Source of the DNA: Hoeflea sp.
Lineage (GTDB): Bacteria > Pseudomonadota > Alphaproteobacteria > Rhizobiales > Rhizobiaceae
Direction: 5' to 3'
Assembly: GCA_965228785.1 (NCBI GenBank)
Contig: CBDDIF010000002.1
Coordinates: 1,516,361 to 1,580,360, forward strand
DNA: 64,000 nucleotides
Part shown: piece by piece, positions 1-64,000 of the stretch
Layout: every line of letters begins with the position of its first letter
Numbering within the stretch: position 1 is the first letter of the stretch
Position numbers and translations under genes: made by a program
The notes under the pieces: generated by a model
Told to the model about the DNA's origin: nothing
Seen by the model: only the letters and a program-made list of their open reading frames with translations
The model's database searches: none

Positions 1-252
1 GCCGTTCGAGACGAGCGAAAAGAGTTCGCCGCCCTTGAAGCCCAGTTCGTTGAACGGGCGCAGGTTCGCCTTGATCGCCCCGCCAGAGGCATCAACGATG
101 GTCTTGTTCCAGAACGGGTCTTCCATCTGCGTATACATCGACAGAATACCGATCGAACCCACCACGTTCATCTCGGTTTCAGGGATATCCTGGGCGACCG
201 CTGGCGCGGCCATGGCGAATGAGAATGCGATCAACGGTGTCTTGAGTTTCAT
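1..252 (-). CDS. TRAP transporter solute-binding protein (DctP family), N-terminal 84 codons; rest lies beyond the window edge
   Basis: Reverse-strand ATG at 250-252 is preceded by AAGGAGG. Translation starts MKLKTPLIAFSFAMAAPAVAQD (signal peptide), then ..NVVGSIGILSMY..RPFNELGFKGGE, which is DctP-like. It lies directly downstream of the dctQ/dctM-like genes. Confidence 0.75.
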   Translation of the reverse strand, partial: MKLKTPLIAFSFAMAAPAVAQDIPETEMNVVGSIGILSMYTQMEDPFWNKTIVDASGGAIKANLRPFNELGFKGGELFSLVSNG

Positions 253-278
253 GGGAACCTCCTTGTTGGTGTCGTTGG

Positions 279-1574
279 TCAGTTCGGGTTGAGGACTTCG
301 GGCAGCCACAGGGCCAGCCCTGGAAACAGGATCAGCAGTGCGACCATGATGAGCATCGCCACCAGGAACGGGCCCGATCCGACGAATAGATCGCCGATGG
401 AACCGGTTTTGCGGACCGCCTGGACGATGTAGAGATTTAGACCGACCGGCGGCGTAATCAGCGCCGCCTCGATCAGGATGACGAAAACGATTCCCCACCA
501 GACGGGGTCGTAGCCGAGAGCAACGATGACCGGCACGATAATGGGTGTCGTGGCGATCATCATCGAGATCGTCTCCATGAAGCAGCCGAGGACCAGATAA
601 AACGCAATGATCGCGAGCAGCATGGCGAGCGGCGGCCAACCAAGCCCGAGAATGCCGTCGGTGATGGCTTCGACAAGACCAATGGAGACCATCACCAGGT
701 TCAAAAAGAACGCGCTGAGGACAATGAGCAGGATCATGCAGGTGGTGCGAACCGTGCCTTCGAAGGCCGAAAGGAGAACGGGAAGGGTCAGCTTGCCGTT
801 CGCCGCCGCAAGGCCCAGGGTCGCGATCAGACCCAGAGCCGCAGCCTCCGTCGGTGTTGCCAGACCGACATAGATCGACCCCACCACGACCATGAACAGT
901 CCGAGCGGCGGCAGGAGGTGCGGCAGGCCAGCGATCCGCGCAGGCCACAGCGATCCGACTGCTCGCTCGCCCCGCACAAGGCCCGGCCTCAGCAAGACAG
1001 CCACCAGAACAATGCCGGAAAACAGCGCGGCCAACAGAAAACCCGGAACGAACCCCGCCGCGTACAGGTCGCGCACGGACGTCTCCGACAACACCGAATA
1101 GACGATCATGTTGATCGATGGCGGTATGAGAATGCCAAGCGTGCCACCGGCGGCGATGGACCCTAAAAACAGCGGTCGGTTGTAGCCACCCTTGTCCATG
1201 TTGGGTACGGCCACCGTGCCGATGGTCGCTGCCGTGGCGAGCGACGATCCCGAGGTGGCGGCGAAAACGGCGCTCGAAGCGATATTGGTGTGAATAAGCT
1301 GTCCTGGCACCCGTGCGAACCAGGGTGCAAGAGCCATGAATAGCCGCTCCGACACGCCGGACCTATGCATGAGTTCGCCCATCATGATGAACATGGGTGC
1401 GGCGATCAGGATGAAGTCCGTTGAGTGCGTCCAAACCAGCTGTCCAGACGCCGCGGTCATCGGGATGAAGGCAAAGTTTTCCGACAGAATGTAGCCTGAC
1501 AACACCAGAACCGCGGCCACGGGCAGGCTCAGCGCGAGCCCGATCAAAAGCAGGAAAAGCGCCGCCTGGATCAT
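279..1574 (-). CDS. dctM: TRAP transporter large permease subunit (DctM family)
   Basis: 431-aa polytopic membrane ORF. Its start overlaps the stop of the small-permease ORF (1571-1574). Length and hydrophobic pattern are typical of DctM. Confidence 0.9.
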   Translation of the reverse strand: MIQAALFLLLIGLALSLPVAAVLVLSGYILSENFAFIPMTAASGQLVWTHSTDFILIAAPMFIMMGELMHRSGVSERLFMALAPWFARVPGQLIHTNIASSAVFAATSGSSLATAATIGTVAVPNMDKGGYNRPLFLGSIAAGGTLGILIPPSINMIVYSVLSETSVRDLYAAGFVPGFLLAALFSGIVLVAVLLRPGLVRGERAVGSLWPARIAGLPHLLPPLGLFMVVVGSIYVGLATPTEAAALGLIATLGLAAANGKLTLPVLLSAFEGTVRTTCMILLIVLSAFFLNLVMVSIGLVEAITDGILGLGWPPLAMLLAIIAFYLVLGCFMETISMMIATTPIIVPVIVALGYDPVWWGIVFVILIEAALITPPVGLNLYIVQAVRKTGSIGDLFVGSGPFLVAMLIMVALLILFPGLALWLPEVLNPN

Positions 1575-2158
1575 TCACGCACCTGCGCACCGGTGATGCC
1601 ACCCTGCTGCAGTTCCTCCAGGAGGCCGGGCGCGGAGACCAGCGTTTCGGCCGTATCGGCATCGCCTGCTACCAGCCGCACGATCGCATAAACCGGGGTC
1701 AGAACCGCAACCGTCGCAAACCAGACGAATCCCGCCCACCAGATGGTCTGGGGAACCAGCAAGGGTGTCCGCAGCGTGGAGATCGACCGGGCATCGACCC
1801 GCCAGCTCTCCTGCAACACATCAAAGGTGTACCACGCGAAAGCGACGGCGGTGACAGCGAGCGAAACAGACGCCGCAAGATCGAACGGTATTCGCAGAGT
1901 GCGCGGCAGTTGGGCCGTGACAATATCCACCCGGATATTGGCCTTCGTGGTGACGGTATATCCCATGCCGAGGCCGATGCAGAGCGCCAGCGCGTATCCC
2001 GAAATCTCAAAGCTTTCGACGAGTGTGCGTCCCAGCAGCGCCCGGGCGGTGACGTCGATTGCCACCGGAACAGCGCAGCCGAAGAGGATCGTGGCGCCGG
2101 CCACCCAGGCCAGCCATCGCGAAATACGCCTACTTATTTCATAGACAGGCTTCACCAA
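1571..2158 (-). CDS. dctQ: TRAP transporter small permease subunit (DctQ family)
   Basis: 195-aa ORF with four hydrophobic segments, immediately upstream of and overlapping dctM. The exact start codon is uncertain. Confidence 0.8.
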   Translation of the reverse strand: MVKPVYEISRRISRWLAWVAGATILFGCAVPVAIDVTARALLGRTLVESFEISGYALALCIGLGMGYTVTTKANIRVDIVTAQLPRTLRIPFDLAASVSLAVTAVAFAWYTFDVLQESWRVDARSISTLRTPLLVPQTIWWAGFVWFATVAVLTPVYAIVRLVAGDADTAETLVSAPGLLEELQQGGITGAQVRE

Positions 2159-3257
2159 TCACATCCTCGATAAAGCGGCATCCGTCCGCCAGCGCATTGA
2201 TCTCGATAAACTCGTCATCGGTATGACCCTGGGCCATGTCGCCCGGCCCACAGACGATGACGTCGTGCCCTGCTTCACTGTAAAGGCCGGCCTCGGTTCC
2301 GAAGGTGAGGCTGACCGGCGCGCGCCCTCGGGTCAGCCGATCAAGGACACCATCCGGCGCGGTCCTGGCAAAGGGCGGGACATCACGGGACGTCTCGAGC
2401 CATGCGCCGGCGTCTTTGTGTCGACGTTTCAGGTCGTGGTCGATCTCCATCGCCAGCGAAGCCAACTCGGCATCGACCTGTTCGGTATCCGCCTTGGAAG
2501 CAGCGCGCAGCATCCAGGTGACCTCGCAATCGGCAGGCACCAGATTGATCGGCCCGCCACCGGAAATTCGCGTAACAACGAGGTTCGACGGGTAGCTCCC
2601 ACCCGTCTCGGCGAGATCATCTCCAAGCTCGGAAAGGCGTTGCAGCGCCGGTATGGCGCTCGCGATGGCGTTGACCCCCAGGTCAGGAGATCCGGAATGG
2701 GCCGGACTTCCTCTGATTTTCATGGACTGAACGCGACCACCTTTGTGGCGGATGCCCGGGTGCAGATTGGTCGGCTCGCCGACAATGATCCATTGCCCGG
2801 GCTTCAGGCGATCCAAGAGGCTTGGAACGCCCAGGCAACCGACTTCCTCATCATAGGAAAATGCCAGCGTTATGGGGCGTTTCAGGCCGCGTGATGTCAT
2901 ATCGGGCACCGCCGCCAGAACCACGCTGAGGAAGCCCTTCATGTCGGTCGTGCCTCGACCGTAGGCCTTGCCGCCCTCAAGACGAAGGCGAAACGGGTCG
3001 GAGGACCAGCGGTCGCTGTCAGCCGGAACCACATCGGTGTGGCCGCTGAGGACGATCCCCGTAAGGCTACTGTCTCCGATCACCGCGATCAGGTTCTGCT
3101 TTTCGCGGGTCGGGTCGTTCAGGAGCATCGTCTCGACCCCATGCCGGTCGAGATATGCCTTGATCCAGGAGATCAACGGCAGGTTGGAGCGGTGGCTCGA
3201 GGTATCGAAACTGACCAGCTGCTCGAGGATCTCTATGCATGTCTCCAAACGGTCCAT
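2139..3257 (-). CDS. M20 family metallopeptidase, acetylornithine deacetylase (ArgE)-like
   Basis: 372 aa with motifs LSGHTDVVP and GRGTTDMKGF and a C-terminal HTDDEF, typical of ArgE/DapE M20 deacylases. It is the first gene of the TRAP operon. Confidence 0.8.
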   Translation of the reverse strand: MDRLETCIEILEQLVSFDTSSHRSNLPLISWIKAYLDRHGVETMLLNDPTREKQNLIAVIGDSSLTGIVLSGHTDVVPADSDRWSSDPFRLRLEGGKAYGRGTTDMKGFLSVVLAAVPDMTSRGLKRPITLAFSYDEEVGCLGVPSLLDRLKPGQWIIVGEPTNLHPGIRHKGGRVQSMKIRGSPAHSGSPDLGVNAIASAIPALQRLSELGDDLAETGGSYPSNLVVTRISGGGPINLVPADCEVTWMLRAASKADTEQVDAELASLAMEIDHDLKRRHKDAGAWLETSRDVPPFARTAPDGVLDRLTRGRAPVSLTFGTEAGLYSEAGHDVIVCGPGDMAQGHTDDEFIEINALADGCRFIEDVIGEACL

Positions 3258-3313
3258 GCTGGAAGGTTAGGCTGATCAAAGGTATTCAAGCAATGAAAAA
3301 GATTGCATACTAA

Positions 3314-3330
3314 TATACGCCCAACGTATA
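3314..3330. promoter_or_regulatory. Candidate LysR-type box TATAC-N7-GTATA (T-N11-A core) in the divergent intergenic region
   Basis: Perfect inverted repeat tatac gcccaac gtata between the M20/TRAP operon and the LysR gene. It matches the general LTTR T-N11-A architecture. Confidence 0.4.
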
Positions 3331-3339
3331 GTCGGCGCC

Positions 3340-4245
3340 ATGCAACTTCGGCAACTCGAAGCCTTCCGCGCGACCGTCATTTCCGGGACGATATCCGCCG
3401 CGGCGGTCAGCCTGCGCAAGTCCCAACCGACAGTCAGCCGCCTGCTGCAACAGCTTGAACATGAACTTGGCATTGCGCTGTTCCGCCGTGAGCACGGGCG
3501 CGTGCATCTGACCCACGAAGGACTTCGCTTTTACCGGCGGGTCGACGAGGTCTTTGCAGCCTTTGACGAGCTGCAGACCATGGCCAGCGGACTTCGCAAC
3601 GACGCCTTCAGCGAGGTGCGGATTTTCTCAAGCCTCGCCTTGTCCATGACGGTCGTTCCTGAGATCGTGGCAAAACTCTCCGAACGCTATCCCCGTATCA
3701 AGGCGAAAGTCATCACGCTCGACGCCTACAGCTATTTCGGCAGCCATTGCGAAACCGAACATGACGTGGTGCTCGGACCCCGGATCGGCTTCGAAGCGCA
3801 AGTGGAACAGGTGCCCTTGGCGGAAGTCGACAGTGTCTGCGTCCTTCCGAAAAGCCACAGACTCGCAAAGCAGTCCGTGGTGCACGTCGAAGACCTGGCG
3901 GGCGAGTCGATGATCTCGCTTCTGGAGGATAACAACCGTCTGTTCATCAAGCATGAGAGAGTGTTTCGGGATGCCGGGGTCGAGGTCGAACAACGCCTCT
4001 ATTGCCACGCCTCGGCCGCGGCCTATGAAATGGTGCGCCAGGGGCTGGGTGTCGCGCTGATGGAGCCGTTCAGCGCGCCTTTCTGGGAAAAACGCGGCAT
4101 CGTCGTCCGGCCTTTCAAACCAAGCCTGCGATACGAATTCATCGCCGGCGTCAAACCGGGCGCCCTGCAATCCGCATCGACAAGGCTCATACTTGACCTG
4201 GCGCGAGAAGCGTTTCTGCGAAACGAGTACGCCTCGAGTTGCTGA
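3340..4245 (+). CDS. LysR family transcriptional regulator
   Basis: N-terminal wHTH MQLRQLEAFRATV..ISAAAVSLRKSQPTVSRLLQQLEHELGIALF. 301 aa, divergent from the operon it probably controls. Confidence 0.9.
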   Translation: MQLRQLEAFRATVISGTISAAAVSLRKSQPTVSRLLQQLEHELGIALFRREHGRVHLTHEGLRFYRRVDEVFAAFDELQTMASGLRNDAFSEVRIFSSLALSMTVVPEIVAKLSERYPRIKAKVITLDAYSYFGSHCETEHDVVLGPRIGFEAQVEQVPLAEVDSVCVLPKSHRLAKQSVVHVEDLAGESMISLLEDNNRLFIKHERVFRDAGVEVEQRLYCHASAAAYEMVRQGLGVALMEPFSAPFWEKRGIVVRPFKPSLRYEFIAGVKPGALQSASTRLILDLAREAFLRNEYASSC

Positions 4246-4397
4246 AATATCCCGTTGGGACGCTCCACCGCCCAAGATTCGCACAAGGCAGATCGGAGAT
4301 AATCCTCCTCAAGGCGAATCACGGACTCCTGTCGACTGTGCCGCGAATTGTCCTGACACCAGACCACGGGCAATGATGTAGGACGTTTCCGACGACA

Positions 4398-5390
4398 ATG
4401 CTGACGAATGCTTCCATCCTCGTCACCGGCGGCACCGGCTCGTTCGGCCATGCCTTTATTCCGCTGACCCTGGCGAAATACGATCCGAAGCGGATGGTCA
4501 TCTTTTCACGCGACGAGATGAAGCAATGGGAAATGGCCAAGCGGTTCGGGGACGACCCCCGCGTGCGGTTTTTCATCGGTGATGTGCGCGACAAGGAGCG
4601 GTTGGCGCGGGCGTTGAACGGCATCGACTATGTGGTCCACGCCGCGGCGACGAAGATCGTGCCGACGGCTGAATACAACCCGTTCGAATGCGTCAAGACC
4701 AACGTCAATGGTGCCATGAACGTCATCGACACCTGTATCGATGCCGGCGTCAAACGGGTCATCGCGCTCTCGACCGACAAGGCCAGCAGTCCGGCCAATC
4801 TCTATGGCGCCACCAAACTTGCGTCCGACAAGCTTTTCATCGCCGGCAATTCCTACAGCGGTGCGGCCGATACGCGCTTCGCTGTGGTTCGCTACGGCAA
4901 CGTGATGGGATCGCGTGGGTCGGTCATTCCTTACTTTATGTCATTGAAGAAAAAGGGTGTTCTGCCGATCACCGACACCCGGATGACCCGTTTCATGATC
5001 ACCCTCGAACAGGGTGTCGAACTTGTGTGGACCGCCTTCGAAGACACCGTCGGTGGTGAAATCTACGTCAAGAAGATCCCCTCCATGGGCATCATGGACA
5101 TCGCCAAGGCGATCGCGCCAGAGGCCGCGACGGATGTGATCGGCGTGCGGCCGGGGGAGAAGTTGCACGAGCAGATGATCGGCATCGAGGACGCGCTCCA
5201 CACTTACGAATATGACGACCACTTCAAGATCCTGCCGGCCATCCACAACTGGTCGGAAGATCCGGTAAGGATTGGCACCGGCACAAAGGTTGACACCGAC
5301 TTCGTCTACAGTTCCGACCAGAACGACGTCTGGATGAAGCCGGAGGAACTGGCGGTCTGGATCGAGCAAAACCACCCGGACATTCTGTAG
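4398..5390 (+). CDS. pseB: UDP-N-acetylglucosamine 4,6-dehydratase (inverting), PseB
   Basis: VTGGTGSFG Rossmann motif, FSRDEMKQ, YGATK catalytic motif. 330 aa; first gene of the pseC/F/I/H operon. Confidence 0.85.
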   Translation: MLTNASILVTGGTGSFGHAFIPLTLAKYDPKRMVIFSRDEMKQWEMAKRFGDDPRVRFFIGDVRDKERLARALNGIDYVVHAAATKIVPTAEYNPFECVKTNVNGAMNVIDTCIDAGVKRVIALSTDKASSPANLYGATKLASDKLFIAGNSYSGAADTRFAVVRYGNVMGSRGSVIPYFMSLKKKGVLPITDTRMTRFMITLEQGVELVWTAFEDTVGGEIYVKKIPSMGIMDIAKAIAPEAATDVIGVRPGEKLHEQMIGIEDALHTYEYDDHFKILPAIHNWSEDPVRIGTGTKVDTDFVYSSDQNDVWMKPEELAVWIEQNHPDIL

Positions 5391-5399
5391 GGCCGCACC

Positions 5400-6557
5400 A
5401 TGATTCCGTATGGCCGACAGGACATTTCAGATGCCGATATCGAGGCCGTTGTCGACGTCCTGAAATCCGATTTCCTGACCCAGGGGCCGACTGTCGAGAG
5501 GTTCGAAACGGCCGTTGCCGGCTATTGCGGCGCTGTGCGCGGTGTTGCCGTCAGCAGTGCAACTGCCGCGCTTCACCTGGCGTGCCTCGCCCTGGATGTC
5601 GGCCCTGGTGACTTGGTGTGGACGAGCCCCATCAGCTTCGTCGCCAGTGCCAATTGCGCTCTTTACTGCGGTGCGGATATCGATTTCGTCGACATCGATC
5701 CTCAAAGCTATTCAGTGAGCGTCGATGCGCTTGCCGAAAAGCTTGAGGATGCGGCAAAGCGCAACCGGTTGCCGAAGGTCGTCATACCGGTTCATCTCGG
5801 CGGTCAGTCATGCCGCATGGACGAAATCGGTCGCTTGGCGCTGGAATTCGGATTTGCCGTCGTGGAGGATGCGTCGCATGCCATCGGCGGCACCTACATG
5901 GGTGAGACTGTCGGCAACTGTCGGTTCAGCGATATCGCTGTATTCAGCTTCCATCCCGTCAAGATCGTCACCACCGGCGAAGGCGGTATGGCTCTGACCA
6001 ATCGGCCGGACCTGGCCGAAAGGATGACGCTGCTCCGTTCCCATGGCGTCACTCGCGACCCGACGCTCATGCAGGGCCCGTCACATGGTGGATGGTATTA
6101 CGAGCAGGTGGATCTCGGGTTCAATTACCGCATGACCGATATCCAGGCGGCACTGGGCTGCAGCCAACTCGGCCGGATCGATGAATTCGTGCGCCGTCGC
6201 CGCGACCTCGCCCAGCGCTATGACCGGCTGTTGAAGGACTTGCCGCTGACCCTGCCGTGGCAACATCCGGATTGTCAGTCTGCGTGGCACCTTTACGTCG
6301 TCCGGCTGGACCGAGAACACCTTGCCGTCAGCCACCGGGAGGTCTTCGAACGCCTGCGGTCGGCGGATATCGGCGTCAACCTGCACTATATTCCCATTCA
6401 CACCCAACCCTACTTCAAAAAGCTGGGGTTCAAATTCGGGGACTTTCCGGAGGCCGAGCGTTACTATGAGGAAGCTATCACCATTCCGCTTTTTCCCGGC
6501 ATGTCCGAAGCCCAGCAGGACGAGGTCGTTGATTGCCTCGGGCGAGCACTGACATGA
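5400..6557 (+). CDS. pseC: UDP-4-amino-4,6-dideoxy-N-acetyl-beta-L-altrosamine transaminase, PseC (DegT/DnrJ/EryC1 family)
   Basis: MIPYGRQDISDADIEAV..DFLTQGP N-terminus and SFHPVK PLP-lysine motif. 385 aa, placed between pseB and pseF. Confidence 0.85.
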   Translation: MIPYGRQDISDADIEAVVDVLKSDFLTQGPTVERFETAVAGYCGAVRGVAVSSATAALHLACLALDVGPGDLVWTSPISFVASANCALYCGADIDFVDIDPQSYSVSVDALAEKLEDAAKRNRLPKVVIPVHLGGQSCRMDEIGRLALEFGFAVVEDASHAIGGTYMGETVGNCRFSDIAVFSFHPVKIVTTGEGGMALTNRPDLAERMTLLRSHGVTRDPTLMQGPSHGGWYYEQVDLGFNYRMTDIQAALGCSQLGRIDEFVRRRRDLAQRYDRLLKDLPLTLPWQHPDCQSAWHLYVVRLDREHLAVSHREVFERLRSADIGVNLHYIPIHTQPYFKKLGFKFGDFPEAERYYEEAITIPLFPGMSEAQQDEVVDCLGRALT

Positions 6558-7261
6558 CAAACATCGCCGTCATTCCCGCCCGTGGCGGTTCGAAGCGGAT
6601 ACCACGCAAAAACATCAAGCCGTTCGCCGGACGGCCGATCCTCGCCTGGGTCCTGGAGGCCGCACGGGATGCCGGTTGTTTCGACGCGCTGATCGTCTCC
6701 ACCGATGACGAGGAAATCGCGTCGGTCGCGGCCGAGCATGGAGCCGAGGCGCCCTTTGTTCGCCCGCCAGACCTGTCAGACGATTTCGCCGGTATCGGTC
6801 CGGTCGTTGCCCATGCGGCGGATTGGTATGAACAGCATCGATCGAAACCGGACCATGTCTGCTGCCTGTTTGCGACCGCGCCTTTCCTGCTGCCGTCAGA
6901 TCTCACCTCGGGTCTGGACCGATTGATCGCGGGCCAAAAGGACTACGCCTTCTCCGTGGCCGAGTTTCCCTACCCGATCCAGCGGGCGCTGCGCATCGCC
7001 AACAATGGTGAAGTGGCGATGTTCTCCCCGGAACATATGACGACCCGTTCGCAGGATCTGGAAAGCGCCTATCACGACGCCGGCCAGTTCTACTGGGGGC
7101 GCCATGAGGCATGGATCGCGCAAAAACCGGTCTTTTCAAGCGCATCGCTGGCCATCAAGCTGCCGCGCATTCGCGCCCAGGATATCGACACACCCGAAGA
7201 CTGGGAGATTTCCGAACAGCTCTTTCGCGTACTCCGTGGTGTGTCTGGAGACGCCGAATGA
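6554..7261 (+). CDS. pseF: Pseudaminic acid cytidylyltransferase, PseF (CMP-sugar synthetase family)
   Basis: MTNIAVIPARGGSKRIPRKN motif. The ATG at 6554 overlaps the pseC stop as ATGA, so I chose it over the longer ORF start at 6533. Confidence 0.8.
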   Translation: MTNIAVIPARGGSKRIPRKNIKPFAGRPILAWVLEAARDAGCFDALIVSTDDEEIASVAAEHGAEAPFVRPPDLSDDFAGIGPVVAHAADWYEQHRSKPDHVCCLFATAPFLLPSDLTSGLDRLIAGQKDYAFSVAEFPYPIQRALRIANNGEVAMFSPEHMTTRSQDLESAYHDAGQFYWGRHEAWIAQKPVFSSASLAIKLPRIRAQDIDTPEDWEISEQLFRVLRGVSGDAE

Positions 7262-8313
7262 CACGGACAATCAGCATTGATGGCCGCGTGATCGGTGATG
7301 GGGCTTCCCCCTTTGTCGTCGCGGAGATGTCGGCCAACCACAATGGCAACATCGGCAACGCCTTCAAGATCATCGACATGGCGCTGGATGCCGGAGCCGA
7401 CGCCGTCAAGATGCAGACCTACCGGCCCGACACGATCACCCTGGCCTCGAACGACGATGCTTTCACCATCAAAGACGGGCTTTGGGCCGGACGAACTCTC
7501 TACGATCTCTACGACTGGGCGCATACACCCTGGGAATGGCATGCGGACCTGTTTGCATACGCCAAGAGAAAGGGGATCACGCTGTTCAGCAGCCCGTTCG
7601 ATGCCACAGCGGTGGACCTGCTGGAAGATCTCAACGCTCCGGCCTACAAAATCGCTTCCTTCGAAGCGGTCGACCTGCCGCTTATCCGTTACGTCGCTTC
7701 GACCGGCAAGCCGATGATCGTTTCGACCGGCATGGCCGATGCCGAAGAGATTGCTGAGGCGATTGCAGCCGCCCGCGACGGCGGGTGCCGGGAACTGGCG
7801 ATCCTGCATTGCATCAGTGGCTATCCTGCGCCGCCTGAAGACTACAATCTCAGAACTATTCCTGACATGATCGATCGGTTCGGGCTGGTGACGGGACTGT
7901 CGGATCACACGCTGGACAACACGACGGCCATCGCCAGCATCGCGCTCGGGGCATCGATCATCGAAAAGCACGTTACCCTCGACCGAAACGGCGGCGGACC
8001 GGATGACAGTTTTTCCCTTGAGGCTGCGGAACTGGCGGACCTGTGTCGGCAAGGCCGAACCGCCTGGTCCGCCCTGGGCGCTGTCGACTACGGCTGCAAG
8101 TCCAGCGAAGTCGGCAATGTCAAATTCCGCCGCTCGCTCTATTTCGTCGCCGATCTGGAGGCCGGCGACACAATCACCGAGGCGCATGTGCGCAGCGTGC
8201 GGCCCGGCTTCGGTCTGGCGCCAAAGCACCTCGATGAGGTCATCGGCCAGCGCGCCAGATGCGATATCGGTGCCAACAATCCGGTGACCTGGAACCTTCT
8301 GGAGCCGTCATAG
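7258..8313 (+). CDS. pseI: Pseudaminic acid synthase, PseI (NeuB family)
   Basis: Starts MTRTISIDGRVIGDGASPFVVAEMSANHNG. NeuB-type TIM barrel plus a C-terminal SAF-like part. The ATG at 7258 overlaps the pseF stop (ATGA); the ORF-track start at 7111 is an upstream extension. Confidence 0.85.
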   Translation: MTRTISIDGRVIGDGASPFVVAEMSANHNGNIGNAFKIIDMALDAGADAVKMQTYRPDTITLASNDDAFTIKDGLWAGRTLYDLYDWAHTPWEWHADLFAYAKRKGITLFSSPFDATAVDLLEDLNAPAYKIASFEAVDLPLIRYVASTGKPMIVSTGMADAEEIAEAIAAARDGGCRELAILHCISGYPAPPEDYNLRTIPDMIDRFGLVTGLSDHTLDNTTAIASIALGASIIEKHVTLDRNGGGPDDSFSLEAAELADLCRQGRTAWSALGAVDYGCKSSEVGNVKFRRSLYFVADLEAGDTITEAHVRSVRPGFGLAPKHLDEVIGQRARCDIGANNPVTWNLLEPS

Positions 8314-8316
8314 CGC

Positions 8317-8895
8317 ATGCAAACGATCGTCTTGAGAAGGATCGGCGACTGCGACGAGGACCAGCGGCAGCAGATCCGCCTGATCCGGAACCAGCCTTCA
8401 GTCAGACAGGCGATGTACACCGATCACGAGATCAGCGTCGAGGAACACCAGTCCTGGTTGGAGCGTGTCAGCAACGACCCGAGGCAGATCGTCTTCGTCG
8501 TGCTGAACGAAGGCCAGGTGGTTGGCTGCGTCAGCATCAACGATCTGGACCGGCGTCACAGCAAGTCGGACTGGGCCTTCTACCTGGACGAAAGCCAGCG
8601 GGGTGGGTTGGGCGCCGCTTTGGAGTTTGAACTGATCAATTACGCCTTTGGCGATCTTGGCCTGGAGAAGCTGAATTGCGAGGTCATCGAGACCAATCCC
8701 GCCGTGGTCAAAATGCACAAGCGGTTCGGCTTTGAGGAGGAAGGATTTCGCCGCTCCAACATCGAGAAGGATGGTAAAAGGATCGGCGTATATTTTCTCG
8801 GCCTCGTGAAGGCCGACTGGCTGGCTTCACGCGAAGCAATCGAAGCCGGATGCAAAGCGATACTCGACCGGTTTGCCATCAGGATCGAGGCGTGA
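8317..8895 (+). CDS. pseH: UDP-4-amino-4,6-dideoxy-N-acetyl-beta-L-altrosamine N-acetyltransferase, PseH (GNAT)
   Basis: LRRI..IRLIRNQPSVRQAMYTDHEISVEEHQSWL.. and KMHKRFGFEEEG are GNAT features typical of PseH. It starts 4 nt after pseI. Confidence 0.7.
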   Translation: MQTIVLRRIGDCDEDQRQQIRLIRNQPSVRQAMYTDHEISVEEHQSWLERVSNDPRQIVFVVLNEGQVVGCVSINDLDRRHSKSDWAFYLDESQRGGLGAALEFELINYAFGDLGLEKLNCEVIETNPAVVKMHKRFGFEEEGFRRSNIEKDGKRIGVYFLGLVKADWLASREAIEAGCKAILDRFAIRIEA

Positions 8896-8903
8896 CGACA
8901 AAC

Positions 8904-9332
8904 ATGATCCATCTTGAAGAGATCATACCGAGCGACGAGCAGGTCCAAACCCTTTATCGGCTTCTGGAAGCGCGGAAGCATCGCATCAGCCACACCACCC
9001 TGCCTTCCTACGAGGAGCATGAGGCCTTTGTGCGGGACCATCCGTATCGCGTCTGGCTGCTTGTGCGCAACGCCGACAGCTACATCGGCTCGGTCTACGT
9101 TCACACTGATAACACCGTCGGCATCAATCTATTGGACGAGCGTGTGGCGGACTGTTTCGACGTAGTTCTCGACCAGGTGCTTGAGGTTTATGATCCGTTG
9201 CCTGCGGTCAAGTCGGTGAGACACGGATCCTTTGCCATCAATGTCGCGCCCGCCAACCGCGCCCTGATCTCTGCTCTTGAAACGCGGGGATACCCGGTCG
9301 CCCAGGTGACCTATCTCGTCGCCCGACGGTAG
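8904..9332 (+). CDS. Hypothetical protein, possibly a GNAT-like fold; last small gene of the pse operon
   Basis: 142-aa ORF. An in-frame GTG at 8892 overlapping the pseH stop is an alternative start. The pattern ..EEHEAFVRDHPYRVWLLV.. loosely echoes the PseH N-terminal region. I recognise no firm family. Confidence 0.45.
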   Translation: MIHLEEIIPSDEQVQTLYRLLEARKHRISHTTLPSYEEHEAFVRDHPYRVWLLVRNADSYIGSVYVHTDNTVGINLLDERVADCFDVVLDQVLEVYDPLPAVKSVRHGSFAINVAPANRALISALETRGYPVAQVTYLVARR

Positions 9333-9441
9333 GTTTCCATAGGCGCCCTGTCTGCCCAAGCCACGCGCAAGTTTGATCCGGTACCTCTGGAGGTGGTCTG
9401 AAGGGACGCCTTGAAGGCGATCCGACCGGATTGGCGAGCAG

Positions 9442-11370
9442 ATGACGATACATGCCCAGAAGCCGGCCGCGGCAAAAGCGCCCCCGGCGAAGCTCCTGAA
9501 GAAAATCCACTCCCTGCAGAAGCGTGGCAAATTCCGCGAAAGCAGACCGCTATGCGACCGGCTCGCCGGACAGGGTTTTCTGAGCCCCGACTTGCTGCAC
9601 TTTCATGGCCTGGCCCTGCGGGCCGACAACGACCTGGAAGGCGCGCTCGTCAAGATTTTCGCTGCAACAGAGATGAAACCGAACGACGCGCTGATGCTGA
9701 ATTCGCTGGGCGTCGTTCTCCTGCAGATGAACGAGATCGAACCCGCGATCGAGCAGTTCAAACGGGCCACCAACGCCGACCAGAAACTCTACGAGGCCTG
9801 GAAGAATCTGGGCGTGGCGCTCAAAAAAGCAGAGCGCTATCCGGCAGCCCAGATGGCGTTCACCTGTGCCCATCACCTTGATCGCACCCAGCCGGAACCG
9901 GTGCTCAACATCGTTCACATGCTCATCGACAATCGGCACTACAAGAAAGCCGAGGAGTTGATGGACAAGCTGCTTGATGCGAGCAGCCAGGTGAGCCCAA
10001 GCTTCCTGCTTCAGCGGCTGCACATCGCTGCCCGCCTTGAGGATTTCGACTACATCACCGAGAATCGAGACCGGATCGACCGGGCGGGTCTCACCATCGA
10101 TGAACAGGCCGAGCTCGACAACATCTGGTCCTTCTACCTGCAGATCCACGGCCGCTACGACGAAGCGATCGCGGTGCTGGAAGACTGGGTCGACAGGGAG
10201 TCGGTCCACCAGGAACATTGCGTCACGCAGCTCGGGCTGTGCTACGCGGAAGCCGGCCGGATCGACGCGGGTATTGCCTACCACAAGGACCTGTTGGCCA
10301 AGAACCCCGATCACGTTGTCGGACGCTACAATCTCAGCATGCTGCAGATGAAGAGCGGCGATGTCGCTGAAGGCTTCGCAAACTACGAGGCGCGCTGGAA
10401 GCGGCGCGAGTTTCCTTCAAAACGCCGGGTGTTTGATGCTCCACGCTGGGAAGGCCAGCCACTCGAGGGCAAAAAGCTGCTCGTCTGGCGCGAACAGGGG
10501 ATCGGTGACGAAGTGCGGTTCGCATCCCTGTTGCCGGATCTTGAGACGTCCGGCGCTTCGGTGTCGTTCGAATGTACGCCCAAACTCGCACCGCTTTGGG
10601 AACGGTCCTTTCCCTGGGCAGCCATTGGGCACGAAGGCGAGACCGACTGCCGCGGTGAAGCAGAATACCGGGATTTCGATTATCAAATTCCGGCCGGTTC
10701 GCTGGCTACATTCCTGCGACCCTGCGTCGACGCGTTCAGCGAAAAACAGTCGGCCTGGATCCGACGCTATGGTGATGTGGAGCAGAATGTCCGCGAGCAA
10801 TTGGCGATCGGGCGCGACGAAACGCTCATCGGCGTGTGCTGGCGCTCCTCCTTCCGGGCCACCTCGCGAGAGCGCTATTTCCTCGGATGCGATCAGTTGG
10901 AACCGCTGAAGACGCTGCCGAACACCCGCTGGCTCAACGTGCAATACGATTGCAGCGACGAGGAAATCGAAACCGTCCGCAATCTCGGCCTTCCGCTGCA
11001 TCACTTCACCGACGTCGATCAGCGGGATGACCTGGTCAGCGCATGCGGCCTGATTGGCGCCTGCGACGTGGTGATTTCCGTGGGCGTTTCGGTCGCCGAC
11101 CTGGCGGCCGGTCTCGGCGTTCCCGTCGTTCAGTTCGGTCGCGAACAGTCCGAGATCTTCCTGGGCACAGATCATGTGCCGTGGTTCCCGACCTGCCTGT
11201 CCGTGCGGATGAAACCCTATGGCGGCGACGAGGCTATCGCGGATGTCATCGACCGGTGGCCGTCGATCCTTGAATGGGCAAAGGGTGTGACGACGGCAAA
11301 CAGGCAACCGTTGTCCGCAACGACCCCGCCCGCGAGCCTCAATCTTGAATACGAAGTCCTAAGGACATAG
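9442..11370 (+). CDS. TPR-repeat protein with C-terminal GT9 (heptosyltransferase)-like GT-B domain; candidate glycosyltransferase
   Basis: 642 aa. The N-terminal half has repeated TPR-like helices (..GALVKIFAATEMKPNDALMLNSLGVVLLQMNEIEPAIEQFKRA..). The C-terminal half has LLVWREQGIGDEVRFASLLPDL, typical of GT9-like domains. Confidence 0.6.
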   Translation: MTIHAQKPAAAKAPPAKLLKKIHSLQKRGKFRESRPLCDRLAGQGFLSPDLLHFHGLALRADNDLEGALVKIFAATEMKPNDALMLNSLGVVLLQMNEIEPAIEQFKRATNADQKLYEAWKNLGVALKKAERYPAAQMAFTCAHHLDRTQPEPVLNIVHMLIDNRHYKKAEELMDKLLDASSQVSPSFLLQRLHIAARLEDFDYITENRDRIDRAGLTIDEQAELDNIWSFYLQIHGRYDEAIAVLEDWVDRESVHQEHCVTQLGLCYAEAGRIDAGIAYHKDLLAKNPDHVVGRYNLSMLQMKSGDVAEGFANYEARWKRREFPSKRRVFDAPRWEGQPLEGKKLLVWREQGIGDEVRFASLLPDLETSGASVSFECTPKLAPLWERSFPWAAIGHEGETDCRGEAEYRDFDYQIPAGSLATFLRPCVDAFSEKQSAWIRRYGDVEQNVREQLAIGRDETLIGVCWRSSFRATSRERYFLGCDQLEPLKTLPNTRWLNVQYDCSDEEIETVRNLGLPLHHFTDVDQRDDLVSACGLIGACDVVISVGVSVADLAAGLGVPVVQFGREQSEIFLGTDHVPWFPTCLSVRMKPYGGDEAIADVIDRWPSILEWAKGVTTANRQPLSATTPPASLNLEYEVLRT

Positions 11371-11441
11371 GGCGCAACGGCGCTTGACGGCGAGCCAACC
11401 TGCGTTTTTGCAGACCGTTGCGGCCCTTTCTGTAGACTTTC

Positions 11442-12638
11442 TTACGGTGCCTGGACGATGCCTTCTCCGACATCTTCACGTTCGGCAGAGGCTACCAGTG
11501 CGCTACGGTCTGCGGTCGCCAGCAACTGGCCGGAAAGCACATCGCTGCGGATCCCTCCGCTTTCATCAAGCTGCTTCTGAGCCCAAAGGGCCGCAACACC
11601 GGCGACGTGCGGTGTGGCCATGCTGGTGCCACTCATACCGGTCAGGCCACCGCCGACCGCAGCGGAGATAACGTTGACGCCAGGGCCCGAAAGGTTGCAT
11701 TGCGTGTTGGAAAAACGAGCCACGTCATGGCCGCTTGATCCGCCCTCTGACAGCGCGCCGACAGACAAGATTCCGGTTCCGGCAGCAGGCGGGCTCACCG
11801 CAATTTCGAATTGCGGTCGTTCTGACTCATTGCCCGAGGCTGCAACGATCAGAGTGGCTTCCTGAATGGCATTCTGGCTTACGAGCAGATCCGCCAGGCG
11901 CGAGAACAGGTTGACATTCGCACGGTATTGCTCGAGCGCGATCGAAGTCGCCGGTTCTACTTGAAAGCCCGCGTCAACCAACTGTTTGACAAATCCGGGA
12001 AAATCGATCCCAAGGGACATCGAAACCACATTGGCGCCTTCGCGAACCGACCACTGAATGGCCTCGACCAGTTTGGCCGACGATCCACCTCCCTGCCCCA
12101 ATACTTTCCCTATGATAGCGTCGGTAACGCCGGTCGCCACGCCGATGCGCAATCCATTGACATCGCGACCAAAAATCGTTCCGGCGCAGTGAGTGCCGTG
12201 GCCATGCTGATCGTCATCGCCCTCGGCCGTGAAGTTCTTGCGGGTCAGATTGACACCGTTGAATGCTGGATGGTTCGGGTCAATTCCGGTATCGAGCACC
12301 GCGACCTTGATGCCCTCGCCATCAAACTGGGATTGAGGCGCTCCGACAGCTTGCACGCCCCAGGTCGCTCCTCCCGCCAGCGCGCTGGCGTCCGGTGGCG
12401 TCACATCCATTGGCTCAATCAATTGCAGCGGCATCGGTGCCGCTATTGCCTTTGTGCGGGGATCGCGGCGCAGATCGTCTCGTTCTGCCTTCGAAAGCGG
12501 CGCCACGGAAATGTCCAGCGTTTCCATGTTGGAGCTTGTGCTCGCACCAAGCGCCTCTGCCCCGGGCATGCCTAGATTGCCGGCCTCCGGAACGAACAGT
12601 CTTTCGGATCTCAATACGATAAAGTCCTGCTGCGTCAT
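11442..12638 (-). CDS. S8 family serine peptidase (subtilase) without a recognisable signal peptide
   Basis: Catalytic triad motifs VAVLDTGID (Asp), HGHGTHCAGTI (His) and GTSMATPHVAG (Ser). I chose the ATG at 12638 (MTQQDFIVLRSE..) because GGAGAG lies 4 nt upstream. Alternative starts are 12650 and 12692. Confidence 0.85.
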   Translation of the reverse strand: MTQQDFIVLRSERLFVPEAGNLGMPGAEALGASTSSNMETLDISVAPLSKAERDDLRRDPRTKAIAAPMPLQLIEPMDVTPPDASALAGGATWGVQAVGAPQSQFDGEGIKVAVLDTGIDPNHPAFNGVNLTRKNFTAEGDDDQHGHGTHCAGTIFGRDVNGLRIGVATGVTDAIIGKVLGQGGGSSAKLVEAIQWSVREGANVVSMSLGIDFPGFVKQLVDAGFQVEPATSIALEQYRANVNLFSRLADLLVSQNAIQEATLIVAASGNESERPQFEIAVSPPAAGTGILSVGALSEGGSSGHDVARFSNTQCNLSGPGVNVISAAVGGGLTGMSGTSMATPHVAGVAALWAQKQLDESGGIRSDVLSGQLLATADRSALVASAEREDVGEGIVQAP

Positions 12639-12801
12639 TTGGCTCTCCATCTCTGTATATTCGACTGAAGTTGCAGTGTTGGCCGGCCCCATCGGCCGCG
12701 GCCCCGTCTTGGGTGCCGCATTTTCGAACGATAGCGCGCAACGCTGTCGGACTATGTGAGTTTAGCCACATCAAAAGAAAAATGGTCACAGGCGACAAAT
12801 C

Positions 12802-12830
12802 GGTTGCTGTTTGCAACCGGAGCGTATAAA
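12802..12830 (+). promoter_or_regulatory. Promoter-like element with inverted repeat GGTTGC-N5-GCAACC, upstream of Y-RNA-like modules a+b
   Basis: ggttgctgtttgcaacc (12802-12818) overlaps a -35-like TTGCTG/GTTGCT. TATAAA at 12825-12830 follows at a 15-17 nt spacing. Module a begins about 11 nt after the -10. Confidence 0.4.
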
Positions 12831-12840
12831 CACCGCGCCT

Positions 12841-12898
12841 CCATTCGTGGCGAGGCGAAAGCTCCGGTTGAAACCGCTGTCAGCTTGTTCCCGAGTGG
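12841..12898 (+). ncRNA. Small Y-RNA-like stem-loop module a
   Basis: Closing helix CCATTCG/CGAGTGG, flanked by 5' TGGCGAGG and 3' TGTTCC, the signature shared by all five modules. Inner helix AAGCT/AGCTT. The loop contains GGTTGAAACC, as module c does. Confidence 0.5.
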
Positions 12899-12905
12899 CC
12901 CACAG

Positions 12906-13041
12906 CCGCAGGCGTGGCGTAGAACACGGTTACTTCGACTGTGAATCGAGAGGTTGTCGGTTCGAGCCCGACCCGGCCTGCCATGGGCCGGTAGCTCAAT
13001 TGGATAGAGCGCTTTACCGGTTCGCCTGTTCCCGCCTGCGG
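12906..13041 (+). ncRNA. yrlA: YrlA-like Y RNA (module b) with circularly permuted tRNA-like domain
   Basis: Perfect 9-bp closing helix CCGCAGGCG/CGCCTGCGG. T arm GTCGG-TTCGAGC-CCGAC at 12956-12972. 7-bp acceptor stem 12973-12979/12985-12991 with G-CCA retained in the capping loop. U8-A9 then D arm GCTC-AATTGGAT-AGAGC (12994-13010). Lies on the same strand upstream of the TROVE gene. Confidence 0.7.
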
Positions 13042-13105
13042 TGAGCCAACTCCATTCGTTCTGAGTTTGCTTCAGCCAGTCGAGCGGAATCTTTTTTCAT
13101 TTTCT

Positions 13106-13137
13106 ATGTTGCAATTTGCAACATAGGCAGATACATA
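13106..13137 (+). promoter_or_regulatory. Promoter-like TTGCAA-N17-TACATA embedded in a 19-nt palindrome, upstream of modules c+d
   Basis: atgttgcaa-t-ttgcaacat perfect 9-1-9 inverted repeat at 13106-13124. -35 TTGCAA at 13109-13114 and -10 TACATA at 13132-13137. A T-run at 13092-13097 just upstream may end the a+b transcript. Confidence 0.45.
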
Positions 13138-13145
13138 GCGCTCCG

Positions 13146-13216
13146 CCAATCGTGGTGAAGATGACGGTTACTTCATTCAGATTGAAACCAGACCGTCATC
13201 GCCTGTCCCCGAATGG
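13146..13216 (+). ncRNA. Small Y-RNA-like stem-loop module c (paralog of module a)
   Basis: Closing helix CCAATCG/CGAATGG (one mismatch), flanked by 5' TGGTGAAG and 3' TGTCCC. GGTG/CGCC mini-helix. 8-bp helix ATGACGGT/ACCGTCAT. The loop contains TACTTC and GATTGAAACC. Confidence 0.5.
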
Positions 13217-13221
13217 TTCAA

Positions 13222-13360
13222 GACCGCAGGCGTGGCGCAGATCGCAGATACTTCTTAATCTGTGGTCGCGGGTTCGAATCCCGCCGCTCCGAAAGGAGTG
13301 TAGCTCAGCCCGGTAGAGCAGCAGCACCCAAACTGTGGTCGCCTGTTCCCGCCTGCGGTC
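13222..13360 (+). ncRNA. yrlA: YrlA-like Y RNA (module d) with circularly permuted tRNA-like domain
   Basis: Perfect 11-bp closing helix GACCGCAGGCG/CGCCTGCGGTC. T arm GCGGG-TTCGAAT-CCCGC at 13268-13284. Acceptor-like stem CGCTCC/GGAGTG capped by a GAAA tetraloop (13285-13300). U8-A9 then D arm GCTC-AGCCCGGT-AGAGC (13301-13319). Confidence 0.7.
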
Positions 13361-13379
13361 CTGCCTTTTGTCGCATCCG

Positions 13380-13488
13380 CCCGTCCGGCGAGCGCGTGGC
13401 GTAGAAAACGGATACTTCGGTCATCCTTTAGCGGACGGGGTTCAACTCCCCAAGCCGTTTTCGAATGTTCCCGCGTTCGCCCGACGGG
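13380..13488 (+). ncRNA. Y-RNA-like module e (long closing helix, T-arm-like hairpin only)
   Basis: 17-position closing helix 13380-13396/13472-13488 with one C-C mismatch and one G-U. Same 5' TGGCGTAG and 3' TGTTCC signature. Inner helix GAAAACGG/CCGTTTTC. T-arm-like GGGG-TTCAACT-CCCC at 13437-13451. Ends 32 nt before the rsr ATG. Confidence 0.55.
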
Positions 13489-13520
13489 TCGGAAGCAATG
13501 AGTAACGATGGAGAAGAACG

Positions 13521-14819
13521 ATGCGCCTGAACATCGCGTCCCGCATTCCCGTCCGCCGCACCCATCAAGGTGCGCCGGCCAAGCACATCTCGCCGGAGGC
13601 GGCTCTTCGCCGCTCGGTTCTGTCGTGCCTGCTGTGGGAGAACGAGTTCTATGAGGACGGCCAGCACATCGCTGACCGTATCATCGAGCACGCCGCAGCG
13701 GTCGATCGCGAAACCGCATCGGCGCTGGCTGTGGAAGCACGTACCGTTTTCGGACTGCGCCACGCGCCGCTGATGCTGCTTCTCGACCTGATCCGCCGCG
13801 GCGGACCGGGCGTTGCGGACACAATCGCCGAAACCATCCGACGCGCCGACGAGATCACCGAACTGGTAGCGCTCTACTGGCGTGACGGCAAGCGGCCCTT
13901 GTCCAAGCAGATGAAGCTTGGATTGGCGAAGGCGTTCGGGAAGTTCTCCGAATACCAGCTGGCCAAGTACGACCGCGAAGGTCCGGTGCGGCTGCGCGAC
14001 GTGATGTTCCTCACCCACGCAAAGCCGCGGGATGCGGAACAGGCAGCACTGTTCATGCGGGTCGCGGACCGGTCGCTGAAGACTCCGGACACCTGGGAGG
14101 TCGCACTGTCGACCGGTCAGGACAAGAAGGCGTCATTCGAACGGCTGCTTCGCGAGGGCAAGCTCGGATATCTCGCCCTGCTGCGCAACCTGCGCAACAT
14201 GGCCGAGGCTGGCTGCGACCTGGAACTGGTCAAGGACGCCATCGTTGCCCGCAAAGGCGCCGACCTGGTCTTTCCGTTCCGCTACGTCGCTGCGGCCCGT
14301 GCCTGCCCGCAGCTCGAACCGGTCATAGACCAGGCGCTGTGTGAGGCCATTGCGTCAGCTCCACGGCTGACCGGCCGCACCATCGTGCTGGTCGACGTGT
14401 CCGGATCGATGAACTGCCGGCTGTCGGGGCGTTCCGACCTGACGCGAATGGACGCCGCCGCTGCACTGGCTTCGATCCTGCACGGCGAGCTTCGCCTGTT
14501 CACCTTTTCCACAGATGTGGTGGAAGTTCCGCCGCGGCGCGGCATGGCAGGCGTCGATGCGGTGGTGCAATCGCAACCACACCTGGGTACGCGGCTCGGC
14601 GCCGCGGTCAAGAAGGTGAACCGCCTGCCGCATGATCGGTTGATCGTCATTACCGACGAGCAGTCTCATGATGCGGTGCCGGACCCGAAGGCCGGACGAG
14701 CCTACATGATCAACGTCGGCTCCTACCGGAACGGCGTTGGTTATGGCCGCTGGACCCACATCGATGGGTTCTCGGAAGCCGTCATCCGCTTCATCACCGA
14801 GGTCGAGAATGACCGGTGA
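13521..14819 (+). CDS. rsr: Ro60-related protein (Rsr): TROVE domain plus vWA domain with MIDAS motif
   Basis: Matches Ro60 hallmarks: LGYLALLRNLRNM (cf. ALLRNL), FPFRYVAAA, IVLVDVSGSM (DxSxS MIDAS), LIVITDEQSH and a C-terminal GFSEAVIRFI. GGAGAAG RBS 6 nt upstream of the ATG. 432 aa. Confidence 0.85.
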   Translation: MRLNIASRIPVRRTHQGAPAKHISPEAALRRSVLSCLLWENEFYEDGQHIADRIIEHAAAVDRETASALAVEARTVFGLRHAPLMLLLDLIRRGGPGVADTIAETIRRADEITELVALYWRDGKRPLSKQMKLGLAKAFGKFSEYQLAKYDREGPVRLRDVMFLTHAKPRDAEQAALFMRVADRSLKTPDTWEVALSTGQDKKASFERLLREGKLGYLALLRNLRNMAEAGCDLELVKDAIVARKGADLVFPFRYVAAARACPQLEPVIDQALCEAIASAPRLTGRTIVLVDVSGSMNCRLSGRSDLTRMDAAAALASILHGELRLFTFSTDVVEVPPRRGMAGVDAVVQSQPHLGTRLGAAVKKVNRLPHDRLIVITDEQSHDAVPDPKAGRAYMINVGSYRNGVGYGRWTHIDGFSEAVIRFITEVENDR

Positions 14820-14997
14820 CGAGCTGAAACAGGCGGCAATCACACTCTTTGGCGAGCGCGGATGGCAATCCGCGCTCGCTCGCCATCTGGGCGTCGACCG
14901 CACCCAGATCTGGCGCTACGTCACAAACAACCGCGTCCCCGGTCCGGTCCGCGCCGCGGTGACCTGCTGGGTCAAACACGGGCCGCCGACGGACTGA
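14809..14997 (+). CDS. Small helix-turn-helix DNA-binding protein (Cro/YdaS-like), overlapping the rsr stop
   Basis: 62 aa: MTGDELKQAAITLFGERGWQSALARHLGVDRTQIWRYVTNNRVP.., with a plausible HTH at SALARHLGVDRTQIWRYV. The ATG at 14809 overlaps the rsr 3' end by 11 nt, suggesting translational coupling. The ORF-track start at 14737 lies inside rsr. Confidence 0.6.
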   Translation: MTGDELKQAAITLFGERGWQSALARHLGVDRTQIWRYVTNNRVPGPVRAAVTCWVKHGPPTD

Positions 14998-15101
14998 GCA
15001 CCCTGCCCTATTTCTTTCCCGGCCGCATTTGATCGCGGACTGCGTCTGTGCCATGAACCGGTTTCACAAACCGGGCGACACTCTCTCTTTCGGGAAGATC
15101 C

Positions 15102-15530
15102 ATGAAACTTGAATTCCACCACATCAACTTCGTGTCAGAGAACGTCGACCGGCTCCATGATTTCTACACGAAGGTCCTGAGATTGGACGATATTCCGCTC
15201 AGTCAGTTTCCAAGAACGGAAGAGACGGACGATACGGGATACGGCGGCAAGATTCGATTTGCGACCGAGGGCGGGATGCAGTTGCATCTGGCGGAGCGCA
15301 ATCTCGACGTGGCATTCAAGAATGGGCAGGTGATCAATCCAGTCGAACGCGGCCATATTGCGTTTCGCACCGATGATCTCGCCGCAGTAAAGGCCATGCT
15401 CGAAGAAAACGGGATCCACTATTCCGACTACGGCACCGCCTTCTCGAAGGAATGGCACCAGATTTTCTTCCATGATCCGGAGGGAAACGTGGTCGAGGTG
15501 CACCAGGAGGTCGCCACGATGGGCGATTGA
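15102..15530 (+). CDS. VOC (glyoxalase/bleomycin resistance/dioxygenase) family protein
   Basis: 142 aa. MKLEFHHINFVSENVDRLHDFYTKVLRL.. and ..GHIAFRTDDL..FFHDPEGNVVEV are typical VOC beta-alpha-beta-beta-beta modules. Confidence 0.8.
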   Translation: MKLEFHHINFVSENVDRLHDFYTKVLRLDDIPLSQFPRTEETDDTGYGGKIRFATEGGMQLHLAERNLDVAFKNGQVINPVERGHIAFRTDDLAAVKAMLEENGIHYSDYGTAFSKEWHQIFFHDPEGNVVEVHQEVATMGD

Positions 15531-15568
15531 AGCGAGCCCAGATGGGGTCACAGCGACGCTTGCACGGT

Positions 15569-16813
15569 TCACGCGATCGCCGCGGGATCCTCCTCAGTCT
15601 CAATTCGCTCCGGTCGCACACCGATCCCGACAATGCGGGCTGGAATGCGTCGCAGCACGGGAAACCAGCCGGCCAATCGCAACGGCAAGGGCGGGTTGAT
15701 GGTTTCGGATTCGCTCAGAAGTGGGCCGATGACGCGGTTCTGCAGCATGACCTGGAGGCGCTGGGTTACTTTTGCGGCAAATGCGCGGCGTTGTTGAACG
15801 CGGTCGAGATCGGCCGCTTCGACGGGACCGGCGCGCAGCTTGTGGGCTAAGAGGTTGGCCGTTGCCACGCCGTCCTGCACGGCCAGATTGACGCCGACGC
15901 CACCGATCGGTGACATGGCGTGGGCCGCATCGCCGATCATCAACAGGCCAGGCTCGTGCCACTTGTCCAGCCGGTCGACCTGCACCGTCAGCAGCTTGAT
16001 CTTGTCCCAGTCGTCGAGTTCACCGACGCGGTCTGCGAAGAAGGGTGCGATGGACAACAGGCTGGCGTGGAAGGCATCAAGCCCCCTGCCCTTGATCGGT
16101 TCGAAGTCGCCCTTGGCGATGACATAGGCTACCTGCCAATAGTCGCCGCGATTGAGCAGGATGGCGATGTGGCCTGCGGTGAAGAAGAATGTCGTCTTGT
16201 CAGGGTCAGCCGGCAGCCGCGACAGTCGAAACCACAAAACGTCCATCGGCGCGCCGAGCGATTTGGCCTGCAGACCGGCCTGCTCGCGCATCAGCGAGTG
16301 GCGTCCGTCCGCGGCAATCACCAGGTCTGCCCGGATTTCGAGCGGGCCATCGGGCGTCGTTGTCGTCACGCCCACCACCCTACCCTTCTCCGTGATGAGA
16401 TCGGTGGCCTCGGTCTGCATGCGCAGGTCGAAGGTCCGGTATCGCCGGCCGAGGCCCGCCAGAAAATCGAGAAAGTCCCATTGCGGCATCAAGGCGATGT
16501 ATTTGCAACGCGTGGGCAAGTGGCGAAAATCCACGGCCTCGCTGTCGAAGTCACCGAAGCGGAGGCCGATCACCGGAGTTTTCTCGTGCGGCAGTTTCAG
16601 GAATGCGTCCAGAACCCCGAGCTGATGCATCAACTCCAATGTCGATGGGTGGATGGTATCGCCGCGAAAATCGCGGAAGAAATCCGCGTGCTTTTCAAGA
16701 ACGGTGACGTCGACGCCTGCCCGCGCCAGCAGCAGGCCTGTCATCACTCCGGCTGGACCGCCACCGACGATGCAACAGCGGGTTTTGATTGATAAGGACT
16801 CTGCGTCCGTCAC
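15569..16813 (-). CDS. FAD-dependent monooxygenase/oxidoreductase
   Basis: CCIVGGGPAGVMTGLLLARAGVDVTVLEK dinucleotide-binding motif and later GDAAHAMSPIGGVGVN. 414 aa. Its start overlaps the stop of the upstream permease gene by 4 nt. Confidence 0.85.
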   Translation of the reverse strand: MTDAESLSIKTRCCIVGGGPAGVMTGLLLARAGVDVTVLEKHADFFRDFRGDTIHPSTLELMHQLGVLDAFLKLPHEKTPVIGLRFGDFDSEAVDFRHLPTRCKYIALMPQWDFLDFLAGLGRRYRTFDLRMQTEATDLITEKGRVVGVTTTTPDGPLEIRADLVIAADGRHSLMREQAGLQAKSLGAPMDVLWFRLSRLPADPDKTTFFFTAGHIAILLNRGDYWQVAYVIAKGDFEPIKGRGLDAFHASLLSIAPFFADRVGELDDWDKIKLLTVQVDRLDKWHEPGLLMIGDAAHAMSPIGGVGVNLAVQDGVATANLLAHKLRAGPVEAADLDRVQQRRAFAAKVTQRLQVMLQNRVIGPLLSESETINPPLPLRLAGWFPVLRRIPARIVGIGVRPERIETEEDPAAIA

Positions 16814-17727
16814 CGACCCCTGATCCGCGGATCCAGCGCATCGCGCAAGCCGTCACCGATATAGTTGACGCTGAGCACGGTGAGCGAAATCGCGAGGCCG
16901 GGCCACAGCACCCGCTCGGGGTGTTGCTGCAGGTAGTCGGTCGAATCGAACAGCAGCCGGCCCCATGTCGGGAAATCGGACGGAAATCCGAGGCCAAGGA
17001 ATGAAAGCGCGGATTCAGTGATAATCGCGTTGGCAATGCCGAGCGTGGCTGAAACAGTAATAGGCGACAGCACGTTGGGCAGAATGTGGCGCGAAATCAT
17101 GCGCTGCGCCGGGGTACCGATCGAGCGCGACGCGATGACGAATTCGCGCTCCTTCAGCGCCAGCACGTCGCCGCGCACAATGCGCGCCGTTTGCATCCAC
17201 GAGGTGATTCCGATGATGAAGACGATCAGCAGGAAAATCCCGGTTTCTGGCCCGAAGGCCGCCCGCAGCGTGTCGCGGAACAGCATGATGATGACCAGCA
17301 ACAGTGGCAGCAGCGGCAGCGCCAGAAACAGATCGGTGAAGCGCATCAGCGGCCCATCGAGACGCTTGAAATAGCCGGCTACAACACCGACAAGCGTGCC
17401 CAGAACCAACGCCAGCAACATGGCCGTCACGCCGACGGCCATCGATACCTGGCCACCCATCAGGACACGGGCAAGAGTGTCGCGGCCGAGCTGGTCGGTG
17501 CCCATGGGATGGGCCCAGGAAGGACCCTGGTTGCGGGCGCGAATATCGATGTATTGGGCATCGATGTGCCAGAGCAGCGGCCCAATCACCACGGCAACAA
17601 CCACAAAAAGGAAGAAGCCCATGCCGATCAGCGCGCCCTTGTGGGTCTTGTACTGATCCCAGACATTGAGCCATTGCGACTGCGGCGGACGCGCGGCGGC
17701 GAGTGAATCGGGCGCGATATCAGTCAT
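16810..17727 (-). CDS. ABC transporter permease, DppC/OppC type
   Basis: Polytopic, with the EAA-like region ..TSWMQTARIVRGDVLALKEREFVIASRSIG... The ATG at 17727 overlaps the upstream permease stop; the longer ORF start at 17769 is rejected. Confidence 0.85.
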   Translation of the reverse strand: MTDIAPDSLAAARPPQSQWLNVWDQYKTHKGALIGMGFFLFVVVAVVIGPLLWHIDAQYIDIRARNQGPSWAHPMGTDQLGRDTLARVLMGGQVSMAVGVTAMLLALVLGTLVGVVAGYFKRLDGPLMRFTDLFLALPLLPLLLVIIMLFRDTLRAAFGPETGIFLLIVFIIGITSWMQTARIVRGDVLALKEREFVIASRSIGTPAQRMISRHILPNVLSPITVSATLGIANAIITESALSFLGLGFPSDFPTWGRLLFDSTDYLQQHPERVLWPGLAISLTVLSVNYIGDGLRDALDPRIRGR

Positions 17728-18727
17728 AGCGGATCCTCGGATCGAGTATGCCGTAGAGGATGTCGGCAACCAGGTTGAACACCACGATCAACACGGCAAA
17801 GATGAAGGTCAGGGTCTGAACTGTCGGCAGGTCGCCACCCTGAATGGCGATGATCAGCAATTGACCGAGACCGTTCACCTTGAACACCTGTTCGGTGATG
17901 ATGGCGCCCCCGAAGATCTGCGGCACGCCGAGCGCGATAACCGTCACGACCGGAATGAGCGAGTTGCGCAAGACGTGGATGAGCACCACGGTGCGCTCCC
18001 GCATGCCCTTGGCGCGGGCGGTACGCACATAATCCTGGTTCAGGTTGTCGAGCATCGAGGCACGCATGAAGCGGCTGATCTGCGCGGCGTTGAAGAGCGC
18101 CAGCACGGTCACCGGCATGATCATCTGACGAACCTGGAAGACGAAGCTCGACCAGTCGGTCACCTTGTGTGTGGTGTCATAAATCGATGGGAACCAGCCG
18201 AGCCAGACCGAGAAAACCACGATCATCAGTACGCCTGTAAAGAAGGTCGGGACGGAAAAGCCGACCATCGAGATGAATGTGCCGGCCTGGTCGAACCAGC
18301 TGTATTGCTTGTAGGCGGAATAGATGCCAATGGGCAGCGCGATCAGGACACCGACAACGTAGGACATACCCACGACCCAGAGGGTCTGCGGCATGCGCTG
18401 AACGATCAGGTCGACCACGGGAGAACGGGTCTGCCAGCTCAGCACGCGTAACCGGTCGCCGCCGATTTGCCATCCGGTCCATTGTTCGATGATGTTCAGC
18501 GGCTCATTGACGAAGAACTGGTTGCACCAAAGCAGGTAGCGGATCCAGATCGGTTCACCAAGGCCGAGGGACAGGCGGATCTTTTCGCGCACCTCGGGTG
18601 GGATCGTCAGGGGCAGGTTGGCTGTCGGGTCGCTGGGCGCGAGATCGAGCAGCAAAAAAATGATCAGGCTTATCGCGATCAGCGTCGGGATCGCCAGCAG
18701 CAATCGTCGGATGGTGTAATTCAGCAT
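17720..18727 (-). CDS. ABC transporter permease, DppB/OppB type
   Basis: MLNYTIRRLLLAIPTLIAISLIIFLLL.. is the canonical OppB/DppB N-terminus. 335 aa. Confidence 0.9.
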   Translation of the reverse strand: MLNYTIRRLLLAIPTLIAISLIIFLLLDLAPSDPTANLPLTIPPEVREKIRLSLGLGEPIWIRYLLWCNQFFVNEPLNIIEQWTGWQIGGDRLRVLSWQTRSPVVDLIVQRMPQTLWVVGMSYVVGVLIALPIGIYSAYKQYSWFDQAGTFISMVGFSVPTFFTGVLMIVVFSVWLGWFPSIYDTTHKVTDWSSFVFQVRQMIMPVTVLALFNAAQISRFMRASMLDNLNQDYVRTARAKGMRERTVVLIHVLRNSLIPVVTVIALGVPQIFGGAIITEQVFKVNGLGQLLIIAIQGGDLPTVQTLTFIFAVLIVVFNLVADILYGILDPRIRYD

Positions 18728-18792
18728 CGCTTCGGCGCCTTACGCGCTGGCAAATTGCCGCCCCGGGAGATCCCGGGACGGCAAAAGGGTCG

Positions 18793-20496
18793 TTACTGGG
18801 TCTTGGTGCGATGCCAGTCGGCAGCATTCCAAAGCTCGGAATCCCAGGTGTTGAGGATAACACCACCAAGCGTGTTGGAATGGGCCGAGACACGACCGCG
18901 ATCGACGAGCGGCAGCATGACATAGTCCTGCATCAGCAAGTCGTTCATCGACTTGGCCAATTCTGCACGCTCGAGAAGCGCACCGGTCTGCGACAGTTTG
19001 TCGACCAGGGCGTCATACTCTTCACTGCAGTAGCGCGGCATGTTGTTGCCCTGCCACTGGGATTCAGGACGCGGTGCCTGTTTGCATTCCCAGTTGGCCA
19101 TGTAGGCTTCCGGATCTGTGCCATCGAAGTTGTTGGCGTACATTTCGACGTCAGCAAAGAACTTCTGGTAGGTGTCCGGGCTCGCCGGATCGCCACCGAA
19201 GAAGACAGCGGCGTCGATGTTGCGCAGTTCGGTTTCGACACCGATATCCGACCACCACTGCTTGATCAGAGCCTGGAAGTCCTGACGCACGGCGTTGGTC
19301 GATGTCTGGTAAAGGATCGACAGACGAACGCCGTCCTTGGCGCGCACACCATCACCACCCGGCTTCCAGCCGGCATCGTCCAGCATCTTCTTGGCACCTT
19401 CGATATCCTGCACGAGGCAGCCATCGTTGGCAGACGACTTGTAGATTTCCGGAGCCGGAAGAACGTTACAGGTCGGCCGTCCGGCGCTACCGTAACCGAT
19501 TTCGACCAGCAAGTTGCGGTCGATGGCCATTGACAGAGCCTGGCGAACTGCCTTGTCAGACAGGAACGGGTGCGGATGCTTGGCAGTCGACCGCTCGTCG
19601 CCCAGGTCCGGGCTCGGGTTGGTCAGGTTCACCAAGATACGCTCGACCAGCGTACCGAAGGACGAAACCACCTTGCCCTTACCGGCAGCTTCCATGTTGG
19701 CCAGGACTTCCGGAGCCAACTGCAGGTTCCAGGCGTAGTCGAATTCACCGGTTTCCAAGACCGAGCGACCAGCAGCCGCGGCATCACCACCGCCCTTGAA
19801 GGTCAGCGACGCGAATGCCGGTTTGGCCGGATCACGATAGTTCGGGTTGGCTTCCATGGAAATTACGTCATTCGGACGGAAGTCGGTGACCCTGAACGGG
19901 CCGGTGCCGATCGGACCGAAATTGGCGTCGGTGCATTCCGGAGCTTTCGCACCGAGGCAGTCAGCGAACTGAGCGGCCTGAATCACCGGAGTCTGCGCAC
20001 CAACGAAGGCGCCGTATGGGAACGGCTTCGGCACGTCGAACATGATCGTCAGGGTCTTGTCATCGACAATCTTGACGTCGGTAATGTCGTTGAAGCGCTC
20101 GCTCTGGGCGCAGCCGCCTTCGGGATGCGTACAGTACTGCCAGGTGAACTGCACGTCCTTTGATGTCAAAGGAGATCCGTCGGACCACATAATGCCGTCT
20201 TTGATCTTCCAGGTAATCGATTTCAGATCAGACGAAACACCGCCGTTTTCAACCGTCGGAACTTCTTGCGCAAGCCATGGAACCATGTTGCCGTCCTGGT
20301 CGTAGCGAGCCAGCGGCTCGACAACCAGCGAAGAGGATTCGATGTCCTTGGTTCCGCCCGAAAGATATGGGTTCAGCGTCGACGGCGCCTGCCAATAGAT
20401 AATGTTGACATGCCCGTCGGAGCCGCGCTCGGCGAGGGCCGCCGGCGTCAGTGCCAAACTGGCAACTGCTCCCAATAGTAGTGCTTTCTTGGTCAT
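18793..20496 (-). CDS. ABC transporter substrate-binding protein, family 5 (peptide/nickel type)
   Basis: Signal peptide [22 protein letters not shown]. 567 aa, located between the ATPase and permease genes. Confidence 0.85.
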
Positions 20497-21548
20497 TGTT
20501 GTCCTCCGTTGGAGTTAGTTATTGCTGTTGTCGCCGGTGGTTGGTCCCCGGTCGCTATGGTTGTTGACTCGACTAAATGGCAGGCCGTGAACTGCCCGGG
20601 TGCTACTTCCCGGAAATCCGGGTCGACTTCCCGGCAGATGTCCTCGACCCTGGGGCAACGGGTGCAAAAATTACAGCCGCGGGGCGTATTTGCGGGCGAC
20701 GGCACGTCTCCCTTGAGAATAATATGCCGGCGCTCCTTCTCGCGCACCGGATCGGGCTCGGGAACGGCGGAAAGCAACGCCTGGGTATAGGGGTGCTTCG
20801 GATCCGTATAGAGCTTGTCACGCGGTGCCAGCTCGACAATCTTGCCGAGATACATGACAGCCACTCTGTCGGCGATGTGTCGCACCATCGACAGGTCATG
20901 GCTGATGAACAGGTAGGTCAACCCGAATTGCTCCTGCAGGTCTTCCAGCAGGTTGACCACCTGCGCCTGAATGGAGACGTCGAGCGCTGCGATTGGTTCG
21001 TCGCAGACAATGAACTTGGGATTGAGCGCCAGCGCGCGTGCGATACCGATGCGCTGCCGCTGACCTCCGGAAAACTCGTGCGGATAACGATTGGCAAAGG
21101 ACCGGTTGAGACCGACCGCATCCATCAGCGTATAGACGCGTTCCAGCCTTTCCGCCCGGTTCAGCTGTTCATGCTCGACCAACGGCTCGCCGATAATCCC
21201 TGCCACCGTCATGCGCGGATTGAGGCTTGCCTGCGGATCCTGGAATATCATCTGCATTTTCGGCCGCATCTTGCGCAGCGCATCGCTGTCAAGACTGGCC
21301 AGTTCGGTGCCGTCGATGGTCACCGATCCGCTTGTGAGTTCGTAAAGCCTGATGATGGCGCGGCCGGCAGTGGATTTGCCGCAGCCGGATTCGCCGACAA
21401 GGCCGAGCGTCTCGCTTTCGAAGATATCGAGGGAAATCTCGTCCACGGCCTTGATATCGCCGACATGGCGGCGAAAGACGCCGGCATAGATCGGGAAGTG
21501 CATTTTCAGGTCGCGGACCTCGACCAGTGGGCTCGCTGCGTCAGACAT
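20493..21548 (-). CDS. ABC transporter ATP-binding protein (OppF/DppF type)
   Basis: Walker [10 protein letters not shown] and signature [15 protein letters not shown]. The ATG at 21548 ([11 protein letters not shown]..) overlaps the upstream ATPase stop by 8 nt. Confidence 0.9.
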
Positions 21549-22545
21549 CGCGCGGCCCTCCAGTGACCGGATCCCAGAAACATGCAACGTCATGTTCGGG
21601 ATTGACCGGTTGTCGACGCGGGTCGCTCTGACGGCAGCGATCGAAAGCATGCGTGCAGCGCGCCTGGTAGGAACATTGCTTCGGCGTTCCCAGAAGAATT
21701 GGCGGTTGGCCTTCGATCACCCGAAGCCGCTGTGCGCGGTCGCCGCGAATGTTCGGGACGGTCTGCAACAACGCCCGCGTGTAGGGATGTTGCGGATTGG
21801 CGAACAACTCGTCAACCGGTGCCTGTTCTACGATCTGACCGCCATACATCACCATCACGCGGTCAGCTATGCCGGCAATGACACCAAGATCATGGGTGAT
21901 CCAGACAATGGCCATGCCGAGCTTGCTACGCAGGTCCTTCATCAAGTCGATAATCTGTGCCTGGATGGTGACGTCAAGCGCCGTTGTCGGCTCGTCGGCG
22001 ATCAGAACCTTAGGATCGCAAGCCAGTGCGATGGCGATCATGACACGCTGTCTCATGCCGCCCGAAAACTGGTGCGGGAAGTCCGAGAGCCGATTCTCCG
22101 GATCGGCAATACCGACAAGGGCAAGCAGCTCCGCAGCCCGACCACGCGCTTCCGAATGGGTCATACCCATATGTTTGCGAAGCGGCTCCATCAGCTGAAA
22201 TCCGACGGTAAAAACCGGATTGAGTGATGTCATCGGGTCCTGGAAAATAAACCCGATACTTGCACCGCGCACCGAGCGCAACTCATCATCGCTGGCCCGC
22301 AGCAAATCCATTCCATCGAAACTGACATGGCCACCCTCGATCACCGCTGGAGGCGACGGCAACAAACCGATCAGCGACATCATCGTCACGGATTTGCCTG
22401 AGCCACTCTCGCCCACAACGCCCAAAAGTTCGCCAGGCTTTAAGTCAAAACTGACCGAATTTACTGCGTGGATTTGCCCCTGACCCGTCTGAAATACGGT
22501 CCTCAGGTCTTTGACATCCAGGACGGTCCCCGAGCCGTCAGACAT
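21541..22545 (-). CDS. ABC transporter ATP-binding protein (OppD/DppD type)
   Basis: Walker [10 protein letters not shown], signature [15 protein letters not shown], and the C-terminal oligopeptide-ATPase extension. Confidence 0.9.
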
Positions 22546-22996
22546 GTAATACTCCGTACGCGCACGCTTGCATGCAGCGTTTCACTCCCCTACTCGTTTT
22601 ATTTTTTTAGTGAACGTATCACGAGAAATTCCCGCCGCAAGTGCAAATTGAGTTTGTCCCGAATAGTCGCCTTTTTGTCGGACGGCGTGACGGCTGAATT
22701 CCGCCGAAGGATAAGCAAGAGATGCGCCAGAATCCGGGAAAACCCTTGCGGACTGGGCTCGCAAGGGCATTGACCCCCGCGACATTTAACCATCGAGCGC
22801 AATTCAGCGCGTTGGTGTCGCTTTTTGGGCAGCATGGGTTGTGTCACGATTTGCACTCTATGCGCGCTGGTTCAGAAGGCGCCAAAAAAGGGAGTAGTGC
22901 CAACGGGTTGGGATTTACAGCTAGATTTTCCACCGGAGTTGGCTAATTTGTTGGCCTGAGCCACAAGAATAATGCCTCATAAGTAAGGGAGACACT

Positions 22997-24601
22997 ATGA
23001 GCAATCCAGATACAGACGCCATTCTGGCGGCCATCTTGGAGGCTGCGCGAAAGAAACGCCTGAACCGCCGCGGATTCATGGAAGGCGCGCTTGCAACCGG
23101 TGCAACTGTCGCTGCGGCTTCAACGCTGTGGTCGACGGATGTCGCTGCACAGACCCCCAAAAAGGGCGGCACATTCCGTGTCGGCGTGCATGACGGCAAC
23201 ACGGCCGACAGCCTTGACCCGGGCACGACGGAAAGTGTCTACATGATCCAGCTGTCGCACGCCAGCCGCAGCTATCTGACTGAGATCACAAACACCAACG
23301 AACTCGGCCCCGACGTCGCCATGAGCTGGGAGGCAACTCCGGATGCCACGGAATGGCGGTTCAAGATCGCGCCGGGTATCACCTTCCACAGCGGCAAGGC
23401 ACTGTCGGTTGAAGATGTCGTCGCTTCGCTGAATTTCCACAGGGGCGAAGAAACCACCTCGGCCGCCAAGGCGCTGCTGACGGACGTTAGCGACATTACC
23501 ACTGAAGGCAATGATACCGTCGTCATCAAGCTTTCCTCCGGTAATGCCGACCTTCCGTACCTTCTGTCTGACTATCACCTTGTCATCCTGCCGGCGAAAG
23601 GCGACAGCATCGACTGGCAGAGCGGCGACGGCACCGGCCCTTACAAGATCGTCAACCATGAGCCAGGCGTTCGCTCCGAGTTTGTGAAGCACGACGGATG
23701 GCACCGTGAAGGTGCCTATTTCGACTCAGTCACAATGCTGGCGCTGAACGACGCAAATGCCCGCCAGACCGCCTTGATCACAGGCGATATCGACGCCATC
23801 ACCGACGTCGACCTCAAAACTGTCGGACTGCTGCAGCGGGCACCTGGCATCAAGATTGATGATGTGCCCAGCGGGTCGCATGTAACACTGCCCATGTTTT
23901 GCGATCAGGCGCCTTTCGACAATGTCGACGTTCGTCTCGCTCTGAAGTATGCCATCAACCGTGAAGAGATCATCGAAAAAATCCTCTTCGGCTACGGCAG
24001 CATCGGCAACGACCACCCGATTGCCCCGTCCTTGCCCTACTGGGCGGATCTGGAGCAGCGTCAGTACGACCCGGACAAAGCCAAGTTCCACATGGAGAAG
24101 TCCGGCTTGGGTACTATCGACGTCAATCTATCGGCTGCCGACAGTGTGATGAGCGGTGCCGTCGACATGTGTGTTCTGTACGCAGAACACGCCAGGTCTG
24201 CCGGCATCAATATCAATGTCGTGCGCGAACCGGCAGACGGCTACTGGTCAAATGTCTGGCTGGTCAAACCGTTCATCTTCGTCCAGTGGGGCGCCCGGCC
24301 AACGCCAGACGTCATGTTCTCGCTGGCTTACAAGGACGATGCCGCCTGGAACGAAAGCCACTGGAGGAACCCGCGCTTCAACGAGCTGTTGCTGGCTGCC
24401 AAAGCCGAGCTTGACGACGCCAAACGCGGCGACATGTACCAGGAAATGCAGTTGCTCTGCCGCGACGACGGCGGCACGATCGTTCCATTCTTCCGTAACC
24501 GCACGATGGCACGGCGCGACAACGTCATGCATGGCGAGTTCATTGCGTCCAACTGGGAGTTGGACGGCGCCCGCGCCTACCAGCGCTGGTGGTTCGGTTA
24601 A
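22997..24601 (+). CDS. ABC transporter substrate-binding protein, family 5, Tat-type signal
   Basis: N-terminus ..KKRLNRRGFMEGALATGATVAAAS (twin-arginine-like). 534 aa. Convergent with the ABC permease/ATPase operon at 24688-28372. Confidence 0.85.
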   Translation: MSNPDTDAILAAILEAARKKRLNRRGFMEGALATGATVAAASTLWSTDVAAQTPKKGGTFRVGVHDGNTADSLDPGTTESVYMIQLSHASRSYLTEITNTNELGPDVAMSWEATPDATEWRFKIAPGITFHSGKALSVEDVVASLNFHRGEETTSAAKALLTDVSDITTEGNDTVVIKLSSGNADLPYLLSDYHLVILPAKGDSIDWQSGDGTGPYKIVNHEPGVRSEFVKHDGWHREGAYFDSVTMLALNDANARQTALITGDIDAITDVDLKTVGLLQRAPGIKIDDVPSGSHVTLPMFCDQAPFDNVDVRLALKYAINREEIIEKILFGYGSIGNDHPIAPSLPYWADLEQRQYDPDKAKFHMEKSGLGTIDVNLSAADSVMSGAVDMCVLYAEHARSAGININVVREPADGYWSNVWLVKPFIFVQWGARPTPDVMFSLAYKDDAAWNESHWRNPRFNELLLAAKAELDDAKRGDMYQEMQLLCRDDGGTIVPFFRNRTMARRDNVMHGEFIASNWELDGARAYQRWWFG

Positions 24602-24611
24602 TCAAAAAGAT

Positions 24612-24636
24612 ACCCCGGACCCAGTGGGTCCGGGGT
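24612..24636. terminator. GC-rich hairpin (ACCCCGGACCC-agt-GGGTCCGGGGT), probable bidirectional terminator element
   Basis: Perfect 11-bp stem between convergent genes. A T-run follows on the minus-strand reading (atcttttt). Confidence 0.6.
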
Positions 24637-24653
24637 GTTCGACTTTCAAAAGA

Positions 24654-24686
24654 CCCGGCGGTTGGCGCAAGCCCCGCCGGGTTTTT
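24654..24686. terminator. Hairpin CCCGGCGG...CCGCCGGG followed by TTTTT; terminator for the + strand SBP gene, also usable from the minus strand
   Basis: 8-bp stem at 24654-24661/24674-24681, then ttttt at 24682-24686. Confidence 0.6.
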
Positions 24687-24687
24687 C

Positions 24688-26340
24688 TTACTTCTCGTTG
24701 GCTGCTTCGCCGACGTTTTCGACGCCGCGCTCTTCCAAGAGCTTGCTGAGCCAGTCCGGATCCATCTCCGGTACGGATGACAGCAGGAGGTCCGTGTATT
24801 CGTGATGCGGCGGTTTGAACATTTCGTTCTTGGGACCCATTTCGACCACCTTGCCCTCTTTCATGACGACCACCACGTCAGCGATCGAACGCACGGTCGC
24901 CAGATCATGGGTGATGAACATGTAGGCCAGATTCAGGTCCTTTTGCAGTCGGTCGAGCAATCGAAGAATACCCTCGGCGACCAACTGATCGAGCGCACTG
25001 GTCACCTCGTCGCAGATGATGAAACTCGGCTCCGCGGCCAGCGCACGGGCGATGCCGACGCGCTGCTTCTGTCCGCCGGACAGCTCTGAGGGCAGCCTGT
25101 GATAGTAGAGCGATGGCTCCAGTTCGATCTGGTCGAGCAACTGATCGACCCGCTTTTTCAGGTCGGCACCGCGCAGGCCACCGTAGAATTGTGCCGGCCG
25201 GCCGATGATTTCGCCTATCGATTTTTTCGGGTTCAGTGCGGTGTCAGCCATCTGGTAGATCATCTGCGCGTGGCGCAGTTGATCCTTGGTGCGGTCCTGG
25301 TAACGCCTTGGCATGGCTTTGCCCTCGAAGAGGATATCGCCATGGGTGGGCGGCAACAGCCCGGTGATGCAGCGGGCCGTGGTGGATTTGCCGGATCCGG
25401 ATTCGCCGACGACGGCGACGGTCTGACCGCGATAAATGTCGAAGGACACGCCATCGAGTACCTGCACCGGTCCATAGGAGGCGGAAACGCCCTTGACCGA
25501 TATCAGCGGCGTTTCGTTCTTCGGCGGCTCCGGTTTCTGATCACGCTGGAAACTCCGCACCGCCCAAAGAGACTTCGTATAGTCTTCCGATGGGTCGGAC
25601 AGCATCTTGCGCGTGTCGGCTTCTTCGACCTCATCGCCCTTGAGCAGCACCTTGATACGGTCGGCCATCTGCGCCACGACCGCCAAATCGTGGGTGATAT
25701 AGAGCGCTGCCGTATCGAACTGATCGACGATGTCCCGGATCGCGGCGAGCACCTCGATCTGGGTTGTCACATCAAGCGCCGTCGTGGGCTCGTCAAAGAT
25801 GATCAGGTCCGGGCGGCAGCTCATTGCCATGGCTGTCATCGCACGCTGCAACTGACCGCCGGAGACCTGGTGAGGATAGCGGAAGCCAATTTCCTCCGGA
25901 TTGGGTAGCCGCAGCCGGCGATAGAGCTCGATGGCGTCGGCTTGGCTCTCCGCCTTGGTGTTGATCTTGTGCAGCAAAGCCGATTCGGTGTGTTGGTCGA
26001 TCAGCTTGTGGGCCGGATTAAAAGACGCCGCCGCCGACTGGGCCACGTAGGCGATGCGCGAGCCGCGCAACACCCGCCGCTCGGCCCTGGTTGCCGTCGT
26101 CAGATCCATGCCGTCAAACAGCACCGTTCCGTTGGAAATCCGACACCCGTCTCGGGTGAAGCCCATCGCTGCCAGTCCGATGGTGGACTTGCCGGCGCCG
26201 GACTCGCCGATGAGGCCCATCACCTCGCCGCGATGCAGGGTGAGATCGACTCCGTGTACAATCTCGATCCACTGCTCGTCGGAATAGCCCTCGATCTTGA
26301 GGTCCTTGATTTCGAGCAGGACACTTTTTTCTTTGGCCAT
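24688..26340 (-). CDS. ABC transporter ATP-binding protein, fused double-ATPase (DppD-DppF fusion type)
   Basis: Two Walker A motifs ([18 protein letters not shown]) and two signatures (VSGGQLQR, LSGGQKQR) in 550 aa. Confidence 0.9.
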   Translation of the reverse strand: MAKEKSVLLEIKDLKIEGYSDEQWIEIVHGVDLTLHRGEVMGLIGESGAGKSTIGLAAMGFTRDGCRISNGTVLFDGMDLTTATRAERRVLRGSRIAYVAQSAAASFNPAHKLIDQHTESALLHKINTKAESQADAIELYRRLRLPNPEEIGFRYPHQVSGGQLQRAMTAMAMSCRPDLIIFDEPTTALDVTTQIEVLAAIRDIVDQFDTAALYITHDLAVVAQMADRIKVLLKGDEVEEADTRKMLSDPSEDYTKSLWAVRSFQRDQKPEPPKNETPLISVKGVSASYGPVQVLDGVSFDIYRGQTVAVVGESGSGKSTTARCITGLLPPTHGDILFEGKAMPRRYQDRTKDQLRHAQMIYQMADTALNPKKSIGEIIGRPAQFYGGLRGADLKKRVDQLLDQIELEPSLYYHRLPSELSGGQKQRVGIARALAAEPSFIICDEVTSALDQLVAEGILRLLDRLQKDLNLAYMFITHDLATVRSIADVVVVMKEGKVVEMGPKNEMFKPPHHEYTDLLLSSVPEMDPDWLSKLLEERGVENVGEAANEK

Positions 26341-26343
26341 GGT

Positions 26344-27405
26344 CTATTCCTTCAATCCGGACGAAATGTGCAGCATCCAGTCAACAACGAAGTTGACGGC
26401 GACTGTCAGCAACGCAATAGCGGCGGCGGGGATCAGCGGCGTGACCTCGCCGAAGGAGATCAGCGTGGCGTTCTCACGCACCATCGACCCCCAGTCAGCT
26501 GTGGGCGGCTGGATCCCCAGACCCAGGAAGGACAGTGCCGAGATGGCCAGGAACACGAAGCAGAAGCGCAGGCCGAACTCGGCCGCCAGTGGCGCCGTGA
26601 TATTGGGCAATACTTCCCTGGTGATCAGGTACCAGGTCGATTCACCGCGCAGGCGAGCCGCCTCGATATAGTCCATGACGACGATATTGCCAGCCACAGC
26701 CCGCACAAGGCGGAAGATCAGGGGCGAATAGAGCAACGCAATAACCAGGGTGAGGTTGATCACGCTGGTGCCAACAATGGTCAGGAGCAGCAGGGCGAAG
26801 ATCAACTGTGGGATAGCCATCAGCGTGTCGACGACGCGGCCGAGAACCTGATCCACCCAACCACCCAACTGAGCCGCAACGAGACCGGCAATCGTGCCGA
26901 CCACGAAAGCGATCACAGTGGTCATCAGCGCGATGCCAACGGTATTGCGAGCGCCATAGATCAGCCGGCTGAACAGGTCGCGTCCGAGCTGATCGCCGCC
27001 GAGCAGCATCACATCGTCCGGGGGCGCAAAGGAACTGCCGACGACCTCGGCCTCGCCGAAAGGAGCGATCACCGGCGCAAACACGGCGGCGATGATATAG
27101 GCAATGATCACCAGCAAACCGAATGCCGCGGTCAGTGGAGCAGTTCGCATCAGCTTGGCGCCGTTAGGTGGCAGCAGCTGGATGAGGCTTTCGCGGAAGC
27201 TGTAGGCAAGACCACCCGCCGCCGCCAGAAGGGCGACACCGATAGTGATGTTGACGAGCACCTCGGCGCCCCCGAGCAGACCGGATATCAGCGACACGCA
27301 GAGCAGCGTGAACAGCAGCAACAGCGGCGTGCGGGCCTGGTAGTAGCCCGCCACGCAACAGGCGACGATGAGAAATGCATAGTAGATGATAACAAAGGTA
27401 AGCAT
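26344..27405 (-). CDS. ABC transporter permease, DppC/OppC type with N-terminal extension
   Basis: 353-aa polytopic ORF; ..YIEAARLRGESTWYLITREVLPN.. is the conserved loop region. Confidence 0.85.
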   Translation of the reverse strand: MLTFVIIYYAFLIVACCVAGYYQARTPLLLLFTLLCVSLISGLLGGAEVLVNITIGVALLAAAGGLAYSFRESLIQLLPPNGAKLMRTAPLTAAFGLLVIIAYIIAAVFAPVIAPFGEAEVVGSSFAPPDDVMLLGGDQLGRDLFSRLIYGARNTVGIALMTTVIAFVVGTIAGLVAAQLGGWVDQVLGRVVDTLMAIPQLIFALLLLTIVGTSVINLTLVIALLYSPLIFRLVRAVAGNIVVMDYIEAARLRGESTWYLITREVLPNITAPLAAEFGLRFCFVFLAISALSFLGLGIQPPTADWGSMVRENATLISFGEVTPLIPAAAIALLTVAVNFVVDWMLHISSGLKE

Positions 27406-27415
27406 TATCCGATCC

Positions 27416-28372
27416 TCACTTGGGGTGCCGCAGGCGCGGGTTGGACAGAATTGCGCCTACATCCGCTATCAGATTCAGCAGGATGAAGGTGGCAGCGAAG
27501 ATCAGGCAGCAGGCCTGGACGACCGGGAAGTCGCGTTTGGTAACGCTGTCGACAAGCAACTGACCGACACCCGGATAAACAAAGACCACCTCGACGAGCA
27601 CCACGCCTGTGATCAGGTACGCGACGTTGAGTGCGACGACGTTGATGATCGGCGCCAAGGCGTTGGGCAGTGCGTGGCGGGTAATTACCTTGGAGTTGGG
27701 AACCCCCTTCAATCGGGCCATCTCGATGTAAGGCGATGCCAGCAGGTTAATGATCGCCGCACGGGTCATGCGCATCATGTAGGCCGTAACCACCATGGCG
27801 AGCGTTAGGGCCGGCAGCATGGTTCGGTAGAGCCGTTCCCCGAATTCCATATCGGGCGTGACGTTGGAGATTGCCGGAAAGATCTGGTTCTGGACCGCGA
27901 AGAACACGATGAGGATATAGCCGAGGAAAAACTCCGGCGAGGATATCGACACGAGGCTGAGTGCGTTGGCGACGCGATCGAAAACCGAGTTGCGATAGAG
28001 AGCGGCCAGAACACCGAGGCCGATGGCCAGCGGCACGGATATAGCAGCGGCAACAAGAGCCAGCCACAAGGTGTTGGCGAAGCGCGGCCCCAGTTGTTCG
28101 GCGACCGATCGTTTGTTGGCCAACGAGACGCCAAAGTCTCCCTGTACGGCCCCGCCTAGCCAGTCGAGATATCGGGTGTAGACGGGCCTGTTCAGCCCCA
28201 GTTCTTCCCGCAGCGCAGCCACAGTCTCCTCAGTCGCCGATTGCCCCAAAATCTGCTGGGCAACGTCCCCGGGCAGCAATTCAACGGCCCCGAAAATAAT
28301 GACTGACACCACAAGCAGTGTCACCAGACCAAGCAATAGCCGTCTGCCTATAAGCGGCAATACGCCTCCCAT
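27416..28372 (-). CDS. ABC transporter permease, DppB/OppB type
   Basis: 318-aa polytopic ORF; ..YIEMARLKGVPNSKVITRHALPNAL.. is the conserved loop. Confidence 0.85.
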   Translation of the reverse strand: MGGVLPLIGRRLLLGLVTLLVVSVIIFGAVELLPGDVAQQILGQSATEETVAALREELGLNRPVYTRYLDWLGGAVQGDFGVSLANKRSVAEQLGPRFANTLWLALVAAAISVPLAIGLGVLAALYRNSVFDRVANALSLVSISSPEFFLGYILIVFFAVQNQIFPAISNVTPDMEFGERLYRTMLPALTLAMVVTAYMMRMTRAAIINLLASPYIEMARLKGVPNSKVITRHALPNALAPIINVVALNVAYLITGVVLVEVVFVYPGVGQLLVDSVTKRDFPVVQACCLIFAATFILLNLIADVGAILSNPRLRHPK

Positions 28373-28659
28373 GATCCCCTCCTGGTTGATTGGTCATCGG
28401 CCGTGCCGATGGACCAAGTGCTTATTCTTACTGGGATGTTCGCAACTGGGACGGTGCCAAGTCAACCAAAAACACCTGCCGGTACATGGCCAGTTTTCCT
28501 CCCCGACCTCGAGCCTCGAGCCTCCCATGTGACAAAAACCTAACAGGTTGAGGCGCTTGGCAACGACCCGCCGTGCGACATTTCCTTGCCGCATTTGGAC
28601 ACAACATGCCGTATTTGAGACATTCGCGGGATAAGTCTCGACCGTCTTGCCTAGCCGGC

Positions 28660-29658
28660 TCAATGCCGACGCAGTCTTTCACTCGGGGACTGGCCGAAGG
28701 TCCGGCGGTAATCGACCGAAAATCGCCCGAGATGGGTGAAACCCCAATCGTAGGCAATATCGGCAACGCTGACACCGGGTTGGGCGCGCATCAAATCATA
28801 GTTTGCCCCAAGCAGCCGTTCGGCGCGAACGTACTGGAGCGGGGTCATATCACAGGCCGCTCGGAATCCCAGCTGAAGACAACGCGGCGTCACGCCGGCA
28901 GCCTGGGCGATTTGCGCGATGGTTATCGGTCGGCGCAAATTGTCCTGGATGAACCGCTGGGCGCGTTTGACGTGCGCTGGCGCAACTCGTCCCGGATCGT
29001 TCTCGAGGTAATGGCTGATATTGGACGGTTGCCGGAGACAAAACGCCTCGATCAGTTCCTCCTCGACCAGTCTCTGTGACAGGTCATTGCCGGATGCGAA
29101 CAAGCGGTCATCATCGGCCGCGCGCACGACGGCGCGCACCCGCCGCCACCAATGGCGCATTTCCGGACGTTCGAAGGCGATACGCGGTTCGAACTCCACC
29201 GGTCCAGGCAGCCTCCGCCCAACCAGTTGTTCGGCGGCGGCCTGCAACGCATCGCGATCGATCTGCAGCAGGAGCTTCTCGCAACCGGCATACCAGCGCA
29301 TGGTTGTATAGGAGTCCGGGTTGAGCACGCTGGGCGTAGCGGTCGTCGCACAGACATCGGTTCGACCGTTGCGAACCCATGCTTCGCCCCTGACCGGAAT
29401 CTGGATGAGGTAGAAGGAGCCGAGCTCACCAGGCTCGATTTCCACGTCAGCGCCGTAACGAATGTAGTTGAGAGACATTCCGATGCCGGGCGCATGATGA
29501 TGGCAAGCGTCGAAGCGGTCCTCACGATTGACCCGTTCGAGCCTATGGCGGCAGAACTTGCTTGCCACAAATTCCCGCGCCTCATCCAGTTCGGAACTTC
29601 GAAACAGGCGATGGCGTCGAAGCGGTGCCGCCGTTTCTGGTCGTGCTCCATTGCTCAT
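28660..29658 (-). CDS. AraC family transcriptional regulator
   Basis: C-terminal double HTH ..ITIAQIAQAAGVTPRCLQLGFRA..ADIAYDWGFTHLGRFSVDYRRTFGQSPSE. Divergent from the cupin/FMO genes. Confidence 0.85.
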   Translation of the reverse strand: MSNGARPETAAPLRRHRLFRSSELDEAREFVASKFCRHRLERVNREDRFDACHHHAPGIGMSLNYIRYGADVEIEPGELGSFYLIQIPVRGEAWVRNGRTDVCATTATPSVLNPDSYTTMRWYAGCEKLLLQIDRDALQAAAEQLVGRRLPGPVEFEPRIAFERPEMRHWWRRVRAVVRAADDDRLFASGNDLSQRLVEEELIEAFCLRQPSNISHYLENDPGRVAPAHVKRAQRFIQDNLRRPITIAQIAQAAGVTPRCLQLGFRAACDMTPLQYVRAERLLGANYDLMRAQPGVSVADIAYDWGFTHLGRFSVDYRRTFGQSPSERLRRH

Positions 29659-29806
29659 CGGGCAAGTATTCTCCAGTCGGCGGTCTGAATCAAATCTTTG
29701 CGGTCACCGGACGACCGACCATCACTTTATTTTCGTTTTTTGGATAAGGGGCCGGACCGTGAGCCGCGTATCGTTGTTGCTAACCGTCAAAAAGGGGAAT
29801 GCAACC

Positions 29807-30253
29807 ATGACAAACACTGCCGGAGTAACCGCCGCAGCCTATGGGCTTGAAGGGACAAGTTGGAACGTTGTCGGGCACACCTACACGCCCAAAATGCACA
29901 GTGAAAATGCCTTCGTATGGCATGCGGTGATCCCGGCCGACACATTCGTGCCGCCGCATATCCACCCCACTCAGGATGAGTGGATTACCATGCTCGACGG
30001 CAATCTCGAGATTGAGTTCGGCGATGCCGTGCACAAAGCCGGCCCCGGCGACACGATCCGCATGCCGATGGGCTTGGCGCACGGGATCTTCAACCGGTCC
30101 GGAGCAACGGCGACCTGCGTGTTCGGGGTCGCCCCGTCGCGAAAACTGTTCGCGCTATTCGGCGCCCTGGACGGTGTGACCGACCCGGAAGAGCTGGTCC
30201 GCCTATCGGCCATGCACGAGGTGGATTTTCTTCCGCCGCCGGACGCAGCCTGA
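29807..30253 (+). CDS. Cupin domain protein
   Basis: ATG at 29807 with AAAGGGGAA upstream. Motif PPHIHPTQDEWITMLDG..GDTIRMPMGLAHG is a cupin metal site. The ORF-track start at 29528 is an upstream extension overlapping the AraC gene. Confidence 0.75.
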   Translation: MTNTAGVTAAAYGLEGTSWNVVGHTYTPKMHSENAFVWHAVIPADTFVPPHIHPTQDEWITMLDGNLEIEFGDAVHKAGPGDTIRMPMGLAHGIFNRSGATATCVFGVAPSRKLFALFGALDGVTDPEELVRLSAMHEVDFLPPPDAA

Positions 30254-30276
30254 GAATTCGGTTCCGAGGACCCATC

Positions 30277-31764
30277 ATGACGAAGAAGAAAAAGGTCGCC
30301 GTTGTCGGCGGCGGCGTCAGCGGATTGGCCGCGGCAAAGGCGTTCAAGGAACGTGGGCACGATGTTCACGGGATCGAACGCAGCCACGATTTCGGTGGGG
30401 TGTGGGAACTGTCTCGCTCCTATCCGGATGTGCAGACACAGTCTCCGAAGGATCTTTACCGCTTTTCGGACCACCCTATGCCGGCCGAGTATCCGGAATG
30501 GCCCAAGGGGCCACAGGTTCACGCTTATCTGCACTCCTACGCGCAAAAGCATGATTTGAAAGACAATTTTCGCCTCAATACCAATGTTCGCTCGATGGAT
30601 CGGCGCGCCGACGGCCAACCCGGCTGGACGCTGACCCTTGAGGCTGGCGGTGAAACGACGACGGAGGATTTCGATTTCGTTGCCGTTTGTACCGGCCAGT
30701 TCTCGGACAAGAACACCATCACGCACCCGGGCCAGGACGACTTTGTCGCAGCTGGCGGACAGGTGATGCACTCTTCGGAATACACCGATCCAAGTATCGT
30801 CCGCGGCAAGCGTGTCGTCGTGCTCGGTGGCTCGAAATCAGCGACCGACATCGCGGTGAATGCGGCCAATAACGGCGCCAAGGCGGTCAACCTTGTCTAT
30901 CGAGAGCCAGTCTGGCGCGTGCCCTATTTTGTTGGCGGCATCAACTTCAAGAGGCTGCTCTACATGCGGGCGCAGGAGCAGCAGTTCAACAGTTGGGGAC
31001 GGAACTGGGCTCAAAGAACCGTGGCGGCGGTCTTCAAGCCAATTGTCTGGGCCAATTTTCGCGGCCTCGAGACCATGCTGAAACTGCAACTCGGCCTGAA
31101 AAAATGGGACATGGTTCCGGATGTGCCGATCGAAAAGGATGTGTCCTGTTCCATTCCCATCGTTACATCGGGCCTGTTCGAATCCTTCAAGGATGGGTCC
31201 GTCGAACCAATTCGCGGAACATTCGAACGCTACGAGGGTGGTGAGGTTGTGCTGACCAACGGCGACAAGGTCGGCTGCGATATTGCCATTCTTGGCGTCG
31301 GCTGGAAGCTCGGTGTGCCATATCTGGCCAAGGACTATCTCGACAGGCTGATCGAAGCGGATGGCCAGTATCGGGTCTATCGGCTTTCGGTGAATCCGGA
31401 CCTGCCAGATATGGGCTTTGTCGGCTTCAACTCAAGTTTCTGTTCCGTGCTGTCGTCGGAAATGATCGCCAACTGGCTGGTCCGCTATGCCGACGGCCAG
31501 CTGGCAAACCAGCCGAGTGACCAGGAGATGCGCGACAATATAGACAACATGCTTGACTGGAAGCGCCGTGAGCGACCGGCGGCCAAGGTTTATGGCGGCC
31601 TTTGTTCAGCGCCGTTCCACTTCAAGCATTTCGACGAGCTGCTGGCGGATATCGGAGCCCGCAAACGCAAGCGGACCAACCCGTTGGCCGAGCAGTTCTC
31701 CTATCCGAATGCCGATGCCTATGGCAGCTACCTGGCATCAGCGCCGCAATACCGGGCCGGTTAG
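30277..31764 (+). CDS. Flavin-containing monooxygenase (NAD(P)/FAD-dependent, FMO/BVMO-like)
   Basis: VAVVGGGVSGLAAAKAF FAD motif and a second Rossmann motif VVVLGGSKSATDIA. 495 aa. Confidence 0.8.
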   Translation: MTKKKKVAVVGGGVSGLAAAKAFKERGHDVHGIERSHDFGGVWELSRSYPDVQTQSPKDLYRFSDHPMPAEYPEWPKGPQVHAYLHSYAQKHDLKDNFRLNTNVRSMDRRADGQPGWTLTLEAGGETTTEDFDFVAVCTGQFSDKNTITHPGQDDFVAAGGQVMHSSEYTDPSIVRGKRVVVLGGSKSATDIAVNAANNGAKAVNLVYREPVWRVPYFVGGINFKRLLYMRAQEQQFNSWGRNWAQRTVAAVFKPIVWANFRGLETMLKLQLGLKKWDMVPDVPIEKDVSCSIPIVTSGLFESFKDGSVEPIRGTFERYEGGEVVLTNGDKVGCDIAILGVGWKLGVPYLAKDYLDRLIEADGQYRVYRLSVNPDLPDMGFVGFNSSFCSVLSSEMIANWLVRYADGQLANQPSDQEMRDNIDNMLDWKRRERPAAKVYGGLCSAPFHFKHFDELLADIGARKRKRTNPLAEQFSYPNADAYGSYLASAPQYRAG

Positions 31765-31773
31765 AGCGCAGTC

Positions 31774-32622
31774 CTATCCGACGCGGTAGATGTCGAGCGC
31801 ATTCTGGCCGGCAATCTTCGCAGCTTCGTCCTGCGAAAAACCGGCCAAAATCTTATCGGTTACGGAAAGCCAGTCAGGCAGGCCGTTGGCCATATCCACC
31901 ACCGGCCAGTCGCTGCCCCAGACCATGCGGTTAGGTCCGAAGACGTCAAGCACGTGGTCGACATAGGGGCGGATCGCCTCAAGGGTCGCCTCTCCCGGTG
32001 AACAATACGCCAGAATGCCCGACAGTTTGCACGAAACGTTCGGCAAAGCCGCGAGATCGCGCATGTGATCGCGCCAGGGATCGAGACCGCCACCTGCGAT
32101 GTCAGGTACGCCGCAATGGTCGAGGATCAGGCGCGTGTTGTCGCAGGCCTTGGCGAGCTCCACCGCCAGCGGCAATTGCCGTGCCAGAAAGCACAGGTCG
32201 AAGGTTTTGCCGCGATCACCGATCTTGCGGACATTGGCGCGAAACGCATCTGTCTGCGAGAGATCATCCGGCACCACATGCAGAATCCGGCGAAAGCCAA
32301 CGACATTCAGGGATCCGCATTCATCCAGCCAGGCGTCGAAGCCGTCACCCGATTCCGGGCGGCATGACGCGATAAGGCCTAAAATGCGGTTGTCAGGCCG
32401 TTGGGCGAGTTCGGCAACGTAGCGGGCTTCCGCCTGATAGTCGGCATCGTCGACGCCGGTCTCCATAAACAGGGTACCGCTGACGGCATCGCGACCGGCA
32501 AGGCCCTGATAGTCCTCAAGCGTGAAAGCCCGGTTGGCAAGGACCGGAATGTCGTCCGTCCAGCCATAGCCGGCGGCGTCCCGATAGACCAGATGCTGGT
32601 GGGTATCGATAAGCGCGACCAT
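31774..32622 (-). CDS. Amidohydrolase-2 family protein, sugar lactonase-like (L-fucono/rhamnono-lactonase type)
   Basis: MVALIDTHQHLV.. metal-binding HxH start and later ..ILDHCGVPD.. and ..WGSDWPV, typical of the amidohydrolase_2 lactonase subgroup. Confidence 0.65.
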   Translation of the reverse strand: MVALIDTHQHLVYRDAAGYGWTDDIPVLANRAFTLEDYQGLAGRDAVSGTLFMETGVDDADYQAEARYVAELAQRPDNRILGLIASCRPESGDGFDAWLDECGSLNVVGFRRILHVVPDDLSQTDAFRANVRKIGDRGKTFDLCFLARQLPLAVELAKACDNTRLILDHCGVPDIAGGGLDPWRDHMRDLAALPNVSCKLSGILAYCSPGEATLEAIRPYVDHVLDVFGPNRMVWGSDWPVVDMANGLPDWLSVTDKILAGFSQDEAAKIAGQNALDIYRVG

Positions 32623-32637
32623 GATTTCCTCCTCGGG

Positions 32638-33375
32638 TCAGATATTGGCCCAGCCGCCGTCAATGACGTGGGCGACACCGCTGGTGTAGGCCGACTCGTC
32701 GGACGCAAGGTAAACGACGAGTGCGGCTATCTCTTCGGCAGTTCCCAGGCGCCCCATCGGCTGGCGGGCAATGAAGGCGGAACGAGCCGCCTCGTAGTCG
32801 TCATTGGCGCGCATGCGCTCGTGCAGCGACGGCGACTCGACGGTACCGGGACAGATGGCGTTGCATCGAATGCCGTCACCGACAAAATCGGCCGCGACAG
32901 ATTTGGTTATTCCAACGACCGCAGCTTTTGACGCTCCGTAGACGAACCGGTTCGGCGCGGCAATCACGGAGGACGCTACTGATGACATGTTGATGATTGA
33001 ACCACCGCCATTGTCGATCATTGCAGGCAGGAAGCGGCGAATGACGCGGTACATGGCGGTGACGTTGAGCCGGAAGGAGAAATCCCACTGTTCTTCGTCG
33101 CAATCGAGGATCGTACCGTTCGCCACGTAGCCCGCACAGTTGAACAGAATGTCCGGTGCGCCAACGGTTTCGACCGCGGTATCAATAGCCGAAGGGTCGA
33201 GCACATCGAACCTGAATGTCTCTAGACCCTCAGCGGCGAGACCTTTTAACGCGTCCTCGTTAACGTCTGTAGCGAAAACCCGAGCACCTTCCGCCTTCAT
33301 AGCCAGTGCCGAAGCGCGGCCGATGCCCTGTCCGGCGGCTGTGACCAAGGCGGTCTTGTTGTTCAATCTTCCCAT
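32638..33375 (-). CDS. SDR family oxidoreductase (2-keto-3-deoxy-sugar-acid dehydrogenase-like)
   Basis: TALVTAAGQGIGRA cofactor motif and YGASKAAV catalytic motif. 245 aa. Confidence 0.8.
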   Translation of the reverse strand: MGRLNNKTALVTAAGQGIGRASALAMKAEGARVFATDVNEDALKGLAAEGLETFRFDVLDPSAIDTAVETVGAPDILFNCAGYVANGTILDCDEEQWDFSFRLNVTAMYRVIRRFLPAMIDNGGGSIINMSSVASSVIAAPNRFVYGASKAAVVGITKSVAADFVGDGIRCNAICPGTVESPSLHERMRANDDYEAARSAFIARQPMGRLGTAEEIAALVVYLASDESAYTSGVAHVIDGGWANI

Positions 33376-33446
33376 GAATGCCCTCGTTGAAAGCTTTGTT
33401 TTTTGATTCTTTTCCTAACCGACAATTGCACTGAATTCGCTGATTC

Positions 33447-34637
33447 TCAAACCGGCAGGCAAGCCGGCCCCAAGGGCTCGAACGTCTTGTAGGTCAAAAT
33501 GAATTCGGCATGGCCGAGCGCTTCGGATTTGGTCGGTTGGCCAGCCGCGACCCTCAACAAACTGTCATAGATTTCACCACCGATCTCGTCCAGGGTCGCC
33601 TCACCCTTGATGATGCGACCGGCGTTGACGTCCATATCTTCGCTCAACCGATCATACATGACAGGGTTAGCCGCGATCTTGATGACCGGGGCCAGGGCCG
33701 AGCCGACGACCGAACCGCGTCCGGTCACGAACAACGTCAGGTGGGCACCGGACGCCATCATCTCGACGATCTCGGCATTGTCGGAAATGTTCGGAAAACC
33801 GAAGCGCACCTCCCCGTCCGGCACCACGTCCATCAGATACAGACCGCCCTTCGATGGCCTGTCACCAGGTTTGATCAGACCGGATATCGGCGATCGCCCC
33901 GACTTGGCATAGGCACCCATCGATTTCTCCTCGATGGTCGACAACCCGCCATCCGCGTTACCCGCAGCGAAACTGCCAAATCCGAGTTCGGCGTAGTAGC
34001 GGGCAGCCTTGGCCACCGAAGCGCGCAGTTCGTCGGCCAGTTCCGGTGTCGCGGCGCGGCTTGCCATGATCTCCTCGCAACCGATCAGCTCGCCGGTCTC
34101 CTCGAATATGCAAGTTGCGCCGTCGCCCACCAGTCGGTCGAAGGCTCGACCGACTGCCGGGTTGCCGGAAATTCCGCTGGTGCCATCGGAGCCGCCACAG
34201 ATCGTGCCGACAACGAGGTCGGATACAGCCATCGGCACTTGCGATGCCGCGCGAAGCAAAGTCAGTTGCTCTTCGAGCCAGTTCTGTCCTGCTGAAATGG
34301 ACGAAAGAGTTCCGCCTTCCCGCTGAATGACAACGGTTTTCACCGGCCGACCGCTGTCCTGCACCTGTTTTTCCAGTCGATACCGGTTGAAGCTTTCGCA
34401 GCCCAGCGAAACCAGCAGGACAGCGCCGACATTGGGATGCGTACACAGGCTCTCCATCATGCGCTGGGCATAGTCGTTCGGAAAGCAGCCCGGAAATCCG
34501 ATGACATGCGCGTCCTTCCGGAAGGGGTACGCAATCTCTCGGGCCACATGGTGAGCGCATTCGACCAGGTAGGCGACGGCGATGATGTTGCGAATCCCCT
34601 TTCGTCCGTCGTTGCGCAGGTAGCCTTCAAACATCAT
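33447..34637 (-). CDS. UxaA family hydrolyase (altronate/galactarate dehydratase-like), large subunit
   Basis: MMFEGYLRNDGRKGIRNIIAVAYLVECAHHV.. is the canonical start of the UxaA catalytic domain. GGAGAG RBS upstream. The ORF-track N-terminal extension to 34901 is rejected. Confidence 0.8.
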   Translation of the reverse strand: MMFEGYLRNDGRKGIRNIIAVAYLVECAHHVAREIAYPFRKDAHVIGFPGCFPNDYAQRMMESLCTHPNVGAVLLVSLGCESFNRYRLEKQVQDSGRPVKTVVIQREGGTLSSISAGQNWLEEQLTLLRAASQVPMAVSDLVVGTICGGSDGTSGISGNPAVGRAFDRLVGDGATCIFEETGELIGCEEIMASRAATPELADELRASVAKAARYYAELGFGSFAAGNADGGLSTIEEKSMGAYAKSGRSPISGLIKPGDRPSKGGLYLMDVVPDGEVRFGFPNISDNAEIVEMMASGAHLTLFVTGRGSVVGSALAPVIKIAANPVMYDRLSEDMDVNAGRIIKGEATLDEIGGEIYDSLLRVAAGQPTKSEALGHAEFILTYKTFEPLGPACLPV

Positions 34638-34974
34638 CGGAGCTCTCCTCCCGCGCCCCGTCGAGCGAGTGGGATGGCGTATAGTCGCTGCGGATATTGT
34701 GCAGGTGAACATGATCGCCGATTTCGATGGGACAGGTCGCCAAACCGATGGGCGCACCGTATTTGATGATTTTGCTGCCAGGCTCCACCCGTGCGATGGC
34801 GATCTTGTGCCCCATTGCAATATGCGCGTGCACTCGTACTTCCCGGCCGCGCACCTGGATCTGTTCGTCTTCAGATAGCGCGCGCAAAACAACGGCGACA
34901 TTGTCGCCCGGCGACAGCATCAATAGGCGCTCGTCGGTGTCGCGGTCTGAAGGTGCGGAATGACTGTGCTGCAT
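34627..34974 (-). CDS. UxaA family hydrolyase small subunit (SAF domain)
   Basis: ..LMLSPGDNVAVVLRAL..GHKIAIARVEPGSKIIKYGAPIG.A...I..GDHVHLHN is a SAF-domain pattern. It overlaps the large-subunit start by 11 nt. Confidence 0.75.
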   Translation of the reverse strand: MQHSHSAPSDRDTDERLLMLSPGDNVAVVLRALSEDEQIQVRGREVRVHAHIAMGHKIAIARVEPGSKIIKYGAPIGLATCPIEIGDHVHLHNIRSDYTPSHSLDGAREESSDDV

Positions 34975-34982
34975 GCCGTTCC

Positions 34983-36095
34983 TCACACCGTCGCAACTGT
35001 GGCGTCGTCGATCAGATCCCAATCGAGATCAATTCCGAGGCCGGGAGTTTCGGGCATGTAAGCGATGCCGTTTTCGATCGGCAGTGGCGCCTGCAATCCA
35101 AAATCGAATTGACCCGTCGGCCAAAGCAATTCGAGATAGGAGGAGTTTGCAACGGCGCCATTGAGGTGGAGATTGACCAGTTCCAGCGGATGGAAAATCG
35201 TGGTGTGCAATTCGCAATTCATGTGAAAGGCCTCGGCAAGGCGCGCCGTTTTCAATGCCCCGGTAATGCCCCCGGTCCAGGAAACGTCTGCGCGAACGGC
35301 ATCGACCACCCTTGTGGAAACACATTCAGCCACGCTGTAGGGATGTTTGGCGAGAACTTCCGTGCCGACGACAGGAATGTCGAGGATCCGGGTTAGCTCG
35401 CGCAAGGCAGCAAAATTCTCATCCGGCAGTGGTTCTTCCAGCCATTGATAGCCAAGCGTTTCGAGTTCGCGTCCGAAACGGACGGCCTGCTCCAGCGAAT
35501 AGGCGGCAACAGGATCGGCCATCAACGCGAAATCGGGTCCGACCGCTTCGCGGACGGCTCGGTGGATGGCAATATCCTCATCGAAATCCCGTCCGGGTGG
35601 ATGCGTTTTGTAGGCCTTGAACCCGGCATCTTGCACCGCGGCTGCCTCAGCCGCATAGGCTTCGACATCTGGAAGAACCAGCGACGAAGCGTAGACCGGT
35701 ACCTCACTGCGCACGCCGCCGATATAGCGCCACAATGGCTGTCCCGCGGCCTGTGCAGCAAGGATCCACAGGCAGCAATCGACCGGGCCATAGAGATAGA
35801 TTGGCAAATGATGCCACCAGCGGTCGGCGACCCGCCAATCCTGCCAGGCGGCTTCCCGGTCGAGCGCATTACGGCCGACAAGAAATGGACGCAACGACGC
35901 GGCGGCGAGGTGCCCGGACCCCAGAGCCGAACGGCCGGCAAAGCCGAACATCGATGCCGACTGGCCGCTCTCCTCCTTCAGGGTGAACACCAGGAACTCG
36001 AGCCCGTCCTGGGCAATACCATCACGCATGGCCTCTCCGGGTATGGCAGCCCGGTCGAGACGGCAACAGCGAATGTCGAGCTCCGTGATCCGCAT
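34983..36095 (-). CDS. Enolase superfamily protein (mandelate racemase/muconate lactonizing enzyme family)
   Basis: 370 aa. ..LMADPVAAYSL.. / ..WLEEPLPDEN.. / ..VVGTEV.. match the metal-ligand positions of MR-type acid-sugar dehydratases. Confidence 0.75.
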   Translation of the reverse strand: MRITELDIRCCRLDRAAIPGEAMRDGIAQDGLEFLVFTLKEESGQSASMFGFAGRSALGSGHLAAASLRPFLVGRNALDREAAWQDWRVADRWWHHLPIYLYGPVDCCLWILAAQAAGQPLWRYIGGVRSEVPVYASSLVLPDVEAYAAEAAAVQDAGFKAYKTHPPGRDFDEDIAIHRAVREAVGPDFALMADPVAAYSLEQAVRFGRELETLGYQWLEEPLPDENFAALRELTRILDIPVVGTEVLAKHPYSVAECVSTRVVDAVRADVSWTGGITGALKTARLAEAFHMNCELHTTIFHPLELVNLHLNGAVANSSYLELLWPTGQFDFGLQAPLPIENGIAYMPETPGLGIDLDWDLIDDATVATV

Positions 36096-36745
36096 TAGAA
36101 CTTGCCGTATGTCAGGTAGGCCTCTTGGGGATCCATGCCCTGAAGGATCGCTGCCCGCACTTTGCTTTCGGTCTGCATTGCTTCCGCCGACTTCTGTAAG
36201 ATTTCGTCGAGATGTTCGTGCGGGATGCGGACCATTCCGTCGCCATCACCGTGCAGCCAGTCACCGGGTCGGATCAGCACGTCATCGATCATGATGTCGA
36301 CTTCGGTGCCGGTCGGCAGCCACATCCCGACAATGTCCCTGGGCGTATGGTGTGTCCGCCAACAGGCGAAGCCCAGCTTGCGGATGAAATCGCTGTCACG
36401 CAACGCGCCATCCAACACGCAACCAAGCACCTCCTTGCGATGCAGGGTTTCTGCCGAAAGTTCACCCATCTGGGCAATCGCATGAGTATGCGGCTGGGCA
36501 GTCCAGATATGCCCCGGCCTGCATTGCGATAGCAGGCCAGTCCAGGCGAGTAGCGTTTCATGCGGATCAGCTGACTCGTCGATGCGGCCTTCGACTGTAA
36601 AGACCGGCCCGCACAAAGTGTGATCCGGTAGCAGTGGTTTGATGCGCGGAGGCAACGTGAAATTGCGCATATCCATCGCCCGCATGACGTCGTGAATAAC
36701 GCTGGTGTAGCAGGCGCGGAACGGTTCGATGCGCGGATCAGTCAT
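36095..36745 (-). CDS. RraA family protein (HMG/CHA-aldolase-like)
   Basis: 216 aa. ..AQMGELSAETLHRKEVLGCVLDGALRDSDFI.. is the RraA-family core. Confidence 0.7.
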   Translation of the reverse strand: MTDPRIEPFRACYTSVIHDVMRAMDMRNFTLPPRIKPLLPDHTLCGPVFTVEGRIDESADPHETLLAWTGLLSQCRPGHIWTAQPHTHAIAQMGELSAETLHRKEVLGCVLDGALRDSDFIRKLGFACWRTHHTPRDIVGMWLPTGTEVDIMIDDVLIRPGDWLHGDGDGMVRIPHEHLDEILQKSAEAMQTESKVRAAILQGMDPQEAYLTYGKF

Positions 36746-37067
36746 GGTGGAACACTTCCTCCATCATCGCCCACCATTCACCTTTCTGTCGTGTCTCCAA
36801 CGGTACCTGGCAAGGCATGCACACATCCCACCATTCCTGGGTTTTCGGATCAGCCGCCATCAGTGCTGCATCCGCTTCAAAATCCTTACCGACATATTCC
36901 CAGTAGCCGAACAACAGGTTCTCGGGCTCCTTCAGGAAAATCGAATAGTTGGTGATGTTGCATTCGCTGATCTTGGCCAGGATCTCGGGCCACACCGCAG
37001 CGTGCAGGCGTTTGTATTCGGCGACCTTGTCGGCCTGGAGGCCGAGAACCATGCCCATTCTTTGCAT
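36738..37067 (-). CDS. rhaM: L-rhamnose mutarotase
   Basis: MQRMGMVLGLQADKVAEYKRLHAAVWPEILAKISECNITNYSIFLKEPENLLFGYWEYVG is the characteristic RhaM sequence pattern. 109 aa. Confidence 0.8.
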   Translation of the reverse strand: MQRMGMVLGLQADKVAEYKRLHAAVWPEILAKISECNITNYSIFLKEPENLLFGYWEYVGKDFEADAALMAADPKTQEWWDVCMPCQVPLETRQKGEWWAMMEEVFHHD

Positions 37068-37076
37068 TTCATTCTC

Positions 37077-38180
37077 CTATGTGATGGCCCGTGCGTGCGT
37101 TTCGCGGTCATGGATCGCCTGCCAGTCCCAATCGATCCCCAGTCCGGGATCCGCCGGTGGGATCGCATGGCCGTCACGAACGTCGAGCCGCGACGTCGTG
37201 ATGGCGTCGAGTTGTGGAATGTATTCGAGCATCGGCGCATTCGGTACGGCGCAAACCAGGCTGACATGAAGCTCCATGAGAAAATGAGGGCAGATCGAGA
37301 CGTTGAAGGCCTCAGCCATGTGGGCGACCTTTAGCCACGGCGTGATTCCGCCTATACGGGCAACGTCAGCCTGGACAATGGTGCAGGCACGTTGCTGCAG
37401 ATAGTCCTTGAACTGGCTGATCGAATAGAGGCTTTCGCCAACGGCGACCGGCACGCGTGAGTGCCGGTTGAGCGACACGTGAGCACCGATATCGTCGGCC
37501 GGCATCGGCTCTTCGAACCAGCCGATGGAAAGTTCGGCCAGCATATCGGCGCGGCGCATGGCCTCTGACAACGAGAAACATTGATTGGCGTCGGTCAGGA
37601 TCTGATACCGGTCACCGACGGCCTTGCGAACGGCGCTGAGCCGCTCCCTGTCTTCGGCGGCCGTCGGCTTGCCTATTTTGACCTTGGACCCGGCAAATCC
37701 CCGTTCGCGCATTTCAATCGCATCTTCGACAAGACGCTCTGCCGCCAGTTGGAGCCAGCCACCTTCCGTCGAGTAGAGCGGAACGGACTCGCGTGCCCCG
37801 CCGGCCATCCGCCAAAGCGGCAACCCGGCACGCTGACAGCGCAGATCCCAAAGCGCGGTGTCGATGGCAGCCAAAGCCAATGAGGTAATGGCACCGACGG
37901 CCGTGGCATGGGTTGCGAACAGCAGATCGCGCCAGATCGCCTCGATTTCTTCCGCCTCGCGGCCAATCAAACGCGGCGCCAATGTCGTTTCCAGCAGGCT
38001 CAGGATCGCCGGTCCGCCAGTGCCGATCGTATAGCTGTAACCCGTGCCGACAGCTCCATCCGTGTCCGTGATGCGGACAATCGGTGTCTCCTGGCTGACA
38101 AAAGCCTGGATGGCATCGTGTCGCTCGACCTGCGGTTCGAGGTCGACCAGCGACAGCTCGATGCGCTCGATACGCGCCAT
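37077..38180 (-). CDS. Enolase superfamily protein (mandelate racemase/muconate lactonizing enzyme family), acid-sugar dehydratase-like
   Basis: 367 aa. ..KVKIG.. / ILTDANQCF / WFEEPMPADD / VAVGESL / ..ADVARIGGITPW.. are the MR-subgroup motifs. Confidence 0.8.
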   Translation of the reverse strand: MARIERIELSLVDLEPQVERHDAIQAFVSQETPIVRITDTDGAVGTGYSYTIGTGGPAILSLLETTLAPRLIGREAEEIEAIWRDLLFATHATAVGAITSLALAAIDTALWDLRCQRAGLPLWRMAGGARESVPLYSTEGGWLQLAAERLVEDAIEMRERGFAGSKVKIGKPTAAEDRERLSAVRKAVGDRYQILTDANQCFSLSEAMRRADMLAELSIGWFEEPMPADDIGAHVSLNRHSRVPVAVGESLYSISQFKDYLQQRACTIVQADVARIGGITPWLKVAHMAEAFNVSICPHFLMELHVSLVCAVPNAPMLEYIPQLDAITTSRLDVRDGHAIPPADPGLGIDWDWQAIHDRETHARAIT

Positions 38181-39274
38181 CAGTTCAACCTCACCGATTT
38201 CTCGCTGCCGGCATCGAAGAGGTGCAGCTTCTCAAGCGCGATATTGAAGGTCATGCGCTCGCCCTGGGCCACTTCGCGCGGATCGAACATCTTGCCGAGC
38301 ACTTCCTTGCCGGCGATCTGCGTGTAGAGGATGGTCTCGGTGCCGAGCAGCTCCGCAAGATCAACCGACAATTCCATCGATGCTGTGTGCCCGTTTTCGG
38401 CGATGCCGTGACCGCGCGGCGTCAGATCGTCAGGCCGCATGCCCATGACGACACGCTGCCCTGTCTCCACGTTGCTGCGTAACCGCCGTGGCAGTGGAAC
38501 CCCTCGCCCGTCACCGAAAACGATGTCACCATCATCGATGGTGGCCTCGATCAGGTTCATCGGCGGCGATCCGATAAAGCTTGCAACAAATGTGTTGACC
38601 GGGTGGTTGAACACTTCCATCGGCGTTCCGACCTGCTCGATCCAGCCGTCTTTCATGACGACGATGCGGTCGGCCAAGGTCATCGCCTCGACCTGATCAT
38701 GGGTGACATAGACCACCGTGGTCTTGACCTTGCGGTGCAGTTTCTTGATCTCCGTGCGCATCTGCACCCGCAGCTTTGCGTCAAGATTGGACAGCGGCTC
38801 ATCGAACAGGAACGCCTCTGGGTGGCGGACGATCGCCCGCCCCATGGCAACACGTTGGCGCTGGCCACCGGACAGTTCGGCCGGCGTGCGGTCCATGAGT
38901 TCCTGCAAGCCGAGGATCTCCGCCGCCTCTGCGACCCGCTCCTGGACGACGGCGTCCGGTTGCTTGGCGATCTTCAGACCGAAACCGAGGTTTTCGCGCA
39001 CGCTCATATGCGGATAAAGCGCGTAGTTCTGAAACACCATTGAGATGTTGCGCTTGCGCGGCGGCAGGTCGTTGACCACTTCCGGACCGATGGAGATGGT
39101 GCCGCCGGATATCTCCTCCAACCCGGCGATCATCCGCAAGGTTGTCGACTTGCCGCAACCGGACGGGCCCACCAGCACCACGAACTCGTTGTGAGCAATG
39201 TCAAGGTCGATACCGTGCACCACCTCCAGGCGGCCATAGTTCTTAACGACGTTTTCAAGCCTGATTTCAGCCAT
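38180..39274 (-). CDS. Carbohydrate ABC transporter ATP-binding protein (UgpC/MalK type)
   Basis: Walker A GPSGCGKST, signature LSGGQRQRVAMGRAI, and a C-terminal MalK-like regulatory domain. Confidence 0.9.
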   Translation of the reverse strand: MAEIRLENVVKNYGRLEVVHGIDLDIAHNEFVVLVGPSGCGKSTTLRMIAGLEEISGGTISIGPEVVNDLPPRKRNISMVFQNYALYPHMSVRENLGFGLKIAKQPDAVVQERVAEAAEILGLQELMDRTPAELSGGQRQRVAMGRAIVRHPEAFLFDEPLSNLDAKLRVQMRTEIKKLHRKVKTTVVYVTHDQVEAMTLADRIVVMKDGWIEQVGTPMEVFNHPVNTFVASFIGSPPMNLIEATIDDGDIVFGDGRGVPLPRRLRSNVETGQRVVMGMRPDDLTPRGHGIAENGHTASMELSVDLAELLGTETILYTQIAGKEVLGKMFDPREVAQGERMTFNIALEKLHLFDAGSEKSVRLN

Positions 39275-39276
39275 GT

Positions 39277-40134
39277 CTATCCCTTGACCCCGCCGAAGGT
39301 GAGGCCACTGATCAAATGTTTCTGAACGATGAAAGTGAGAATGAGTGCCGGGATGATGATGATCACCGCCATCGCGGACATGCCGGCCCAGTCGATGGTG
39401 AACTGAGCTGTGAAATCCATCAGGCCGACCGGCAGGGTCTTGCTGTCTGTCGACCGGGTCAGCTGACTGGCCAGCGCATATTCGTTCCAGGACGTGAGGA
39501 ACGCAAAGATGGCGGCCGATGCGATGCCCGATTTTGCCAGCGGAAATTCAATGCGCCAGAAGGCTTGCCAACGTGTGCAACCATCAACCTGCGCGGCTTC
39601 CGACATTTCCTTCGGAATCTGCCTGAAGAAGCCGTCGATCAGCCAGATGGTGAACGGCACATTGAGAGCCACATAGACGATGATGAGACCCGGGCGGGTG
39701 TCGATCAGCCCGATGCGGCTCCAGATCATGAACACCGGCAGAGACAGGGCAATGCCGGGCACCGTGCGCGACAGCATCAGTCCCAGAAATAGCGTATCCT
39801 TGAACTTGAAGCGAAAGCGCGCGAAGGCGTATCCGCCGGACATGCCGATCAGGATGGCAATCGCCGTGCTGGTCAGGGCGATGATCAGTGAATTGGAAAA
39901 ATAGGCGGGCACCGGAATGGCCACCTGTTCGGCGCCGAAGCCGAATATCTGTGCGAAGTTGTTGAGGGACAGCTCCTCCGGGATCCAGACTGCCGGCTTG
40001 GCCAGAACCTCGCGATTGGGCCGAAATCCGGTAAGGACGACCCACAGCCCCGGCACGCAGATGACCAGCATCAGCAGAAAGGTCAGCACCCAGGAAACGG
40101 CCTTGCCAATGCGTTTTCTCGTATGGCTCGACAT
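39277..40134 (-). CDS. Carbohydrate ABC transporter permease (CUT1, MalG-like)
   Basis: The ATG at 40134 (MSSHTRKRIGKAVSWVL..) overlaps the upstream permease stop. The ORF-track extension to 40533 is rejected. Confidence 0.85.
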   Translation of the reverse strand: MSSHTRKRIGKAVSWVLTFLLMLVICVPGLWVVLTGFRPNREVLAKPAVWIPEELSLNNFAQIFGFGAEQVAIPVPAYFSNSLIIALTSTAIAILIGMSGGYAFARFRFKFKDTLFLGLMLSRTVPGIALSLPVFMIWSRIGLIDTRPGLIIVYVALNVPFTIWLIDGFFRQIPKEMSEAAQVDGCTRWQAFWRIEFPLAKSGIASAAIFAFLTSWNEYALASQLTRSTDSKTLPVGLMDFTAQFTIDWAGMSAMAVIIIIPALILTFIVQKHLISGLTFGGVKG

Positions 40135-41117
40135 CAATCCGCACCCCCCATATACCGGCGCGCGGCAATCAGCTTGCGGAAGAAATAGTAGGTGAAGGCG
40201 ATCGACAGCAGGATCGACACATAGGCCATGGCGTTGGCCTGGCCCATGCGTGAATTGTCGTAACCGACACGGGCGATCATGGTCCACAGGAGCTCGGTGC
40301 GGCCTGCCGGACCGCCACCGGTCATGACATCGACGATATCGTAGGCGCGCGCGACATCGAGCGAGCGGATTGTCATGGCAATGAAGGCAAAGGGCATGAG
40401 GAACGGCAGTGTGATGTGGCGAAAGACCTGCCACGGATTGCAGCCGTCCACCTTCGCCGCCTCCAGCGGATCGCGAGGCATGGCAAACAGGCCAGCCAGC
40501 AGCAGGATCGCGAAGATGGATGTGCTCATCCACACTTCGGCAAAAATGATTGAGAACATGGCCAGATGCTTGTCGACCAACCAGGGAATGGCGCCGTCAC
40601 TCAGACCCAGCGCCTGCAGGGCGTTGTTCAGAATGCCGATATTGTCATTAAAGATGAATTTGAACTGGTAGCCGACGAGAATGGGTGAGAACATCATCGG
40701 GAACATCATGATCGTGCGCAACGTACGCTGACCCCAGGTGATCCGGTTGATCAAAAGGGCGATGCCAAGACCGAAGAGGAATTCCAGGTTGAGCGCGATC
40801 GTCAGGAAGAGCACCGTGCGGCCGAACGCGACCCAGAAATCGTAATCCGTGAAAATGCGTTCGTAATTGCGGAACCCGACCCAGTTGTACAGGCTGTCGG
40901 GCCGGATCAGCCGGTAGCCGGTAAAGCTTGTATAGAGCGAGAACAGCAATGGTATCAGAACAACCAGCAGAATCGTGATGATCGCCGGCGACAGCAGCAG
41001 AAGCGGCGTGAATCGCTCACGCCGCCAACGGCGCCTGGCAGGTTTTGCCGTTGCGCCTTTTGGTTCGGAATGGCCGCCGGCGGAAGCCGACTGCCAATCG
41101 CCTTGTGCTTCGGACAC
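40134..41117 (-). CDS. Carbohydrate ABC transporter permease (CUT1, MalF-like)
   Basis: 327-aa polytopic ORF; ..EAAKVDGCNPWQVFRHITLPFL.. is the EAA loop. Confidence 0.85.
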   Translation of the reverse strand: MSEAQGDWQSASAGGHSEPKGATAKPARRRWRRERFTPLLLLSPAIITILLVVLIPLLFSLYTSFTGYRLIRPDSLYNWVGFRNYERIFTDYDFWVAFGRTVLFLTIALNLEFLFGLGIALLINRITWGQRTLRTIMMFPMMFSPILVGYQFKFIFNDNIGILNNALQALGLSDGAIPWLVDKHLAMFSIIFAEVWMSTSIFAILLLAGLFAMPRDPLEAAKVDGCNPWQVFRHITLPFLMPFAFIAMTIRSLDVARAYDIVDVMTGGGPAGRTELLWTMIARVGYDNSRMGQANAMAYVSILLSIAFTYYFFRKLIAARRYMGGAD

Positions 41118-42448
41118 TAGAGGTAACCTGCGTCTTCCATCACTTCACGGGCCGATTCGGCTGCCTCGTCGAGAGCCTCCTGCGGCGTCATTTCGCCAAG
41201 AATGGCAGCCTGCAACCGCGGCCACAACTCATTCGACACCTCGATCCACGGCGCAATGAGCGGCGGCGTGAACGCGTCCTCGGCCATCGATTGGGCGTAG
41301 GTCTCGAAGACCAGCACCATGAAATCGTTGCCGGCATCGTTGAATTCGCCAATGGCCTCATCCCAGACCTTGCCGCGCGTCGGCAACAGACCCTTGCGGG
41401 CCTCGATCATCTGCCGCTCATGTGAGGTCAGGAAGCTGATGAAGGATGCAGCGGCCTCCTTGTTGTCACAGCTGTCGGTGATCGAGAAGGTATGGCTGCC
41501 GGACCAGCCGGAACGCTTGCCGCCAGATCCGACAGGAGCACGCACCAGTCCAATGTCTCCAGCGACCTTGGAGTTCGCCGGATCGTTGAAGAACGAGGCC
41601 CAGCCGGCCCAGTCCAGGTTCAGAGCAACCGTGCCGGAGGCAAAGCCGAGGCCGGTATCGTCCCACAGATAATTGAGCACGCCAGCGGGAACGGCCTTGG
41701 CGTCGTAGAGGTCCTTGAACCATTGAACAGCGCGAACACCGGCTTCGGAGTTGAATGTGGGGTTCCAGTTTTCGTCGAAGAGCTGACCGCCTTCGGCAAC
41801 GAGCAGTTCATAGAAGCGACCGGTGATCGCTTCATCCTTGCCGACATATTGCGTGCCGAAGAACTCCGGTGCATTGGCGAAGAAGATCGCGTGATCCTTG
41901 AACTGATTCCAGGTTTCAGGCGGCGCCAAATCGTAGCCGTGTTTTTCCTTGAACCGGTCCTTGTTGCCCTGATCGGCGTAGAGCGATTTCTTGTAGTAGA
42001 GATTGGAAATGTCGGAGTGGCGCGGCAGCTGGACCAGCCGGCCGTCGACGGTGGAGTTTGCAAGCGCCAGAGATTGGAACTCGGCCAGGGTTGCTTCCGG
42101 GATAACACCGTTCAGGTCGATGTAGATCGTGCCGTATTGCGGCGCAAAGCTGGTGTGGTTGGAGCCGACGCACCAGTCGAGCGTGCCGGCTGCGATGTCC
42201 TGCTTGATTTCGCGGTCCAGCTCGAAGTGGTTCTTGCGCGACAGCACATCGACTTTGGCGCCGGTCATCTCCTCCCACTTTTCGATTTCCGCGTAGAGCG
42301 GCTCATACTGTGCACCGCCGATCAGTTTGACGCGCAGGGTATAGCCATCGAAGTTGCCGTAATCGATGTCCTCGGCAAGTGTCGCTCCGGTCATCAGCAA
42401 TGGCAGCGCAGTGGCAGCGGCCAGCATTTTCAGGCGTTGGTGTTTCAT
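41117..42448 (-). CDS. Carbohydrate ABC transporter substrate-binding protein (CUT1)
   Basis: ATG at 42448 preceded by AAGGAGGA. Signal peptide MKHQRLKMLAAATALPLLMTGATLA. Confidence 0.85.
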   Translation of the reverse strand: MKHQRLKMLAAATALPLLMTGATLAEDIDYGNFDGYTLRVKLIGGAQYEPLYAEIEKWEEMTGAKVDVLSRKNHFELDREIKQDIAAGTLDWCVGSNHTSFAPQYGTIYIDLNGVIPEATLAEFQSLALANSTVDGRLVQLPRHSDISNLYYKKSLYADQGNKDRFKEKHGYDLAPPETWNQFKDHAIFFANAPEFFGTQYVGKDEAITGRFYELLVAEGGQLFDENWNPTFNSEAGVRAVQWFKDLYDAKAVPAGVLNYLWDDTGLGFASGTVALNLDWAGWASFFNDPANSKVAGDIGLVRAPVGSGGKRSGWSGSHTFSITDSCDNKEAAASFISFLTSHERQMIEARKGLLPTRGKVWDEAIGEFNDAGNDFMVLVFETYAQSMAEDAFTPPLIAPWIEVSNELWPRLQAAILGEMTPQEALDEAAESAREVMEDAGYL

Positions 42449-42464
42449 CTTATCCTCCTTGTGA

Positions 42465-43688
42465 TCAAACAGTTGCGTTGTGGTGTCGGGCAGTGGCGCC
42501 GGTGTCATCACCGCTCTGCCCCGCTCTCAGCTCGGCGAAGACCGCCTGCGTATGCTGTCCGAGCTCCGGTGCAGCCACCGGAGATTTCAATGTTGACCCG
42601 TCGACACGGATCGGACCGCGCAGCGCTTTCAGCTCGAGATGGGCGTTGCGACGGATCGTCTGCTCGAAATCCATCAGACGGAAGGCCTCGCTCTGCAGCA
42701 TTTCATGCCAATCCAGCACCTCGGAACACCAGATGTCGGCCGGTTGCAGCACCGACAGCCAATCGGCCGTGCTCCGTTGACGAATACGATCGGCGAGAAC
42801 CGTTTTGATGTGGTCGCGGTGCGCCAGCAGTGCGTTCTTGTCATCGTAGAAGATTTCGAGCCCCTCGACGTCGAGAAGTTCCGCAAGCGTCTTCAGCGAC
42901 GGCGTCATGGCGAGCGCAAGATGACCATCCGTCGTTTCGTAAACGCCGTAGGGCGCCCCGAGATAGGCATGGGCGCCATTGACGCTACTGCGTTTTGGCA
43001 GGCGCCCACCGTCGTTCAGGTGGGTGGTCAGGACCTCGAACTGGAAATCAATCATCGCCTCGAAAAGGCTGGTCTCGACCAGAGCACCACGGCCGTGCAG
43101 ACCTCGGCCTACGAGAGCCGCAAGGATCCCCTGCGCGAGGGCATTGCCCGCCAGCATATCGGCGACGGCAAGTCCCATCGGCATCGGTGGATCGTCTCGG
43201 CTGCCGGTCAGCCACAGCAGACCGGCACGCGCCTGGGCAAGGAGATCCTGGCCGGGCAAATCCTTCCAGGGCCCCTCCTCTCCGTATCCCGAGATCGACC
43301 CGTAGACGATACGCGGATTGATCGCTTTGACGGCGTCGTAACTGAAACCCTGACGCTCGATCACCCCGGGCCGGAAATTCTGGATCATCACGTCAGCGGT
43401 GGTCAGCAGATCGACCAGCCTCTGCCGGTCGGCTTCGTCACGCAGATCGGCGGTGACGCTTTCCTTGTTGCGGTTGATGGCGTGGAACAACGAATTGTCA
43501 CCGTCGATGTCGACATCAGAGAGATAGAGATAGCGGCACAGGTCGCCGACACCCGGACGCTCGATCTTGATCACCCTGGCGCCGAGGTCGGCCAGCCGGA
43601 GGCTGCAAACCGGGCCCGACAGGAACTGGCTGAAATCAATGACCGTCAGTCCGTCAAGCGGCCGTTGGGATTGCGGCAGGTCTCTCAT
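42465..43688 (-). CDS. CoA transferase, family III (CaiB/BaiF)
   Basis: ..LDGLTVIDFSQFLSGPVCSLRLADLGARVIKIERP.. is the canonical CaiB/BaiF N-terminus. 407 aa. Confidence 0.85.
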   Translation of the reverse strand: MRDLPQSQRPLDGLTVIDFSQFLSGPVCSLRLADLGARVIKIERPGVGDLCRYLYLSDVDIDGDNSLFHAINRNKESVTADLRDEADRQRLVDLLTTADVMIQNFRPGVIERQGFSYDAVKAINPRIVYGSISGYGEEGPWKDLPGQDLLAQARAGLLWLTGSRDDPPMPMGLAVADMLAGNALAQGILAALVGRGLHGRGALVETSLFEAMIDFQFEVLTTHLNDGGRLPKRSSVNGAHAYLGAPYGVYETTDGHLALAMTPSLKTLAELLDVEGLEIFYDDKNALLAHRDHIKTVLADRIRQRSTADWLSVLQPADIWCSEVLDWHEMLQSEAFRLMDFEQTIRRNAHLELKALRGPIRVDGSTLKSPVAAPELGQHTQAVFAELRAGQSGDDTGATARHHNATV

Positions 43689-44824
43689 GTGCGACTCTCC
43701 CGGTAGGCCGCGTCGAGCCGGTCGAGCGCGGTTTCCACATCGATATCGCCGGTGAGGCAGGCATGGAGAATGTCGCCGCCCCTGTCCTGGAAACCCATGT
43801 AGCCGTCATATCGAGGCCGCAACCAGGCGGTTTCGAGCGTTTCGCGCGTGTTGGCGAAAAAGTCCCGGCTGGCTGCATTGCAGGCGGGGTCTTCCCAGGC
43901 AACGGCATTACCGGGCTGGCCGCCGGATTTGAAATAGAGGCCCGCCTGGCACTCGGCGCCAGCAACCCAGAAGGCATAGTCGGCGGCGACCTCGCGCTTG
44001 GGAGACGAGGCCGAGACCGCGATCCCGGTGCCGCCGATGACCGTGCCACGCGGGCCGTTTTCGCCGAGGCCGGGGGCGTTGGCGAAAACCAGAGGAAATC
44101 TGCAATAACCGTCACGGCTGTAATTCGTATAGCCGTAGCCGAACGGCGAATAGGCCGGTCCCTCGGCACTGCGACCCATCCAGTCGAGAATTCCGATCGG
44201 ATCGAGCGTCAGACACTTCGGGTCGATCAGTGCCACAATCTCGCGCATCAGCTCAAGAACTCGCCGCCCTTCCTTGCGATCGACAAACCGATCTGGCGCC
44301 TCGGCTAAGGCAAGCTCGATATTGCGGGCAAGGCCAAAGAAGGTCATCAGGGCATTGATCGGAATGAGCGCAAAGGCGACACGACCCGACCGTGCCAGCT
44401 GCAACACCTCGTCCCACCGTGCCGGCGGCCGTTCCAACAGATCTGGGCGATAGGCGGCAACCGGGGTCGCCGCATCTATGGCAAGCGCCCATTGATGGCC
44501 GTCGAATTCGTAGGAGCGATGCGAGACGCCGACGGTCTGCTCCGCAAGTTTGGCCATCTCAGCCTCACGGCCGAGTGTATCCAGAGCCAGAAGCTGGCCG
44601 CTGCGGGCGACCTCGCCAACATGCGGATGGTCGATGACCATCAGATCGTAGGTTCCGGCCATCTCCTCGATCGGTCGATCCGCGAAAGCCTGCAGGGACC
44701 GCTTCTCCCACTGGATCGCAACGCCCGGATTCCGACGGCCGTATTCGAGACCCGTGGCAACCATCGGGTCGAAGCCACGGCTGTGGTCCCAGGTCATGCC
44801 GCGCAAGGTCACCGCTTCAGCCAT
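43685..44824 (-). CDS. Periplasmic-binding-protein-like (type 2 SBP fold) protein without a signal peptide
   Basis: Starts MAEAVTLRGMTWDHSRGFDPM.. with no hydrophobic leader. The overall pattern resembles extracellular solute-binding family 1 proteins. It overlaps the CaiB start by 4 nt. Confidence 0.55.
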   Translation of the reverse strand: MAEAVTLRGMTWDHSRGFDPMVATGLEYGRRNPGVAIQWEKRSLQAFADRPIEEMAGTYDLMVIDHPHVGEVARSGQLLALDTLGREAEMAKLAEQTVGVSHRSYEFDGHQWALAIDAATPVAAYRPDLLERPPARWDEVLQLARSGRVAFALIPINALMTFFGLARNIELALAEAPDRFVDRKEGRRVLELMREIVALIDPKCLTLDPIGILDWMGRSAEGPAYSPFGYGYTNYSRDGYCRFPLVFANAPGLGENGPRGTVIGGTGIAVSASSPKREVAADYAFWVAGAECQAGLYFKSGGQPGNAVAWEDPACNAASRDFFANTRETLETAWLRPRYDGYMGFQDRGGDILHACLTGDIDVETALDRLDAAYRESRT

Positions 44825-44825
44825 G

Positions 44826-45380
44826 TCAGACCTGTGCCTCAACAGCGGCAACTTTATCGGCATAGGTTGACGGATCGCGGTAAAGCGCCGTCATTAGGTG
44901 CTCGCAGTAGAGCACAATCTCCCCGTCTCCCTTGAACACCGAATAGCTGACTTTGACCTTTCCCATCTCGGCGTTCTTAACCTCCTTTGAGAGGTTCTCG
45001 CGGATGGTATAGATGGTATCGCCGATGAACACCGGAGCGATGAAGCGCAGCCGGTCATAACCATAGGAAAACGAGTTCAGGCAGTTGGTTGCGGCCAGAC
45101 CAAGCCCGTAGGAGAAAACCTGCGCACCGGCAACGAGGCGCTTGCCGAACACGCCTTCCTTCTCGGCAAAACCCTGATCGGCAACGTAGGGATGGAAGTC
45201 GAGCACCAGCGAGTTGAACAGCATCGCCTCGCCTTCCGATATGGTGCGACGGATCGACCGGATTTTGTCGCCCACCTCGAAATCCTCGAAATACCAATCC
45301 TCGGCATTCCAAACCGGTATTTGCGAATGGTCGTCTGGCATGCCCGGCAGGGCGCGTGCGTGGACTCCGATCTCCGCCAT
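44826..45380 (-). CDS. MaoC family dehydratase (hotdog fold)
   Basis: ATG at 45380 with a GGGGAGGAAAG RBS. ..[32 protein letters not shown].. is a MaoC-like pattern. Confidence 0.75.
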
Positions 45381-45511
45381 CTTTCCTCCCCGGGGTTTCG
45401 GATTGTCCAGCAAAGCATTCACAATTGCCTTTCATTAGTCAAATGATTTTGTATATATGAAATAGAAAATTTGTTCAGAGGCGTCTGCCACGCGGCAGCC
45501 GGGGAGGAAAA

Positions 45512-45964
45512 ATGGAGCAGGAACAATATTTTGAGGATTATGTGGAGGGCGCTCACCGGGACACTCTTGGCCGCACGATCACGGAGGCGGACATCGTTTT
45601 CCACGCAGGTCACAGCGGAGATTTCTTCCCGCACCACATGGATGCTGTTTGGTGCAGCACCCAGCCATTCGGTGAACGAGTGGCTCACGGCACCATGACC
45701 TTTGCGATCGGAATCGGCCTGACCGCTACAGTCATCAATCCGCGCGCATTCACCTATGGCTACGAGCGGCTGCGCTTTCCAAAACCGGTCTACGCCGGCG
45801 ATACTATCCGAACGCGTGTTACCATCGGTGAAAGGGCCGAGGATCCGAAGCGGCCGGGTTTCGGCCGGGTTGTCGAAATCTGCGAGACCACAAAACAGGA
45901 TGGGTCGACAGTCATGTATTGCGAACACATTCTGCTAGTGGAAATGAGGAATCGAGACAAATGA
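45512..45964 (+). CDS. MaoC family dehydratase (hotdog fold)
   Basis: ..RTITEADIVFHAGHSGDFFPHHMD.. and ..YAGDTIRTRVTI.. are MaoC-like. Divergent from the other hotdog gene. Confidence 0.75.
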   Translation: MEQEQYFEDYVEGAHRDTLGRTITEADIVFHAGHSGDFFPHHMDAVWCSTQPFGERVAHGTMTFAIGIGLTATVINPRAFTYGYERLRFPKPVYAGDTIRTRVTIGERAEDPKRPGFGRVVEICETTKQDGSTVMYCEHILLVEMRNRDK

Positions 45965-47025
45965 CGACTGAGCTCAAGCAATCCTGGCCGGCCCCCACCA
46001 AGCCGAAGCCCGTCCTCATCATCGGCGCCGGCGGTATCATTCGTGATGCTCACCTGCCGGCTTACCAAAAGGCGGATATCGTCGTCGGCGGTGTCACCGA
46101 TGTCGATGCCGCTCGCGCCCAGAGCCTGGCCACCGACTATGACATTCCCGCTATTCACGCCTCGCTTGCTGACGCCGTCGCCACGCATGGTACGGATGTG
46201 GTATACGACATCGCCACTCCGCCGCATGTTATCACTGAAATCCTTCCGGACCTTCCGGACGGTGCCGCCGTACTGATCCAGAAACCGATGGGGTCCGATC
46301 AGAACGAAGCCCGGCAAATCCGCCAGATATGCCGGGACAAAAGCCTCAAGGCGGCGGTCAATTTCCAATTGCGCTTCTCGCCAATGATGATGGCGGTAAA
46401 GGATGCAATCGACAAAGGCATGATCGGCGAGCTGCTCGAAATCGAAGTGCACCTCAACATCTTCACGCCATGGACGCTGTTTCCATTCCTGATTCCGATG
46501 GAGCGGGTAGAAATCGCTGTGCATTCGATCCACTATCTGGATACCATTCGCGCGCTGGCCGGCAATCCGCAGGGCGTTTTCGCGCGCAGTATGGGCGACC
46601 CGCGCGCTTCTGATTTCGCCCAGACCCGCACCTCGGTCATTCTCGACTACGGCGACCGGCTGCGCAGCACCATGTCGATCAACCACAACCACCAGGGAGG
46701 CCGAAAGTTCCAGTCGGCCTGGTTCCGGATCGAAGGGACCGAGGGCGCCATGATGGTCAAACTCGGAGTCATCTTCGATTACCCGAACGGTGAACCCGAC
46801 GAATTATGGTACTGCCAAAACGGCGGCGACTGGCAACAGATACCGCTTGAAGGCAGCTGGTTCATTGACGCCTTCATGGGCACGATGCGCAATGTTCAGC
46901 GATACGATGCCGGCGAGGACGACAGGCTCTACGCTTCCGTGGAGGATGCCTACGAGACGATGGCGCTCGTCGAGGCGTGTTTCAAATCAATGGAAACGCC
47001 GGCCGTAGGGCTTGAGCTGGATTAG
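45961..47025 (+). CDS. Gfo/Idh/MocA family oxidoreductase
   Basis: The ATG at 45961 overlaps the upstream stop (ATGA). PVLIIGAGGIIRDAHLPAY is the Rossmann start. Confidence 0.75.
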   Translation: MTTELKQSWPAPTKPKPVLIIGAGGIIRDAHLPAYQKADIVVGGVTDVDAARAQSLATDYDIPAIHASLADAVATHGTDVVYDIATPPHVITEILPDLPDGAAVLIQKPMGSDQNEARQIRQICRDKSLKAAVNFQLRFSPMMMAVKDAIDKGMIGELLEIEVHLNIFTPWTLFPFLIPMERVEIAVHSIHYLDTIRALAGNPQGVFARSMGDPRASDFAQTRTSVILDYGDRLRSTMSINHNHQGGRKFQSAWFRIEGTEGAMMVKLGVIFDYPNGEPDELWYCQNGGDWQQIPLEGSWFIDAFMGTMRNVQRYDAGEDDRLYASVEDAYETMALVEACFKSMETPAVGLELD

Positions 47026-47244
47026 CTCGGAACAATCAAGGACCGATGCTTCAAACGTCAAATCAATGACTACGCTCGCAGGCGATTACGTTCGCGTTCC
47101 GGTCAAGAAACATGGATATGGTCGGCACCGGGATGCGTCCATAACAAATATCAGCAGCCTTTACTTGCATTATGACTTTCGCGGTTGGATTAATAGCTGA
47201 CAAAGAATTTGGAGCGGCTACGCCAGATCTTAGGAAATTTGTCG

Positions 47245-47961
47245 ATGGGCAATCTGATTTATCTTACGCTTCCCTTTCGTACCTTTGCGGTCCTGACTGG
47301 CATCCTCCTTCTGGGGACCATGGTGTCCGGAGCATTTGCTCAGGAGTACGCGGTTGGTAGCTACAGAGCCTTCATCGGGCCGGAAGACCTTACCAATTCG
47401 CGCGGTGTTCGGCTGAGCACCGCTGAGCAGGTTCTGAGGCAGGACCGTGCCAACGTCTATCGGTACGGAATTGCCCAAGCGGGCGATGAAGATGACCCAT
47501 GGTTCTTCCAGCCGGGCGCCCGAGGCGCCATGGACGGTATGTTTCGCGCCGGCGGCGGGATCGATCCGCGGACGGCCCGGCTCATTCTGAACGGCAATGT
47601 TTCAGTCGTTGTCACCATTTTCGCGGTCGACGGCAACTTCACCTCGCTGCGGGTGGATGTGGCAGGCGCACCCAGGGCTGCGGCCACGGGTTTCGACATC
47701 GTTCGCCCCAGGCCCGGTCCCGATCCCGAAATGGGGTGCCTGGTGAGAGGCCTTGATCCAAACGGCGACGGATTTCTGGCACTGCGTGCCGGGCCAGGCA
47801 CCAGCTACCGACAAATCGGGGAGCTTCGAAACGGTGATGCCGCGTATCTCGGCGCCTTTTGCGAGGGGCGCTGGTGCTACGTGAACGGCGGTGCCATCGA
47901 CGGCCGGGAAACGAGCTTCGAGGGTTGGATCTACGACAAATGGTGCGAGTTTTATCCCTAG
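47245..47961 (+). CDS. Secreted hypothetical protein with C-terminal SH3-like region
   Basis: ATG at 47245 after AGGAAA. Signal-like MGNLIYLTLPFRTFAVLTGILLLGTMVSGAFA. The C-terminus ..GFLALRAGPGTSYRQIGELRNGDAAYL..RWCYV resembles bacterial SH3 domains. Confidence 0.5.
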   Translation: MGNLIYLTLPFRTFAVLTGILLLGTMVSGAFAQEYAVGSYRAFIGPEDLTNSRGVRLSTAEQVLRQDRANVYRYGIAQAGDEDDPWFFQPGARGAMDGMFRAGGGIDPRTARLILNGNVSVVVTIFAVDGNFTSLRVDVAGAPRAAATGFDIVRPRPGPDPEMGCLVRGLDPNGDGFLALRAGPGTSYRQIGELRNGDAAYLGAFCEGRWCYVNGGAIDGRETSFEGWIYDKWCEFYP

Positions 47962-48008
47962 ACTAGCCACGCGGCCCTGATTCATCTCAATTGCAAGGCC
48001 CTGCGATC

Positions 48009-49196
48009 TCAGTCGGCTGCGGTGAAAATTGCGAACGTACCGTTCTGCCCCTTGAGCGTTTCCTGTGCGACGAGTGTTGCGGATCCGGGGAGCTGGTCCG
48101 CGAAGTCCTGAGAAAACAGGATGGGTTTTTCGTGCCGACTGCAAAATCCCTCGATCCTTGCGGCAATGTTCACCGCTTGCCCCAATACGGTGAAGTCGAG
48201 GCGTGTTTCGGAGCCGATATTGCCATAGAGCACCTCGCCGAAATGCATGGCAATGCCAAACTCCAGTTCGAGCGGGGGCTCGAGCATCTGAGCATTCTGC
48301 AAGGCTTCTTGAGCCGCTGCCAAGGCCCTTTCGCATACGGTGTGAGGCCCTCGCCCGCTTTCGGTCGCGAAGACCGCAAGCAGGCCGTCACCAACAAACT
48401 TGAGGATCTCGCCTCCGTGGGCCTCGATGGCGCCGGCGACAACTTCGAAGTAGCGATTGGCGCGCGCCATTGCTTCTTCAGCCGGAAGTCGGCTGTTCAG
48501 CCCGCTCCAGTCGCGAATGTCGCTGACAAAGATCGCCGCGTCGATTTTCTCGATGTCGCCGCGGGTAATTTGCCCGTCGAGCACCCGCTTGCCGGTGCGC
48601 CGCCCGAGATACGCCTCTGCGACGGCGAGCGAAACGCTGCGCGCCTTGAACACCTCGACAATCGGTGCAAGCGCTGCGGCAATGGTTGTGACCGCCTGCA
48701 AATCCGCGGGTGAAAATCCGTCGATTCGATCGGTGACGAGAACCAGGATTGAAAACCGCCCATCGGAAAACAACATCGGAACGCCGAAATAGTCGGTCGC
48801 GCCGCGGGCGCGCAGCTCCTGCAACACGCTGTGGTCGTCTTCGGTCAGTTGGTCCAGACGCCTGCGAAAGGGCTGCATTGTCTCACTGATGACGGTGAGC
48901 GGACTGCCGGCGAAACCCGCACGGCTCTCGAGGCCGTGGGACGATTCCAGGTGGTGCGTGCCGGTATCGCGCTCCCAAAGTGACGAGACGGCCACTACCA
49001 GCGGATGCAGAGTGCGCATCGAAATACGCAACCGCCAGATCGGGGCACCGGCCGCAATCATTTGCGGCCCAAGCTCGCCGACAAGCGCGTCCAGATCGGG
49101 TAGGAACCGGCCCTCCCGCATCATCCAGTCGACGATGGATGCCGAATCCCAGGACAGAGAGGTGTCGTCATTCATGGTCGATCGGTCTCCATGCAT
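48009..49196 (-). CDS. Class III adenylate/guanylate cyclase with N-terminal sensor region
   Basis: Cyclase core ..AIFVSDIRDWSGL..KFVGDGLLAVF..GIAMHFGEVLYGNIGSETRLDFTVLGQAVNIAARIEG. The start (49196 or 49175) is uncertain. Confidence 0.85.
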   Translation of the reverse strand: MHGDRSTMNDDTSLSWDSASIVDWMMREGRFLPDLDALVGELGPQMIAAGAPIWRLRISMRTLHPLVVAVSSLWERDTGTHHLESSHGLESRAGFAGSPLTVISETMQPFRRRLDQLTEDDHSVLQELRARGATDYFGVPMLFSDGRFSILVLVTDRIDGFSPADLQAVTTIAAALAPIVEVFKARSVSLAVAEAYLGRRTGKRVLDGQITRGDIEKIDAAIFVSDIRDWSGLNSRLPAEEAMARANRYFEVVAGAIEAHGGEILKFVGDGLLAVFATESGRGPHTVCERALAAAQEALQNAQMLEPPLELEFGIAMHFGEVLYGNIGSETRLDFTVLGQAVNIAARIEGFCSRHEKPILFSQDFADQLPGSATLVAQETLKGQNGTFAIFTAAD

Positions 49197-49217
49197 GACG
49201 CCGAACGCCGATTGTCC

Positions 49218-50000
49218 TCACCCGTCACCGTCCGATGCACCGCCGCCAAGGCTGCGGGTCAAAGCGCGTGCCGTGTCGACAAGTTCACGGCGACAATCCT
49301 CAAACGTCAGGGTTTCATGGTAGCGCTCGATGTGCGGGATTGTCAGAGCGGCGACGGCCCGACCCGAATGATCGATGATCGGGGCCGAGACATTGACGAT
49401 CCCGCGAACGACGAAACTGTCGCGCACCTCGTATCCTTTTTCGCGGATGGTCTGCAGATCCTTGCGCACCATTTCCTGGCTCATTTCTGCCGGCAACGGC
49501 ACGCTGGCGAAGTAGGAGGCGACTTCGTCTTCCGGCAAATTGGCCAGGATGACGCGACCCGAGGAGGCCGCCCAAAGTTCGATTTTTGCACCCAGGCGCA
49601 CGGTCATGATGTTGTTGCCCGGCGCATCGACCTGGCCGATGATCAGGATGCTTTCATCGGCGAGAATGGCTAGATGCGAAGATTGGTTGGTGGATTTGGC
49701 AAGGGCACGCATGAGCGGCCCTGCAAAGGCGCTGAGGCGTCGGATTTTCGGAATCCGATGGGATATCTCGAACAGAAAAGTCGTCAGGATGTAGCGATCG
49801 CTAGTCGGCTCCTGAGCGACATAGCCGCGATCCATCAACACCACCAGCATACGAAAAATCTCGCCCACAGAACGACCCAGTGCCCTGGCGATCTCCGACT
49901 GACTCATGCCGGTCTCCTGGGTCGACAGCAATTCAATGATGTCGAGGCCCTTTTCAAGAGCGGGTGCCGAATAGGTCTGGCGCTTCACCGGCTTGTCCAT
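49218..50000 (-). CDS. IclR family transcriptional regulator
   Basis: The ATG at 50000 follows AAGGGTG. ..SAPALEKGLDIIELLS..MSQSEIARALGRSVGEIFRML is an IclR wHTH. Confidence 0.85.
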   Translation of the reverse strand: MDKPVKRQTYSAPALEKGLDIIELLSTQETGMSQSEIARALGRSVGEIFRMLVVLMDRGYVAQEPTSDRYILTTFLFEISHRIPKIRRLSAFAGPLMRALAKSTNQSSHLAILADESILIIGQVDAPGNNIMTVRLGAKIELWAASSGRVILANLPEDEVASYFASVPLPAEMSQEMVRKDLQTIREKGYEVRDSFVVRGIVNVSAPIIDHSGRAVAALTIPHIERYHETLTFEDCRRELVDTARALTRSLGGGASDGDG

Positions 50001-50124
50001 GCACCCTTTATAACCGGCGACCACAACCTTTCCAATTTGTAAGAATGTGGGTCCGCAATTTCGCCCAATTGTCTGATAGGCCGCCGGCAACTAGATTATC
50101 CGACAGAATTCAAGGGGTGCATGC

Positions 50125-51018
50125 TTGGCCCGAAGCAACAGCGTCTACAAGGAAACCTTCAACCTGGGGCTCGACCTGGTTGCCGGACTGGGAGTCAATG
50201 CCAACTTGCCGCCAGAGACCTCTCTGGCCGCACGCTGGAAGACCAGCCGCACCACCGTGCGTGCGGTTCTCGAACAGTTCGACCGCAGTGGGTTGATCGC
50301 CTGGGAGGGCCGGCAGAAACGCGTCCTGCGTCAGCCCAGGACTGACGAATATTTCGGTGCCGAGGAGGTAAAGCCGACCAGCAAGAAGGTCGAAGCAGCC
50401 TTCATGACATACATTCTCGACGGTGATCTGGCCCCGGGCACGATCTTGCGCGAGAGTGAATTGGTGCGCGAATTCGGGGTGAGCACTTCTGCGTTGCGTG
50501 AATATCTGATCCGGTTCTCCCGGTTCGGGCTAATCCGCAAGGAACCGAATCGGCACTGGGTCTTGGTCGGTTTCACCCGCGACTTCGCTGTCGAACTGTT
50601 CGACGTGCGCGAGATGTTCGAAATGCGGGCCTTTCGCCGTTTTGCCTCCGAACCGCTATCGGCCGACGACCGAGTTAAGCTTGACCAGCTGCAAGAAGAG
50701 CATCTCGCGTTGATCGCCGATATCGACAACGATTTTCTTAGCTTTCCGCGCCTCGATGAACGTTTCCACGAGACGTTCCTGTCTCGCATGAACAACCGCT
50801 TCGCCGACGACTTTTTTGAGCTGGTATCTCTGATCTTCCACTACCATTACCGGTGGAGAAAGGTCGACGAACGTGATCGCAACCTGGCTGCTGCACGAGA
50901 ACATCTCAGGGTGATCCGTGCCCTGCGTGCCGGCAATCAGGCCGTCGCGGAAAGAGCATTCGCCCAGCACCTTCAGACCGCTCGCAAGACGCTGCTGAAG
51001 TCCGTTACCTGGTCTTGA
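50125..51018 (+). CDS. GntR family transcriptional regulator with FCD ligand domain
   Basis: ..PPETSLAARWKTSRTTVRAVLEQF.. and a second ..ESELVREFGVSTSALREYLIRF.. wHTH-like segment, followed by an FCD-like helical domain. The start is a TTG and is uncertain. Confidence 0.7.
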   Translation: MARSNSVYKETFNLGLDLVAGLGVNANLPPETSLAARWKTSRTTVRAVLEQFDRSGLIAWEGRQKRVLRQPRTDEYFGAEEVKPTSKKVEAAFMTYILDGDLAPGTILRESELVREFGVSTSALREYLIRFSRFGLIRKEPNRHWVLVGFTRDFAVELFDVREMFEMRAFRRFASEPLSADDRVKLDQLQEEHLALIADIDNDFLSFPRLDERFHETFLSRMNNRFADDFFELVSLIFHYHYRWRKVDERDRNLAAAREHLRVIRALRAGNQAVAERAFAQHLQTARKTLLKSVTWS

Positions 51019-51021
51019 GGG

Positions 51022-52644
51022 CTACAGTTTGCCCATCACGAGATCGGCGCAGCGATCGCCCAGCATCATGGCCGGGGCATTCGTATTTCCGGCGTTGATG
51101 TTGGGCACCGCCGACATGTCGCAGACCCGCAAGCCATCAACACCCCTCACCCGCATCCGGGCGTCGAGCACTGCGAATGGATCACCATCGGCACCCATAC
51201 GGGCTGAACCTGCGGGATGATAGTTGGTTTTGACGAACCTTCGGCAGTGCGCCGCTATCGTCTCGTCCGTGGCCTTGTCCGGATCCGGGATCACCACGCG
51301 TTCGATGCGGCTGGCAAGCGGATCTTGTTGAAAAGCGCGCATGAAGAACCGCTGGCCGGCCACCATGTCCCGCATGTCTTGTGGATCCTTCAATAGGTGG
51401 GGCGATACCAGGGGCATGGCCTTCGGATCCGCCGATGCGAGCCGCACGGATCCGCGCGAACGAGGTTTGACGACCACGGTGGTAATGGTCACTCCGTAAC
51501 CATCTTCGACAAGCCCTTGGGTATCGCGGTCAAGGTACACGATCGGAACGCAGAAGGCCTGGATGGTCGGCGGCGCCACCGGATCAACCGGATTGACGAA
51601 AGCACCGGCTTCGACACCGGCTGACGTGACGGGACCGGACCCGAACAACTTGAACTGAATGCCGTTTTTCAGCATGCGCCATCCAACACCCTGGCGGTAA
51701 TAACCGTAAGGGCCGTTGGCGACGGCGGTGGTCGGAACCTCAGGATGATCGATCAGATTGCTGCCGACACCGGCCATGTCGGCGACGACCTCGATGCCGT
51801 GTTGTTTCAGGTGATCGGCCGGCCCGAGCCCTGACAGCATCAAAAGCTTCGGGGTCACAAGGGCGCCGGCGGACACGATGATCTCGCCATTCGCTTCTGC
51901 CCGTTGCACTGCGCCGCTGCGATCGCGGTACTCAACGGCCACCGCACGCCCGTTTTCGATCACAATGCGCTGCGCTTCGCTGTGCAGGCGCACCGTCAGG
52001 TTCGGGTTGTTCTCAACCGGCGATATGTAGGCGTAAGCTGCCGAGCTTCGTTTCCCGTGGCGGTTCATGAATTGATAGAAGCCGACCCCACGCTGCGCCG
52101 GCCCGTTGAAATCGGGATTGTATGGTTCGCCCATGGCCTGCACGGCCTGCACGAACCAGCGGGACACTTCGTTGACATGACCGGGATCAGATACCAGCAG
52201 CGGACCTTCCGCACCATGCAGATCATTGTAGAGGCGGTTGTTGCCTTCCATGCGCTTGAAATGCTGCAGGACGTCGCTCCATCCCCAGCCGATGCGATCA
52301 TTGTTGCCCTTCAGGATGTCGTCCCATTCGTCGTAGTCGGAGGGGCGGCCACGCATGTAGACCTGTGCGTTGACCGAGGAGCCGCCGCCCAGGACATGGC
52401 CCTGGGGAATGTCATGCACGCGGCCATCCAGATGGTCCTGCGGTTCCGTCTGATGGTAACGCATGAACTTGGAACCGTTGATCATCTTGAAGATGCCGGG
52501 TGGCATATCGAGCAGCGGATGGCGGTTCGAATGGCCTGCCTCGAGCAGCAACACCCGGGCGCCGCCCTCGTCAGCCAACCGCGCAGCCGCCACGCACCCG
52601 GAAGAACCGCCACCGACAACGATATGGTCGAACCGCTCGGTCAC
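51022..52644 (-). CDS. GMC family oxidoreductase (choline dehydrogenase-like)
   Basis: FDHIVVGGGSSGCVAAARLA FAD motif, a C-terminal ..HPAGSARMG.. and ..MSAVPNINAGNTNAPAMMLG... 540 aa. Confidence 0.9.
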   Translation of the reverse strand: MTERFDHIVVGGGSSGCVAAARLADEGGARVLLLEAGHSNRHPLLDMPPGIFKMINGSKFMRYHQTEPQDHLDGRVHDIPQGHVLGGGSSVNAQVYMRGRPSDYDEWDDILKGNNDRIGWGWSDVLQHFKRMEGNNRLYNDLHGAEGPLLVSDPGHVNEVSRWFVQAVQAMGEPYNPDFNGPAQRGVGFYQFMNRHGKRSSAAYAYISPVENNPNLTVRLHSEAQRIVIENGRAVAVEYRDRSGAVQRAEANGEIIVSAGALVTPKLLMLSGLGPADHLKQHGIEVVADMAGVGSNLIDHPEVPTTAVANGPYGYYRQGVGWRMLKNGIQFKLFGSGPVTSAGVEAGAFVNPVDPVAPPTIQAFCVPIVYLDRDTQGLVEDGYGVTITTVVVKPRSRGSVRLASADPKAMPLVSPHLLKDPQDMRDMVAGQRFFMRAFQQDPLASRIERVVIPDPDKATDETIAAHCRRFVKTNYHPAGSARMGADGDPFAVLDARMRVRGVDGLRVCDMSAVPNINAGNTNAPAMMLGDRCADLVMGKL

Positions 52645-53378
52645 AGCTGATCCTCATCGAACGTGACACGAACATATTCCCAGGCGGCGCGCAGGTGATT
52701 GCCCAGCGCCTCTTCTGCGCCATCCGGATCTCTATCGACGATCGCGTCGAAGATGGCCTGGTGGCTGCGATAGTTGACGATGTTGCGGTCCGGCGACCGG
52801 AGCATCTTTTCCCAATGGGGAGCGAGCCAGGAGGTATAGCCTTCATGAACGGCGGGAAATATCGGATTTCTGGGGATGCGGTAGAGAACCCCATGAAAGG
52901 CCACGTCGGTTGCGTAAAACGCTTCGGAATCATCAACTGCCTGCTCATTGGCCGCCAGGGCGGATCTCAAATTGGCAATGTCCACCTTCTGCGCTGACTG
53001 GGCGGCCTGCCGGACCAGGGCGCGTTCCAGGAAAATCCGGCTGTCGTATAGGTTTTTCACGCCACCGCGTTCCGAGAGCAAATGGCGAACAATACCTCCA
53101 ACTGCCGTCAATGCGGTCTCGTAGTCCGGCTTTCGCACAATCGGCCGGAAGCGCGGCCGGCTTTCGATCATGCCTCGGTTTGACAAGGTGGCTATGGCTT
53201 CCCGAATGACGGTGCGGCTGGCGCCGAACTGCTCCATAAGCGCCCGTTCAGCCGGCAATGGCGCCCTGTCTTCGAGCACGCCTGACATGATCTGCTCCTC
53301 TAGACGCGCGATGACCGCGTCCGCAGCCCTGCCCTGCCGGTCCTCTGTCGAAGCCGCCATGTCAAAGCTGTTTTCCAT
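52641..53378 (-). CDS. GntR/FadR family transcriptional regulator
   Basis: ..LPAERALMEQFGASRTVIREAIATLSNRGMIE wHTH plus an FCD-like domain. The stop overlaps the GMC oxidoreductase start. The start is uncertain (53360, 53378 or 53405). Confidence 0.8.
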   Translation of the reverse strand: MENSFDMAASTEDRQGRAADAVIARLEEQIMSGVLEDRAPLPAERALMEQFGASRTVIREAIATLSNRGMIESRPRFRPIVRKPDYETALTAVGGIVRHLLSERGGVKNLYDSRIFLERALVRQAAQSAQKVDIANLRSALAANEQAVDDSEAFYATDVAFHGVLYRIPRNPIFPAVHEGYTSWLAPHWEKMLRSPDRNIVNYRSHQAIFDAIVDRDPDGAEEALGNHLRAAWEYVRVTFDEDQL

Positions 53379-53556
53379 GCCGTTCACACTCGATCCCTTC
53401 GTCATGTCCAGCGTCTTGCAACGCAAAAACCAGAATATGGTATGATCAAAATAGCATTCCTTGCGCGCTTGTCTACCCAACAGAGGAGCTCTATCAGCAC
53501 AATTTTTCCAGAACCAATTGACTTTTGGTCTGAATATGCTTCTATTCGTTTTATAT

Positions 53557-53571
53557 TTTGGTCATACCAAA
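53557..53571. promoter_or_regulatory. Candidate GntR/FadR-type operator TTTGGT-CAT-ACCAAA
   Basis: 15-nt palindrome in the AT-richer divergent region between the GntR gene and the sugar ABC operon. Related half-sites: ACCAA-N7-TTGGT at about 53513-53529 and TTGACCAA at about 53587-53594. Confidence 0.45.
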
Positions 53572-53712
53572 TTTTGATATTTGGGATTGACCAAGGTTTT
53601 GACGGGCATCTGCGCAAGCAGACCGTTTTGTGGATTTGAGCTGAGGAACGAGATCAACCGCCTGTTACGGCACTTTCGCCGGTCCAAGCACCGGCAATTC
53701 AAGGAGGAGAAA

Positions 53713-54696
53713 ATGAAGAGAAGAACTTTGCTGGGCACCGCCGCCGCCATCGGTTTCGGACTGGCTTCGATTGCAACGGTGGCGACGGCCTCCGACTTGC
53801 CCCCATTGGAGAAAAAGGACCGTTACAAGGTTGGTTTTTCGCAAATGGAAAGCAACAATCCTTGGCGGATCGCCGAAACAAAATCGTTTCACGACACCGC
53901 GGAAAAATGCAACTGGGACCTGATCGCCACCGATGCAGCAGGCTCCGCAGCCAAACAGGTTGCCGACGTCGACAGCATGATCGCACAGGGCATCGACGTT
54001 TTGTTCTTGCCGCCGCGGGAAGAAAAGCCGCTCATTCCGGCGGTCATGAAAGCGAAGGCTGCAGGCATTCCGACATTCCTGGTCGACCGCTCCGTCGATC
54101 CCAATGTCGCGCGACCAGGTGAACATTTTGTCGCCTTCCTCGGATCGGACTTCATCGATCAGGGTCGGCGCGTCGCCGAATGGACCCTGGCCAATTTCAA
54201 AGGCGACAAGGGTATCGTCGTTGAACTCGAAGGCACCACCGGTTCGTCACCGGCCAATGACCGGAAAAAGGGTTTCGACGATGTCATGGCAAAGCATGAC
54301 AACATGACGATCGTCGCGTCACAGAGTGGCGACTTCGCCCGCGACCTCGGTCGCCAGGTCATGGAAACGTTGCTACAGGCGCATCCCGACGTGAACATTG
54401 TCTACGCGCACAATGACGAGATGGCCATTGGCGCCATTCAGGCTCTTGAGCTTGCCGGTCGCAAACCTGGTGATGACGTGCTCGTCGTGTCGATCGACGG
54501 GACGCGTGATGCGCTGCAGGCGATCATCGACGGCAAAATGGGTGTCACAGTGGAGTCATCCCCGTTCTTCGGTCCGCTGGCCTGTGAGGTCATGACCCGT
54601 TATGCCAATGGTGAGGAGATCGAGCACTGGGTGCAGGTCAAGGACCGGATCTTCACCGCGGAAAATGCCGCCGATCACATCGACGAGGCATACTGA
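53713..54696 (+). CDS. Sugar ABC transporter substrate-binding protein (ribose/CUT2 type)
   Basis: ATG at 53713 after AAGGAGGAGAA. Signal peptide MKRRTLLGTAAAIGFGLASIATVATA. Periplasmic binding protein type I pattern. Confidence 0.85.
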   Translation: MKRRTLLGTAAAIGFGLASIATVATASDLPPLEKKDRYKVGFSQMESNNPWRIAETKSFHDTAEKCNWDLIATDAAGSAAKQVADVDSMIAQGIDVLFLPPREEKPLIPAVMKAKAAGIPTFLVDRSVDPNVARPGEHFVAFLGSDFIDQGRRVAEWTLANFKGDKGIVVELEGTTGSSPANDRKKGFDDVMAKHDNMTIVASQSGDFARDLGRQVMETLLQAHPDVNIVYAHNDEMAIGAIQALELAGRKPGDDVLVVSIDGTRDALQAIIDGKMGVTVESSPFFGPLACEVMTRYANGEEIEHWVQVKDRIFTAENAADHIDEAY

Positions 54697-54766
54697 TCGC
54701 CGCATCGTGGAAGGGGTTGGCCTCCCCGGCCCCTTCCACCTACTTTGAGGACGGACCGAAAAACCC

Positions 54767-56290
54767 ATGTCAGCGCTGCTCACCATGACTGACATCGACA
54801 AGGCCTTTTCCGGTGTCCCTGCCCTGCGCGGCGCGACTTTGGACATCGGCGAAGGTGAAGTCCACGCGTTGATCGGCCAGAACGGCGCGGGCAAATCGAC
54901 GCTGATCAAGATCCTCACCGGTGTCTATCGCCGCGATCGCGGTGACATTCGCTTTGCTGGCAAAGACTCATCCATTTCCAGTCCGCGCGAAGCCCAGCAC
55001 AGCGGCATTGCCACCATCTATCAGGAGCTCAACCTGGTGCCGTTGCGCAGCGTGACCGAAAACGTCGTCATGGGCTATGAGCCGAAGCGGTTCGGTGGTC
55101 TCGTCGACTGGCGCAGAGCACATCGAAAGACACGCGATATCCTGGCGCGCTTCGGCATAGACATCGACGTCAAGGCTCCGCTCGGCAGCTATTCCACCGC
55201 CATCCAGCAACTCGTTGCAATCGCCCGGGCGGTTTCGCTGGAAGCCCGGTTGGTTATCATGGACGAGCCGACATCATCGCTCGATGACCGTGAGGTTGAA
55301 GTTCTTTTCGGCGTTGTGCGGGAGCTCAAGAATTCAGGCGTTTCGGTGCTCTACGTGTCGCATTTTCTCGATGAACTTTTTCGCATCTGCGATCGCGTCA
55401 CAACCATGCGGGATGGACAAACGGTATCGGTCAGAACCATCTCGGATTGCAGAAAGCTGAACCTCATAGCTGACATGCTCGGGCGAAATGTCGAGGAAAT
55501 CGAGGCCGCCGGCATGACCGACTTCGGTGGCACAAGCAATTCGAAGCCTGGAGAGATTTTGTTGGAGGCCGAAGCGATCGCGACCGACCGCCGGCTGTCG
55601 AAACTCGATCTCGAAGTTCGTCGTGGCGAGATTGTTGGACTGGGAGGCCTTCTCGGCTCAGGTCGCACGGAGGCGGCTCGGGCAGTATTCGGCGTCGATG
55701 CACTGAGCGCGGGCGAATTGCGACTGAAGGGAAAACCGTGGCATGCCGCAGGACCGGCCGACGCCATCCGCGAGCGCATTGGAATGCTTTCGGAAGATCG
55801 CAAATCCGAAGGCATCGTGCCCGATATGTCGGTTCGCGAAAATCTGACGCTTGCGCTGCTTCCGAAGCTGGCGAAACGCGGGCGCATCCAGCGCGGCCCG
55901 GAACGACAGCTTGTCGAGCATTTCATCAAGGCACTGGGTATCAAGACCGCTGACATGGATCAGCCGATCCGGGAATTGTCGGGCGGCAATCAACAGAAGG
56001 TGCTGCTGGCGAGATGGTTGGCGACAGAGCCGGACCTGCTCATCCTCGATGAGCCCACGCGCGGCGTGGATGTCGGCGCGAAACTCGAGATCCAGGCGAT
56101 TATCCGCGACTACGTTGAGAAGGGTTTCGGCGTCATTCTGATCAGCTCTGAGTTCGAGGAACTGGTTGAAGGGGCTGACCGGATCATTGTGCTGCAGGAC
56201 GGCTACTCTGTCGCCACCCTGCAGAATCCCGGCATCACTGAGGATGCCCTTGTGCGCGCCATTGCCCATCATCACTCGGAGGATGCGTGA
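54767..56290 (+). CDS. Sugar ABC transporter ATP-binding protein (RbsA-like, two NBDs)
   Basis: Walker A GQNGAGKST and second-domain signature LSGGNQQKVLLARWL. 507 aa. Confidence 0.9.
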   Translation: MSALLTMTDIDKAFSGVPALRGATLDIGEGEVHALIGQNGAGKSTLIKILTGVYRRDRGDIRFAGKDSSISSPREAQHSGIATIYQELNLVPLRSVTENVVMGYEPKRFGGLVDWRRAHRKTRDILARFGIDIDVKAPLGSYSTAIQQLVAIARAVSLEARLVIMDEPTSSLDDREVEVLFGVVRELKNSGVSVLYVSHFLDELFRICDRVTTMRDGQTVSVRTISDCRKLNLIADMLGRNVEEIEAAGMTDFGGTSNSKPGEILLEAEAIATDRRLSKLDLEVRRGEIVGLGGLLGSGRTEAARAVFGVDALSAGELRLKGKPWHAAGPADAIRERIGMLSEDRKSEGIVPDMSVRENLTLALLPKLAKRGRIQRGPERQLVEHFIKALGIKTADMDQPIRELSGGNQQKVLLARWLATEPDLLILDEPTRGVDVGAKLEIQAIIRDYVEKGFGVILISSEFEELVEGADRIIVLQDGYSVATLQNPGITEDALVRAIAHHHSEDA

Positions 56291-57291
56291 TGTCCGACAA
56301 TGCCATGCCGGAAACAGCACGCATGCGGCGGTCGCCTCATTCCTTGCGCGCGGGTTCGCTGCGAGACCATGGTGGGCTTATTGCGCTCGTTGTACTGATC
56401 GCGTTCAATATCCTGGTCACGCCGAACTTCCTTCAACTGCAGACGCTTTTCGTCAACATCAGCCAGGTGGCAACCATTGCTATCGTCGCCATCGGCATGA
56501 CGCTGGTGATCGCAACTGCCGGCATCGACCTCTCGGTCGGAGCCGTCATGGCGTTGGCCGGCGCACTGGCGCCGCTGATTTTCCTGTCGGATTTCGGAAC
56601 CGCTTATCCGGTCCTGGGGCTGATTGCAGCCTTTCTTCTGCCTCTGCTCGCCGCCTGTTTGTGCGGCCTGTTCAACGGGCTGATGATCAGCTTTCTCAAC
56701 GTCCAGCCGATCATTGCCACACTGATCCTGTTCATCTCGGGCCGCGGCATCGCCCAGGTGCTGACCAACGGCAATCTGCAAACCTTCTCGAACCCGGGTT
56801 TCAGCTATCTCGGGACCGGCCGAGTTCTCGGGTTGCCGTTCCAGGGCTGGCTTGCCATGGCCTTGGCGATCCTGGTGTGGTGGCTGGTTGCGCGCACCGT
56901 TTTCGGCCGCTACCTGCTGGCCGTCGGCGGCAACGAGCGAGCTGCCCTGCTCGCCGGCGCACCGGTGCGCCTGGTCAAGACGGGCGCCTATGTCATCTGC
57001 GCCTTCCTTTCCGGCATCGCCGGGCTGATCGTGGTGGCCATCAATTCAGCATCCGACGCCGGTCGCAACGGCAACCTCATGGAACTGGATGCCATCGCGG
57101 CGGCCGTGGTTGGCGGTGCTTTGCTGCAAGGCGGTCGCGCGCCGATTTTCGGGGCCGTACTTGGGGCCGTGATTATTCAGTTGGTCAAATACACGTTGCT
57201 AGCCAACGGCGTTGAAGACGAGGTCGCGCTGATCGCCAAGGCATCGATCATCGTCCTGGCCGTCTATGTGCAGCAGGCGCGGAAGGAATAG
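56287..57291 (+). CDS. Sugar ABC transporter permease (RbsC-like)
   Basis: 334-aa polytopic ORF. Its start overlaps the ATPase stop. ..GIDLSVGAVMALAGAL.. is typical of CUT2 permeases. Confidence 0.85.
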   Translation: MMSDNAMPETARMRRSPHSLRAGSLRDHGGLIALVVLIAFNILVTPNFLQLQTLFVNISQVATIAIVAIGMTLVIATAGIDLSVGAVMALAGALAPLIFLSDFGTAYPVLGLIAAFLLPLLAACLCGLFNGLMISFLNVQPIIATLILFISGRGIAQVLTNGNLQTFSNPGFSYLGTGRVLGLPFQGWLAMALAILVWWLVARTVFGRYLLAVGGNERAALLAGAPVRLVKTGAYVICAFLSGIAGLIVVAINSASDAGRNGNLMELDAIAAAVVGGALLQGGRAPIFGAVLGAVIIQLVKYTLLANGVEDEVALIAKASIIVLAVYVQQARKE

Positions 57292-57293
57292 GC

Positions 57294-58286
57294 ATGCTCG
57301 ACAATTCCGCGTTCGACCTGCGCAAATACCTGCGCAACAACGCCCAGACAAACGGCGTCTGGGTGGCCCTCGCTGCGCTGATTCTGTTCGGCCTGCTGCG
57401 CTACGAAAACTTCGGCAGCGCCTACAACATCGTGTCGTTTCTCAACTACAACTCGATGTTCATCATCATATCGATCGGCATGTGCTTCGTGATCATGACC
57501 GGCGGTATCGATCTGTCGGTCGGGTCGGTGGCTGCCTTTACATCGGTCGTCGCCGCCTATCTCAGCCCTTATGGCATCGAAGTGGCTCTGCCAGGCGGAG
57601 TACTGGCCGGTGTGGCTTTCGGCGCAATCAATGGCTTCTTCATTATCGCAATGCGCATCCCGCCCTTCATTGCAACCCTGGCGACCATGCTCGGAGCCAA
57701 GGGTGGCGCGTTGGTGATTTCCGGCGCGCAGACCATCTCGGTGGATTGGGGCAGCAATTTCACCAAGCTCGGCATGGAAAAAGCAATGGGGATTCTCCCC
57801 TGGTCGATCGTCATCGTGGTTATCGTGGCGGCGCTGCTCTGGGTCGTTTTGGAACAAACGTCGCTCGGTCGGACAGTCCTCGCCATCGGCGGCGGCGAGG
57901 ACGCATCCAACCTGATGGGCCTGAAAGTCAACCGGGCCAAAGCCTTTGTCTACCTGCTGAGCGGCGGTTGTGCCGGACTTGCCGGGGTTTTCCTGGCGTC
58001 GGGCTTTGGTGCCGGCCAGCCGCTGGAAGGCATCGGTTGGGAGCTGTCGGCCATTGCCTCGGTGGTTGTTGGCGGCACGCTGCTGACCGGTGGTCTGGGT
58101 TCGGTACCGGCCACTGTCGCCGGAGCGCTGCTGCTTGGACTGGTCTTCAATATTCTGAATTTCGAAAACGGGCGCGGCACAATCAGCCTAAGCGCCTATT
58201 GGCAAATGGTCATTCGCGGCGGTTTCCTCTTCGTGGTGATCCTGCTGCAGACCCGCATGAATTCCTCCCGTCTGAAATCGAGTTAA
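57294..58286 (+). CDS. Sugar ABC transporter permease (RbsC/YjfF-like)
   Basis: 330-aa polytopic ORF; ..[17 protein letters not shown]... Confidence 0.85.
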
Positions 58287-58290
58287 GCCC

Positions 58291-59388
58291 ATGGTCAAGA
58301 TCGAACGCGTTGAAGCGCGCTACTTCGCTGTTCCCCTTGCGGAAGTTCTAAGTGATGCCATGCACGGCGACCACACGCATTTCGAATTGATCACCGCAAC
58401 CGTGACCCTGGAAGACGGGAGCGAAGGCACCGGGTACACCTATACCGGCGGACGTGGCGGCAGAGCGGTGGTCGCCATGATCCAGCACGACCTCGCGCCG
58501 TTTCTGGTCGGACGTGACGGGTCAGCCGTGGAACACCTGCATGATGCGATGCAAACCTATGTGCACTACGTGGCTCGCGGCGGCATCGCGTCCTTTGCGA
58601 TCTCGGCAATCGACATAGCGCTGTGGGACTTGCGCGGCAAACGAAGCGGCCAGCCGCTCTGGAGAATGGCCGGCGGAACGTCATCCCGGTGCAACGCCTA
58701 TCGCGGCGGCGTCGACCTGAACTTCCCGCTGGCCAAGCTGCTCGACAGCATTCGCCGCTACCTGGATCAAGGATTCAACGCCGTCAAGATCAAGGTTGGC
58801 CGCCCGGATCTCGCGGAAGACGTCGCGCGCCTCGCCGCCGTTCGCGAACTGATTGGCCCCGATGCCGCCTTGATGGCCGACGCCAACTACGGCATGACAG
58901 TCGACCAGGCGATCGCCGCCTGCCAGGCTTTCAAGCCCTTCGATCTCCTGTGGTTCGAGGAACCAATCATACCGGACGCCTACGCGGATTATGGCCACAT
59001 TGCCGACGCTACCGGCATGCCGATCGCCATGGGCGAAAATCTCCATACGATCCACGAATTCGAATACGCCTTCGAGCAATCGAAACTGGCCTACATCCAG
59101 CCGGACGCCTCGAATTGCGGAGGCATAACCGGCTGGTTGCGCGTGGCCGAACGATCGAGGGCCGCAGGCATCCCGGTTTGCAGCCACGGCATGCATGAAC
59201 TCCATGTGAGTCTCGTTTCCGCCCAGAGCAATGCCGGTTGGCTGGAGGTTCATTCCTTCCCTATCGACGAATACACGACCCGACCATTGCAGATCGAAGA
59301 CCACCTGGCGGTCGCACCAGACACAGCCGGTATCGGAGTGACTTTCGACTGGCACAAACTGGACTCGGCCAACGACCTCGCCGCGTAA
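58291..59388 (+). CDS. Enolase superfamily protein (mandelate racemase family), acid-sugar dehydratase-like
   Basis: ..KIKVGRP.. / LMADANYGM / [10 protein letters not shown] / IAMGENL / ..[12 protein letters not shown]... Paralogous in pattern to 37077-38180. Confidence 0.8.
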
Positions 59389-59406
59389 AACTTTCAGGAC
59401 CAAGAA

Positions 59407-60441
59407 ATGACCATATCAGCTGCCTACTATCGGGGCGACAAGCGCTTCACTGTGGAAACGATTGCGGCGCCCCAACCACCAGGCCCCGGAGAGGTGCAGA
59501 TCGACGTCGCCTTCTGCGGCATCTGCGGCACCGACCTGCACGTTTATCTTGGCCACATGGACCAGCGCGTCGGTTTCGAACGAGTGATCGGCCACGAGAT
59601 GTCGGGAACTGTCGGTGCTGTCGGCGATGGCGTCGCCGGCTTAACCCCTGGAGACCGCGTCGTGGTGCGGCCGCTCGACGCCTGCGGCGAATGCCCGGCC
59701 TGCAAGCGCGGCCATGCCCATATCTGCCAGAACCTGAAATTCCTCGGCCTCGATACAGACGGTGCTTTCCAGGAGAAATGGACCGTGCCGGCCCATACAG
59801 TGCACAAGCTGCCCGAGGGCATGCCTCTCGATCATGCCGCATTGATCGAGCCGGTTGCCGTGGCCTGCCATGACGTGCGCCGCGGCCGGGTCGAGGCCGG
59901 CGAGGATGTACTGGTCATCGGCGGCGGGCCTATCGGGATGTTGATAGCCATGGTGGCGGGCCATGCCGGCGCAAACGTAACCGTCTCCGAAATCAATCCA
60001 CACCGGTTGGCGGTGGCCCAAAAACTCGGATTCACAGCGATCAATCCAAAGGAGAGCGATGTCGCGGCGACCGTCCTCGAAGCTACCGGGAGCAAGGGTG
60101 CCGATGTCATCTTCGAAGTTTCAGGAACGCAACCCGGCGTCGACCTGATGACGGCGGCGGCCTCCACCCGCTGCCGGGTCGTCATGGTGGCGATCCACGC
60201 CAAGCGCGCCGAAGTCGACCTGTTCCAGTTCTTCTGGAAAGAGATCGAGATGATTGGTGCCCGCGTCTACGAGCCGGCTGATTATGATGAGGCCATCGAG
60301 CTGGTCGCCTCTGGCGCCATCGATGCCGAGACCATAATCACCGACATCCAGGGTCTGAACAGGATCGGTGAGGCCTTTGCAGAGCTAGCCGGGAATCCGC
60401 AGGCCATGAAAACTCTGATACGGTGCAACCCGGAGGCCTGA
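59407..60441 (+). CDS. Zinc-dependent alcohol/polyol dehydrogenase (MDR family)
   Basis: CGICGTDLH and GHEMSG zinc motifs, structural-zinc CGECPACKRGHAHIC, and Rossmann VLVIGGGPIG. Confidence 0.85.
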   Translation: MTISAAYYRGDKRFTVETIAAPQPPGPGEVQIDVAFCGICGTDLHVYLGHMDQRVGFERVIGHEMSGTVGAVGDGVAGLTPGDRVVVRPLDACGECPACKRGHAHICQNLKFLGLDTDGAFQEKWTVPAHTVHKLPEGMPLDHAALIEPVAVACHDVRRGRVEAGEDVLVIGGGPIGMLIAMVAGHAGANVTVSEINPHRLAVAQKLGFTAINPKESDVAATVLEATGSKGADVIFEVSGTQPGVDLMTAAASTRCRVVMVAIHAKRAEVDLFQFFWKEIEMIGARVYEPADYDEAIELVASGAIDAETIITDIQGLNRIGEAFAELAGNPQAMKTLIRCNPEA

Positions 60442-60443
60442 CC

Positions 60444-61214
60444 ATGAACGCATCCAAACTCTTCGATCTGTCCGGCAAAACCGCCCTGGTAACCGGTTGC
60501 AAGCGCGGCATCGGTAAAGGTATGGCCGTCGGGCTTGCAGAGGCGGGGGCCGATATTGTCGGGGTCAGCGCCAGTCTCGAGAAGCAGAGCAGTCTAGTTG
60601 GCAAAGAGGTCGAGGCATTGGGCCGCTCGTTCACCGCCTATCAATGCGACTTCGGCGACCGATCCTCTCTCAAGTCATTTATTGCCGAAGTGACTGAGGC
60701 ACATCCGACCATCGATATTCTGGTCAACAACGCCGGAACCATCCGGCGGGCACCGGCCGCGCAGCATCCGGATGAGGATTGGGATGCAGTCCTCGAGGTC
60801 AACCTGTCAGCCCAGTTCCTGCTATCGAAGGCGATCGGAGCCAAAATGATCGAGCGCGGAAGCGGCAAGATCATATTCACCGCGTCTGTGCTGAGCTTCC
60901 AGGGCGGCATCAACGTGCCCGGTTATTCAGCAAGCAAGGGCGGGATCGCGCAATTGACCATGGCGCTGGCCAACGAGTGGGCCGGCAAGGGCGTCAACGT
61001 CAACGCCATAGCACCCGGCTATATCGGCACCGACAACACGGAGGCACTGCGCAACGACAGCACGAGATATGAGGCGATCCTGGAGCGCATTCCGGCCGGC
61101 CGTTGGGGTGATCCTGAGGATTTGGCCGGACCCGTGGTGTTCCTGGCCTCATCCGCCGCTGACTACGTTAACGGCACGATTCTCACTGTCGACGGCGGTT
61201 GGATGGGACGATAG
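60444..61214 (+). CDS. SDR family oxidoreductase (KduD / 2-deoxy-D-gluconate 3-dehydrogenase-like)
   Basis: TALVTGCKRGIGKG cofactor motif and YSASKGGI catalytic motif. ATG at 60444, 3 nt after the ADH stop. Confidence 0.8.
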   Translation: MNASKLFDLSGKTALVTGCKRGIGKGMAVGLAEAGADIVGVSASLEKQSSLVGKEVEALGRSFTAYQCDFGDRSSLKSFIAEVTEAHPTIDILVNNAGTIRRAPAAQHPDEDWDAVLEVNLSAQFLLSKAIGAKMIERGSGKIIFTASVLSFQGGINVPGYSASKGGIAQLTMALANEWAGKGVNVNAIAPGYIGTDNTEALRNDSTRYEAILERIPAGRWGDPEDLAGPVVFLASSAADYVNGTILTVDGGWMGR

Positions 61215-61342
61215 CTCACACTGATCGTCTCGCTTTTTCATCGATCAAAACCTTCTGAACGGCCCGGCTCTTGATATTCAACGGCTCCCGGTGCACTGAT
61301 GGCGTCGGCCACACTGGCGCCTAATCAACACAGGTTTTTTCC

Positions 61343-62512
61343 ATGCATCCGACGCATAACCGCATCGCAGATATCGTTCCCGAAGTCAGGGAGTGGCGAC
61401 ACTGGCTGCACCAAAACCCGGAACTGCTCTACGACCTGCCGAAGACGACCGCCTTCATCGCCGATCGTTTGCGGGAGATCGGCGTGGACGAGTTGCATGA
61501 GAACATCGGACGCTGCGGAATGGTTGCGGTTATCCGCGGCGATGGCGAAGGCCCGGCAATTGGCCTGCGGGCCGACATGGATGCCCTTCCGATCCACGAG
61601 CGCACACCGTCGGACCATGCGTCGCGCACGCCGGGTGTCATGCATGCCTGCGGCCATGACGGCCATAGCGCCATGCTTCTGGGAGCGGCAAGATATCTGA
61701 CGGAGAACCGGGACTTCGCCGGTACCGCGGTGCTGATCTTCCAGCCGGCTGAAGAAGGTGGCAACGGTGCAGTGACAATGATCGAAGACGGTCTCTTCGA
61801 CCGGTTTGACGTCAAGGAAGTCTACGGCATGCACAACATGCCGACCTTGCCAGTCGGAGAATTCGGCACTGCCGTCGGTCCGGTGCTTGGCGCTACCGAC
61901 TTCTTCTACGTCGATATCGAGGGTCGCGGTGGCCACGCTTCGACACCGCATATGTGCACCGATCCGCTCGCTGCCGCCAATGCCATCTATACCGCCTTCC
62001 AGACCATCATCTCGCGCGATGCGAACCCCATTCGCAACGGTTTGATTTCCGTCACCGCCATCCAATCGGGCGAAGCCAACAACGTGATTCCCCAGACGGC
62101 GCTGATGAAGGGCACCGTGCGCAACCTTTATGAGGATACGCGCGACATGATCGAGCATCGCATGCGCGAGATTGTTGATGGTGTTGCGAAGACCCACGGT
62201 GTGCGGGCCGAACTCACCTATGACAGACTGTGCCCGGTGACCGTCAATCATGAAACCGAGGCCGAGTATCTCGCCGACGCCGCGGCCTCCATCGTCGGGG
62301 CCGAGAAGGTCGACCGCCATCAGCCACCGCGGCTTGGTGGCGAGGACTTCTCCTACATGTTGCAAGCCAAACCAGGCGCTCTCATTTTCGTTGGCAACGG
62401 CAATACGGCCAACCTGCATCACCCCGAATACGACTTCAATGACGAGGCCCTGCCCTACGGCATTGCGCTATGGACACGCATCGTCGAAGAACGGCTGCCG
62501 CAGAACGGCTGA
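61343..62512 (+). CDS. M20 family amidohydrolase (N-acyl-amino-acid amidohydrolase / hippurate hydrolase-like)
   Basis: ..WRHWLHQNPELLYDL.., MHACGHDGH and FQPAEEGGNGA are motifs of the M20D subfamily. Confidence 0.85.
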   Translation: MHPTHNRIADIVPEVREWRHWLHQNPELLYDLPKTTAFIADRLREIGVDELHENIGRCGMVAVIRGDGEGPAIGLRADMDALPIHERTPSDHASRTPGVMHACGHDGHSAMLLGAARYLTENRDFAGTAVLIFQPAEEGGNGAVTMIEDGLFDRFDVKEVYGMHNMPTLPVGEFGTAVGPVLGATDFFYVDIEGRGGHASTPHMCTDPLAAANAIYTAFQTIISRDANPIRNGLISVTAIQSGEANNVIPQTALMKGTVRNLYEDTRDMIEHRMREIVDGVAKTHGVRAELTYDRLCPVTVNHETEAEYLADAAASIVGAEKVDRHQPPRLGGEDFSYMLQAKPGALIFVGNGNTANLHHPEYDFNDEALPYGIALWTRIVEERLPQNG

Positions 62513-62602
62513 CCGCATATCTGACATCGCTATTGGCATGCCTTGCCTGAGCATTGAAGGCCGCTATAGTGCCGGCCGAATGCGGCTGCGTGGAGATCAT
62601 CG

Positions 62603-63835
62603 ATGGGACCCATCCTCGAAGTTTCGGACCTGAAGAAGTTGGCGCGCCACCGCGTGCCCAAGATGTTTTTCGACTATGCGGATTCAGGTTCGTGGACCGA
62701 GAGTACCTATGACGCCAACGAGGCCGACTACCACGATATAAAGTTGCGTCAGCGCATCGCCGTAGACATGACCAACCGGTCGCTTTCGAGCCAGATGATC
62801 GGTCAGGACGTGTCCATGCCGCTGGCCCTTTCCCCTATCGGGCTGTGCGGCATGCAGCACGCTGACGGCGAAATCCTTGCAGCCCAGGCGGCCGAGGAAT
62901 TCGGCGTTCCGTTCACACTTTCGACCATGAGCATCTGCTCGATCGAGGATGTTGCCGAGAACACGACTAAGCCGTTCTGGTTCCAGCTTTACGTGATGCG
63001 CGATCGCGATTTCGTGCGCAACCTGCTTGACCGGGCTCGCACCGCCGGCTGCTCGGCCCTGGTTCTGACCATGGATCTGCAAATCCTCGGCCAGCGGCAT
63101 AAGGATCTGCGCAACGGTCTCAGCGCACCGCCGAAATTCACGCCCAAGCATGTCTGGCAGATGGCGACCTCGCCGTTCTGGTGCCTTGATATGGCGCGCA
63201 CCAAACGCCGCACCTTCCGCAACATCGTCGGCCATGCAAAGGGCGTCTCCGACCTCTCCTCCCTCGGTTCGTGGACGGCCGAGCAGTTCGATCCGGAACT
63301 CTCCTGGGACGATATCGGGTGGATCAAGGACTATTGGGGCGGACCCCTGATCATCAAGGGCATTCTCGATGTCGAGGATGCCCGCAAGTCGCTCGACTAT
63401 GGCGCCGACGCGATCATCGTTTCCAACCACGGCGGACGGCAGCTCGACGGCGCGCCGTCGTCCATCCGCGCCCTACCCGACATTGTCGACGCGGTCGGAG
63501 ACAAGGTCGAGGTCCATGTCGATGGCGGCATCCGCTCGGGTCAGGATATTCTCAAGGCCCTGTGCCTTGGCGCCAAGGGCACCTATGTCGGACGTCCCTT
63601 TGTTTATGGGCTCGGCGCCATGGGCAAAGCGGGCGTCACCAAGATGCTCGAGATCGTTCGTGCCGAACTGGACACCACCATGGCGCTCTGCGGCCGACGC
63701 AACGTCGCCGATCTCGACCGCTCCAACCTCTACTCGGTTTTTGGGGAAAAGATGCCCATTCCCGCCGAGACGAAGCCGCGCCGCAAATCAACGCAAAAAC
63801 GGACGAGCTCTGTGAAAACCAAGGCAAAGGCCTGA
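62603..63835 (+). CDS. FMN-dependent alpha-hydroxy-acid dehydrogenase (L-lactate dehydrogenase LldD-like) with basic C-terminal tail
   Basis: ..FDYADSGSWTE.., ..ALVLTMDLQILGQRHKD.. and ..IIVSNHGGRQLDG.. FMN-dehydrogenase motifs. The tail is ..KPRRKSTQKRTSSVKTKAKA. Confidence 0.85.
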   Translation: MGPILEVSDLKKLARHRVPKMFFDYADSGSWTESTYDANEADYHDIKLRQRIAVDMTNRSLSSQMIGQDVSMPLALSPIGLCGMQHADGEILAAQAAEEFGVPFTLSTMSICSIEDVAENTTKPFWFQLYVMRDRDFVRNLLDRARTAGCSALVLTMDLQILGQRHKDLRNGLSAPPKFTPKHVWQMATSPFWCLDMARTKRRTFRNIVGHAKGVSDLSSLGSWTAEQFDPELSWDDIGWIKDYWGGPLIIKGILDVEDARKSLDYGADAIIVSNHGGRQLDGAPSSIRALPDIVDAVGDKVEVHVDGGIRSGQDILKALCLGAKGTYVGRPFVYGLGAMGKAGVTKMLEIVRAELDTTMALCGRRNVADLDRSNLYSVFGEKMPIPAETKPRRKSTQKRTSSVKTKAKA

Positions 63836-63959
63836 AGCTCATCCGGTCGCCATGCATTGAATAGCCGCCATTTGTCGTCGGTCCGGGGGTTCGCAGCACC
63901 TCATAATAATATCGATTTTTTCTCTCATTTGGATTATAATCTACATGGGAGGATATATT

Positions 63960-64000
63960 ATGAAATTATCGATACCAATTTTGGCCGCCACCGCCTTTGT
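63960..64000 (+). CDS. Start of an exported protein (signal-peptide-like MKLSIPILAATAF..), truncated by the window edge
   Basis: ATG at 63960 preceded by GGGAGGA in an AT-rich leader. Only 13 codons are visible. Confidence 0.35.
   Translation, partial: MKLSIPILAATAF

What the first reader, a model, noticed from the sequence alone, without database searches (positions are those of the whole stretch)
12802..14997. Ro60/TROVE (rsr) locus preceded by a tandem array of five Y-RNA-like modules
**What the sequence shows.** ORF 13521-14819 carries Ro60 hallmarks: ALLRNL-type motif, FPFRY, a DVSGSM MIDAS motif in a vWA domain, and ITDEQSH. The roughly 830-nt gap upstream is the only long region of the window without a credible ORF. 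It contains five consecutive, same-strand, stem-closed modules:
- a, 12841-12898
- b, 12906-13041
- c, 13146-13216
- d, 13222-13360
- e, 13380-13488

They are ordered small+large, small+large, then single. The a-b gap is 7 nt, the c-d gap 5 nt and the d-e gap 19 nt. Module e ends 32 nt before the rsr ATG. That spacing suggests polycistronic precursors that are then processed.

**Established knowledge.** Bacterial Rsr binds Y RNAs encoded next to rsr. YrlA-type Y RNAs carry a tRNA-like domain.

**Why it is unusual.** The descriptions I know (Deinococcus; the Salmonella rsr-yrlB-yrlA-rtcBA locus) have one or two adjacent Y RNAs. Five modules in three structural classes in one array looks unusually expanded.
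Basis: partly seen in the sequence, partly recalled or inferred. Interest (0 to 1): 0.85.

Follow-up and report, generated by a model that had tools for sequence, protein, structure and literature searches.

The report
Ro60 gene with upstream Y-RNA array
A bacterial relative of the human Ro60 autoantigen sits just downstream of four intact and one decayed Y-RNA-like genes, but such arrays prove to be the normal layout for this branch of the family rather than an exceptional expansion.

Summary
ORF 13521-14819 is a short (432 aa) Ro60/TROVE+vWA protein, and the 828-nt gap upstream holds five same-strand, stem-closed modules.

- Modules b and d are YrlA-type Y RNAs. They have a Ro-binding stem and a permuted tRNA-like domain, and hit Rfam YrlA at E 6e-10 and 2e-8, below the curated cut-off.
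- Module e has the same stem with only a T-arm.
- Module c is a 71-nt tRNA-less Y RNA.
- Module a is a decayed copy of c that has lost its inner stem.

My model of the shared Ro-binding module found 267 hits in the window plus 80 related loci. All lie on the Ro60 gene's strand and upstream of it, and covariation is strong.

The "unusually expanded" claim fails. The modal count is 3-4 modules per locus, 18 of 81 sequences have 5-6, and related phages carry 5 and 8.

Two extras:
- a Cro-like helix-turn-helix (HTH) gene overlaps the Ro60 gene's stop codon;
- a TTGCA-N3-TGCAA palindrome sits about 37 nt upstream of a and of c, and tracks with that HTH gene across loci. It is a candidate operator.

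Verdict: a real, correctly interpreted new member of a known kind. Interest is moderate.

The parts
12804..12816 (.). Palindrome TTGCTGTTTGCAA (one mismatch to TTGCA-N3-TGCAA). Candidate operator overlapping a -35-like TTGCTG of promoter P1. TATAAA lies at 12825-12830.
   Evidence: The repeat with 13108-13158 is. It is conserved in L001-L003. The palindrome co-occurs with the HTH gene across loci. Its role as promoter or operator is inferred; the strict sigma-70 scan found none.
12841..12898 (+). Module a: a degenerate small Y-RNA-like element. It keeps the outer stem CCAUUCG/CGAGUGG, the bulged U, GG:CC and the GCUUGUU box. It has lost the stem-2 5' strand and UUACUUC.
   Evidence: R2 gives 17.4 bits with the interior skipped. 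Fold z is -0.33. The orthologous copy is intact in L002 (70.3 bits) and weaker in L001 (34.2 bits).
12906..13041 (+). Module b: a YrlA-type Y RNA. Ro-binding box GUGG-CGUA lies at 12914-12921. T arm 12956-12972; 7-bp acceptor-like stem 12973-12991; UA 12992-12993; D arm 12994-13010; 3' box GCCUGUUCC 13024-13032.
   Evidence: Rfam YrlA 44.5 bits, E 1.8e-8. R1 143.6 bits. R2 47.6 bits. Fold z -2.73.
13090..13104 (+). T-rich tract (TCTTTTTTCATTTTC) between b and the second promoter. It could be a weak stop signal or an UP-like element.
   Evidence: Conserved in L001, L002 and L004; a T-run is also present in L003. No canonical terminator hairpin was found.
13104..13126 (.). Perfect 23-nt palindrome CTATGTTGCAATTTGCAACATAG, with core TTGCAATTTGCAA at 13109-13121. 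Candidate operator and -35 of promoter P2.
   Evidence: Inverted repeat I6. Invariant in L001-L004. It sits 37 nt upstream of module c, as in other HTH-bearing loci.
13146..13216 (+). Module c: an intact 71-nt small Y RNA without a tRNA-like domain. Layout: stem 1, bulged U, GG:CC, UGAA loop, 8-bp stem 2, UUACUUC, short hairpin.
   Evidence: R2 69.7 bits, E 4.6e-14. Fold z -3.12. The architecture is shared by 21 sequences from several phyla and shows covariation.
13222..13360 (+). Module d: the second YrlA-type Y RNA. T arm 13268-13284; 6-bp acceptor-like stem capped by GAAA 13285-13300; UA 13301-13302; D arm 13303-13319.
   Evidence: Rfam YrlA 49.5 bits, E 6.2e-10. R1 132.8 bits. R2 44.1 bits. 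Fold z -5.47.
13380..13488 (+). Module e: a mid-size Y RNA with a long closing stem, the same Ro-binding box, and a T-arm only (GGGG-UUCAACU-CCCC, 13437-13451). It ends 32 nt before the Ro60 ATG.
   Evidence: R2 53.1 bits, E 6.8e-10. R1 42.7 bits. Fold z -3.78. Conserved in L001-L004 with compensatory changes visible in L003.
13521..14819 (+). rsr-like gene: a 432-aa Ro60/TROVE + vWA (MIDAS DVSGS) protein of the short, phage-related clade. GGAG ribosome-binding site at 13510-13513.
   Evidence: Pfam. Profile hit to Thermus phage phiLo Ro60, E 6.7e-36. For the AF2 model, the top 13 PDB matches are all Ro60. PHROG 850, 1.6e-51.
14809..14997 (+). 62-aa Cro/YdaS-like helix-turn-helix protein. Its ATG overlaps the Ro60 gene's stop codon. 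Candidate regulator of the locus.
   Evidence: Pfam YdaS_toxin 25.2 bits, below the cut-off of 30, plus other weak HTH hits. PHROG 3626, 9.4e-8. Conserved in this position in 20 of the 80 related loci.

Best explanation
This is a Ro60 (Rsr-like) ribonucleoprotein locus.

**Transcription (inferred).** Two sigma-70-like promoters each overlap a TTGCA-N3-TGCAA palindrome.
- One drives a-b.
- The other drives c-d-e-rsr-HTH.

**Processing (inferred).** The transcripts are cut and trimmed into separate Y RNAs. Each is closed by pairing of its own 5' and 3' ends.

**The shared protein-binding module (shown by sequence and covariation).** In order it consists of:
- a 7-13-bp terminal stem;
- a bulged U;
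- a GG:CC step;
- an asymmetric internal loop, 5' YGNA (the CGAA-type motif) opposite about 7 nt ending in UU;
- an 8-bp second stem;
- UUACUUC.

**Binding (inferred).** The 432-aa Ro60 ring binds this module, by homology with Xenopus, Deinococcus, Salmonella and Thermus phage phiLo Ro60.

**Distal ends.** They differ between modules.
- b and d carry a tRNA mimic: V hairpin, T arm, acceptor-like stem, UA, D arm.
- e carries a T arm only.
- c carries a short hairpin.

I infer that these ends tether Ro60 to different partners, such as PNPase or tRNA-recognising factors, or gate its cavity.

**Remaining parts.**
- Module a is a decaying duplicate of c.
- The small HTH protein encoded after rsr probably binds the palindromes and sets expression of the whole locus (inferred).
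For: **Protein**
- TROVE and vWA domains with the MIDAS motif.
- A full-length profile match to phage phiLo Ro60.
- A predicted fold whose 13 best PDB matches are all Ro60.

**RNA**
- YrlA hits for d and b (E 6.2e-10 and 1.8e-8).
- R1 (large module) found 209 hits and R2 (Ro-binding module) found 267 hits in 771 kb searched on both strands. Every hit is on the Ro60 gene's strand and upstream of it.
- On the small modules, 89.6% of cells pair against 41-55% when partners are slid, and 13 of 17 pairs show compensatory change.
- On 148 distinct R1 matches (mostly full-length large modules), 94.4% pair against 40-47%, and 31 of 32 pairs show compensatory change.
- The five-module layout is conserved in L001-L003, with compensatory changes in stem 1.

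**Regulator**
- The HTH gene is translationally coupled to rsr and conserved in 20 of the 80 related loci.
- In HTH-bearing loci, 24 of 32 palindromes lie within 80 nt upstream of a module. In loci without the HTH the figure is 2 of 16.

**Literature**
- Ro60 binds Y RNAs encoded next to its gene in Deinococcus, Salmonella, M. smegmatis (PMC4201824) and phage phiLo (PMC12135203).
Against: - There are no expression, end-mapping or binding data for this organism or this protein clade.
- b and d fall below Rfam's YrlA cut-off, and the protein fails the NCBIfam Rsr equivalog model (12.2 bits against 900).
- The published GNCGAAN0-1G motif is matched only with one mismatch in b, c, d and e.
- The consensus scans found no canonical promoter or terminator, so the transcription units are conjecture.
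- My covariation alignments were fitted to the proposed structure, which inflates the pairing percentages.
- The partner proteins of the distal domains are unknown even in the model organisms.
Confidence: 0.8

Rival explanations
1. Some or all modules act in cis as a structured leader of the Ro60 mRNA rather than as free Y RNAs. An example would be feedback sites where the protein binds its own transcript. Module e, 32 nt from the ATG, is the main candidate.
For: - No promoter or terminator was detected between c, d, e and rsr.
- Many related loci also have a module ending 30-60 nt before the start codon.
Against: - a-b has its own promoter-like element and is separated from rsr by a second one.
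- In Acidobacteriota the arrays lie 1.5-3.5 kb upstream, with a protein gene in between.
- Every module is closed by its own terminal stem, like processed Y RNAs.
- In studied species such upstream elements are stable RNAs bound by Rsr (PMC4201824).
- The two roles are not mutually exclusive.
Confidence: 0.12
2. The modules are relics of tRNA genes or tandem tRNA pseudogenes with no function of their own.
For: - There is a weak Rfam tRNA hit at 12910-12980 (24.6 bits, cut-off 29).
- Equivalent elements in two phage records are annotated as tRNA-Thr and tRNA-Gln.
Against: - ARAGORN finds no tRNA in the window.
- The arm order is permuted (T, acceptor-like, D) and there is no anticodon arm.
- c has no tRNA part at all but shares the conserved closing module.
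- There is extensive compensatory change across phyla.
- The strand and position are strictly linked to the TROVE gene.
Confidence: 0.03
3. The cassette (Y-RNA array, short Ro60, Cro-like HTH) is a domesticated phage module. Its main role would be in phage-host conflict, for example redirecting PNPase or tRNA-targeting enzymes, rather than housekeeping RNA quality control.
For: - The same protein clade, at about 61% identity and with 5-8 upstream modules, occurs in Xanthomonas, Brevundimonas and Caulobacter phages.
- The closest solved structure is a phage Ro60 that attenuates host PNPase (PMC12135203).
- Both proteins match PHROG families.
Against: - The window's flanking genes (TPR protein, S8 peptidase, FAD monooxygenase) are not phage-like.
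- Upstream flanking sequence recurs at matching offsets in L001 and L004, which hints at a shared chromosomal context; I did not test flank synteny directly.
- There is no PADLOC hit for the Ro60 protein.
- This rival concerns biological role, not molecular mechanism, and is compatible with the best explanation.
Confidence: 0.15

Closest known systems
Salmonella Typhimurium rsr-yrlB-yrlA-rtcBA and the YrlA family (Rfam RF02553; Chen et al. 2014, PMC4201824)
   Same: - A Ro60 ortholog with adjacent same-strand Y RNAs.
- One class has a permuted tRNA mimic (T arm, acceptor-like stem, UA, D arm) on a Ro-binding stem.
- A second, smaller Y RNA lies beside it.
   Different: - There are no rtcBA or RtcR/sigma-54 genes; a Cro-like HTH and a palindrome take their place.
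- The protein is 432 aa and fails the NCBIfam Rsr equivalog.
- The RNAs lie upstream of the gene, number 4-5, and score below the Rfam cut-off.
- An extra outer stem and a conserved 3' box (UGUUCC) are present.
Mycobacterium smegmatis YrlA/YrlB (PMC4201824)
   Same: - The Y RNAs are encoded 5' of rsr.
- YrlA has a 7-bp acceptor-like stem, as module b does.
- YrlB has only a T arm, as module e does.
   Different: - Two RNAs there, not five modules.
[quoted passage not shown]
Thermus phage phiLo Ro60 with Yrl1 and Yrl2 (PMC12135203; PDB 9KOP, 9L5Y)
   Same: - It is the closest solved relative of the protein (E 6.7e-36, TM 0.71).
- Y-RNA-like genes with a CGAA-type internal-loop motif lie upstream of the gene.
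   Different: - It is a 500-aa phage protein with only 26% identity.
- It has two RNAs, and no tRNA-like domain is described for them.
Caulobacter phage CcrColossus and Xanthomonas phage TROVE loci
   Same: - The same short TROVE clade (59-62% identity).
- Contiguous same-strand arrays of large and small modules directly upstream (8 and 5 modules).
   Different: - They are phage genomes.
- No overlapping HTH gene follows the TROVE gene.
- The modules there are unannotated or annotated as tRNA.
Deinococcus radiodurans rsr with Yrn1, Yrn2 and RNAs a, b, d
   Same: - Several small RNAs are encoded upstream of rsr.
- The Ro60-Y RNA-PNPase (RYPER) paradigm supplies the mechanistic model.
   Different: - The Yrn1 tRNA-like part has a different arm order and a separate origin.
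- The protein belongs to the longer, canonical Rsr type.

Membership tests
Ro60 / Rsr (TROVE + vWA ring protein) | TROVE domain above Pfam's cut-off | tested here: met
   PF05731 scores 42.1 bits against 23, although only residues 186-235 align.
Ro60 / Rsr (TROVE + vWA ring protein) | C-terminal vWA domain with a MIDAS DxSxS motif | tested here: met
   VWA_CoxE scores 27.4 bits against 26.4. DVSGS and ITDEQ are in the translation.
Ro60 / Rsr (TROVE + vWA ring protein) | Overall HEAT-repeat ring plus vWA fold like solved Ro60 structures | tested here: met
   The AF2 model has pLDDT 76.9 and pTM 0.74. Its top 13 Foldseek PDB hits are all Ro60, with TMq 0.59-0.71. The profile matches phiLo Ro60 across residues 12-430. 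This rests on a predicted model.
Ro60 / Rsr (TROVE + vWA ring protein) | Match to the NCBIfam Rsr equivalog model NF041674 | tested here: not met
   12.2 bits against a cut-off of 900. The protein belongs to a shorter, phage-related TROVE clade and is not an Rsr equivalog.
Ro60 / Rsr (TROVE + vWA ring protein) | Binds Y RNAs and misfolded RNA ends | not testable with these tools
   Needs RIP or gel-shift experiments.
YrlA Y RNA (Rfam RF02553) | Score at or above the Rfam gathering threshold | tested here: not met
   d scores 49.5 bits and b 44.5 bits against 69; E-values are 6.2e-10 and 1.8e-8. No YrlA match reached the threshold in the 16 related loci either.
YrlA Y RNA (Rfam RF02553) | tRNA-like effector domain: T arm, acceptor-like stem, UA linker and D arm, in that order, on a stem formed by the 5' and 3' ends | tested here: met
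   b and d have GGUUCGA T loops, a 6-7-bp acceptor-like stem, UA, and GUAGCUCA..GGUAGAGC D arms. Covariation supports all helices. c, e and a do not meet this feature.
YrlA Y RNA (Rfam RF02553) | GNCGAAN0-1G motif on the 5' strand of the Ro-binding stem (Chen 2014) | tested here: inconclusive
   The window has GGCGUAG (b, e), GGCGCAG (d) and GGUGAAG (c), each one mismatch off. The exact GGCGAAG occurs in L003 b and in many related small modules.
YrlA Y RNA (Rfam RF02553) | Encoded within 4 kb of, and on the same strand as, the Ro60 gene | tested here: met
   All modules lie 32-680 nt upstream on the + strand. The same holds for 267 of 267 R2 hits.
YrlA Y RNA (Rfam RF02553) | Expressed, bound by Rsr, modified by TruB and DusA | not testable with these tools
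   Experimental.
tRNA genes | Cloverleaf with anticodon arm detected by tRNA finders | tested here: not met
   ARAGORN finds none. Rfam tRNA scores 24.6 bits against 29. The arm order is permuted.
YrlB-type second Y RNA | A smaller Rsr-bound RNA encoded next to YrlA that lacks the full tRNA mimic | tested here: inconclusive
   c and e fit by position and architecture. The family is defined by immunoprecipitation, and no sequence model exists to test homology.

The most novel reading that the evidence does not exclude
The short, phage-shared Ro60 clade may work with a combinatorial set of Y RNAs.
- There are three conserved classes: about 70 nt with a hairpin only, about 90-110 nt with a T arm only, and about 130-140 nt with a full tRNA mimic.
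- All classes share one Ro-binding module, and each would route the same ring protein to a different partner.
- In Alphaproteobacteria the set would be switched by a dedicated Cro-like repressor acting on TTGCA-N3-TGCAA operators.

The small and mid-size classes are the kind of Y RNA that Chen et al. (2014) said had eluded bioinformatic discovery. Here they become searchable across phyla and phages.
Probability: 0.3. Interest if true: 0.6.

Novelty: new member of a known kind. Interest (0 to 1): 0.4.

Why it matters
**For annotation**
- Bacterial Y RNAs have been studied in three species, and their partners are mostly unknown.
- This locus and its relatives are invisible to threshold-based annotation.
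  - The RNAs fall below Rfam's YrlA cut-off.
  - The protein fails the NCBIfam Rsr model.
  - In two phage records, a YrlA-like module is annotated as a tRNA.

**For discovery**
- A simple conserved Ro-binding module identifies several Y RNAs per locus, including tRNA-less ones, in Alpha- and Gammaproteobacteria, Acidobacteriota and phages.
- That gives a concrete search model.
- It also gives a tractable hypothesis: one protein with several adaptor RNAs.

**For regulation**
- The HTH and palindrome link suggests a regulatory circuit for Ro60 other than RtcR.

None of this overturns current understanding. It extends it.

Tried and rejected
**Searches that found nothing**
- Rfam at gathering thresholds on the whole window: no hits. 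Only the E-value mode on the 911-nt region exposed YrlA.
- ARAGORN: no tRNA or tmRNA.
- Consensus promoter and terminator scan of 12600-15200: none.
- Folding of the b-c spacer and the e-rsr spacer showed no convincing terminator. The transcription units therefore rest on the conserved palindrome and -10-like hexamers alone.
- PADLOC: no defence-system hit for the Ro60 protein, and only a marginal one for the HTH.

**Approaches abandoned**
- Loose regex searches for the 5' box were non-specific across the window. I replaced them with covariance models.

**Structural alternative rejected**
- I considered pairing GGCG with the 3' CGCC instead of GG with the CC of UUCC.
- The 3' loop positions vary freely (GCCU, GAAC, AUUU, ACCA) while GG and CC are near-invariant.
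- L034 also shows a compensating GC:GC.

**Literature**
- The 2020 Annual Review on bacterial Ro60 is not held, and Chen 2014's supplementary tables are not held.
- So I could not see how many YrlA copies per genome were already tabulated.


Full report

Yes. It passes Pfam's cut-offs for TROVE and for a vWA domain.

The 828 nt between the divergent S8 peptidase gene (11442-12692, minus strand) and the ATG contain repeated boxes:
- a 5' box, CGTGGCGTAGAAnACGGnTACTTC, four times;
- a 3' box, TCGCCTGTTCCCGCCTGCG, four times;
- a duplication of the unit 12803-12936 at 13108-13254.

Folding gives stem-closed structures. They are better than shuffled sequence for b, c, d and e (z -2.7 to -5.5) but not for a (z -0.33).

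**2. What are the modules?**

Known-family searches gave the following.
- Rfam at curated thresholds finds nothing in the window, and ARAGORN finds no tRNA.
- A sensitive scan of the region gives YrlA (RF02553) at 13241-13342 (49.5 bits, E 6.2e-10) and at 12926-13038 (44.5 bits, E 1.8e-8). Both are below the gathering score of 69.
- Both b and d show the YrlA hallmarks: a GGUUCGA T arm, an acceptor-like stem, the UA linker, and a GUAGCUCA...GGUAGAGC D arm, in that permuted order.

I then fetched 80 loci that encode relatives of the protein. They come from Alphaproteobacteria, a few Gammaproteobacteria, Acidobacteriota and others. The closest are Hoeflea/Rhizobiaceae MAGs at 85-98% identity.

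In L001-L003 the a-b-c-d-e layout is conserved. Stem 1 shows compensatory changes, for example CCGCAGGCG/CGCCUGCGG in the window against CUGCGGGCG/CGCCCGCAG in L003.

*Model R1.* I built this covariance model from b and d and their orthologs.
- It finds 209 hits at E <= 0.1 in 771 kb searched on both strands.
- All are on the Ro60 gene's strand.
- In the window it hits b (143.6 bits), d (132.8) and e (42.7).

*Small modules.* Small hits from several phyla share one precise architecture:
- a 7-bp stem;
- a bulged U;
- GG:CC;
- an internal loop, 5' YGNA opposite 7 nt;
- an 8-bp stem;
- UUACUUC;
- a variable hairpin.

On 21 such sequences, 89.6% of cells pair against 41-55% when partners are slid, and 13 of 17 pairs show compensatory change.

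*Model R2.* I built this model of the Ro-binding module from those 21 sequences.
- It finds 267 hits at E <= 0.05.
- Again all are on the plus strand, and all are upstream of the Ro60 gene.
- In the window it hits c (69.7 bits), e (53.1), b (47.6) and d (44.1), and nothing else in 64 kb.
- With filters off, a scores 17.4 bits, and only its outer stem and boxes match.
- Comparison with L002, where a is intact (70.3 bits), shows the window's a has lost the stem-2 5' strand and UUACUUC.

On the 148 distinct R1 matches (mostly full-length large modules), 94.4% of cells pair against 40-47% when slid, and 31 of 32 pairs show compensatory change. These alignments were fitted to the model's structure, which inflates the pairing percentages.

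The YGNA loop corresponds to the published GNCGAAN0-1G / CGAA Ro-binding motif (PMC4201824, PMC12135203).
- It is exact in L003 b (GGCGAAG).
- It is one mismatch off in the window's b, c, d and e.

**3. The protein**

- A profile of the family matches only one solved protein by sequence: Ro60 of Thermus phage phiLo (E 6.7e-36 over residues 12-430). That protein forms the canonical ring, binds two upstream Y-RNA-like RNAs, and forms a complex with PNPase (PMC12135203).
- An AlphaFold model (pLDDT 76.9) has all 13 of its best PDB matches in Ro60 structures from phage, Deinococcus, Xenopus and human.
- It does not match NCBIfam's Rsr equivalog (12.2 bits against 900). It does match PHROG 850 along its full length (1.6e-51).
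- Homologs at 58-62% identity occur in Xanthomonas, Brevundimonas and Caulobacter phages.

So this is a Ro60 homolog of a short, phage-shared clade, not a canonical Rsr.

**4. Is five unusual?**

No. R2 counts per locus, for the window plus 80 loci, are 0:3, 1:7, 2:13, 3:19, 4:21, 5:15 and 6:3. Several of the zeros and ones are loci cut off close to the gene.

Dyads of a small and a large module 2-12 nt apart are common. Xanthomonas phage 10KY502B has five contiguous modules, and Caulobacter phage CcrColossus has eight.

Five exceeds the one or two characterised experimentally. It is nevertheless ordinary for this clade, and Chen et al. (2014) already reported multiple YrlA-like sequences near some Ro60 genes (355 in 276 genomes).

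**5. Regulation (inferred)**

- A 62-aa Cro/YdaS-like HTH gene starts at an ATG that overlaps the Ro60 stop codon. It is conserved there in 20 of the 80 related loci.
- A palindrome, TTGCA-N3-TGCAA, lies 37 nt upstream of a and of c. At 13104-13126 it is a perfect 23-mer.
- In HTH-bearing loci, 24 of 32 occurrences lie within 80 nt upstream of a module. In loci without the HTH the figure is 2 of 16.
- This co-occurrence suggests the HTH is the operator-binding regulator and that the palindrome overlaps the -35 of two promoters.
- No canonical promoter or terminator was found by consensus scan.

**6. Mechanism and comparison**

The best-supported reading has four parts.
- Two transcription units, a-b and c-d-e-rsr-HTH, are processed into four functional Y RNAs.
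- All four share one Ro60-binding module.
- Their distal domains differ: a full tRNA mimic, a T arm only, or a hairpin. They would act as adaptors or gates for the Ro60 ring.
- Module a is a decaying duplicate.

This works like the Salmonella, M. smegmatis, Deinococcus and phiLo systems. It differs from them in protein clade, in module number and position, in a conserved outer stem and 3' box, and in the likely regulator.

Membership of the curated YrlA and Rsr models fails on score thresholds, while the structural and contextual features are met.

**7. Verdict**

It is a new member of a known kind. The claim of exceptional expansion is not supported.

The comparative by-products give it moderate interest:
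- a searchable Ro-binding module;
- conserved tRNA-less classes;
- the HTH and palindrome link.

Noticed in passing
L081 2831-2898 (Xanthomonas phage 10KY502B); L082 2131-2198 (Caulobacter phage CcrColossus): Features annotated as tRNA-Thr and tRNA-Gln in these phage records lie inside YrlA-like modules (R1/R2 hits 2825-2960 and 2120-2298) just upstream of the TROVE gene. They are probably tRNA-like domains of Y RNAs mis-annotated as tRNAs.
   Followed up: partly
L043 2451-3836; L055 1605-2906 (Acidobacteriota loci): A BCS1_N + AAA ATPase gene sits on the same strand between the main Y-RNA array and the last module plus TROVE gene. In L043, and in L080, real tRNA genes lie just upstream of the arrays. 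I have not seen this gene association with Ro60 described.
   Followed up: partly
L001, L003, L005-L007, L009, L010, L012, L015, L017, L019, L027, L036, L043, L055, L080: Rfam at gathering thresholds reported no YrlA match in any of these 16 loci, although R1 and R2 place roughly 30 large YrlA-like modules in them. The whole clade is therefore invisible to threshold-based ncRNA annotation.
   Followed up: yes
window 12973-12991: Module b's acceptor-like stem is 7 bp (CCGGCCU/GGGCCGG) and is closed by the loop GCCAU, which reads as a discriminator-like G followed by CCA. M. smegmatis YrlA, with a 7-bp stem, is cleaved there by RNase P and receives CCA. The loop is GUCAAU in L003, so the CCA may be coincidence.
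   Followed up: partly
L003 3424-3562 and 3716-3860, compared with window 12904-13044 and 13220-13362: The two large-module paralogs are in swapped order in L003. L003 b resembles L001's d, and L003 d resembles the window's b. This suggests recombination or gene conversion between the duplicated units.
   Followed up: no
window 11442-12692 (-) and 9442-11370 (+): The neighbours upstream are an S8 subtilase, transcribed divergently from the array, and beyond it a 642-aa TPR protein. The subtilase hits the PADLOC 'subtilase' model (2e-19) and weakly IetS. I did not examine whether this is a defence-type pair.
   Followed up: no
window 15055-15078: Hairpin CCGGTTT-CAC-AAACCGG in the 570-nt gap between the HTH gene (+ strand) and the convergent FAD monooxygenase gene (15569-16813, - strand). 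It may be a shared terminator. The consensus terminator scan did not pick it up.
   Followed up: no

What the first reader, a model, noticed from the sequence alone, without database searches (positions are those of the whole stretch)
12841..13488. A shared closing-helix and asymmetric-loop signature in all five modules: candidate Rsr-binding site
Every module has a terminal helix of unrelated sequence. The helix is flanked on the 5' strand by T-GG(C/T)G-N-AG and on the 3' strand by TGT(T/C)CC, immediately before the helix 3' strand.

| Module | 5' side | 3' side |
|---|---|---|
| a | CCATTCG-TGGCGAGG | TGTTCC-CGAGTGG |
| b | CCGCAGGCG-TGGCGTAG | CGCC-TGTTCC-CGCCTGCGG |
| c | CCAATCG-TGGTGAAG | CGCC-TGTCCC-CGAATGG |
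| d | as b, with TGGCGCAG | as b |
| e | ..GAGCGCG-TGGCGTAG | TGTTCC-CGCGTTCGCC.. |

In b, c and d, the GG(C/T)G can pair with a CGCC placed just before the TGTYCC. That produces a helix, a 1x6 asymmetric loop and a second helix. Ro60 proteins are known to recognise a conserved bulged helix near the paired 5'/3' ends of Y RNAs. This conserved element is therefore the obvious candidate for the Rsr-binding site.
Basis: partly seen in the sequence, partly recalled or inferred. Interest (0 to 1): 0.7.

Follow-up and report, generated by a model that had tools for sequence, protein, structure and literature searches.

The report
Rsr-binding stem of Y-RNA-like modules
Five small structured RNA modules just upstream of a bacterial Ro60 (Rsr) gene share the stem-and-bulge signature that related Ro proteins use to grip their "Y RNA" partners; this is a known kind of RNA-protein pair, but here the second strand of the binding stem is conserved too.

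Summary
Window 12841-13489 holds five tandem Y-RNA-like modules, directly upstream of and on the same strand as a TROVE+vWA gene (rsr, 13521-19). Each has a terminal helix flanked by U-GG-YG-N-AG on the 5' strand and UGUYCC on the 3' strand. Module a is a decayed copy with an imperfect 5' motif.

- **Modules:** b and d are YrlA-type, with a permuted tRNA-like core. Module e has only a T arm. Modules a and c are short hairpins.
- **5' motif:** it is the published GNCGAAN0-1G / "CGAA" Ro-recognition motif, so the Rsr-binding interpretation is supported by homology. It was not tested directly.
- **Fold:** the proposed 1x6 loop is not the best-supported fold. Across about 150 related modules, GG pairs with the CC of UGUUCC. 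No cell is unpaired, and compensatory AG:CU, AU:AU, GU:AC and GC:GC variants occur. This gives helix, bulged U, 2 bp, then a 3'-strand bulge, which resembles the metazoan Ro site.
- **3' motif:** published text says only the 5' strand is conserved in bacterial Y RNAs. The conserved 3' UUCC is therefore a modest new point.
- **Distribution:** arrays of 3-8 such modules precede rsr in most of 77 bacterial loci. They also occur in phages.

Verdict: new members of a known kind, of moderate interest.

The parts
12841..12898 (+). Module a: short hairpin Y-RNA-like module, decayed copy. Closing helix 12841-12847 / 12892-12898; U 12848; GG 12849-12850; CG 12851-12852; TGTTCC 12886-12891.
   Evidence: Sequence. 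R1 hit at 16.7 bits, E 0.045. 13-nt deletion relative to the orthologue L002:2304-2376, which scores 46 bits.
12905..13042 (+). Module b: YrlA-type module with a permuted tRNA-like core (T arm, acceptor-like stem-loop, D arm). Closing helix 12905-12914 / 13033-13042; bulged U 12915; GG 12916-12917; CG 12918-12919; UAG 12920-12922; GGTTACTTC 12928-12936; CGCC 13023-13026; TGTTCC 13027-13032.
   Evidence: Rfam YrlA RF02553 at 44.5 bits, below the gathering score of 69. R1 at 120 bits. Alignment A1.
13145..13217 (+). Module c: short hairpin module. Closing helix 13145-13152 / 13210-13217 with one mismatch; U 13153; GG 13154-13155; TG 13156-13157; AAG 13158-13160; GGTTACTTC 13166-13174; CGCC 13200-13203; TGTCCC 13204-13209.
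   Evidence: R1 at 38.3 bits, E 7.5e-7. Fold z-score -3.55. Orthologues L002:2624-2701 and L004:2623-2695.
13219..13363 (+). Module d: second YrlA-type module. Closing helix 13222-13232 / 13350-13360; U 13233; GG 13234-13235; CG 13236-13237; CAG 13238-13240; AGATACTTC 13246-13254; CGCC 13340-13343; TGTTCC 13344-13349.
   Evidence: Rfam YrlA at 49.5 bits. R1 at 100.5 bits. Fold z-score -5.37.
13379..13489 (+). Module e: rsr-proximal module with a T arm only. Closing helix 13379-13396 / 13472-13489 (17 bp and one mismatch); U 13397; GG 13398-13399; CG 13400-13401; UAG 13402-13404; GGATACTTC 13410-13418; TGTTCC 13466-13471; no CGCC.
   Evidence: R1 at 47.9 bits. Fold z-score -4.65. A module ending about 30-40 nt before rsr is seen in most loci.
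13521..14819 (+). rsr: Ro60-related protein of 432 aa with TROVE and vWA domains. Presumed binding partner of the modules.
   Evidence: Pfam TROVE E 8.6e-11, plus VWA_CoxE (above its Pfam cut-off) and a sub-threshold VWA_2 match. The only PDB sequence matches are Thermus phage phiRo60, 9KOP/9L5Y, E 2.4e-27. 77 homologous loci.
12803..12817 (+). Palindrome GTTGCTGTTTGCAAC, about 25 nt upstream of module a. Candidate operator or promoter element of the first RNA unit.
   Evidence: Only two matches to GTTGC-N5-GCAAC in the window, against 0.07 expected. The same palindrome is upstream of rsr in 21 fetched loci, among L001-L022, L048, L054 and L056, most of them alphaproteobacterial.
13108..13122 (+). 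Palindrome GTTGCAATTTGCAAC, about 25 nt upstream of module c. Candidate operator or promoter element of the second RNA unit.

Best explanation
The region encodes an array of five Y-RNA-like non-coding RNAs: two YrlA-type tRNA mimics, one T-arm-only module, and two short hairpins, one of them decayed. They are probably made as one or two precursors from palindrome-marked start regions, the last one running into rsr.

The shared signature at the base of every module is the docking site for the ring-shaped Ro60 orthologue Rsr encoded immediately downstream. The best-supported anatomy, from the outside in, is:
1. A terminal helix of at least 7 bp of free sequence, ending in a G:C pair.
2. A single bulged U on the 5' strand.
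3. Two base pairs, G-G with the C-C of UGUUCC.
4. A conserved 3'-strand bulge, YY-U-K-U-U.
5. Two more pairs, Y-G with C-G.
6. The 5' trinucleotide N-A-G.
7. An 8-bp covarying helix (H3) capped by GGWUACUUC.

By analogy with Xenopus Ro60, D. radiodurans Rsr and Thermus phage phiRo60, Rsr reads the nearly invariant 5'-strand bases (G10, G11, G13, A16, G17). The two bulges distort the helix, which opens it for reading. The variable distal parts of the modules are free to engage other partners, so one Rsr can be tethered or gated in several ways.

What is shown here: the sequence signature, the pairings, the linkage to rsr and the homology to YrlA. What is inferred: Rsr binding, which bases are contacted, and the adaptor role.
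For: **Locus**
- The downstream gene has TROVE and vWA domains.
- Modules b and d match Rfam YrlA at E 1.9e-8 and 6.8e-10.
- ARAGORN finds no true tRNA.

**Family-wide signature**
- Model R1 was built without any pairing in the motif region.
- It finds 237 modules in 78 sequences, all on the rsr strand and nearly all upstream of rsr.
- Alignment A2 has these column counts: bulge U 141 / C 8; G10 140; G11 143; G13 149/149; A16 145; G17 143; U294 150/150; U295 143; C296 144; C297 139.

**Pairing**
- Pair 10:297: GC 138, AU 8, GU 2, none unpaired. Pair 11:296: GC 143, UA 4, CG 1, none unpaired.
- Variants AG:CU, AU:AU, GU:AC and GC:GC occur in loci labelled Clostridia, Planctomycetaceae, Asticcacaulis and Pseudomonadota, and in an unclassified MAG.
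- The same holds for 115 modules of all size classes, phages included.
- The closing helix and H3 covary strongly. The covariation score is 0.66 against 0.18 for shuffles and at most 0.14 for slid controls.
- Minimum-free-energy folds of all five window modules bulge the U and pair GG with CC. Constrained folds favour this by 1.0-9.7 kcal/mol.

**Independent test**
- Viral contigs were picked by the 5' motif only.
- In 76 of 146 instances, TTCC is followed at once by a perfect 6-bp complement of the 5' closing strand. The shifted-helix control gives 1 of 146, and other tetramers give at most 1.
- 101 of 120 contigs encode an Rsr homologue, and 125 of 127 motif copies are on its strand.

**Literature**
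- GNCGAAN0-1G is proposed as the Rsr recognition motif, and Rsr protects the analogous Yrn1 nucleotides (PMC4201824).
- The vertebrate Ro site is a 7-bp helix, a bulged C, and a 3-nt bulge on the opposite strand (PMC4726728).
- phiRo60 binds a stem-bulge-stem carrying CGAA, as shown by binding assays and mutants (PMC12135203).
Against: - There are no binding, expression or end-mapping data for this organism or for this Rsr clade.
- The protein is divergent. phmmer finds no match to Xenopus Ro60 or D. radiodurans Rsr among solved structures, even at E up to 10.
- The third base of 'CGAA' is not conserved here: U 64, C 61, A 24.
- The partner of C285 is ambiguous. G13 and G17 fit about equally well.
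- In the actinophage and Rhizobium-phage versions the first G of GG is U, and the 2-bp rule is not evident.
- The equally conserved GGWUACUUC element could be part of, or could be the main, protein contact.
- Module a lacks several conserved positions.
Confidence: 0.8

Rival explanations
1. GGYG pairs with the CGCC placed before UGUYCC, which leaves a 1x6 asymmetric loop (U opposite UGUYCC) as the feature Rsr recognises.
For: - The sequences of b, c and d allow this fold.
- The Rfam YrlA consensus structure pairs cggCga with ucGccg in the same way.
- Its inner two pairs hold up well: Y12:G286 is CG 93, UG 50, UA 5 with none unpaired, and G13:C285 is GC 139.
- The predicted energy gap in module b is only 1 kcal/mol, so both conformers could be populated.
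Against: - The outer two pairs fail often: 10:289 is unpaired in 15 of 149 modules and 11:288 in 37 of 149. Their variation is almost entirely G-C/G-U wobble.
- Modules a and e, and many relatives, have no CGYY.
- The competing GG:CC pairs are never broken and show five compensatory pair types.
- All five minimum-free-energy folds choose GG:CC.
Confidence: 0.15
2. The signature is mainly an RNA-processing signal rather than a protein docking site. It would mark where nucleases such as RNase III, RNase E or RNase P excise individual modules from a polycistronic precursor.
For: - The modules are packed head to tail with spacers of only a few to about 15 nt between a-b, c-d and d-e.
- The motif sits exactly at the module boundaries.
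- Y RNAs of M. smegmatis and D. radiodurans are processed from precursors (PMC4201824).
Against: - The conserved bases lie inside the terminal helix, not at its ends.
- The 5' motif is homologous to nucleotides that Rsr protects in D. radiodurans Yrn1, and to the CGAA element whose mutation weakens phiRo60 binding (PMC4201824, PMC12135203).
- The motif is linked to rsr genes across phyla and in phages. A host-nuclease signal gives no reason for that linkage.
Confidence: 0.08
3. The similarity among the five modules is only the residue of recent tandem duplication and carries no function.
For: Within the window, b and d have identical closing helices, and a and c differ at one position. The layout looks like a duplicated unit of palindrome, short module and long module.
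Against: - The same signature, with unrelated and covarying closing helices, is found in loci whose Rsr is only 27-70% identical, and in phages.
- Flanking and loop sequences diverge freely while the motif columns are 93-100% conserved.
Confidence: 0.01

Closest known systems
YrlA (Y RNA-like A; Rfam RF02553; Chen et al. 2014, PMC4201824; Wang et al. 2018, bioRxiv 10.1101/312249)
   Same: - Encoded next to rsr and on its strand.
- The 5' and 3' ends pair into a long stem.
- A 5' motif of the GNCGAAN0-1G type, followed by YUAY (here UACUUC).
- A permuted tRNA-like core, in the order T arm, acceptor-like stem-loop, D arm. Modules b and d have all of these.
- R. etli, another alphaproteobacterium, is one of the published examples.
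   Different: - The modules score below the Rfam gathering cut-off: 49.5 and 44.5 bits against 69.
- The third motif base is free, giving GGYGNAG.
- The Rfam model stops before the closing helix, so it cannot show the bulged U or the GG:CC pairs.
- A conserved 3'-strand NNUUCC is present here, whereas the literature states that only the 5' strand is conserved across bacteria.
- Two copies occur per locus, inside a five-module array.
Second, simpler bacterial Y RNAs (S. Typhimurium YrlB, M. smegmatis YrlB, D. radiodurans Yrn2; PMC4201824)
   Same: - Hairpin-type or T-arm-only RNAs encoded beside YrlA/Yrn1 and rsr.
- They carry the same 5' motif and are co-transcribed with the longer RNA. Modules a, c and e fit this description.
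   Different: - I could not retrieve these RNAs with the tools, so sequence homology to them was not tested.
- Here the short modules also keep GGUUACUUC and the full 3' motif.
Ro60-binding lower stem of metazoan Y RNAs (Green 1998 and Stein 2005, as summarised in PMC4726728)
   Same: The architecture matches: a helix of about 7-8 bp formed by the RNA ends, one bulged pyrimidine on the 5' strand, two further base pairs, then extra unpaired nucleotides on the 3' strand.
   Different: - The sequence differs: GGUCCGA / UUGACY in vertebrates, against (S)G-U-GGYGNAG / NNUUCC-C(S) here.
- In vertebrates the conserved bases lie mostly before the bulge. Here they lie after it.
- The bulge is U rather than C.
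- The 3' bulge is 6 nt rather than 3.
Thermus phage phiLo Yrl1/Yrl2 with phiRo60 (PMC12135203; PDB 9KOP, 9L5Y)
   Same: - phiRo60 is the closest solved relative of the window's protein (E 2.4e-27).
- Its RNAs lie upstream of the Ro60 gene.
- They have a stem-bulge-stem with a CGAA-type motif, shown by EMSA and mutagenesis to contribute to binding.
   Different: - Only two RNAs are described, and no tRNA-like domain is reported.

Membership tests
YrlA / bacterial Y RNA-like RNAs | Encoded within a few kb of a Ro60/Rsr (TROVE + vWA) gene and on the same strand | tested here: met
   rsr lies at 13521-14819 (+), with TROVE and vWA domains. All five modules lie 32-680 nt upstream on the + strand. 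The same arrangement holds for 237 modules across the window and related loci, all on the rsr strand and nearly all upstream of rsr.
YrlA / bacterial Y RNA-like RNAs | 5' and 3' ends pair into a stem that carries the GNCGAAN0-1G motif on its 5' strand | tested here: met
   All five modules have terminal helices. The motif reads GGCGUAG, GGUGAAG, GGCGCAG and GGCGUAG in b-e, which is GNCG-N-A-G. Module a reads GGCGAGG. The third purine of 'CGAA' is not conserved in this clade.
YrlA / bacterial Y RNA-like RNAs | tRNA-like domain: T arm, then acceptor-like stem-loop, then D arm | tested here: met
   Met for b and d (Rfam alignments; covarying T, AS and D stems). Module e has a T arm only. Modules a and c have none, so they are YrlB-like rather than YrlA.
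YrlA / bacterial Y RNA-like RNAs | Reaches the Rfam RF02553 gathering score (69 bits) | tested here: not met
   There are no hits at gathering threshold. The best scores are 49.5 bits (d) and 44.5 bits (b). The shortfall comes from the stem regions; the T, AS and D core aligns well.
YrlA / bacterial Y RNA-like RNAs | Bound by Rsr in vivo or in vitro; carries tRNA-type modifications (psi55, D) | not testable with these tools
   Needs RIP or EMSA and modification mapping.
Canonical (metazoan / Deinococcus type) Ro-binding bulged helix | Terminal helix of about 7 bp or more, with a single bulged pyrimidine on the 5' strand followed by a short helix | tested here: met
   The bulge column is U in 141 and C in 8 of 149 modules. 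The two pairs beyond it are never broken and show compensatory changes.
Canonical (metazoan / Deinococcus type) Ro-binding bulged helix | Unpaired nucleotides on the opposite (3') strand just above the short helix | tested here: inconclusive
   The consensus leaves YYUKUU without a Watson-Crick partner. However, the partner of C285 (G13 or G17) and any non-canonical pairs cannot be resolved from sequence.
Canonical (metazoan / Deinococcus type) Ro-binding bulged helix | Conserved sequence GGUCCGA on the 5' strand and UUGACY on the 3' strand | tested here: not met
   The strands here read SG-U-GGYGNAG and NNUUCC-CS.
Ro60 / Rsr protein family (for the adjacent gene) | TROVE (HEAT-repeat ring) domain followed by a vWA domain | tested here: met
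   Pfam finds TROVE, VWA_CoxE (above its cut-off) and a sub-threshold VWA_2 match. A full-length alignment (residues 13-428) to phiRo60, 9L5Y/9KOP, includes the shared LTHxxPRD segment. No direct phmmer match to Xenopus Ro60 or D. radiodurans Rsr.

The most novel reading that the evidence does not exclude
The NNUUCC element on the 3' strand, clamped to the 5' GG by two covarying base pairs just beyond a bulged U, is an undescribed second half of the Ro-binding site in bacteria and phages. If so, a very large clade of bacterial and phage Y RNAs keeps the metazoan-type bulged-helix architecture. That would contradict the published view that only the 5' strand is conserved. Arrays of up to eight modules sharing this site would then act as interchangeable adaptors or gates for a single Rsr, including in phages, where they sit among tRNA genes.
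Probability: 0.45. Interest if true: 0.5.

Novelty: new member of a known kind. Interest (0 to 1): 0.38.

Why it matters
**For annotation.** These RNAs are missed by Rfam at its curated threshold. They can be mis-called as tRNA genes; one probable case is in Xanthomonas phage 10KY502B. The signature found here is helix, U, GGYGNAG ... NNUUCC, helix. It is specific enough to find Y-RNA-like modules of all sizes next to rsr in bacteria and phages.

**For Ro biology.** It gives a concrete, testable model of the bacterial Ro-binding site, with ready-made compensatory mutants such as GG:CC to AG:CU. It suggests that the bulged-helix architecture known from animals is older and more widespread than the literature states.

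**For function.** One Rsr is commonly accompanied by 3-8 different RNA partners. This bears on the tether-and-gate model of Y RNA function.

Tried and rejected
- **Rfam at gathering threshold:** no hit in the window. Only the permissive scan showed YrlA.
- **ARAGORN:** no tRNA or tmRNA, so the tRNA-like pieces are not tRNA genes.
- **blastn of the region against plasmids:** no match.
- **Sigma-70 promoter and intrinsic terminator scan of 12500-15200:** nothing found. Transcription start and end points remain unknown.
- **'Longest helix' search around tRNA-like cores:** it recovered the motif boundaries in only about half the cases, because inner or outer helices competed. I replaced it with the covariance model.
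- **A very relaxed motif scan:** too noisy, with 427 hits on the + strand and 297 on the - strand. It was used only to spot pair variants.
- **Alternative pairings for the loop:**
  - N14:K293 is correlated (MI 0.29) but only 52% Watson-Crick or wobble.
  - Y12:K293 is 63% paired.
  - A16:U290 and G17:Y289 show no covariation.
  - I rejected all of these as helices.
- **G13 or G17 as the partner of C285:** I could not decide between them.
- **Direct alignment with the characterised RNAs** (Salmonella YrlA/YrlB, M. smegmatis YrlA/YrlB, D. radiodurans Yrn1/Yrn2, phiLo Yrl1/2): not possible. Two reviews, PMC10870794 and PMC6542706, are not held.
- **Mapping phiRo60 RNA-contact residues onto the window protein:** the result is mixed. 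K141 aligns with K, R178 with K, R137 with S, and K142 with L. This assumes a numbering offset of 8, so I gave it little weight.
Full report
**What is in the sequence.** Window 12841-13489 contains five consecutive stem-closed modules on the + strand. They lie directly upstream of a 432-aa ORF (13521-14819, +) that has a TROVE domain followed by a vWA domain. That is the domain architecture of Ro60/Rsr.

- The 3' element TGTYCC followed by CG occurs six times in the 64-kb window, counting both strands. Five of the six are in 12886-13473, all on the + strand.
- The 5' element TGGYGNAG is present in b, c, d and e. Module a reads TGGCGAGG.
- In every module the 5' element directly follows, and the 3' element directly precedes, the two strands of a terminal helix.
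- ARAGORN finds no tRNA, and Rfam finds nothing at gathering threshold.
- A permissive Rfam scan matches YrlA (RF02553) to the cores of d (49.5 bits, E 6.8e-10) and b (44.5 bits, E 1.9e-8).
- The modules are therefore of three kinds. Modules b and d are YrlA-type, with T arm, acceptor-like stem-loop and D arm. Module e has only a T arm. Modules a and c are short hairpins.

The closing helices of b and d are identical and those of a and c differ at one base, so there are only three independent helices. I therefore fetched 77 loci encoding relatives of the protein. They carry labels of Hoeflea, Mesorhizobium, Asticcacaulis/Caulobacterales, Hyphomicrobiaceae, Acidobacteriota, Planctomycetaceae, Clostridia, Patescibacteria and others.

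- I aligned 49 diverse long modules (A1). RNAalifold recovers the closing helix and the T, AS and D stems, all with compensatory changes.
- I built a covariance model (R1) in which the motif region was deliberately left unpaired.
- R1 finds 237 modules in the 78 sequences. All are on the strand of rsr and nearly all lie within about 1.5 kb upstream of it. Most loci have 3-8.
- With filters off, the five best hits in the whole 64-kb window are modules b, d, e, c and a. The next hit has E = 0.07.
- Short (63-99 nt) modules from many loci carry the same signature.
- Module a is a decaying copy. It has a 13-nt deletion relative to L002, and the copy in L004 has lost its 5' half.

**An independent test.** I scanned IMG/VR for a pattern made only of 5'-side sequence, GTGGYGNAGRNNNCGGWTACTTC. 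The scan hit its limit at 120 contigs.

- In 76 of 146 instances, TTCC is followed at once by a perfect 6-bp complement of the 5' closing strand, 35-235 nt downstream.
- A shifted-helix control gives 1 of 146, and other tetramers give at most 1.
- 101 of the 120 contigs encode an Rsr homologue in the fetched stretch.
- 125 of 127 motif copies are on the strand of rsr, a median of 216 nt upstream.

The 3' motif and the linkage to rsr are therefore not artefacts of how the first set was collected.

**Anatomy of the shared element.** In alignment A2 (150 modules) the columns read as follows.

| Feature | Column(s) | Counts |
|---|---|---|
| Last closing pair | 8:298 | G:C 145, A:U 3 |
| Bulge | 9 | U 141, C 8 |
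| G | 10 | 140 |
| G | 11 | 143 |
| Y | 12 | C 93, U 56 |
| G | 13 | 149 of 149 |
| N | 14 | U 64, C 61, A 24 |
| A | 16 | 145 |
| G | 17 | 143 |
| R | 19 | A 84, G 61 |
| Helix H3 | 19-27 : 278-284 | covarying |
| GGWUACUUC | 26-34 | conserved |
| C, G | 285, 286 | 140, 144 |
| YY | 288, 289 | mostly pyrimidine |
| U | 290 | 122 |
| K | 293 | G 93, U 31, A 23 |
| U | 294 | 150 of 150 |
| U | 295 | 143 |
| C | 296 | 144 |
| C | 297 | 139 |

- Pair counts show that G10:C297 and G11:C296 are never broken. They read GC 138, AU 8, GU 2 and GC 143, UA 4, CG 1.
- The variants are AG:CU, AU:AU, GU:AC and GC:GC. They come from loci labelled Clostridia, Planctomycetaceae, Asticcacaulis and Pseudomonadota, and from an unclassified MAG.
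- The closing helix and H3 covary strongly. The score is 0.66 against 0.18 for shuffles and at most 0.14 for slid controls.
Its inner pairs, Y12:G286 (CG 93, UG 50, UA 5, none unpaired) and G13:C285 (GC 139), hold.
- Its outer pairs fail in 15 and 37 of 149 modules, and their variation is almost entirely wobble.
- The combined model keeps those inner pairs and pairs GG with the CC next to the closing helix. On 115 modules of all classes, phages included, 92.4% of cells are paired against 65% for shuffles.
- Minimum-free-energy folds of all five window modules bulge the U and pair GG with CC. Constrained folds favour this over the 1x6-loop fold by 1.0 (b), 2.6 (c), 4.1 (d) and 9.7 (e) kcal/mol.
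- A mutual-information scan found no further Watson-Crick pairs in the loop. N14 and K293 are correlated but not as standard pairs.

**What it most likely does.** The 5' element is a relaxed form of GNCGAAN0-1G.

- Chen et al. [quoted passage not shown] They proposed it as the Rsr recognition element. It overlaps the Yrn1 nucleotides that D. radiodurans Rsr protects (G7, G8, C9, G11, A12). R. etli is one of their examples (PMC4201824).
- The only solved structures matching the window protein by sequence are those of Thermus phage phiRo60.
- phiRo60 binds phage-encoded Yrl RNAs through a stem-bulge-stem with a CGAA motif. KD is about 17 nM, and each CGAA point mutant binds 3-4 fold weaker (PMC12135203).
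- The vertebrate Ro site is described as a 7-bp helix, a single bulged C, and a 3-nt bulge on the opposite strand, which open the major groove (PMC4726728).
- The element here has the same architecture with different letters: helix, bulged U, two base pairs, then a 3'-strand bulge.

I therefore conclude, with about 0.8 confidence, that the signature is the Rsr docking site of each module. The variable distal parts (tRNA mimic, T arm, hairpin) would provide different effector or gating functions. The pairings, conservation and linkage are shown. Binding and the bases contacted are inferred.

**Rivals.**
- The 1x6-loop fold may exist as a minor conformer, but comparative data do not favour it.
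- A pure processing signal does not explain the linkage to rsr across phyla and phages. It also does not explain the homology to nucleotides protected by Rsr.
- Duplication residue is excluded by the cross-locus conservation.

**Comparison with what is known, and novelty.** Modules b and d are YrlA-type RNAs that fall below the Rfam cut-off. Modules a, c and e correspond to the simpler 'second' Y RNAs known from Salmonella, M. smegmatis and D. radiodurans. The functional idea is already in the literature.

- What I did not find in the texts available is a conserved 3' strand. Chen et al. 2014 say that only the 5' strand is recognisable in the Salmonella and M. smegmatis RNAs. Wang et al. [quoted passage not shown]
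- The Rfam model ends just before the CC and the closing helix, so it cannot show the bulged U or the GG:CC clamp.
- The 3' UUCC recurs even in a Gordonia phage whose Ro-like protein is only about 28% identical. There, however, the first G of GG is U and the 2-bp rule is unclear.
- I could not retrieve the characterised RNAs to check them directly.
- Overall these are new members of a known kind, with a modest refinement of the binding-site model. Interest is about 0.4.

**Other observations.**
- A 15-bp palindrome, GTTGC-N5-GCAAC, precedes modules a and c. It recurs upstream of rsr in 21 fetched loci, most of them alphaproteobacterial.
- Phage genomes carry the same arrays. Xanthomonas phage 10KY502B has five modules, and Caulobacter phage CcrPW has eight.
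- An annotated 'tRNA-Thr' in the Xanthomonas phage lies inside one such module.

Noticed in passing
window 12803-12817 and 13108-13122: A 15-bp palindrome, GTTGC-N5-GCAAC, lies about 25 nt upstream of modules a and c. These are the only two copies in 64 kb, against 0.07 expected. The same palindrome occurs 1-3 times upstream of rsr in 21 fetched loci, most of them alphaproteobacterial. It does not occur in any of the fetched loci labelled Acidobacteriota or Clostridia. It is a candidate operator or promoter element for each Y-RNA transcription unit. The regulator is unknown.
   Followed up: partly
window 12841-12898 (module a), compared with L002:2304-2376, L001, L003 and L004: Module a is decaying. 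It has a 13-nt deletion that removes GGUUACUUC, and an imperfect 5' motif. The orthologous copy is intact in L002, degenerate in L001 and L003, and has lost its 5' half in L004.
   Followed up: yes
window 12928-12936, 13166-13174, 13246-13254, 13410-13418: GGWUACUUC, at the top of helix H3, is as conserved as the proposed binding motif. T29, C31, T33 and C34 are near-invariant in 149 modules. It is kept even in short modules that lack any tRNA-like domain. It may therefore belong to the protein-binding platform rather than to the tRNA mimic.
   Followed up: partly
L078 (Xanthomonas phage 10KY502B, OQ622092.1) 2331-2398, inside 2325-2460: The annotated 'tRNA-Thr' lies inside a YrlA-like module (R1 112 bits) directly upstream of the phage's Ro60-like gene. 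Rfam tRNA scores it only 33 bits. It is probably a mis-annotated Y-RNA-like tRNA mimic.
   Followed up: partly
L078 1869-2460; L079 (Caulobacter phage CcrPW) 1222-2416; L084-L203 (IMG/VR): Phages carry the same arrays upstream of Ro60-like genes: five modules in the Xanthomonas phage and eight in CcrPW. At least 120 IMG/VR contigs contain the 5' motif, often next to phage tRNA genes. The protein clade is shared between bacteria and phages at about 60% identity.
   Followed up: partly
alignment A2, columns 14 and 293 (in module b: window 12920 and 13028): The free base N of GGYG-N-AG and the K of U-K-UU are correlated (MI 0.29), but not as Watson-Crick pairs: U:G 58, C:U 24, C:A 18, A:G 18, C:G 16. 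This could reflect paralogous module subfamilies or a non-canonical contact.
   Followed up: no
window 13043-13107, especially the T-run at 13092-13097: The only long spacer in the array, between b and c, holds a run of six T. The second palindrome follows it. This suggests two transcription units, a-b and c-d-e-rsr. The terminator scan found no canonical hairpin there.
   Followed up: partly
window 13521-14819: The Rsr here belongs to a short (about 430 aa), divergent clade. Pfam TROVE matches only residues 186-235. phmmer against all PDB sequences finds only the Thermus phage phiRo60 entries, and finds neither Xenopus Ro60 nor D. radiodurans Rsr. No rtcB, rtcA or rtcR homologue appeared among the eight flanking ORFs scanned with Pfam. 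The neighbours include a subtilase, a TPR protein, a glyoxalase-family protein and an FAD monooxygenase.
   Followed up: partly
L081 (Rhizobium phage RHph_TM2_3B), L082 (Gordonia phage Neville), L083 (Streptomyces phage LuckySocke): There are lineage-specific versions of the signature.
- Actinophages read helix-G\|A\|UG\|CG\|U\|AG, with AGUUCC or UUUUCUA on the 3' side.
- The Rhizobium phage reads G\|U\|UG\|CG\|A.., with AUCU on the 3' side.

The GCG-N-A core persists, but the GG:CC clamp is not evident.
   Followed up: no

Follow-up and report, generated by a model that had tools for sequence, protein, structure and literature searches.

The DNA analysed here, called the window in the following, comprises 64,000 nt from Hoeflea sp. 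(assembly GCA_965228785.1, contig CBDDIF010000002.1, positions 1,516,361-1,580,360, forward strand) and carries on its + strand the gene rsr (13521..14819), which encodes a Ro60 orthologue with TROVE and VWA domains. The rsr product shares 98% identity with a Hoeflea sp. protein and matches Pfam TROVE with an E value of 8.6e-11; a match to VWA_2 stays below the cutoff (E 3.2e-4, 21.7 bits, cutoff 27) and is accompanied by one to VWA_CoxE. The 830-nt spacer 5' of rsr encodes five Y-RNA-like modules (a-e), all on the same strand as rsr. Module a (12838..12902; repeat families D1-D4; weak fold, z -0.9) is a plain Y-RNA-like hairpin that has the Ro-motif internal loop in common with the others and lacks a tRNA-like domain. 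Its paralogue, module c (13143..13218; fold z -3.4), is again a plain Y-RNA-like hairpin with sequences of the repeat families. In module e (13386..13484; z -2.5), also a Y-RNA-like hairpin, the sole tRNA-like part is a T-arm-like stem-loop, GGGG-UUCAACU-CCCC. Modules b (12906..13042) and d (13224..13360), both on the + strand, have their 3' ends 479 and 161 nt, respectively, before the rsr start (13521), that is on the same strand as a Ro60/TROVE gene and within the distance of about 4 kb used here for assignment to the YrlA class. Neither rtcB nor rtcBA/rtcR adjoins rsr at this locus. Since simple scans for sigma-70 promoters and intrinsic terminators between 12600 and 13600 found none, we can only infer the transcription units.

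Module b is a complete YrlA-like Y RNA in which a terminal Y stem is combined with a permuted tRNA-like domain that keeps all four tRNA arms. Its 5' strand contains GUGGCGUAG (12914..12922), a variant version of the Ro60-binding motif of the 5' strand located opposite UGUUCCC (13027-13033). This Ro-motif block is found in all five modules and in nearly all related modules, and its strongly conserved versions (GGCGUAGA in b, GGCGCAGA in d and GGUGAAGA in c) are related to the published 5' Ro-binding motif GNCGAAN0-1G (Chen 2014, PMC4201824) without matching it exactly; by analogy with that study, the Ro-motif stems would be expected to bind Rsr. Further downstream, the hairpin UUCGA-CUGUGAA-UCGAG (12934..12950), which corresponds to the 'V' stem-loop of Chen 2014, has the geometry of an anticodon arm, with 5 bp and a 7-nt loop of the form C-U-N-N-N-A-A, and its stem covaries over loci (UUCGC/GCGGG, UUCGA/UCGAG, UUCGG/CCGGG, UUCUC/GAGAG, UUCGU/ACGAC). 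The segment 12951..12972 comprises the variable region AGGUU, whose U48 pairs with A15, and the T arm GTCGG-TTCGAGC-CCGAC (GUCGG-UUCGAGC-CCGAC in the RNA; 12956-12972). It is followed by the acceptor 3' strand CCGGCCT (positions 66-72; 12973-12979), a cap made of G73 (12980), C74 C75 A76 (12981-12983) and a single linker T, or U(-1) (12984), and the acceptor 5' strand GGGCCGG (positions 1-7; 12985-12991), so that the acceptor stem consists of G1.U72 and six Watson-Crick pairs. TA (U8 A9; 12992-12993) then leads into the D arm GCTC-AATTGGATA-GAGC (GCUC-AAUUGGAUA-GAGC in the RNA; 12994-13010), in which A14, G18G19 and A21 are present. An earlier note on this DNA had listed the T arm, both acceptor strands, the G-CCA, the linker, U8-A9 and the D arm, and all of these were confirmed base for base. 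The acceptor hairpin (12973..12991) can alternatively be read as an 8-bp stem that includes G73.U(-1) and closes with a CCA triloop. In a constrained fold of b, CCGCAGGCG pairs with CGCCUGCGG to form the terminal stem, and GAAC(A)CGGU with ACCGGUUC to form the closing stem; for b alone, the minimum-free-energy fold is not a cloverleaf and is favoured over the constrained cloverleaf by 4.4 kcal/mol.

In conventional order, ARAGORN finds 0 tRNA genes in the whole 64-kb window. The earlier note had proposed a search in permuted order, and once b was un-permuted in silico ARAGORN indeed called a 77-nt tRNA, tRNA-His(GUG), accepting the 12934..12950 hairpin as the anticodon arm. After un-permutation, tRNAs of 75-77 nt were called in 7/7 b-type modules. 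The same note took b to be opened in the anticodon region; instead, the hairpin with its 5 bp and 7-nt loop is intact, and the un-permutation analysis places the permutation point between positions 26 and 27. Three other readings of b were discarded. A conventional cloverleaf, in which the 5' Y strand would pair with CCGGCCU, was rejected because only 5/7 acceptor pairs form, because orthologues with other acceptors do not support it (4/7 pairs by eye in L021b, for example), and because the corresponding Rfam tRNA match at 12910-12980 reaches 24.6 bits, under the gathering score of 29. The canonical long-range 'anticodon stem' of YrlA (27-31/39-43) would have 3-4/5 pairs in b, compared with 5/5 covarying pairs in the local hairpin. 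The GCCUGC repeat (12976-12981 and 13035-13040), considered as a possible vestige of a tRNA dimer with swapped domains, is not conserved in the related loci L005 and L026 and was therefore treated as a chance occurrence. At seven related loci, ARAGORN reports similar modules as 'tRNAs' of conventional order.

As had been claimed, module d has the same T-acceptor-D order, with a T arm at 13268-13284, an acceptor hairpin CGCTCC-GAAA-GGAGTG (13285-13300; 6 bp, GAAA tetraloop) devoid of CCA, and a D arm at 13303-13319. Its minimum-free-energy fold is a cloverleaf with all three arms (-67.2 kcal/mol, z -4.8). With its 6-bp acceptor stem and GAAA cap, d is the ordinary closed YrlA form. The ends of b and d are identical over the first 14 nt (CCGCAGGCGTGGCG), in agreement with the earlier description, and over the last 21 nt (TCGCCTGTTCCCGCCTGCGGT), one more than the 20 stated there. 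The paired changes by which the T and acceptor stems of b and d were said to differ are real, and the Levitt pair changes as well, from A15-U48 in b to G15-C48 in d.

Modules b and d are almost certainly YrlA-class Y RNAs, a class whose traits include Rsr binding and modification by TruB (psi55) and DusA (D). In E-value mode, the Rfam model for YrlA (RF02553) matched b with 44.5 bits (E 2.1e-8) and d with 49.5 bits (E 7.5e-10), scores that lie below its gathering score of 69 bits with a shortfall arising mostly from stems outside the tRNA-like core; at gathering thresholds, Rfam returned nothing in the whole 64-kb window. A covariance model of the T-acceptor-D core gave 54.0 bits for b (E about 3e-12) and 53.1 bits for d (E about 5e-12), and of its 142 matches in 77 rsr loci, almost every one precedes rsr in the same orientation. 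When 139 distinct related modules were aligned, 98.9% of cells paired and 10/11 pairs showed double changes, the alignment being fitted to the model. Family-wide, the 15-48 Levitt pair covaries as well (G-C in 61/90, A-U in 18/90). Conservation in related rsr loci had been suggested as a check, and the T, acceptor and D elements are kept there with covariation; the lineages with compensatory changes span Hoeflea, Acidobacteriota, Clostridia and phages, and Ro-motif stems flank the modules. The view of b and d as permuted tRNA-like domains is thereby upheld by Rfam, by the core model and by the adjoining rsr.

Compared with known YrlA RNAs (RF02553; S. Typhimurium YrlA, Chen 2014; crystal structure, Wang 2018), b and d share the linkage to rsr on the same strand, a terminal stem with a Ro motif, a near-invariant T arm (GGUUCGAAUCC) and D arm (UAGCUCAG..GGUAGAGC), the order T-acceptor-D, a capped acceptor stem, the 'V' stem-loop 5' of T and the Levitt 15-48 covariation. 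They differ from RF02553-type YrlA in having GGCGUAGA/GGCGCAGA rather than GNCGAAN0-1G as Ro motif and in scoring under the gathering threshold, and the locus differs in having five tandem modules rather than two and an rsr that adjoins neither rtcBA nor rtcR. The T-acceptor-D architecture, the description of YrlA as a circularly permuted tRNA (Chen 2014, PMC4201824; Wang 2018, bioRxiv 10.1101/312249) and the dimeric-tRNA origin, a model that appears in Wang 2018 (bioRxiv 10.1101/312249) with credit to Sim & Wolin 2018, are known already. Unlike known YrlA, b encodes N73-CCA in its cap. This cap, in which a 7-bp stem is followed by G73-CCA and U(-1), goes beyond what is given in Chen 2014 and Wang 2018.

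Modules from Mesorhizobium, Hyphomicrobiaceae, Rhizobium phages and Caulobacter phages also contain NCCA, and its register matches that of b, exactly 8 nt after the T stem. The Rsr proteins of the NCCA-bearing lineages are only 30-63% identical, and the acceptor 3' strands are wholly different by lineage (CCGGCCU, CAGGUCU, CCGCCCG, UCCCGGC, UCCCGAC, UCCUCCG, CGCGUCC); all 7 acceptor pairs covary in the ten modules tabulated, nine with CCA and the L003 orthologue with UCA. Among genomic modules, NCCA occupies positions 73-76 in 7/84 distinct caps (naive P 3e-4), and this is the sole offset at which CCA piles up. An unselected metagenome sample yielded NCCA in 14/119 caps (P 5.5e-9). The enrichment is about 8-fold over expectation and confined to a single offset. 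Within the metagenome sample, CCA is the top triplet at 74-76 of caps with a 7/7 stem (12 cases, compared with <=4 for any other triplet), and NCCA goes with the 7-bp register (12/14 vs 47/105, Fisher P 0.004). The spacers that follow the CCA measure 0-30 nt, and the longest holds a hairpin of its own; it occurs in Caulobacter phage CcrPW, where a 7-bp stem and A73-CCA precede a 30-nt spacer resembling a real trailer plus leader. Orthologues of b exist in the related loci L001, L002, L003, L004 and L005, and close relatives are partly decayed, with a C72.A1 mismatch in L002 and UCA in place of CCA in L003. The residue U(-1) was found in 10/10 cases of the first sample and in just 6/12 of the metagenome sample. 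The persistence of the NCCA register in distant lineages with replaced stems, together with its over-representation in the metagenome, points to selection and not to slow decay, so that, as judged from sequence comparison, the NCCA of the b cap is apparently a recurrent feature selected for a function rather than a passive relic.

We propose that b represents a recurrent subclass in which the cap mimics a pre-tRNA junction, with a 7-bp acceptor stem, N73, an encoded CCA, a short spacer and position +1. RNase P would cleave the cap at +1 or one position 5' of it, any spacer would be trimmed afterwards, and b would persist in nicked form, as a Y RNA in two pieces; its tRNA-like domain would then have a genuine free CCA-3' end, and the acceptor stem and Y stem, along with tRNA tertiary contacts, would hold the halves to each other. 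The direct precedent for such a mechanism is YrlA of Mycobacterium smegmatis, which resembles b in having a 7-bp acceptor stem and in lying upstream of rsr without RtcR control; RNase P cuts this RNA in vitro and in vivo, and the processed form carries a CCA end after CA addition (Chen 2014, PMC4201824; Wang 2018, bioRxiv 10.1101/312249). As far as the published description allows comparison, in M. smegmatis CA is added post-transcriptionally after nibbling, whereas for b the genome already encodes the complete CCA, with one U after it. The seven-bp acceptor stem that characterizes the M. smegmatis type is present in b (G1.U72 plus six Watson-Crick pairs), whereas d falls outside this RNase P type because its acceptor stem has only 6 bp. 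We judge opening of the b cap by RNase P to fall just short of probable. In the complex of RNase P with tRNA, the L15 loop contacts CCA. It is doubtful that the tethered CCA of b, presented as just a 5-nt loop or as a CCA triloop on an 8-bp stem, could reach this loop. Counted against the explanation are also the decay in L002 and L003, the variability of U(-1), the Rfam scores below gathering and the non-cloverleaf minimum-free-energy fold of b. Taken as a whole, the explanation, in which both modules are YrlA-class Y RNAs and b has its cap opened to give a two-piece RNA with a free CCA end, seems to us evenly poised; that end may then be put to some use.

A second system with a similar arrangement is the two-piece tmRNA from circularly permuted ssrA genes of alphaproteobacteria, which Keiler, Shapiro & Williams reportedly described in 2000. 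Like b, it has a permuted tRNA-like domain in which the acceptor 3' strand and CCA lie 5' of the 5' strand in one precursor; the precursor is cut into two base-paired chains with a functional CCA end, and all this takes place in the bacterial class to which the host of b belongs. It differs from b in belonging to another RNA family and in having SmpB and the ribosome, not Ro60, as partners. Also, the alanine identity of tmRNA is proven (G3.U70), whereas none was recognised in b.

Alternatively, the cap may stay closed, and the NCCA loop on its 7-8-bp stem could act without cleavage as a recognition element. It might be read by a CCA-recognising protein, for instance the CCA-adding enzyme or an exonuclease, or else by RNA, one example being the GUGG of the Ro motif, the complement of CCAU. 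Pairing of N73 with N(-1) is possible in 10/14 metagenomic and 8/10 genomic caps; it is enriched, gives an 8-bp stem with a CCA-containing loop and fits a stable closed hairpin equally well as tRNA-His-like cleavage. 'CCA' itself is among the commonest exact loops of the metagenome sample, GCCAU (12980-12984) is complementary to GUGGC (12914-12918), and most YrlA RNAs are thought to retain closed acceptor loops (Wang 2018, bioRxiv 10.1101/312249). However, a fixed loop motif would not tolerate spacers of 0 to 30 nt, the longest with its own hairpin, and two traits, the strict register of 8 nt past the T stem and the association with a 7-bp stem, are typical of a tRNA end and not of a loop motif. 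The L-shaped geometry of tRNA sets the acceptor end away from the Y stem, and a contact between the two in cis would be geometrically unlikely. On balance, we consider a permanently closed cap unlikely.

According to the earlier note, the G-CCA of b is a neutral leftover of a tandem-tRNA ancestor and b is less decayed, or less derived, than d. The layout is an exact match to a tRNA 3'-end/5'-end junction, and the tRNA-Met/tRNA-Arg and tRNA-Gln/tRNA-Ile junctions of phage Atuin, with NCCA and a 1-nt spacer, match the core model; b has all four arms, the CCA or the 1-72 pair is lost in some close relatives, and a dimeric-tRNA origin is already in the literature. While the proposed descent from such a junction agrees with the layout, the status of a relic, like that of b as less derived than d, is hard to square with the data. 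A neutral tetranucleotide would not outlast the turnover of all seven flanking pairs, would not be expected to recur across lineages with such divergent Rsr proteins, and would not be enriched about 8-fold at one offset. Moreover, at true tRNA-tRNA junctions the two flanking 7-mers pair only at chance level (mode 3-4 of 7); a pattern scan of viral contigs, which mostly returned true tRNA-array junctions, served solely as a control. We therefore regard a neutral leftover as quite improbable.

Circularly permuted tRNA genes exist in Cyanidioschyzon merolae and others (Soma 2007, as reported in Wang 2018, bioRxiv 10.1101/312249), and like b they have the order 3' half, acceptor junction, 5' half, with an acceptor that is first closed and then opened by RNase P/Z. 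If b were such a gene, its Y stem would be excised, the ends ligated and the acceptor opened to give a decoding tRNA, and the tRNA-His(GUG) call after un-permutation agrees with this reading. In contrast to permuted tRNA genes, the 'anticodon' is not conserved among close orthologues of b (GUG in the window, GUU in L001, GUA in L002, CCU in L005, and elsewhere GAU, CAU or 6-nt loops), although orthologues with differing 'anticodons' share the same or a near-identical acceptor stem, and the permutation point 26/27 is flanked by a putative Ro60-binding stem. Permuted tRNA genes give rise to decoding tRNAs via a circular intermediate and the eukaryal/archaeal splicing endonuclease, which to our knowledge is absent from bacteria, and rsr has no adjoining rtcB here, so that this reading is very improbable. 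Finally, we give next to no credence to the region being functionless, degraded remnants of ordinary tRNA genes, as might be read from the sub-threshold Rfam tRNA match at 12910-12980 and the conventional-order ARAGORN calls at the seven related loci, because the modules covary, being kept with compensatory changes in lineages as far apart as Hoeflea, Acidobacteriota, Clostridia and phages and always next to rsr, are flanked by conserved Ro-motif stems, and are not called as tRNAs in the window.

In practical terms, these RNAs escape Rfam thresholds and are in some cases mislabelled as tRNAs by tRNA finders and in GenBank records. Until now, the sole hint that the tRNA-like domain of YrlA can act as a real tRNA end came from one species, M. 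smegmatis. A recurrent, apparently selected YrlA class with an acceptor stem of tRNA length, a discriminator and a genome-encoded CCA makes this a family trait instead of a single-species curiosity, open to study in culturable alphaproteobacteria and phages. Because all four arms are kept, b-type modules also provide sequence-level support for the published descent of Y RNAs from dimeric tRNAs. The most far-reaching version of the RNase P reading, to which we assign a low probability, is that a widespread subclass of YrlA RNAs, which makes up about 12% of the GGUUACUUCG subtype and includes b, is matured by RNase P to two-piece RNAs and that the free encoded CCA end is then used. If true, the CCA end could be aminoacylated, or it could be engaged by EF-Tu, by the ribosome or by an aminoacyl-tRNA-dependent transferase; with a charged tRNA mimic attached to Ro60 in this way, RNA quality control would be tied to translation status, and b-type modules would be the clearest surviving intermediates between a tRNA dimer and a Y RNA.

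The spacer at 12693-13520 is bordered by a minus-strand subtilase gene (11442-12692) and a plus-strand gene (13521-14819), whose product matches the TROVE domain (E 8.6e-11) and, more weakly and below the cutoff, VWA-type models; these matches identify the predicted protein as the Rsr/Ro60 orthologue. Its nearest relatives are encoded in Hoeflea and Rhizobiaceae genomes (98, 97, 94 and 85% identity), followed by Mesorhizobium (76%). Five plus-strand modules within the spacer, a (12838-12902), b (12906-13042), c (13143-13218), d (13224-13360) and e (13386-13484), share a 5' block, (C)GUGG(C/U)G(U/A/C)AGA...(A/U)UACUUC, and a 3' block, CGCCUGU(U/C)CCC. Five tandem Y-RNA-like modules (12838-13484) precede one rsr; about two Y RNAs are found in characterised bacteria. 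The unit of palindrome, plain Y hairpin and YrlA-like module occurs twice (a+b and c+d), and module e has a T-arm-like stem-loop as its only tRNA-like part. The palindrome GTTGC(TG/AA)TTTGCAAC lies directly upstream of modules a (12803-12817) and c (13108-13122), with an A/T-rich hexamer after each copy (TATAAA or GATACA), and this combination could form a promoter or operator of two transcription units. A T-run is located at about 13090-13096, 3' of module b, and simple promoter and terminator scans of the module region found neither element.

ARAGORN reported no tRNA in the whole window and Rfam at gathering thresholds gave no match in it. In E-value mode, the Rfam YrlA model (RF02553; gathering score 69) aligned end to end with module d (49.5 bits, E 7.5e-10) and module b (44.5 bits, E 2.1e-8), and both are almost certainly Y RNAs of the YrlA class. 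All elements that the earlier note had listed for b and d were found where it had placed them. On the plus strand, b comprises a T arm GUCGG-UUCGAGC-CCGAC (12956-12972), the acceptor 3' strand CCGGCCU (12973-12979), a discriminator G (12980), CCA (12981-12983), a linker U (12984), the acceptor 5' strand GGGCCGG (12985-12991) followed by UA, and a D arm GCUC-AAUUGGAUA-GAGC (12994-13010). Similarly, d has a T arm (13268-13284), an acceptor hairpin CGCUCC-GAAA-GGAGUG (13285-13300) and a D arm (13303-13319), also on the plus strand. The two modules are identical over their first 14 and last 21 nt. Double changes set them apart at two pairs of the T stem and three of the acceptor stem, and these differences belong to a pattern seen across the family.

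From 40 modules we built a covariance model of the T-acceptor-D core and ran it on the window and 77 rsr loci of GTDB genomes. It gave 142 matches, about 90 of them strong and nearly all lying upstream of rsr and sharing its strand. In the model-fitted alignment 98.9% of cells pair (37-46% in slid controls), and both partners have changed in 10 of 11 pairs. The Levitt pair covaries independently of the model, with G15-C48 in 61/90 modules, among them d, and A15-U48 in 18/90, among them b. Together, alignment pairing and Levitt covariation leave the tRNA-like fold well supported. Module d has a minimum-free-energy fold (-67.2 kcal/mol, z -4.8) that places the three arms within a long terminal stem. 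The corresponding fold of b (-61.2 kcal/mol) contains no cloverleaf, and a cloverleaf-constrained fold, with the terminal stem CCGCAGGCG/CGCCUGCGG and the closing stem GAAC(A)CGGU/ACCGGUUC, lies 4.4 kcal/mol above it (-56.8). tRNAs commonly show a gap of this kind, tertiary contacts being unscored. In d, a direct repeat, AAUCUGUGGUCGC / AACUGUGGUCGC (13240-13267 and 13330-13343), offers GAUCGCAGAU two alternative partners, one in a local 10-bp hairpin that absorbs the variable region (minimum-free-energy fold) and one in a long-range YrlA-type stem (Rfam alignment); these modelled pairings may constitute a structural switch or be due to chance.

Much of this architecture is known. YrlA RNAs adjoin rsr in more than 250 bacteria and also occur in phages, there are at least two Y RNAs per species, and T, D, acceptor-like (AS) and V stem-loops, Levitt covariation and modification by TruB and DusA have been described (Chen 2014, PMC4201824). 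The YrlA of M. smegmatis, which has a 7-bp acceptor stem, is cleaved by RNase P in vitro and in vivo, whereupon its 5' half gains CA to give a CCA tail (Chen 2014, PMC4201824). A YrlA structure has been solved, and in the model of Sim and Wolin a dimeric tRNA transcript supplied the T arm from its first and the D arm from its second tRNA (Wang 2018, bioRxiv 10.1101/312249). Therefore, the main description and evolutionary inference of the earlier note are not new, and its interpretation is partly supported and mostly published before. What is new within the YrlA family, relative to these two papers, is the encoded, conserved N73-CCA cap together with a complete four-arm permuted tRNA; three reviews might mention CCA caps.

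Most caps (the acceptor-hairpin segments between T arm and D arm) in genome loci are 5-9-bp stems with GNRA or UUCG-type tetraloops. In the CCA-cap subclass, a 7-nt 3' strand is followed by a single nucleotide, by CCA and a short spacer, and then by the 7-nt 5' strand that complements the first. Its members are CCGGCCU-G-CCA-U-GGGCCGG (window and rsr loci L001 and L004), CAGGUCU-U-CCA-U-GGACCUG (Mesorhizobium, L005), CCGCCCG-G-CCA-U-CGGGCGG (Hyphomicrobiaceae, L026/L027/L029), UCCCGGC-G-CCA-AU-GCCGGGA and UCCCGAC-A-CCA-GU-GUCGGGG (first and second modules of L021), UCCCGGA-A-CCA-AU-GCCGGGG (L030) and, with a 1-72 mismatch, CCGGCCC-G-CCA-AU-AGGCCGG (L002); the L003 orthologue has G-UCA-AU. Upstream of phage rsr genes we found UCCUCCG-U-CCA-UCUAU-CGGAGGA in a YrlA-like module of Rhizobium phage RHph_TM21B and, in Caulobacter phage CcrPW, CGCGUCC-A-CCA-[30 nt]-GGGCGUG, whose 30-nt spacer ends in U(-1). 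These ten genomic and phage modules covary at all seven acceptor pairs and nine keep CCA. Of 84 distinct caps, seven have CCA starting at positions 74-76, offset 8 from the T stem (naive binomial P 3e-4, kinship ignored although the stems differ), and each other offset has it in at most three. The Rhizobium etli plasmid pRetIE4771c (L078, 4594-4779) carries two YrlA-like modules downstream of rsr, between rsr and rtcB, one with a 7-bp acceptor stem and the loop UCCCAUUUCAC, a near-miss to NCCA. With its divergent rtcR, this arrangement is Salmonella-like, whereas Hoeflea-type loci have the modules upstream of rsr and lack rtc genes.

Metagenome contigs were scanned for GGTTACTTCG-N17-21-GGTTCGA-N20-50-TAGCTCA, a pattern that is silent on the cap and so avoids selection on CCA. 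An Rsr match was present in the fetched DNA of 81/120 loci, the remainder being mostly short contigs. NCCA occupied positions 73-76 in 14/119 distinct caps (about 1.8 expected; naive P 5.5e-9, kinship ignored), with spacers of 0-11 nt after CCA, and the flanking 7-mers paired 7/7 in 12 of these 14 vs 47/105 other caps (Fisher P 0.004, kinship ignored). In the 7/7 register, CCA was the top triplet at 74-76 (12 cases; next 4). The adjoining Rsr proteins are only 30-63% identical to that of the window, and the trait therefore spans distant lineages. U at -1 was enriched yet variable (6/12), so that its 10/10 occurrence in the first sample is partly phylogenetic.

The core model also matched genuine junctions in a tRNA array adjoining rsr in Arthrobacter phage Atuin (tRNA-Met/tRNA-Arg and tRNA-Gln/tRNA-Ile, each with NCCA and a 1-nt spacer). 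In a viral-contig scan requiring CCA, the flanking 7-mers of 142 junctions paired at chance level (mode 3-4/7; 7/7 in two), which marks the complementarity of the b cap as an extra feature: its sequence combines a tRNA-junction layout with pairing absent from real junctions. Two IMG/VR viral contigs (L117, 515-575; L141, 6372-6418) hold a T arm, 7-nt strand, NCCA, spacer (22 and 8 nt, respectively), second 7-nt strand complementary to the first at every position, and D arm; the DNA fetched around them gave no Rsr match, and they may be permuted tRNA-like elements outside the rsr context.

NCCA is enriched, keeps a strict register, goes with a 7-bp stem and tolerates long spacers, and M. smegmatis offers a precedent; on these grounds we tentatively favor as the most likely reading that RNase P opens the b cap. 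This would yield an RNA in two pieces, one of them ending in a free, encoded CCA. In tRNA-His, -1 pairs with 73 and RNase P cleaves one position upstream; in b, if cleavage is of this kind, one cut after A12983 would give exactly CCA-3'OH. Pairing of N73 with the nucleotide just 5' of +1 is possible in 10/14 metagenomic NCCA caps and 8/10 genomic or phage caps, so that many also admit a reading as an 8-bp stem whose loop contains CCA. This pairing and the small loop speak for a cap that stays closed as a recognition loop, a possibility we consider rather unlikely. The loop GCCAU (12980-12984) is complementary to GUGGC (12914-12918), which lies in the conserved, putative Ro-binding motif of b and of the other modules, and a loop-motif contact in trans would also help to explain why CCA(U) is conserved. 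Improbable is a neutral relic, given stem turnover in CCA caps and NCCA enrichment.

Between closing stem and T arm, b has the hairpin UUCGA-CUGUGAA-UCGAG (12934-12950) and then five nucleotides, AGGUU. It is the V stem-loop of Chen 2014, and its stem covaries across loci (UUCGC/GCGGG, UUCGG/CCGGG, UUCUC/GAGAG, UUCGU/ACGAC). Both its size (5 bp, 7-nt loop C-U-N-N-N-A-A) and its spacing from the T arm match an anticodon arm, and in 3D it may be either the variable arm (Chen 2014) or an anticodon arm. The earlier note had the tRNA opened in the anticodon region; we place the permutation point at 26/27. When position 26 (13011) was joined in silico to 12934, ARAGORN called a 77-nt tRNA-His(GUG), and all 7 b-type modules so treated gave a tRNA call. 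In the window (12939-12945) and related loci the loop consensus is C-U-N-N-N-A-A, often CUGUNAA. Since tRNA-guanine transglycosylase recognises the triplet U33-G34-U35, such loops might be queuosine-modification substrates. Conventional-order ARAGORN 'tRNAs' overlap Y-RNA modules (5' Y strand, V hairpin, T arm and acceptor 3' strand) in loci L003 (2428-2500), L019 (2697-2769), L021 (2570-2644), L044 (2848-2928), L046 (1934-2011), L048 (2637-2709) and L082 (2610-2679 and 2831-2898), and a 'tRNA-Thr' in the GenBank record of Xanthomonas phage 10KY502B overlaps a YrlA-like module just upstream of rsr; all are probably mis-annotations. The 'anticodon' varies even among close relatives (GUG, GUU, GUA, CCU, GAU, CAU and two 6-nt loops), which indicates that the hairpin does not decode, and with no conserved anticodon it is highly improbable that b encodes, in permuted order, a tRNA used in decoding. 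Covariation and rsr linkage contradict a reading of b and d as dead tRNA genes, which deserves practically no credence. The N73-CCA cap and the four-arm permuted tRNA lead to a clear, testable processing hypothesis.
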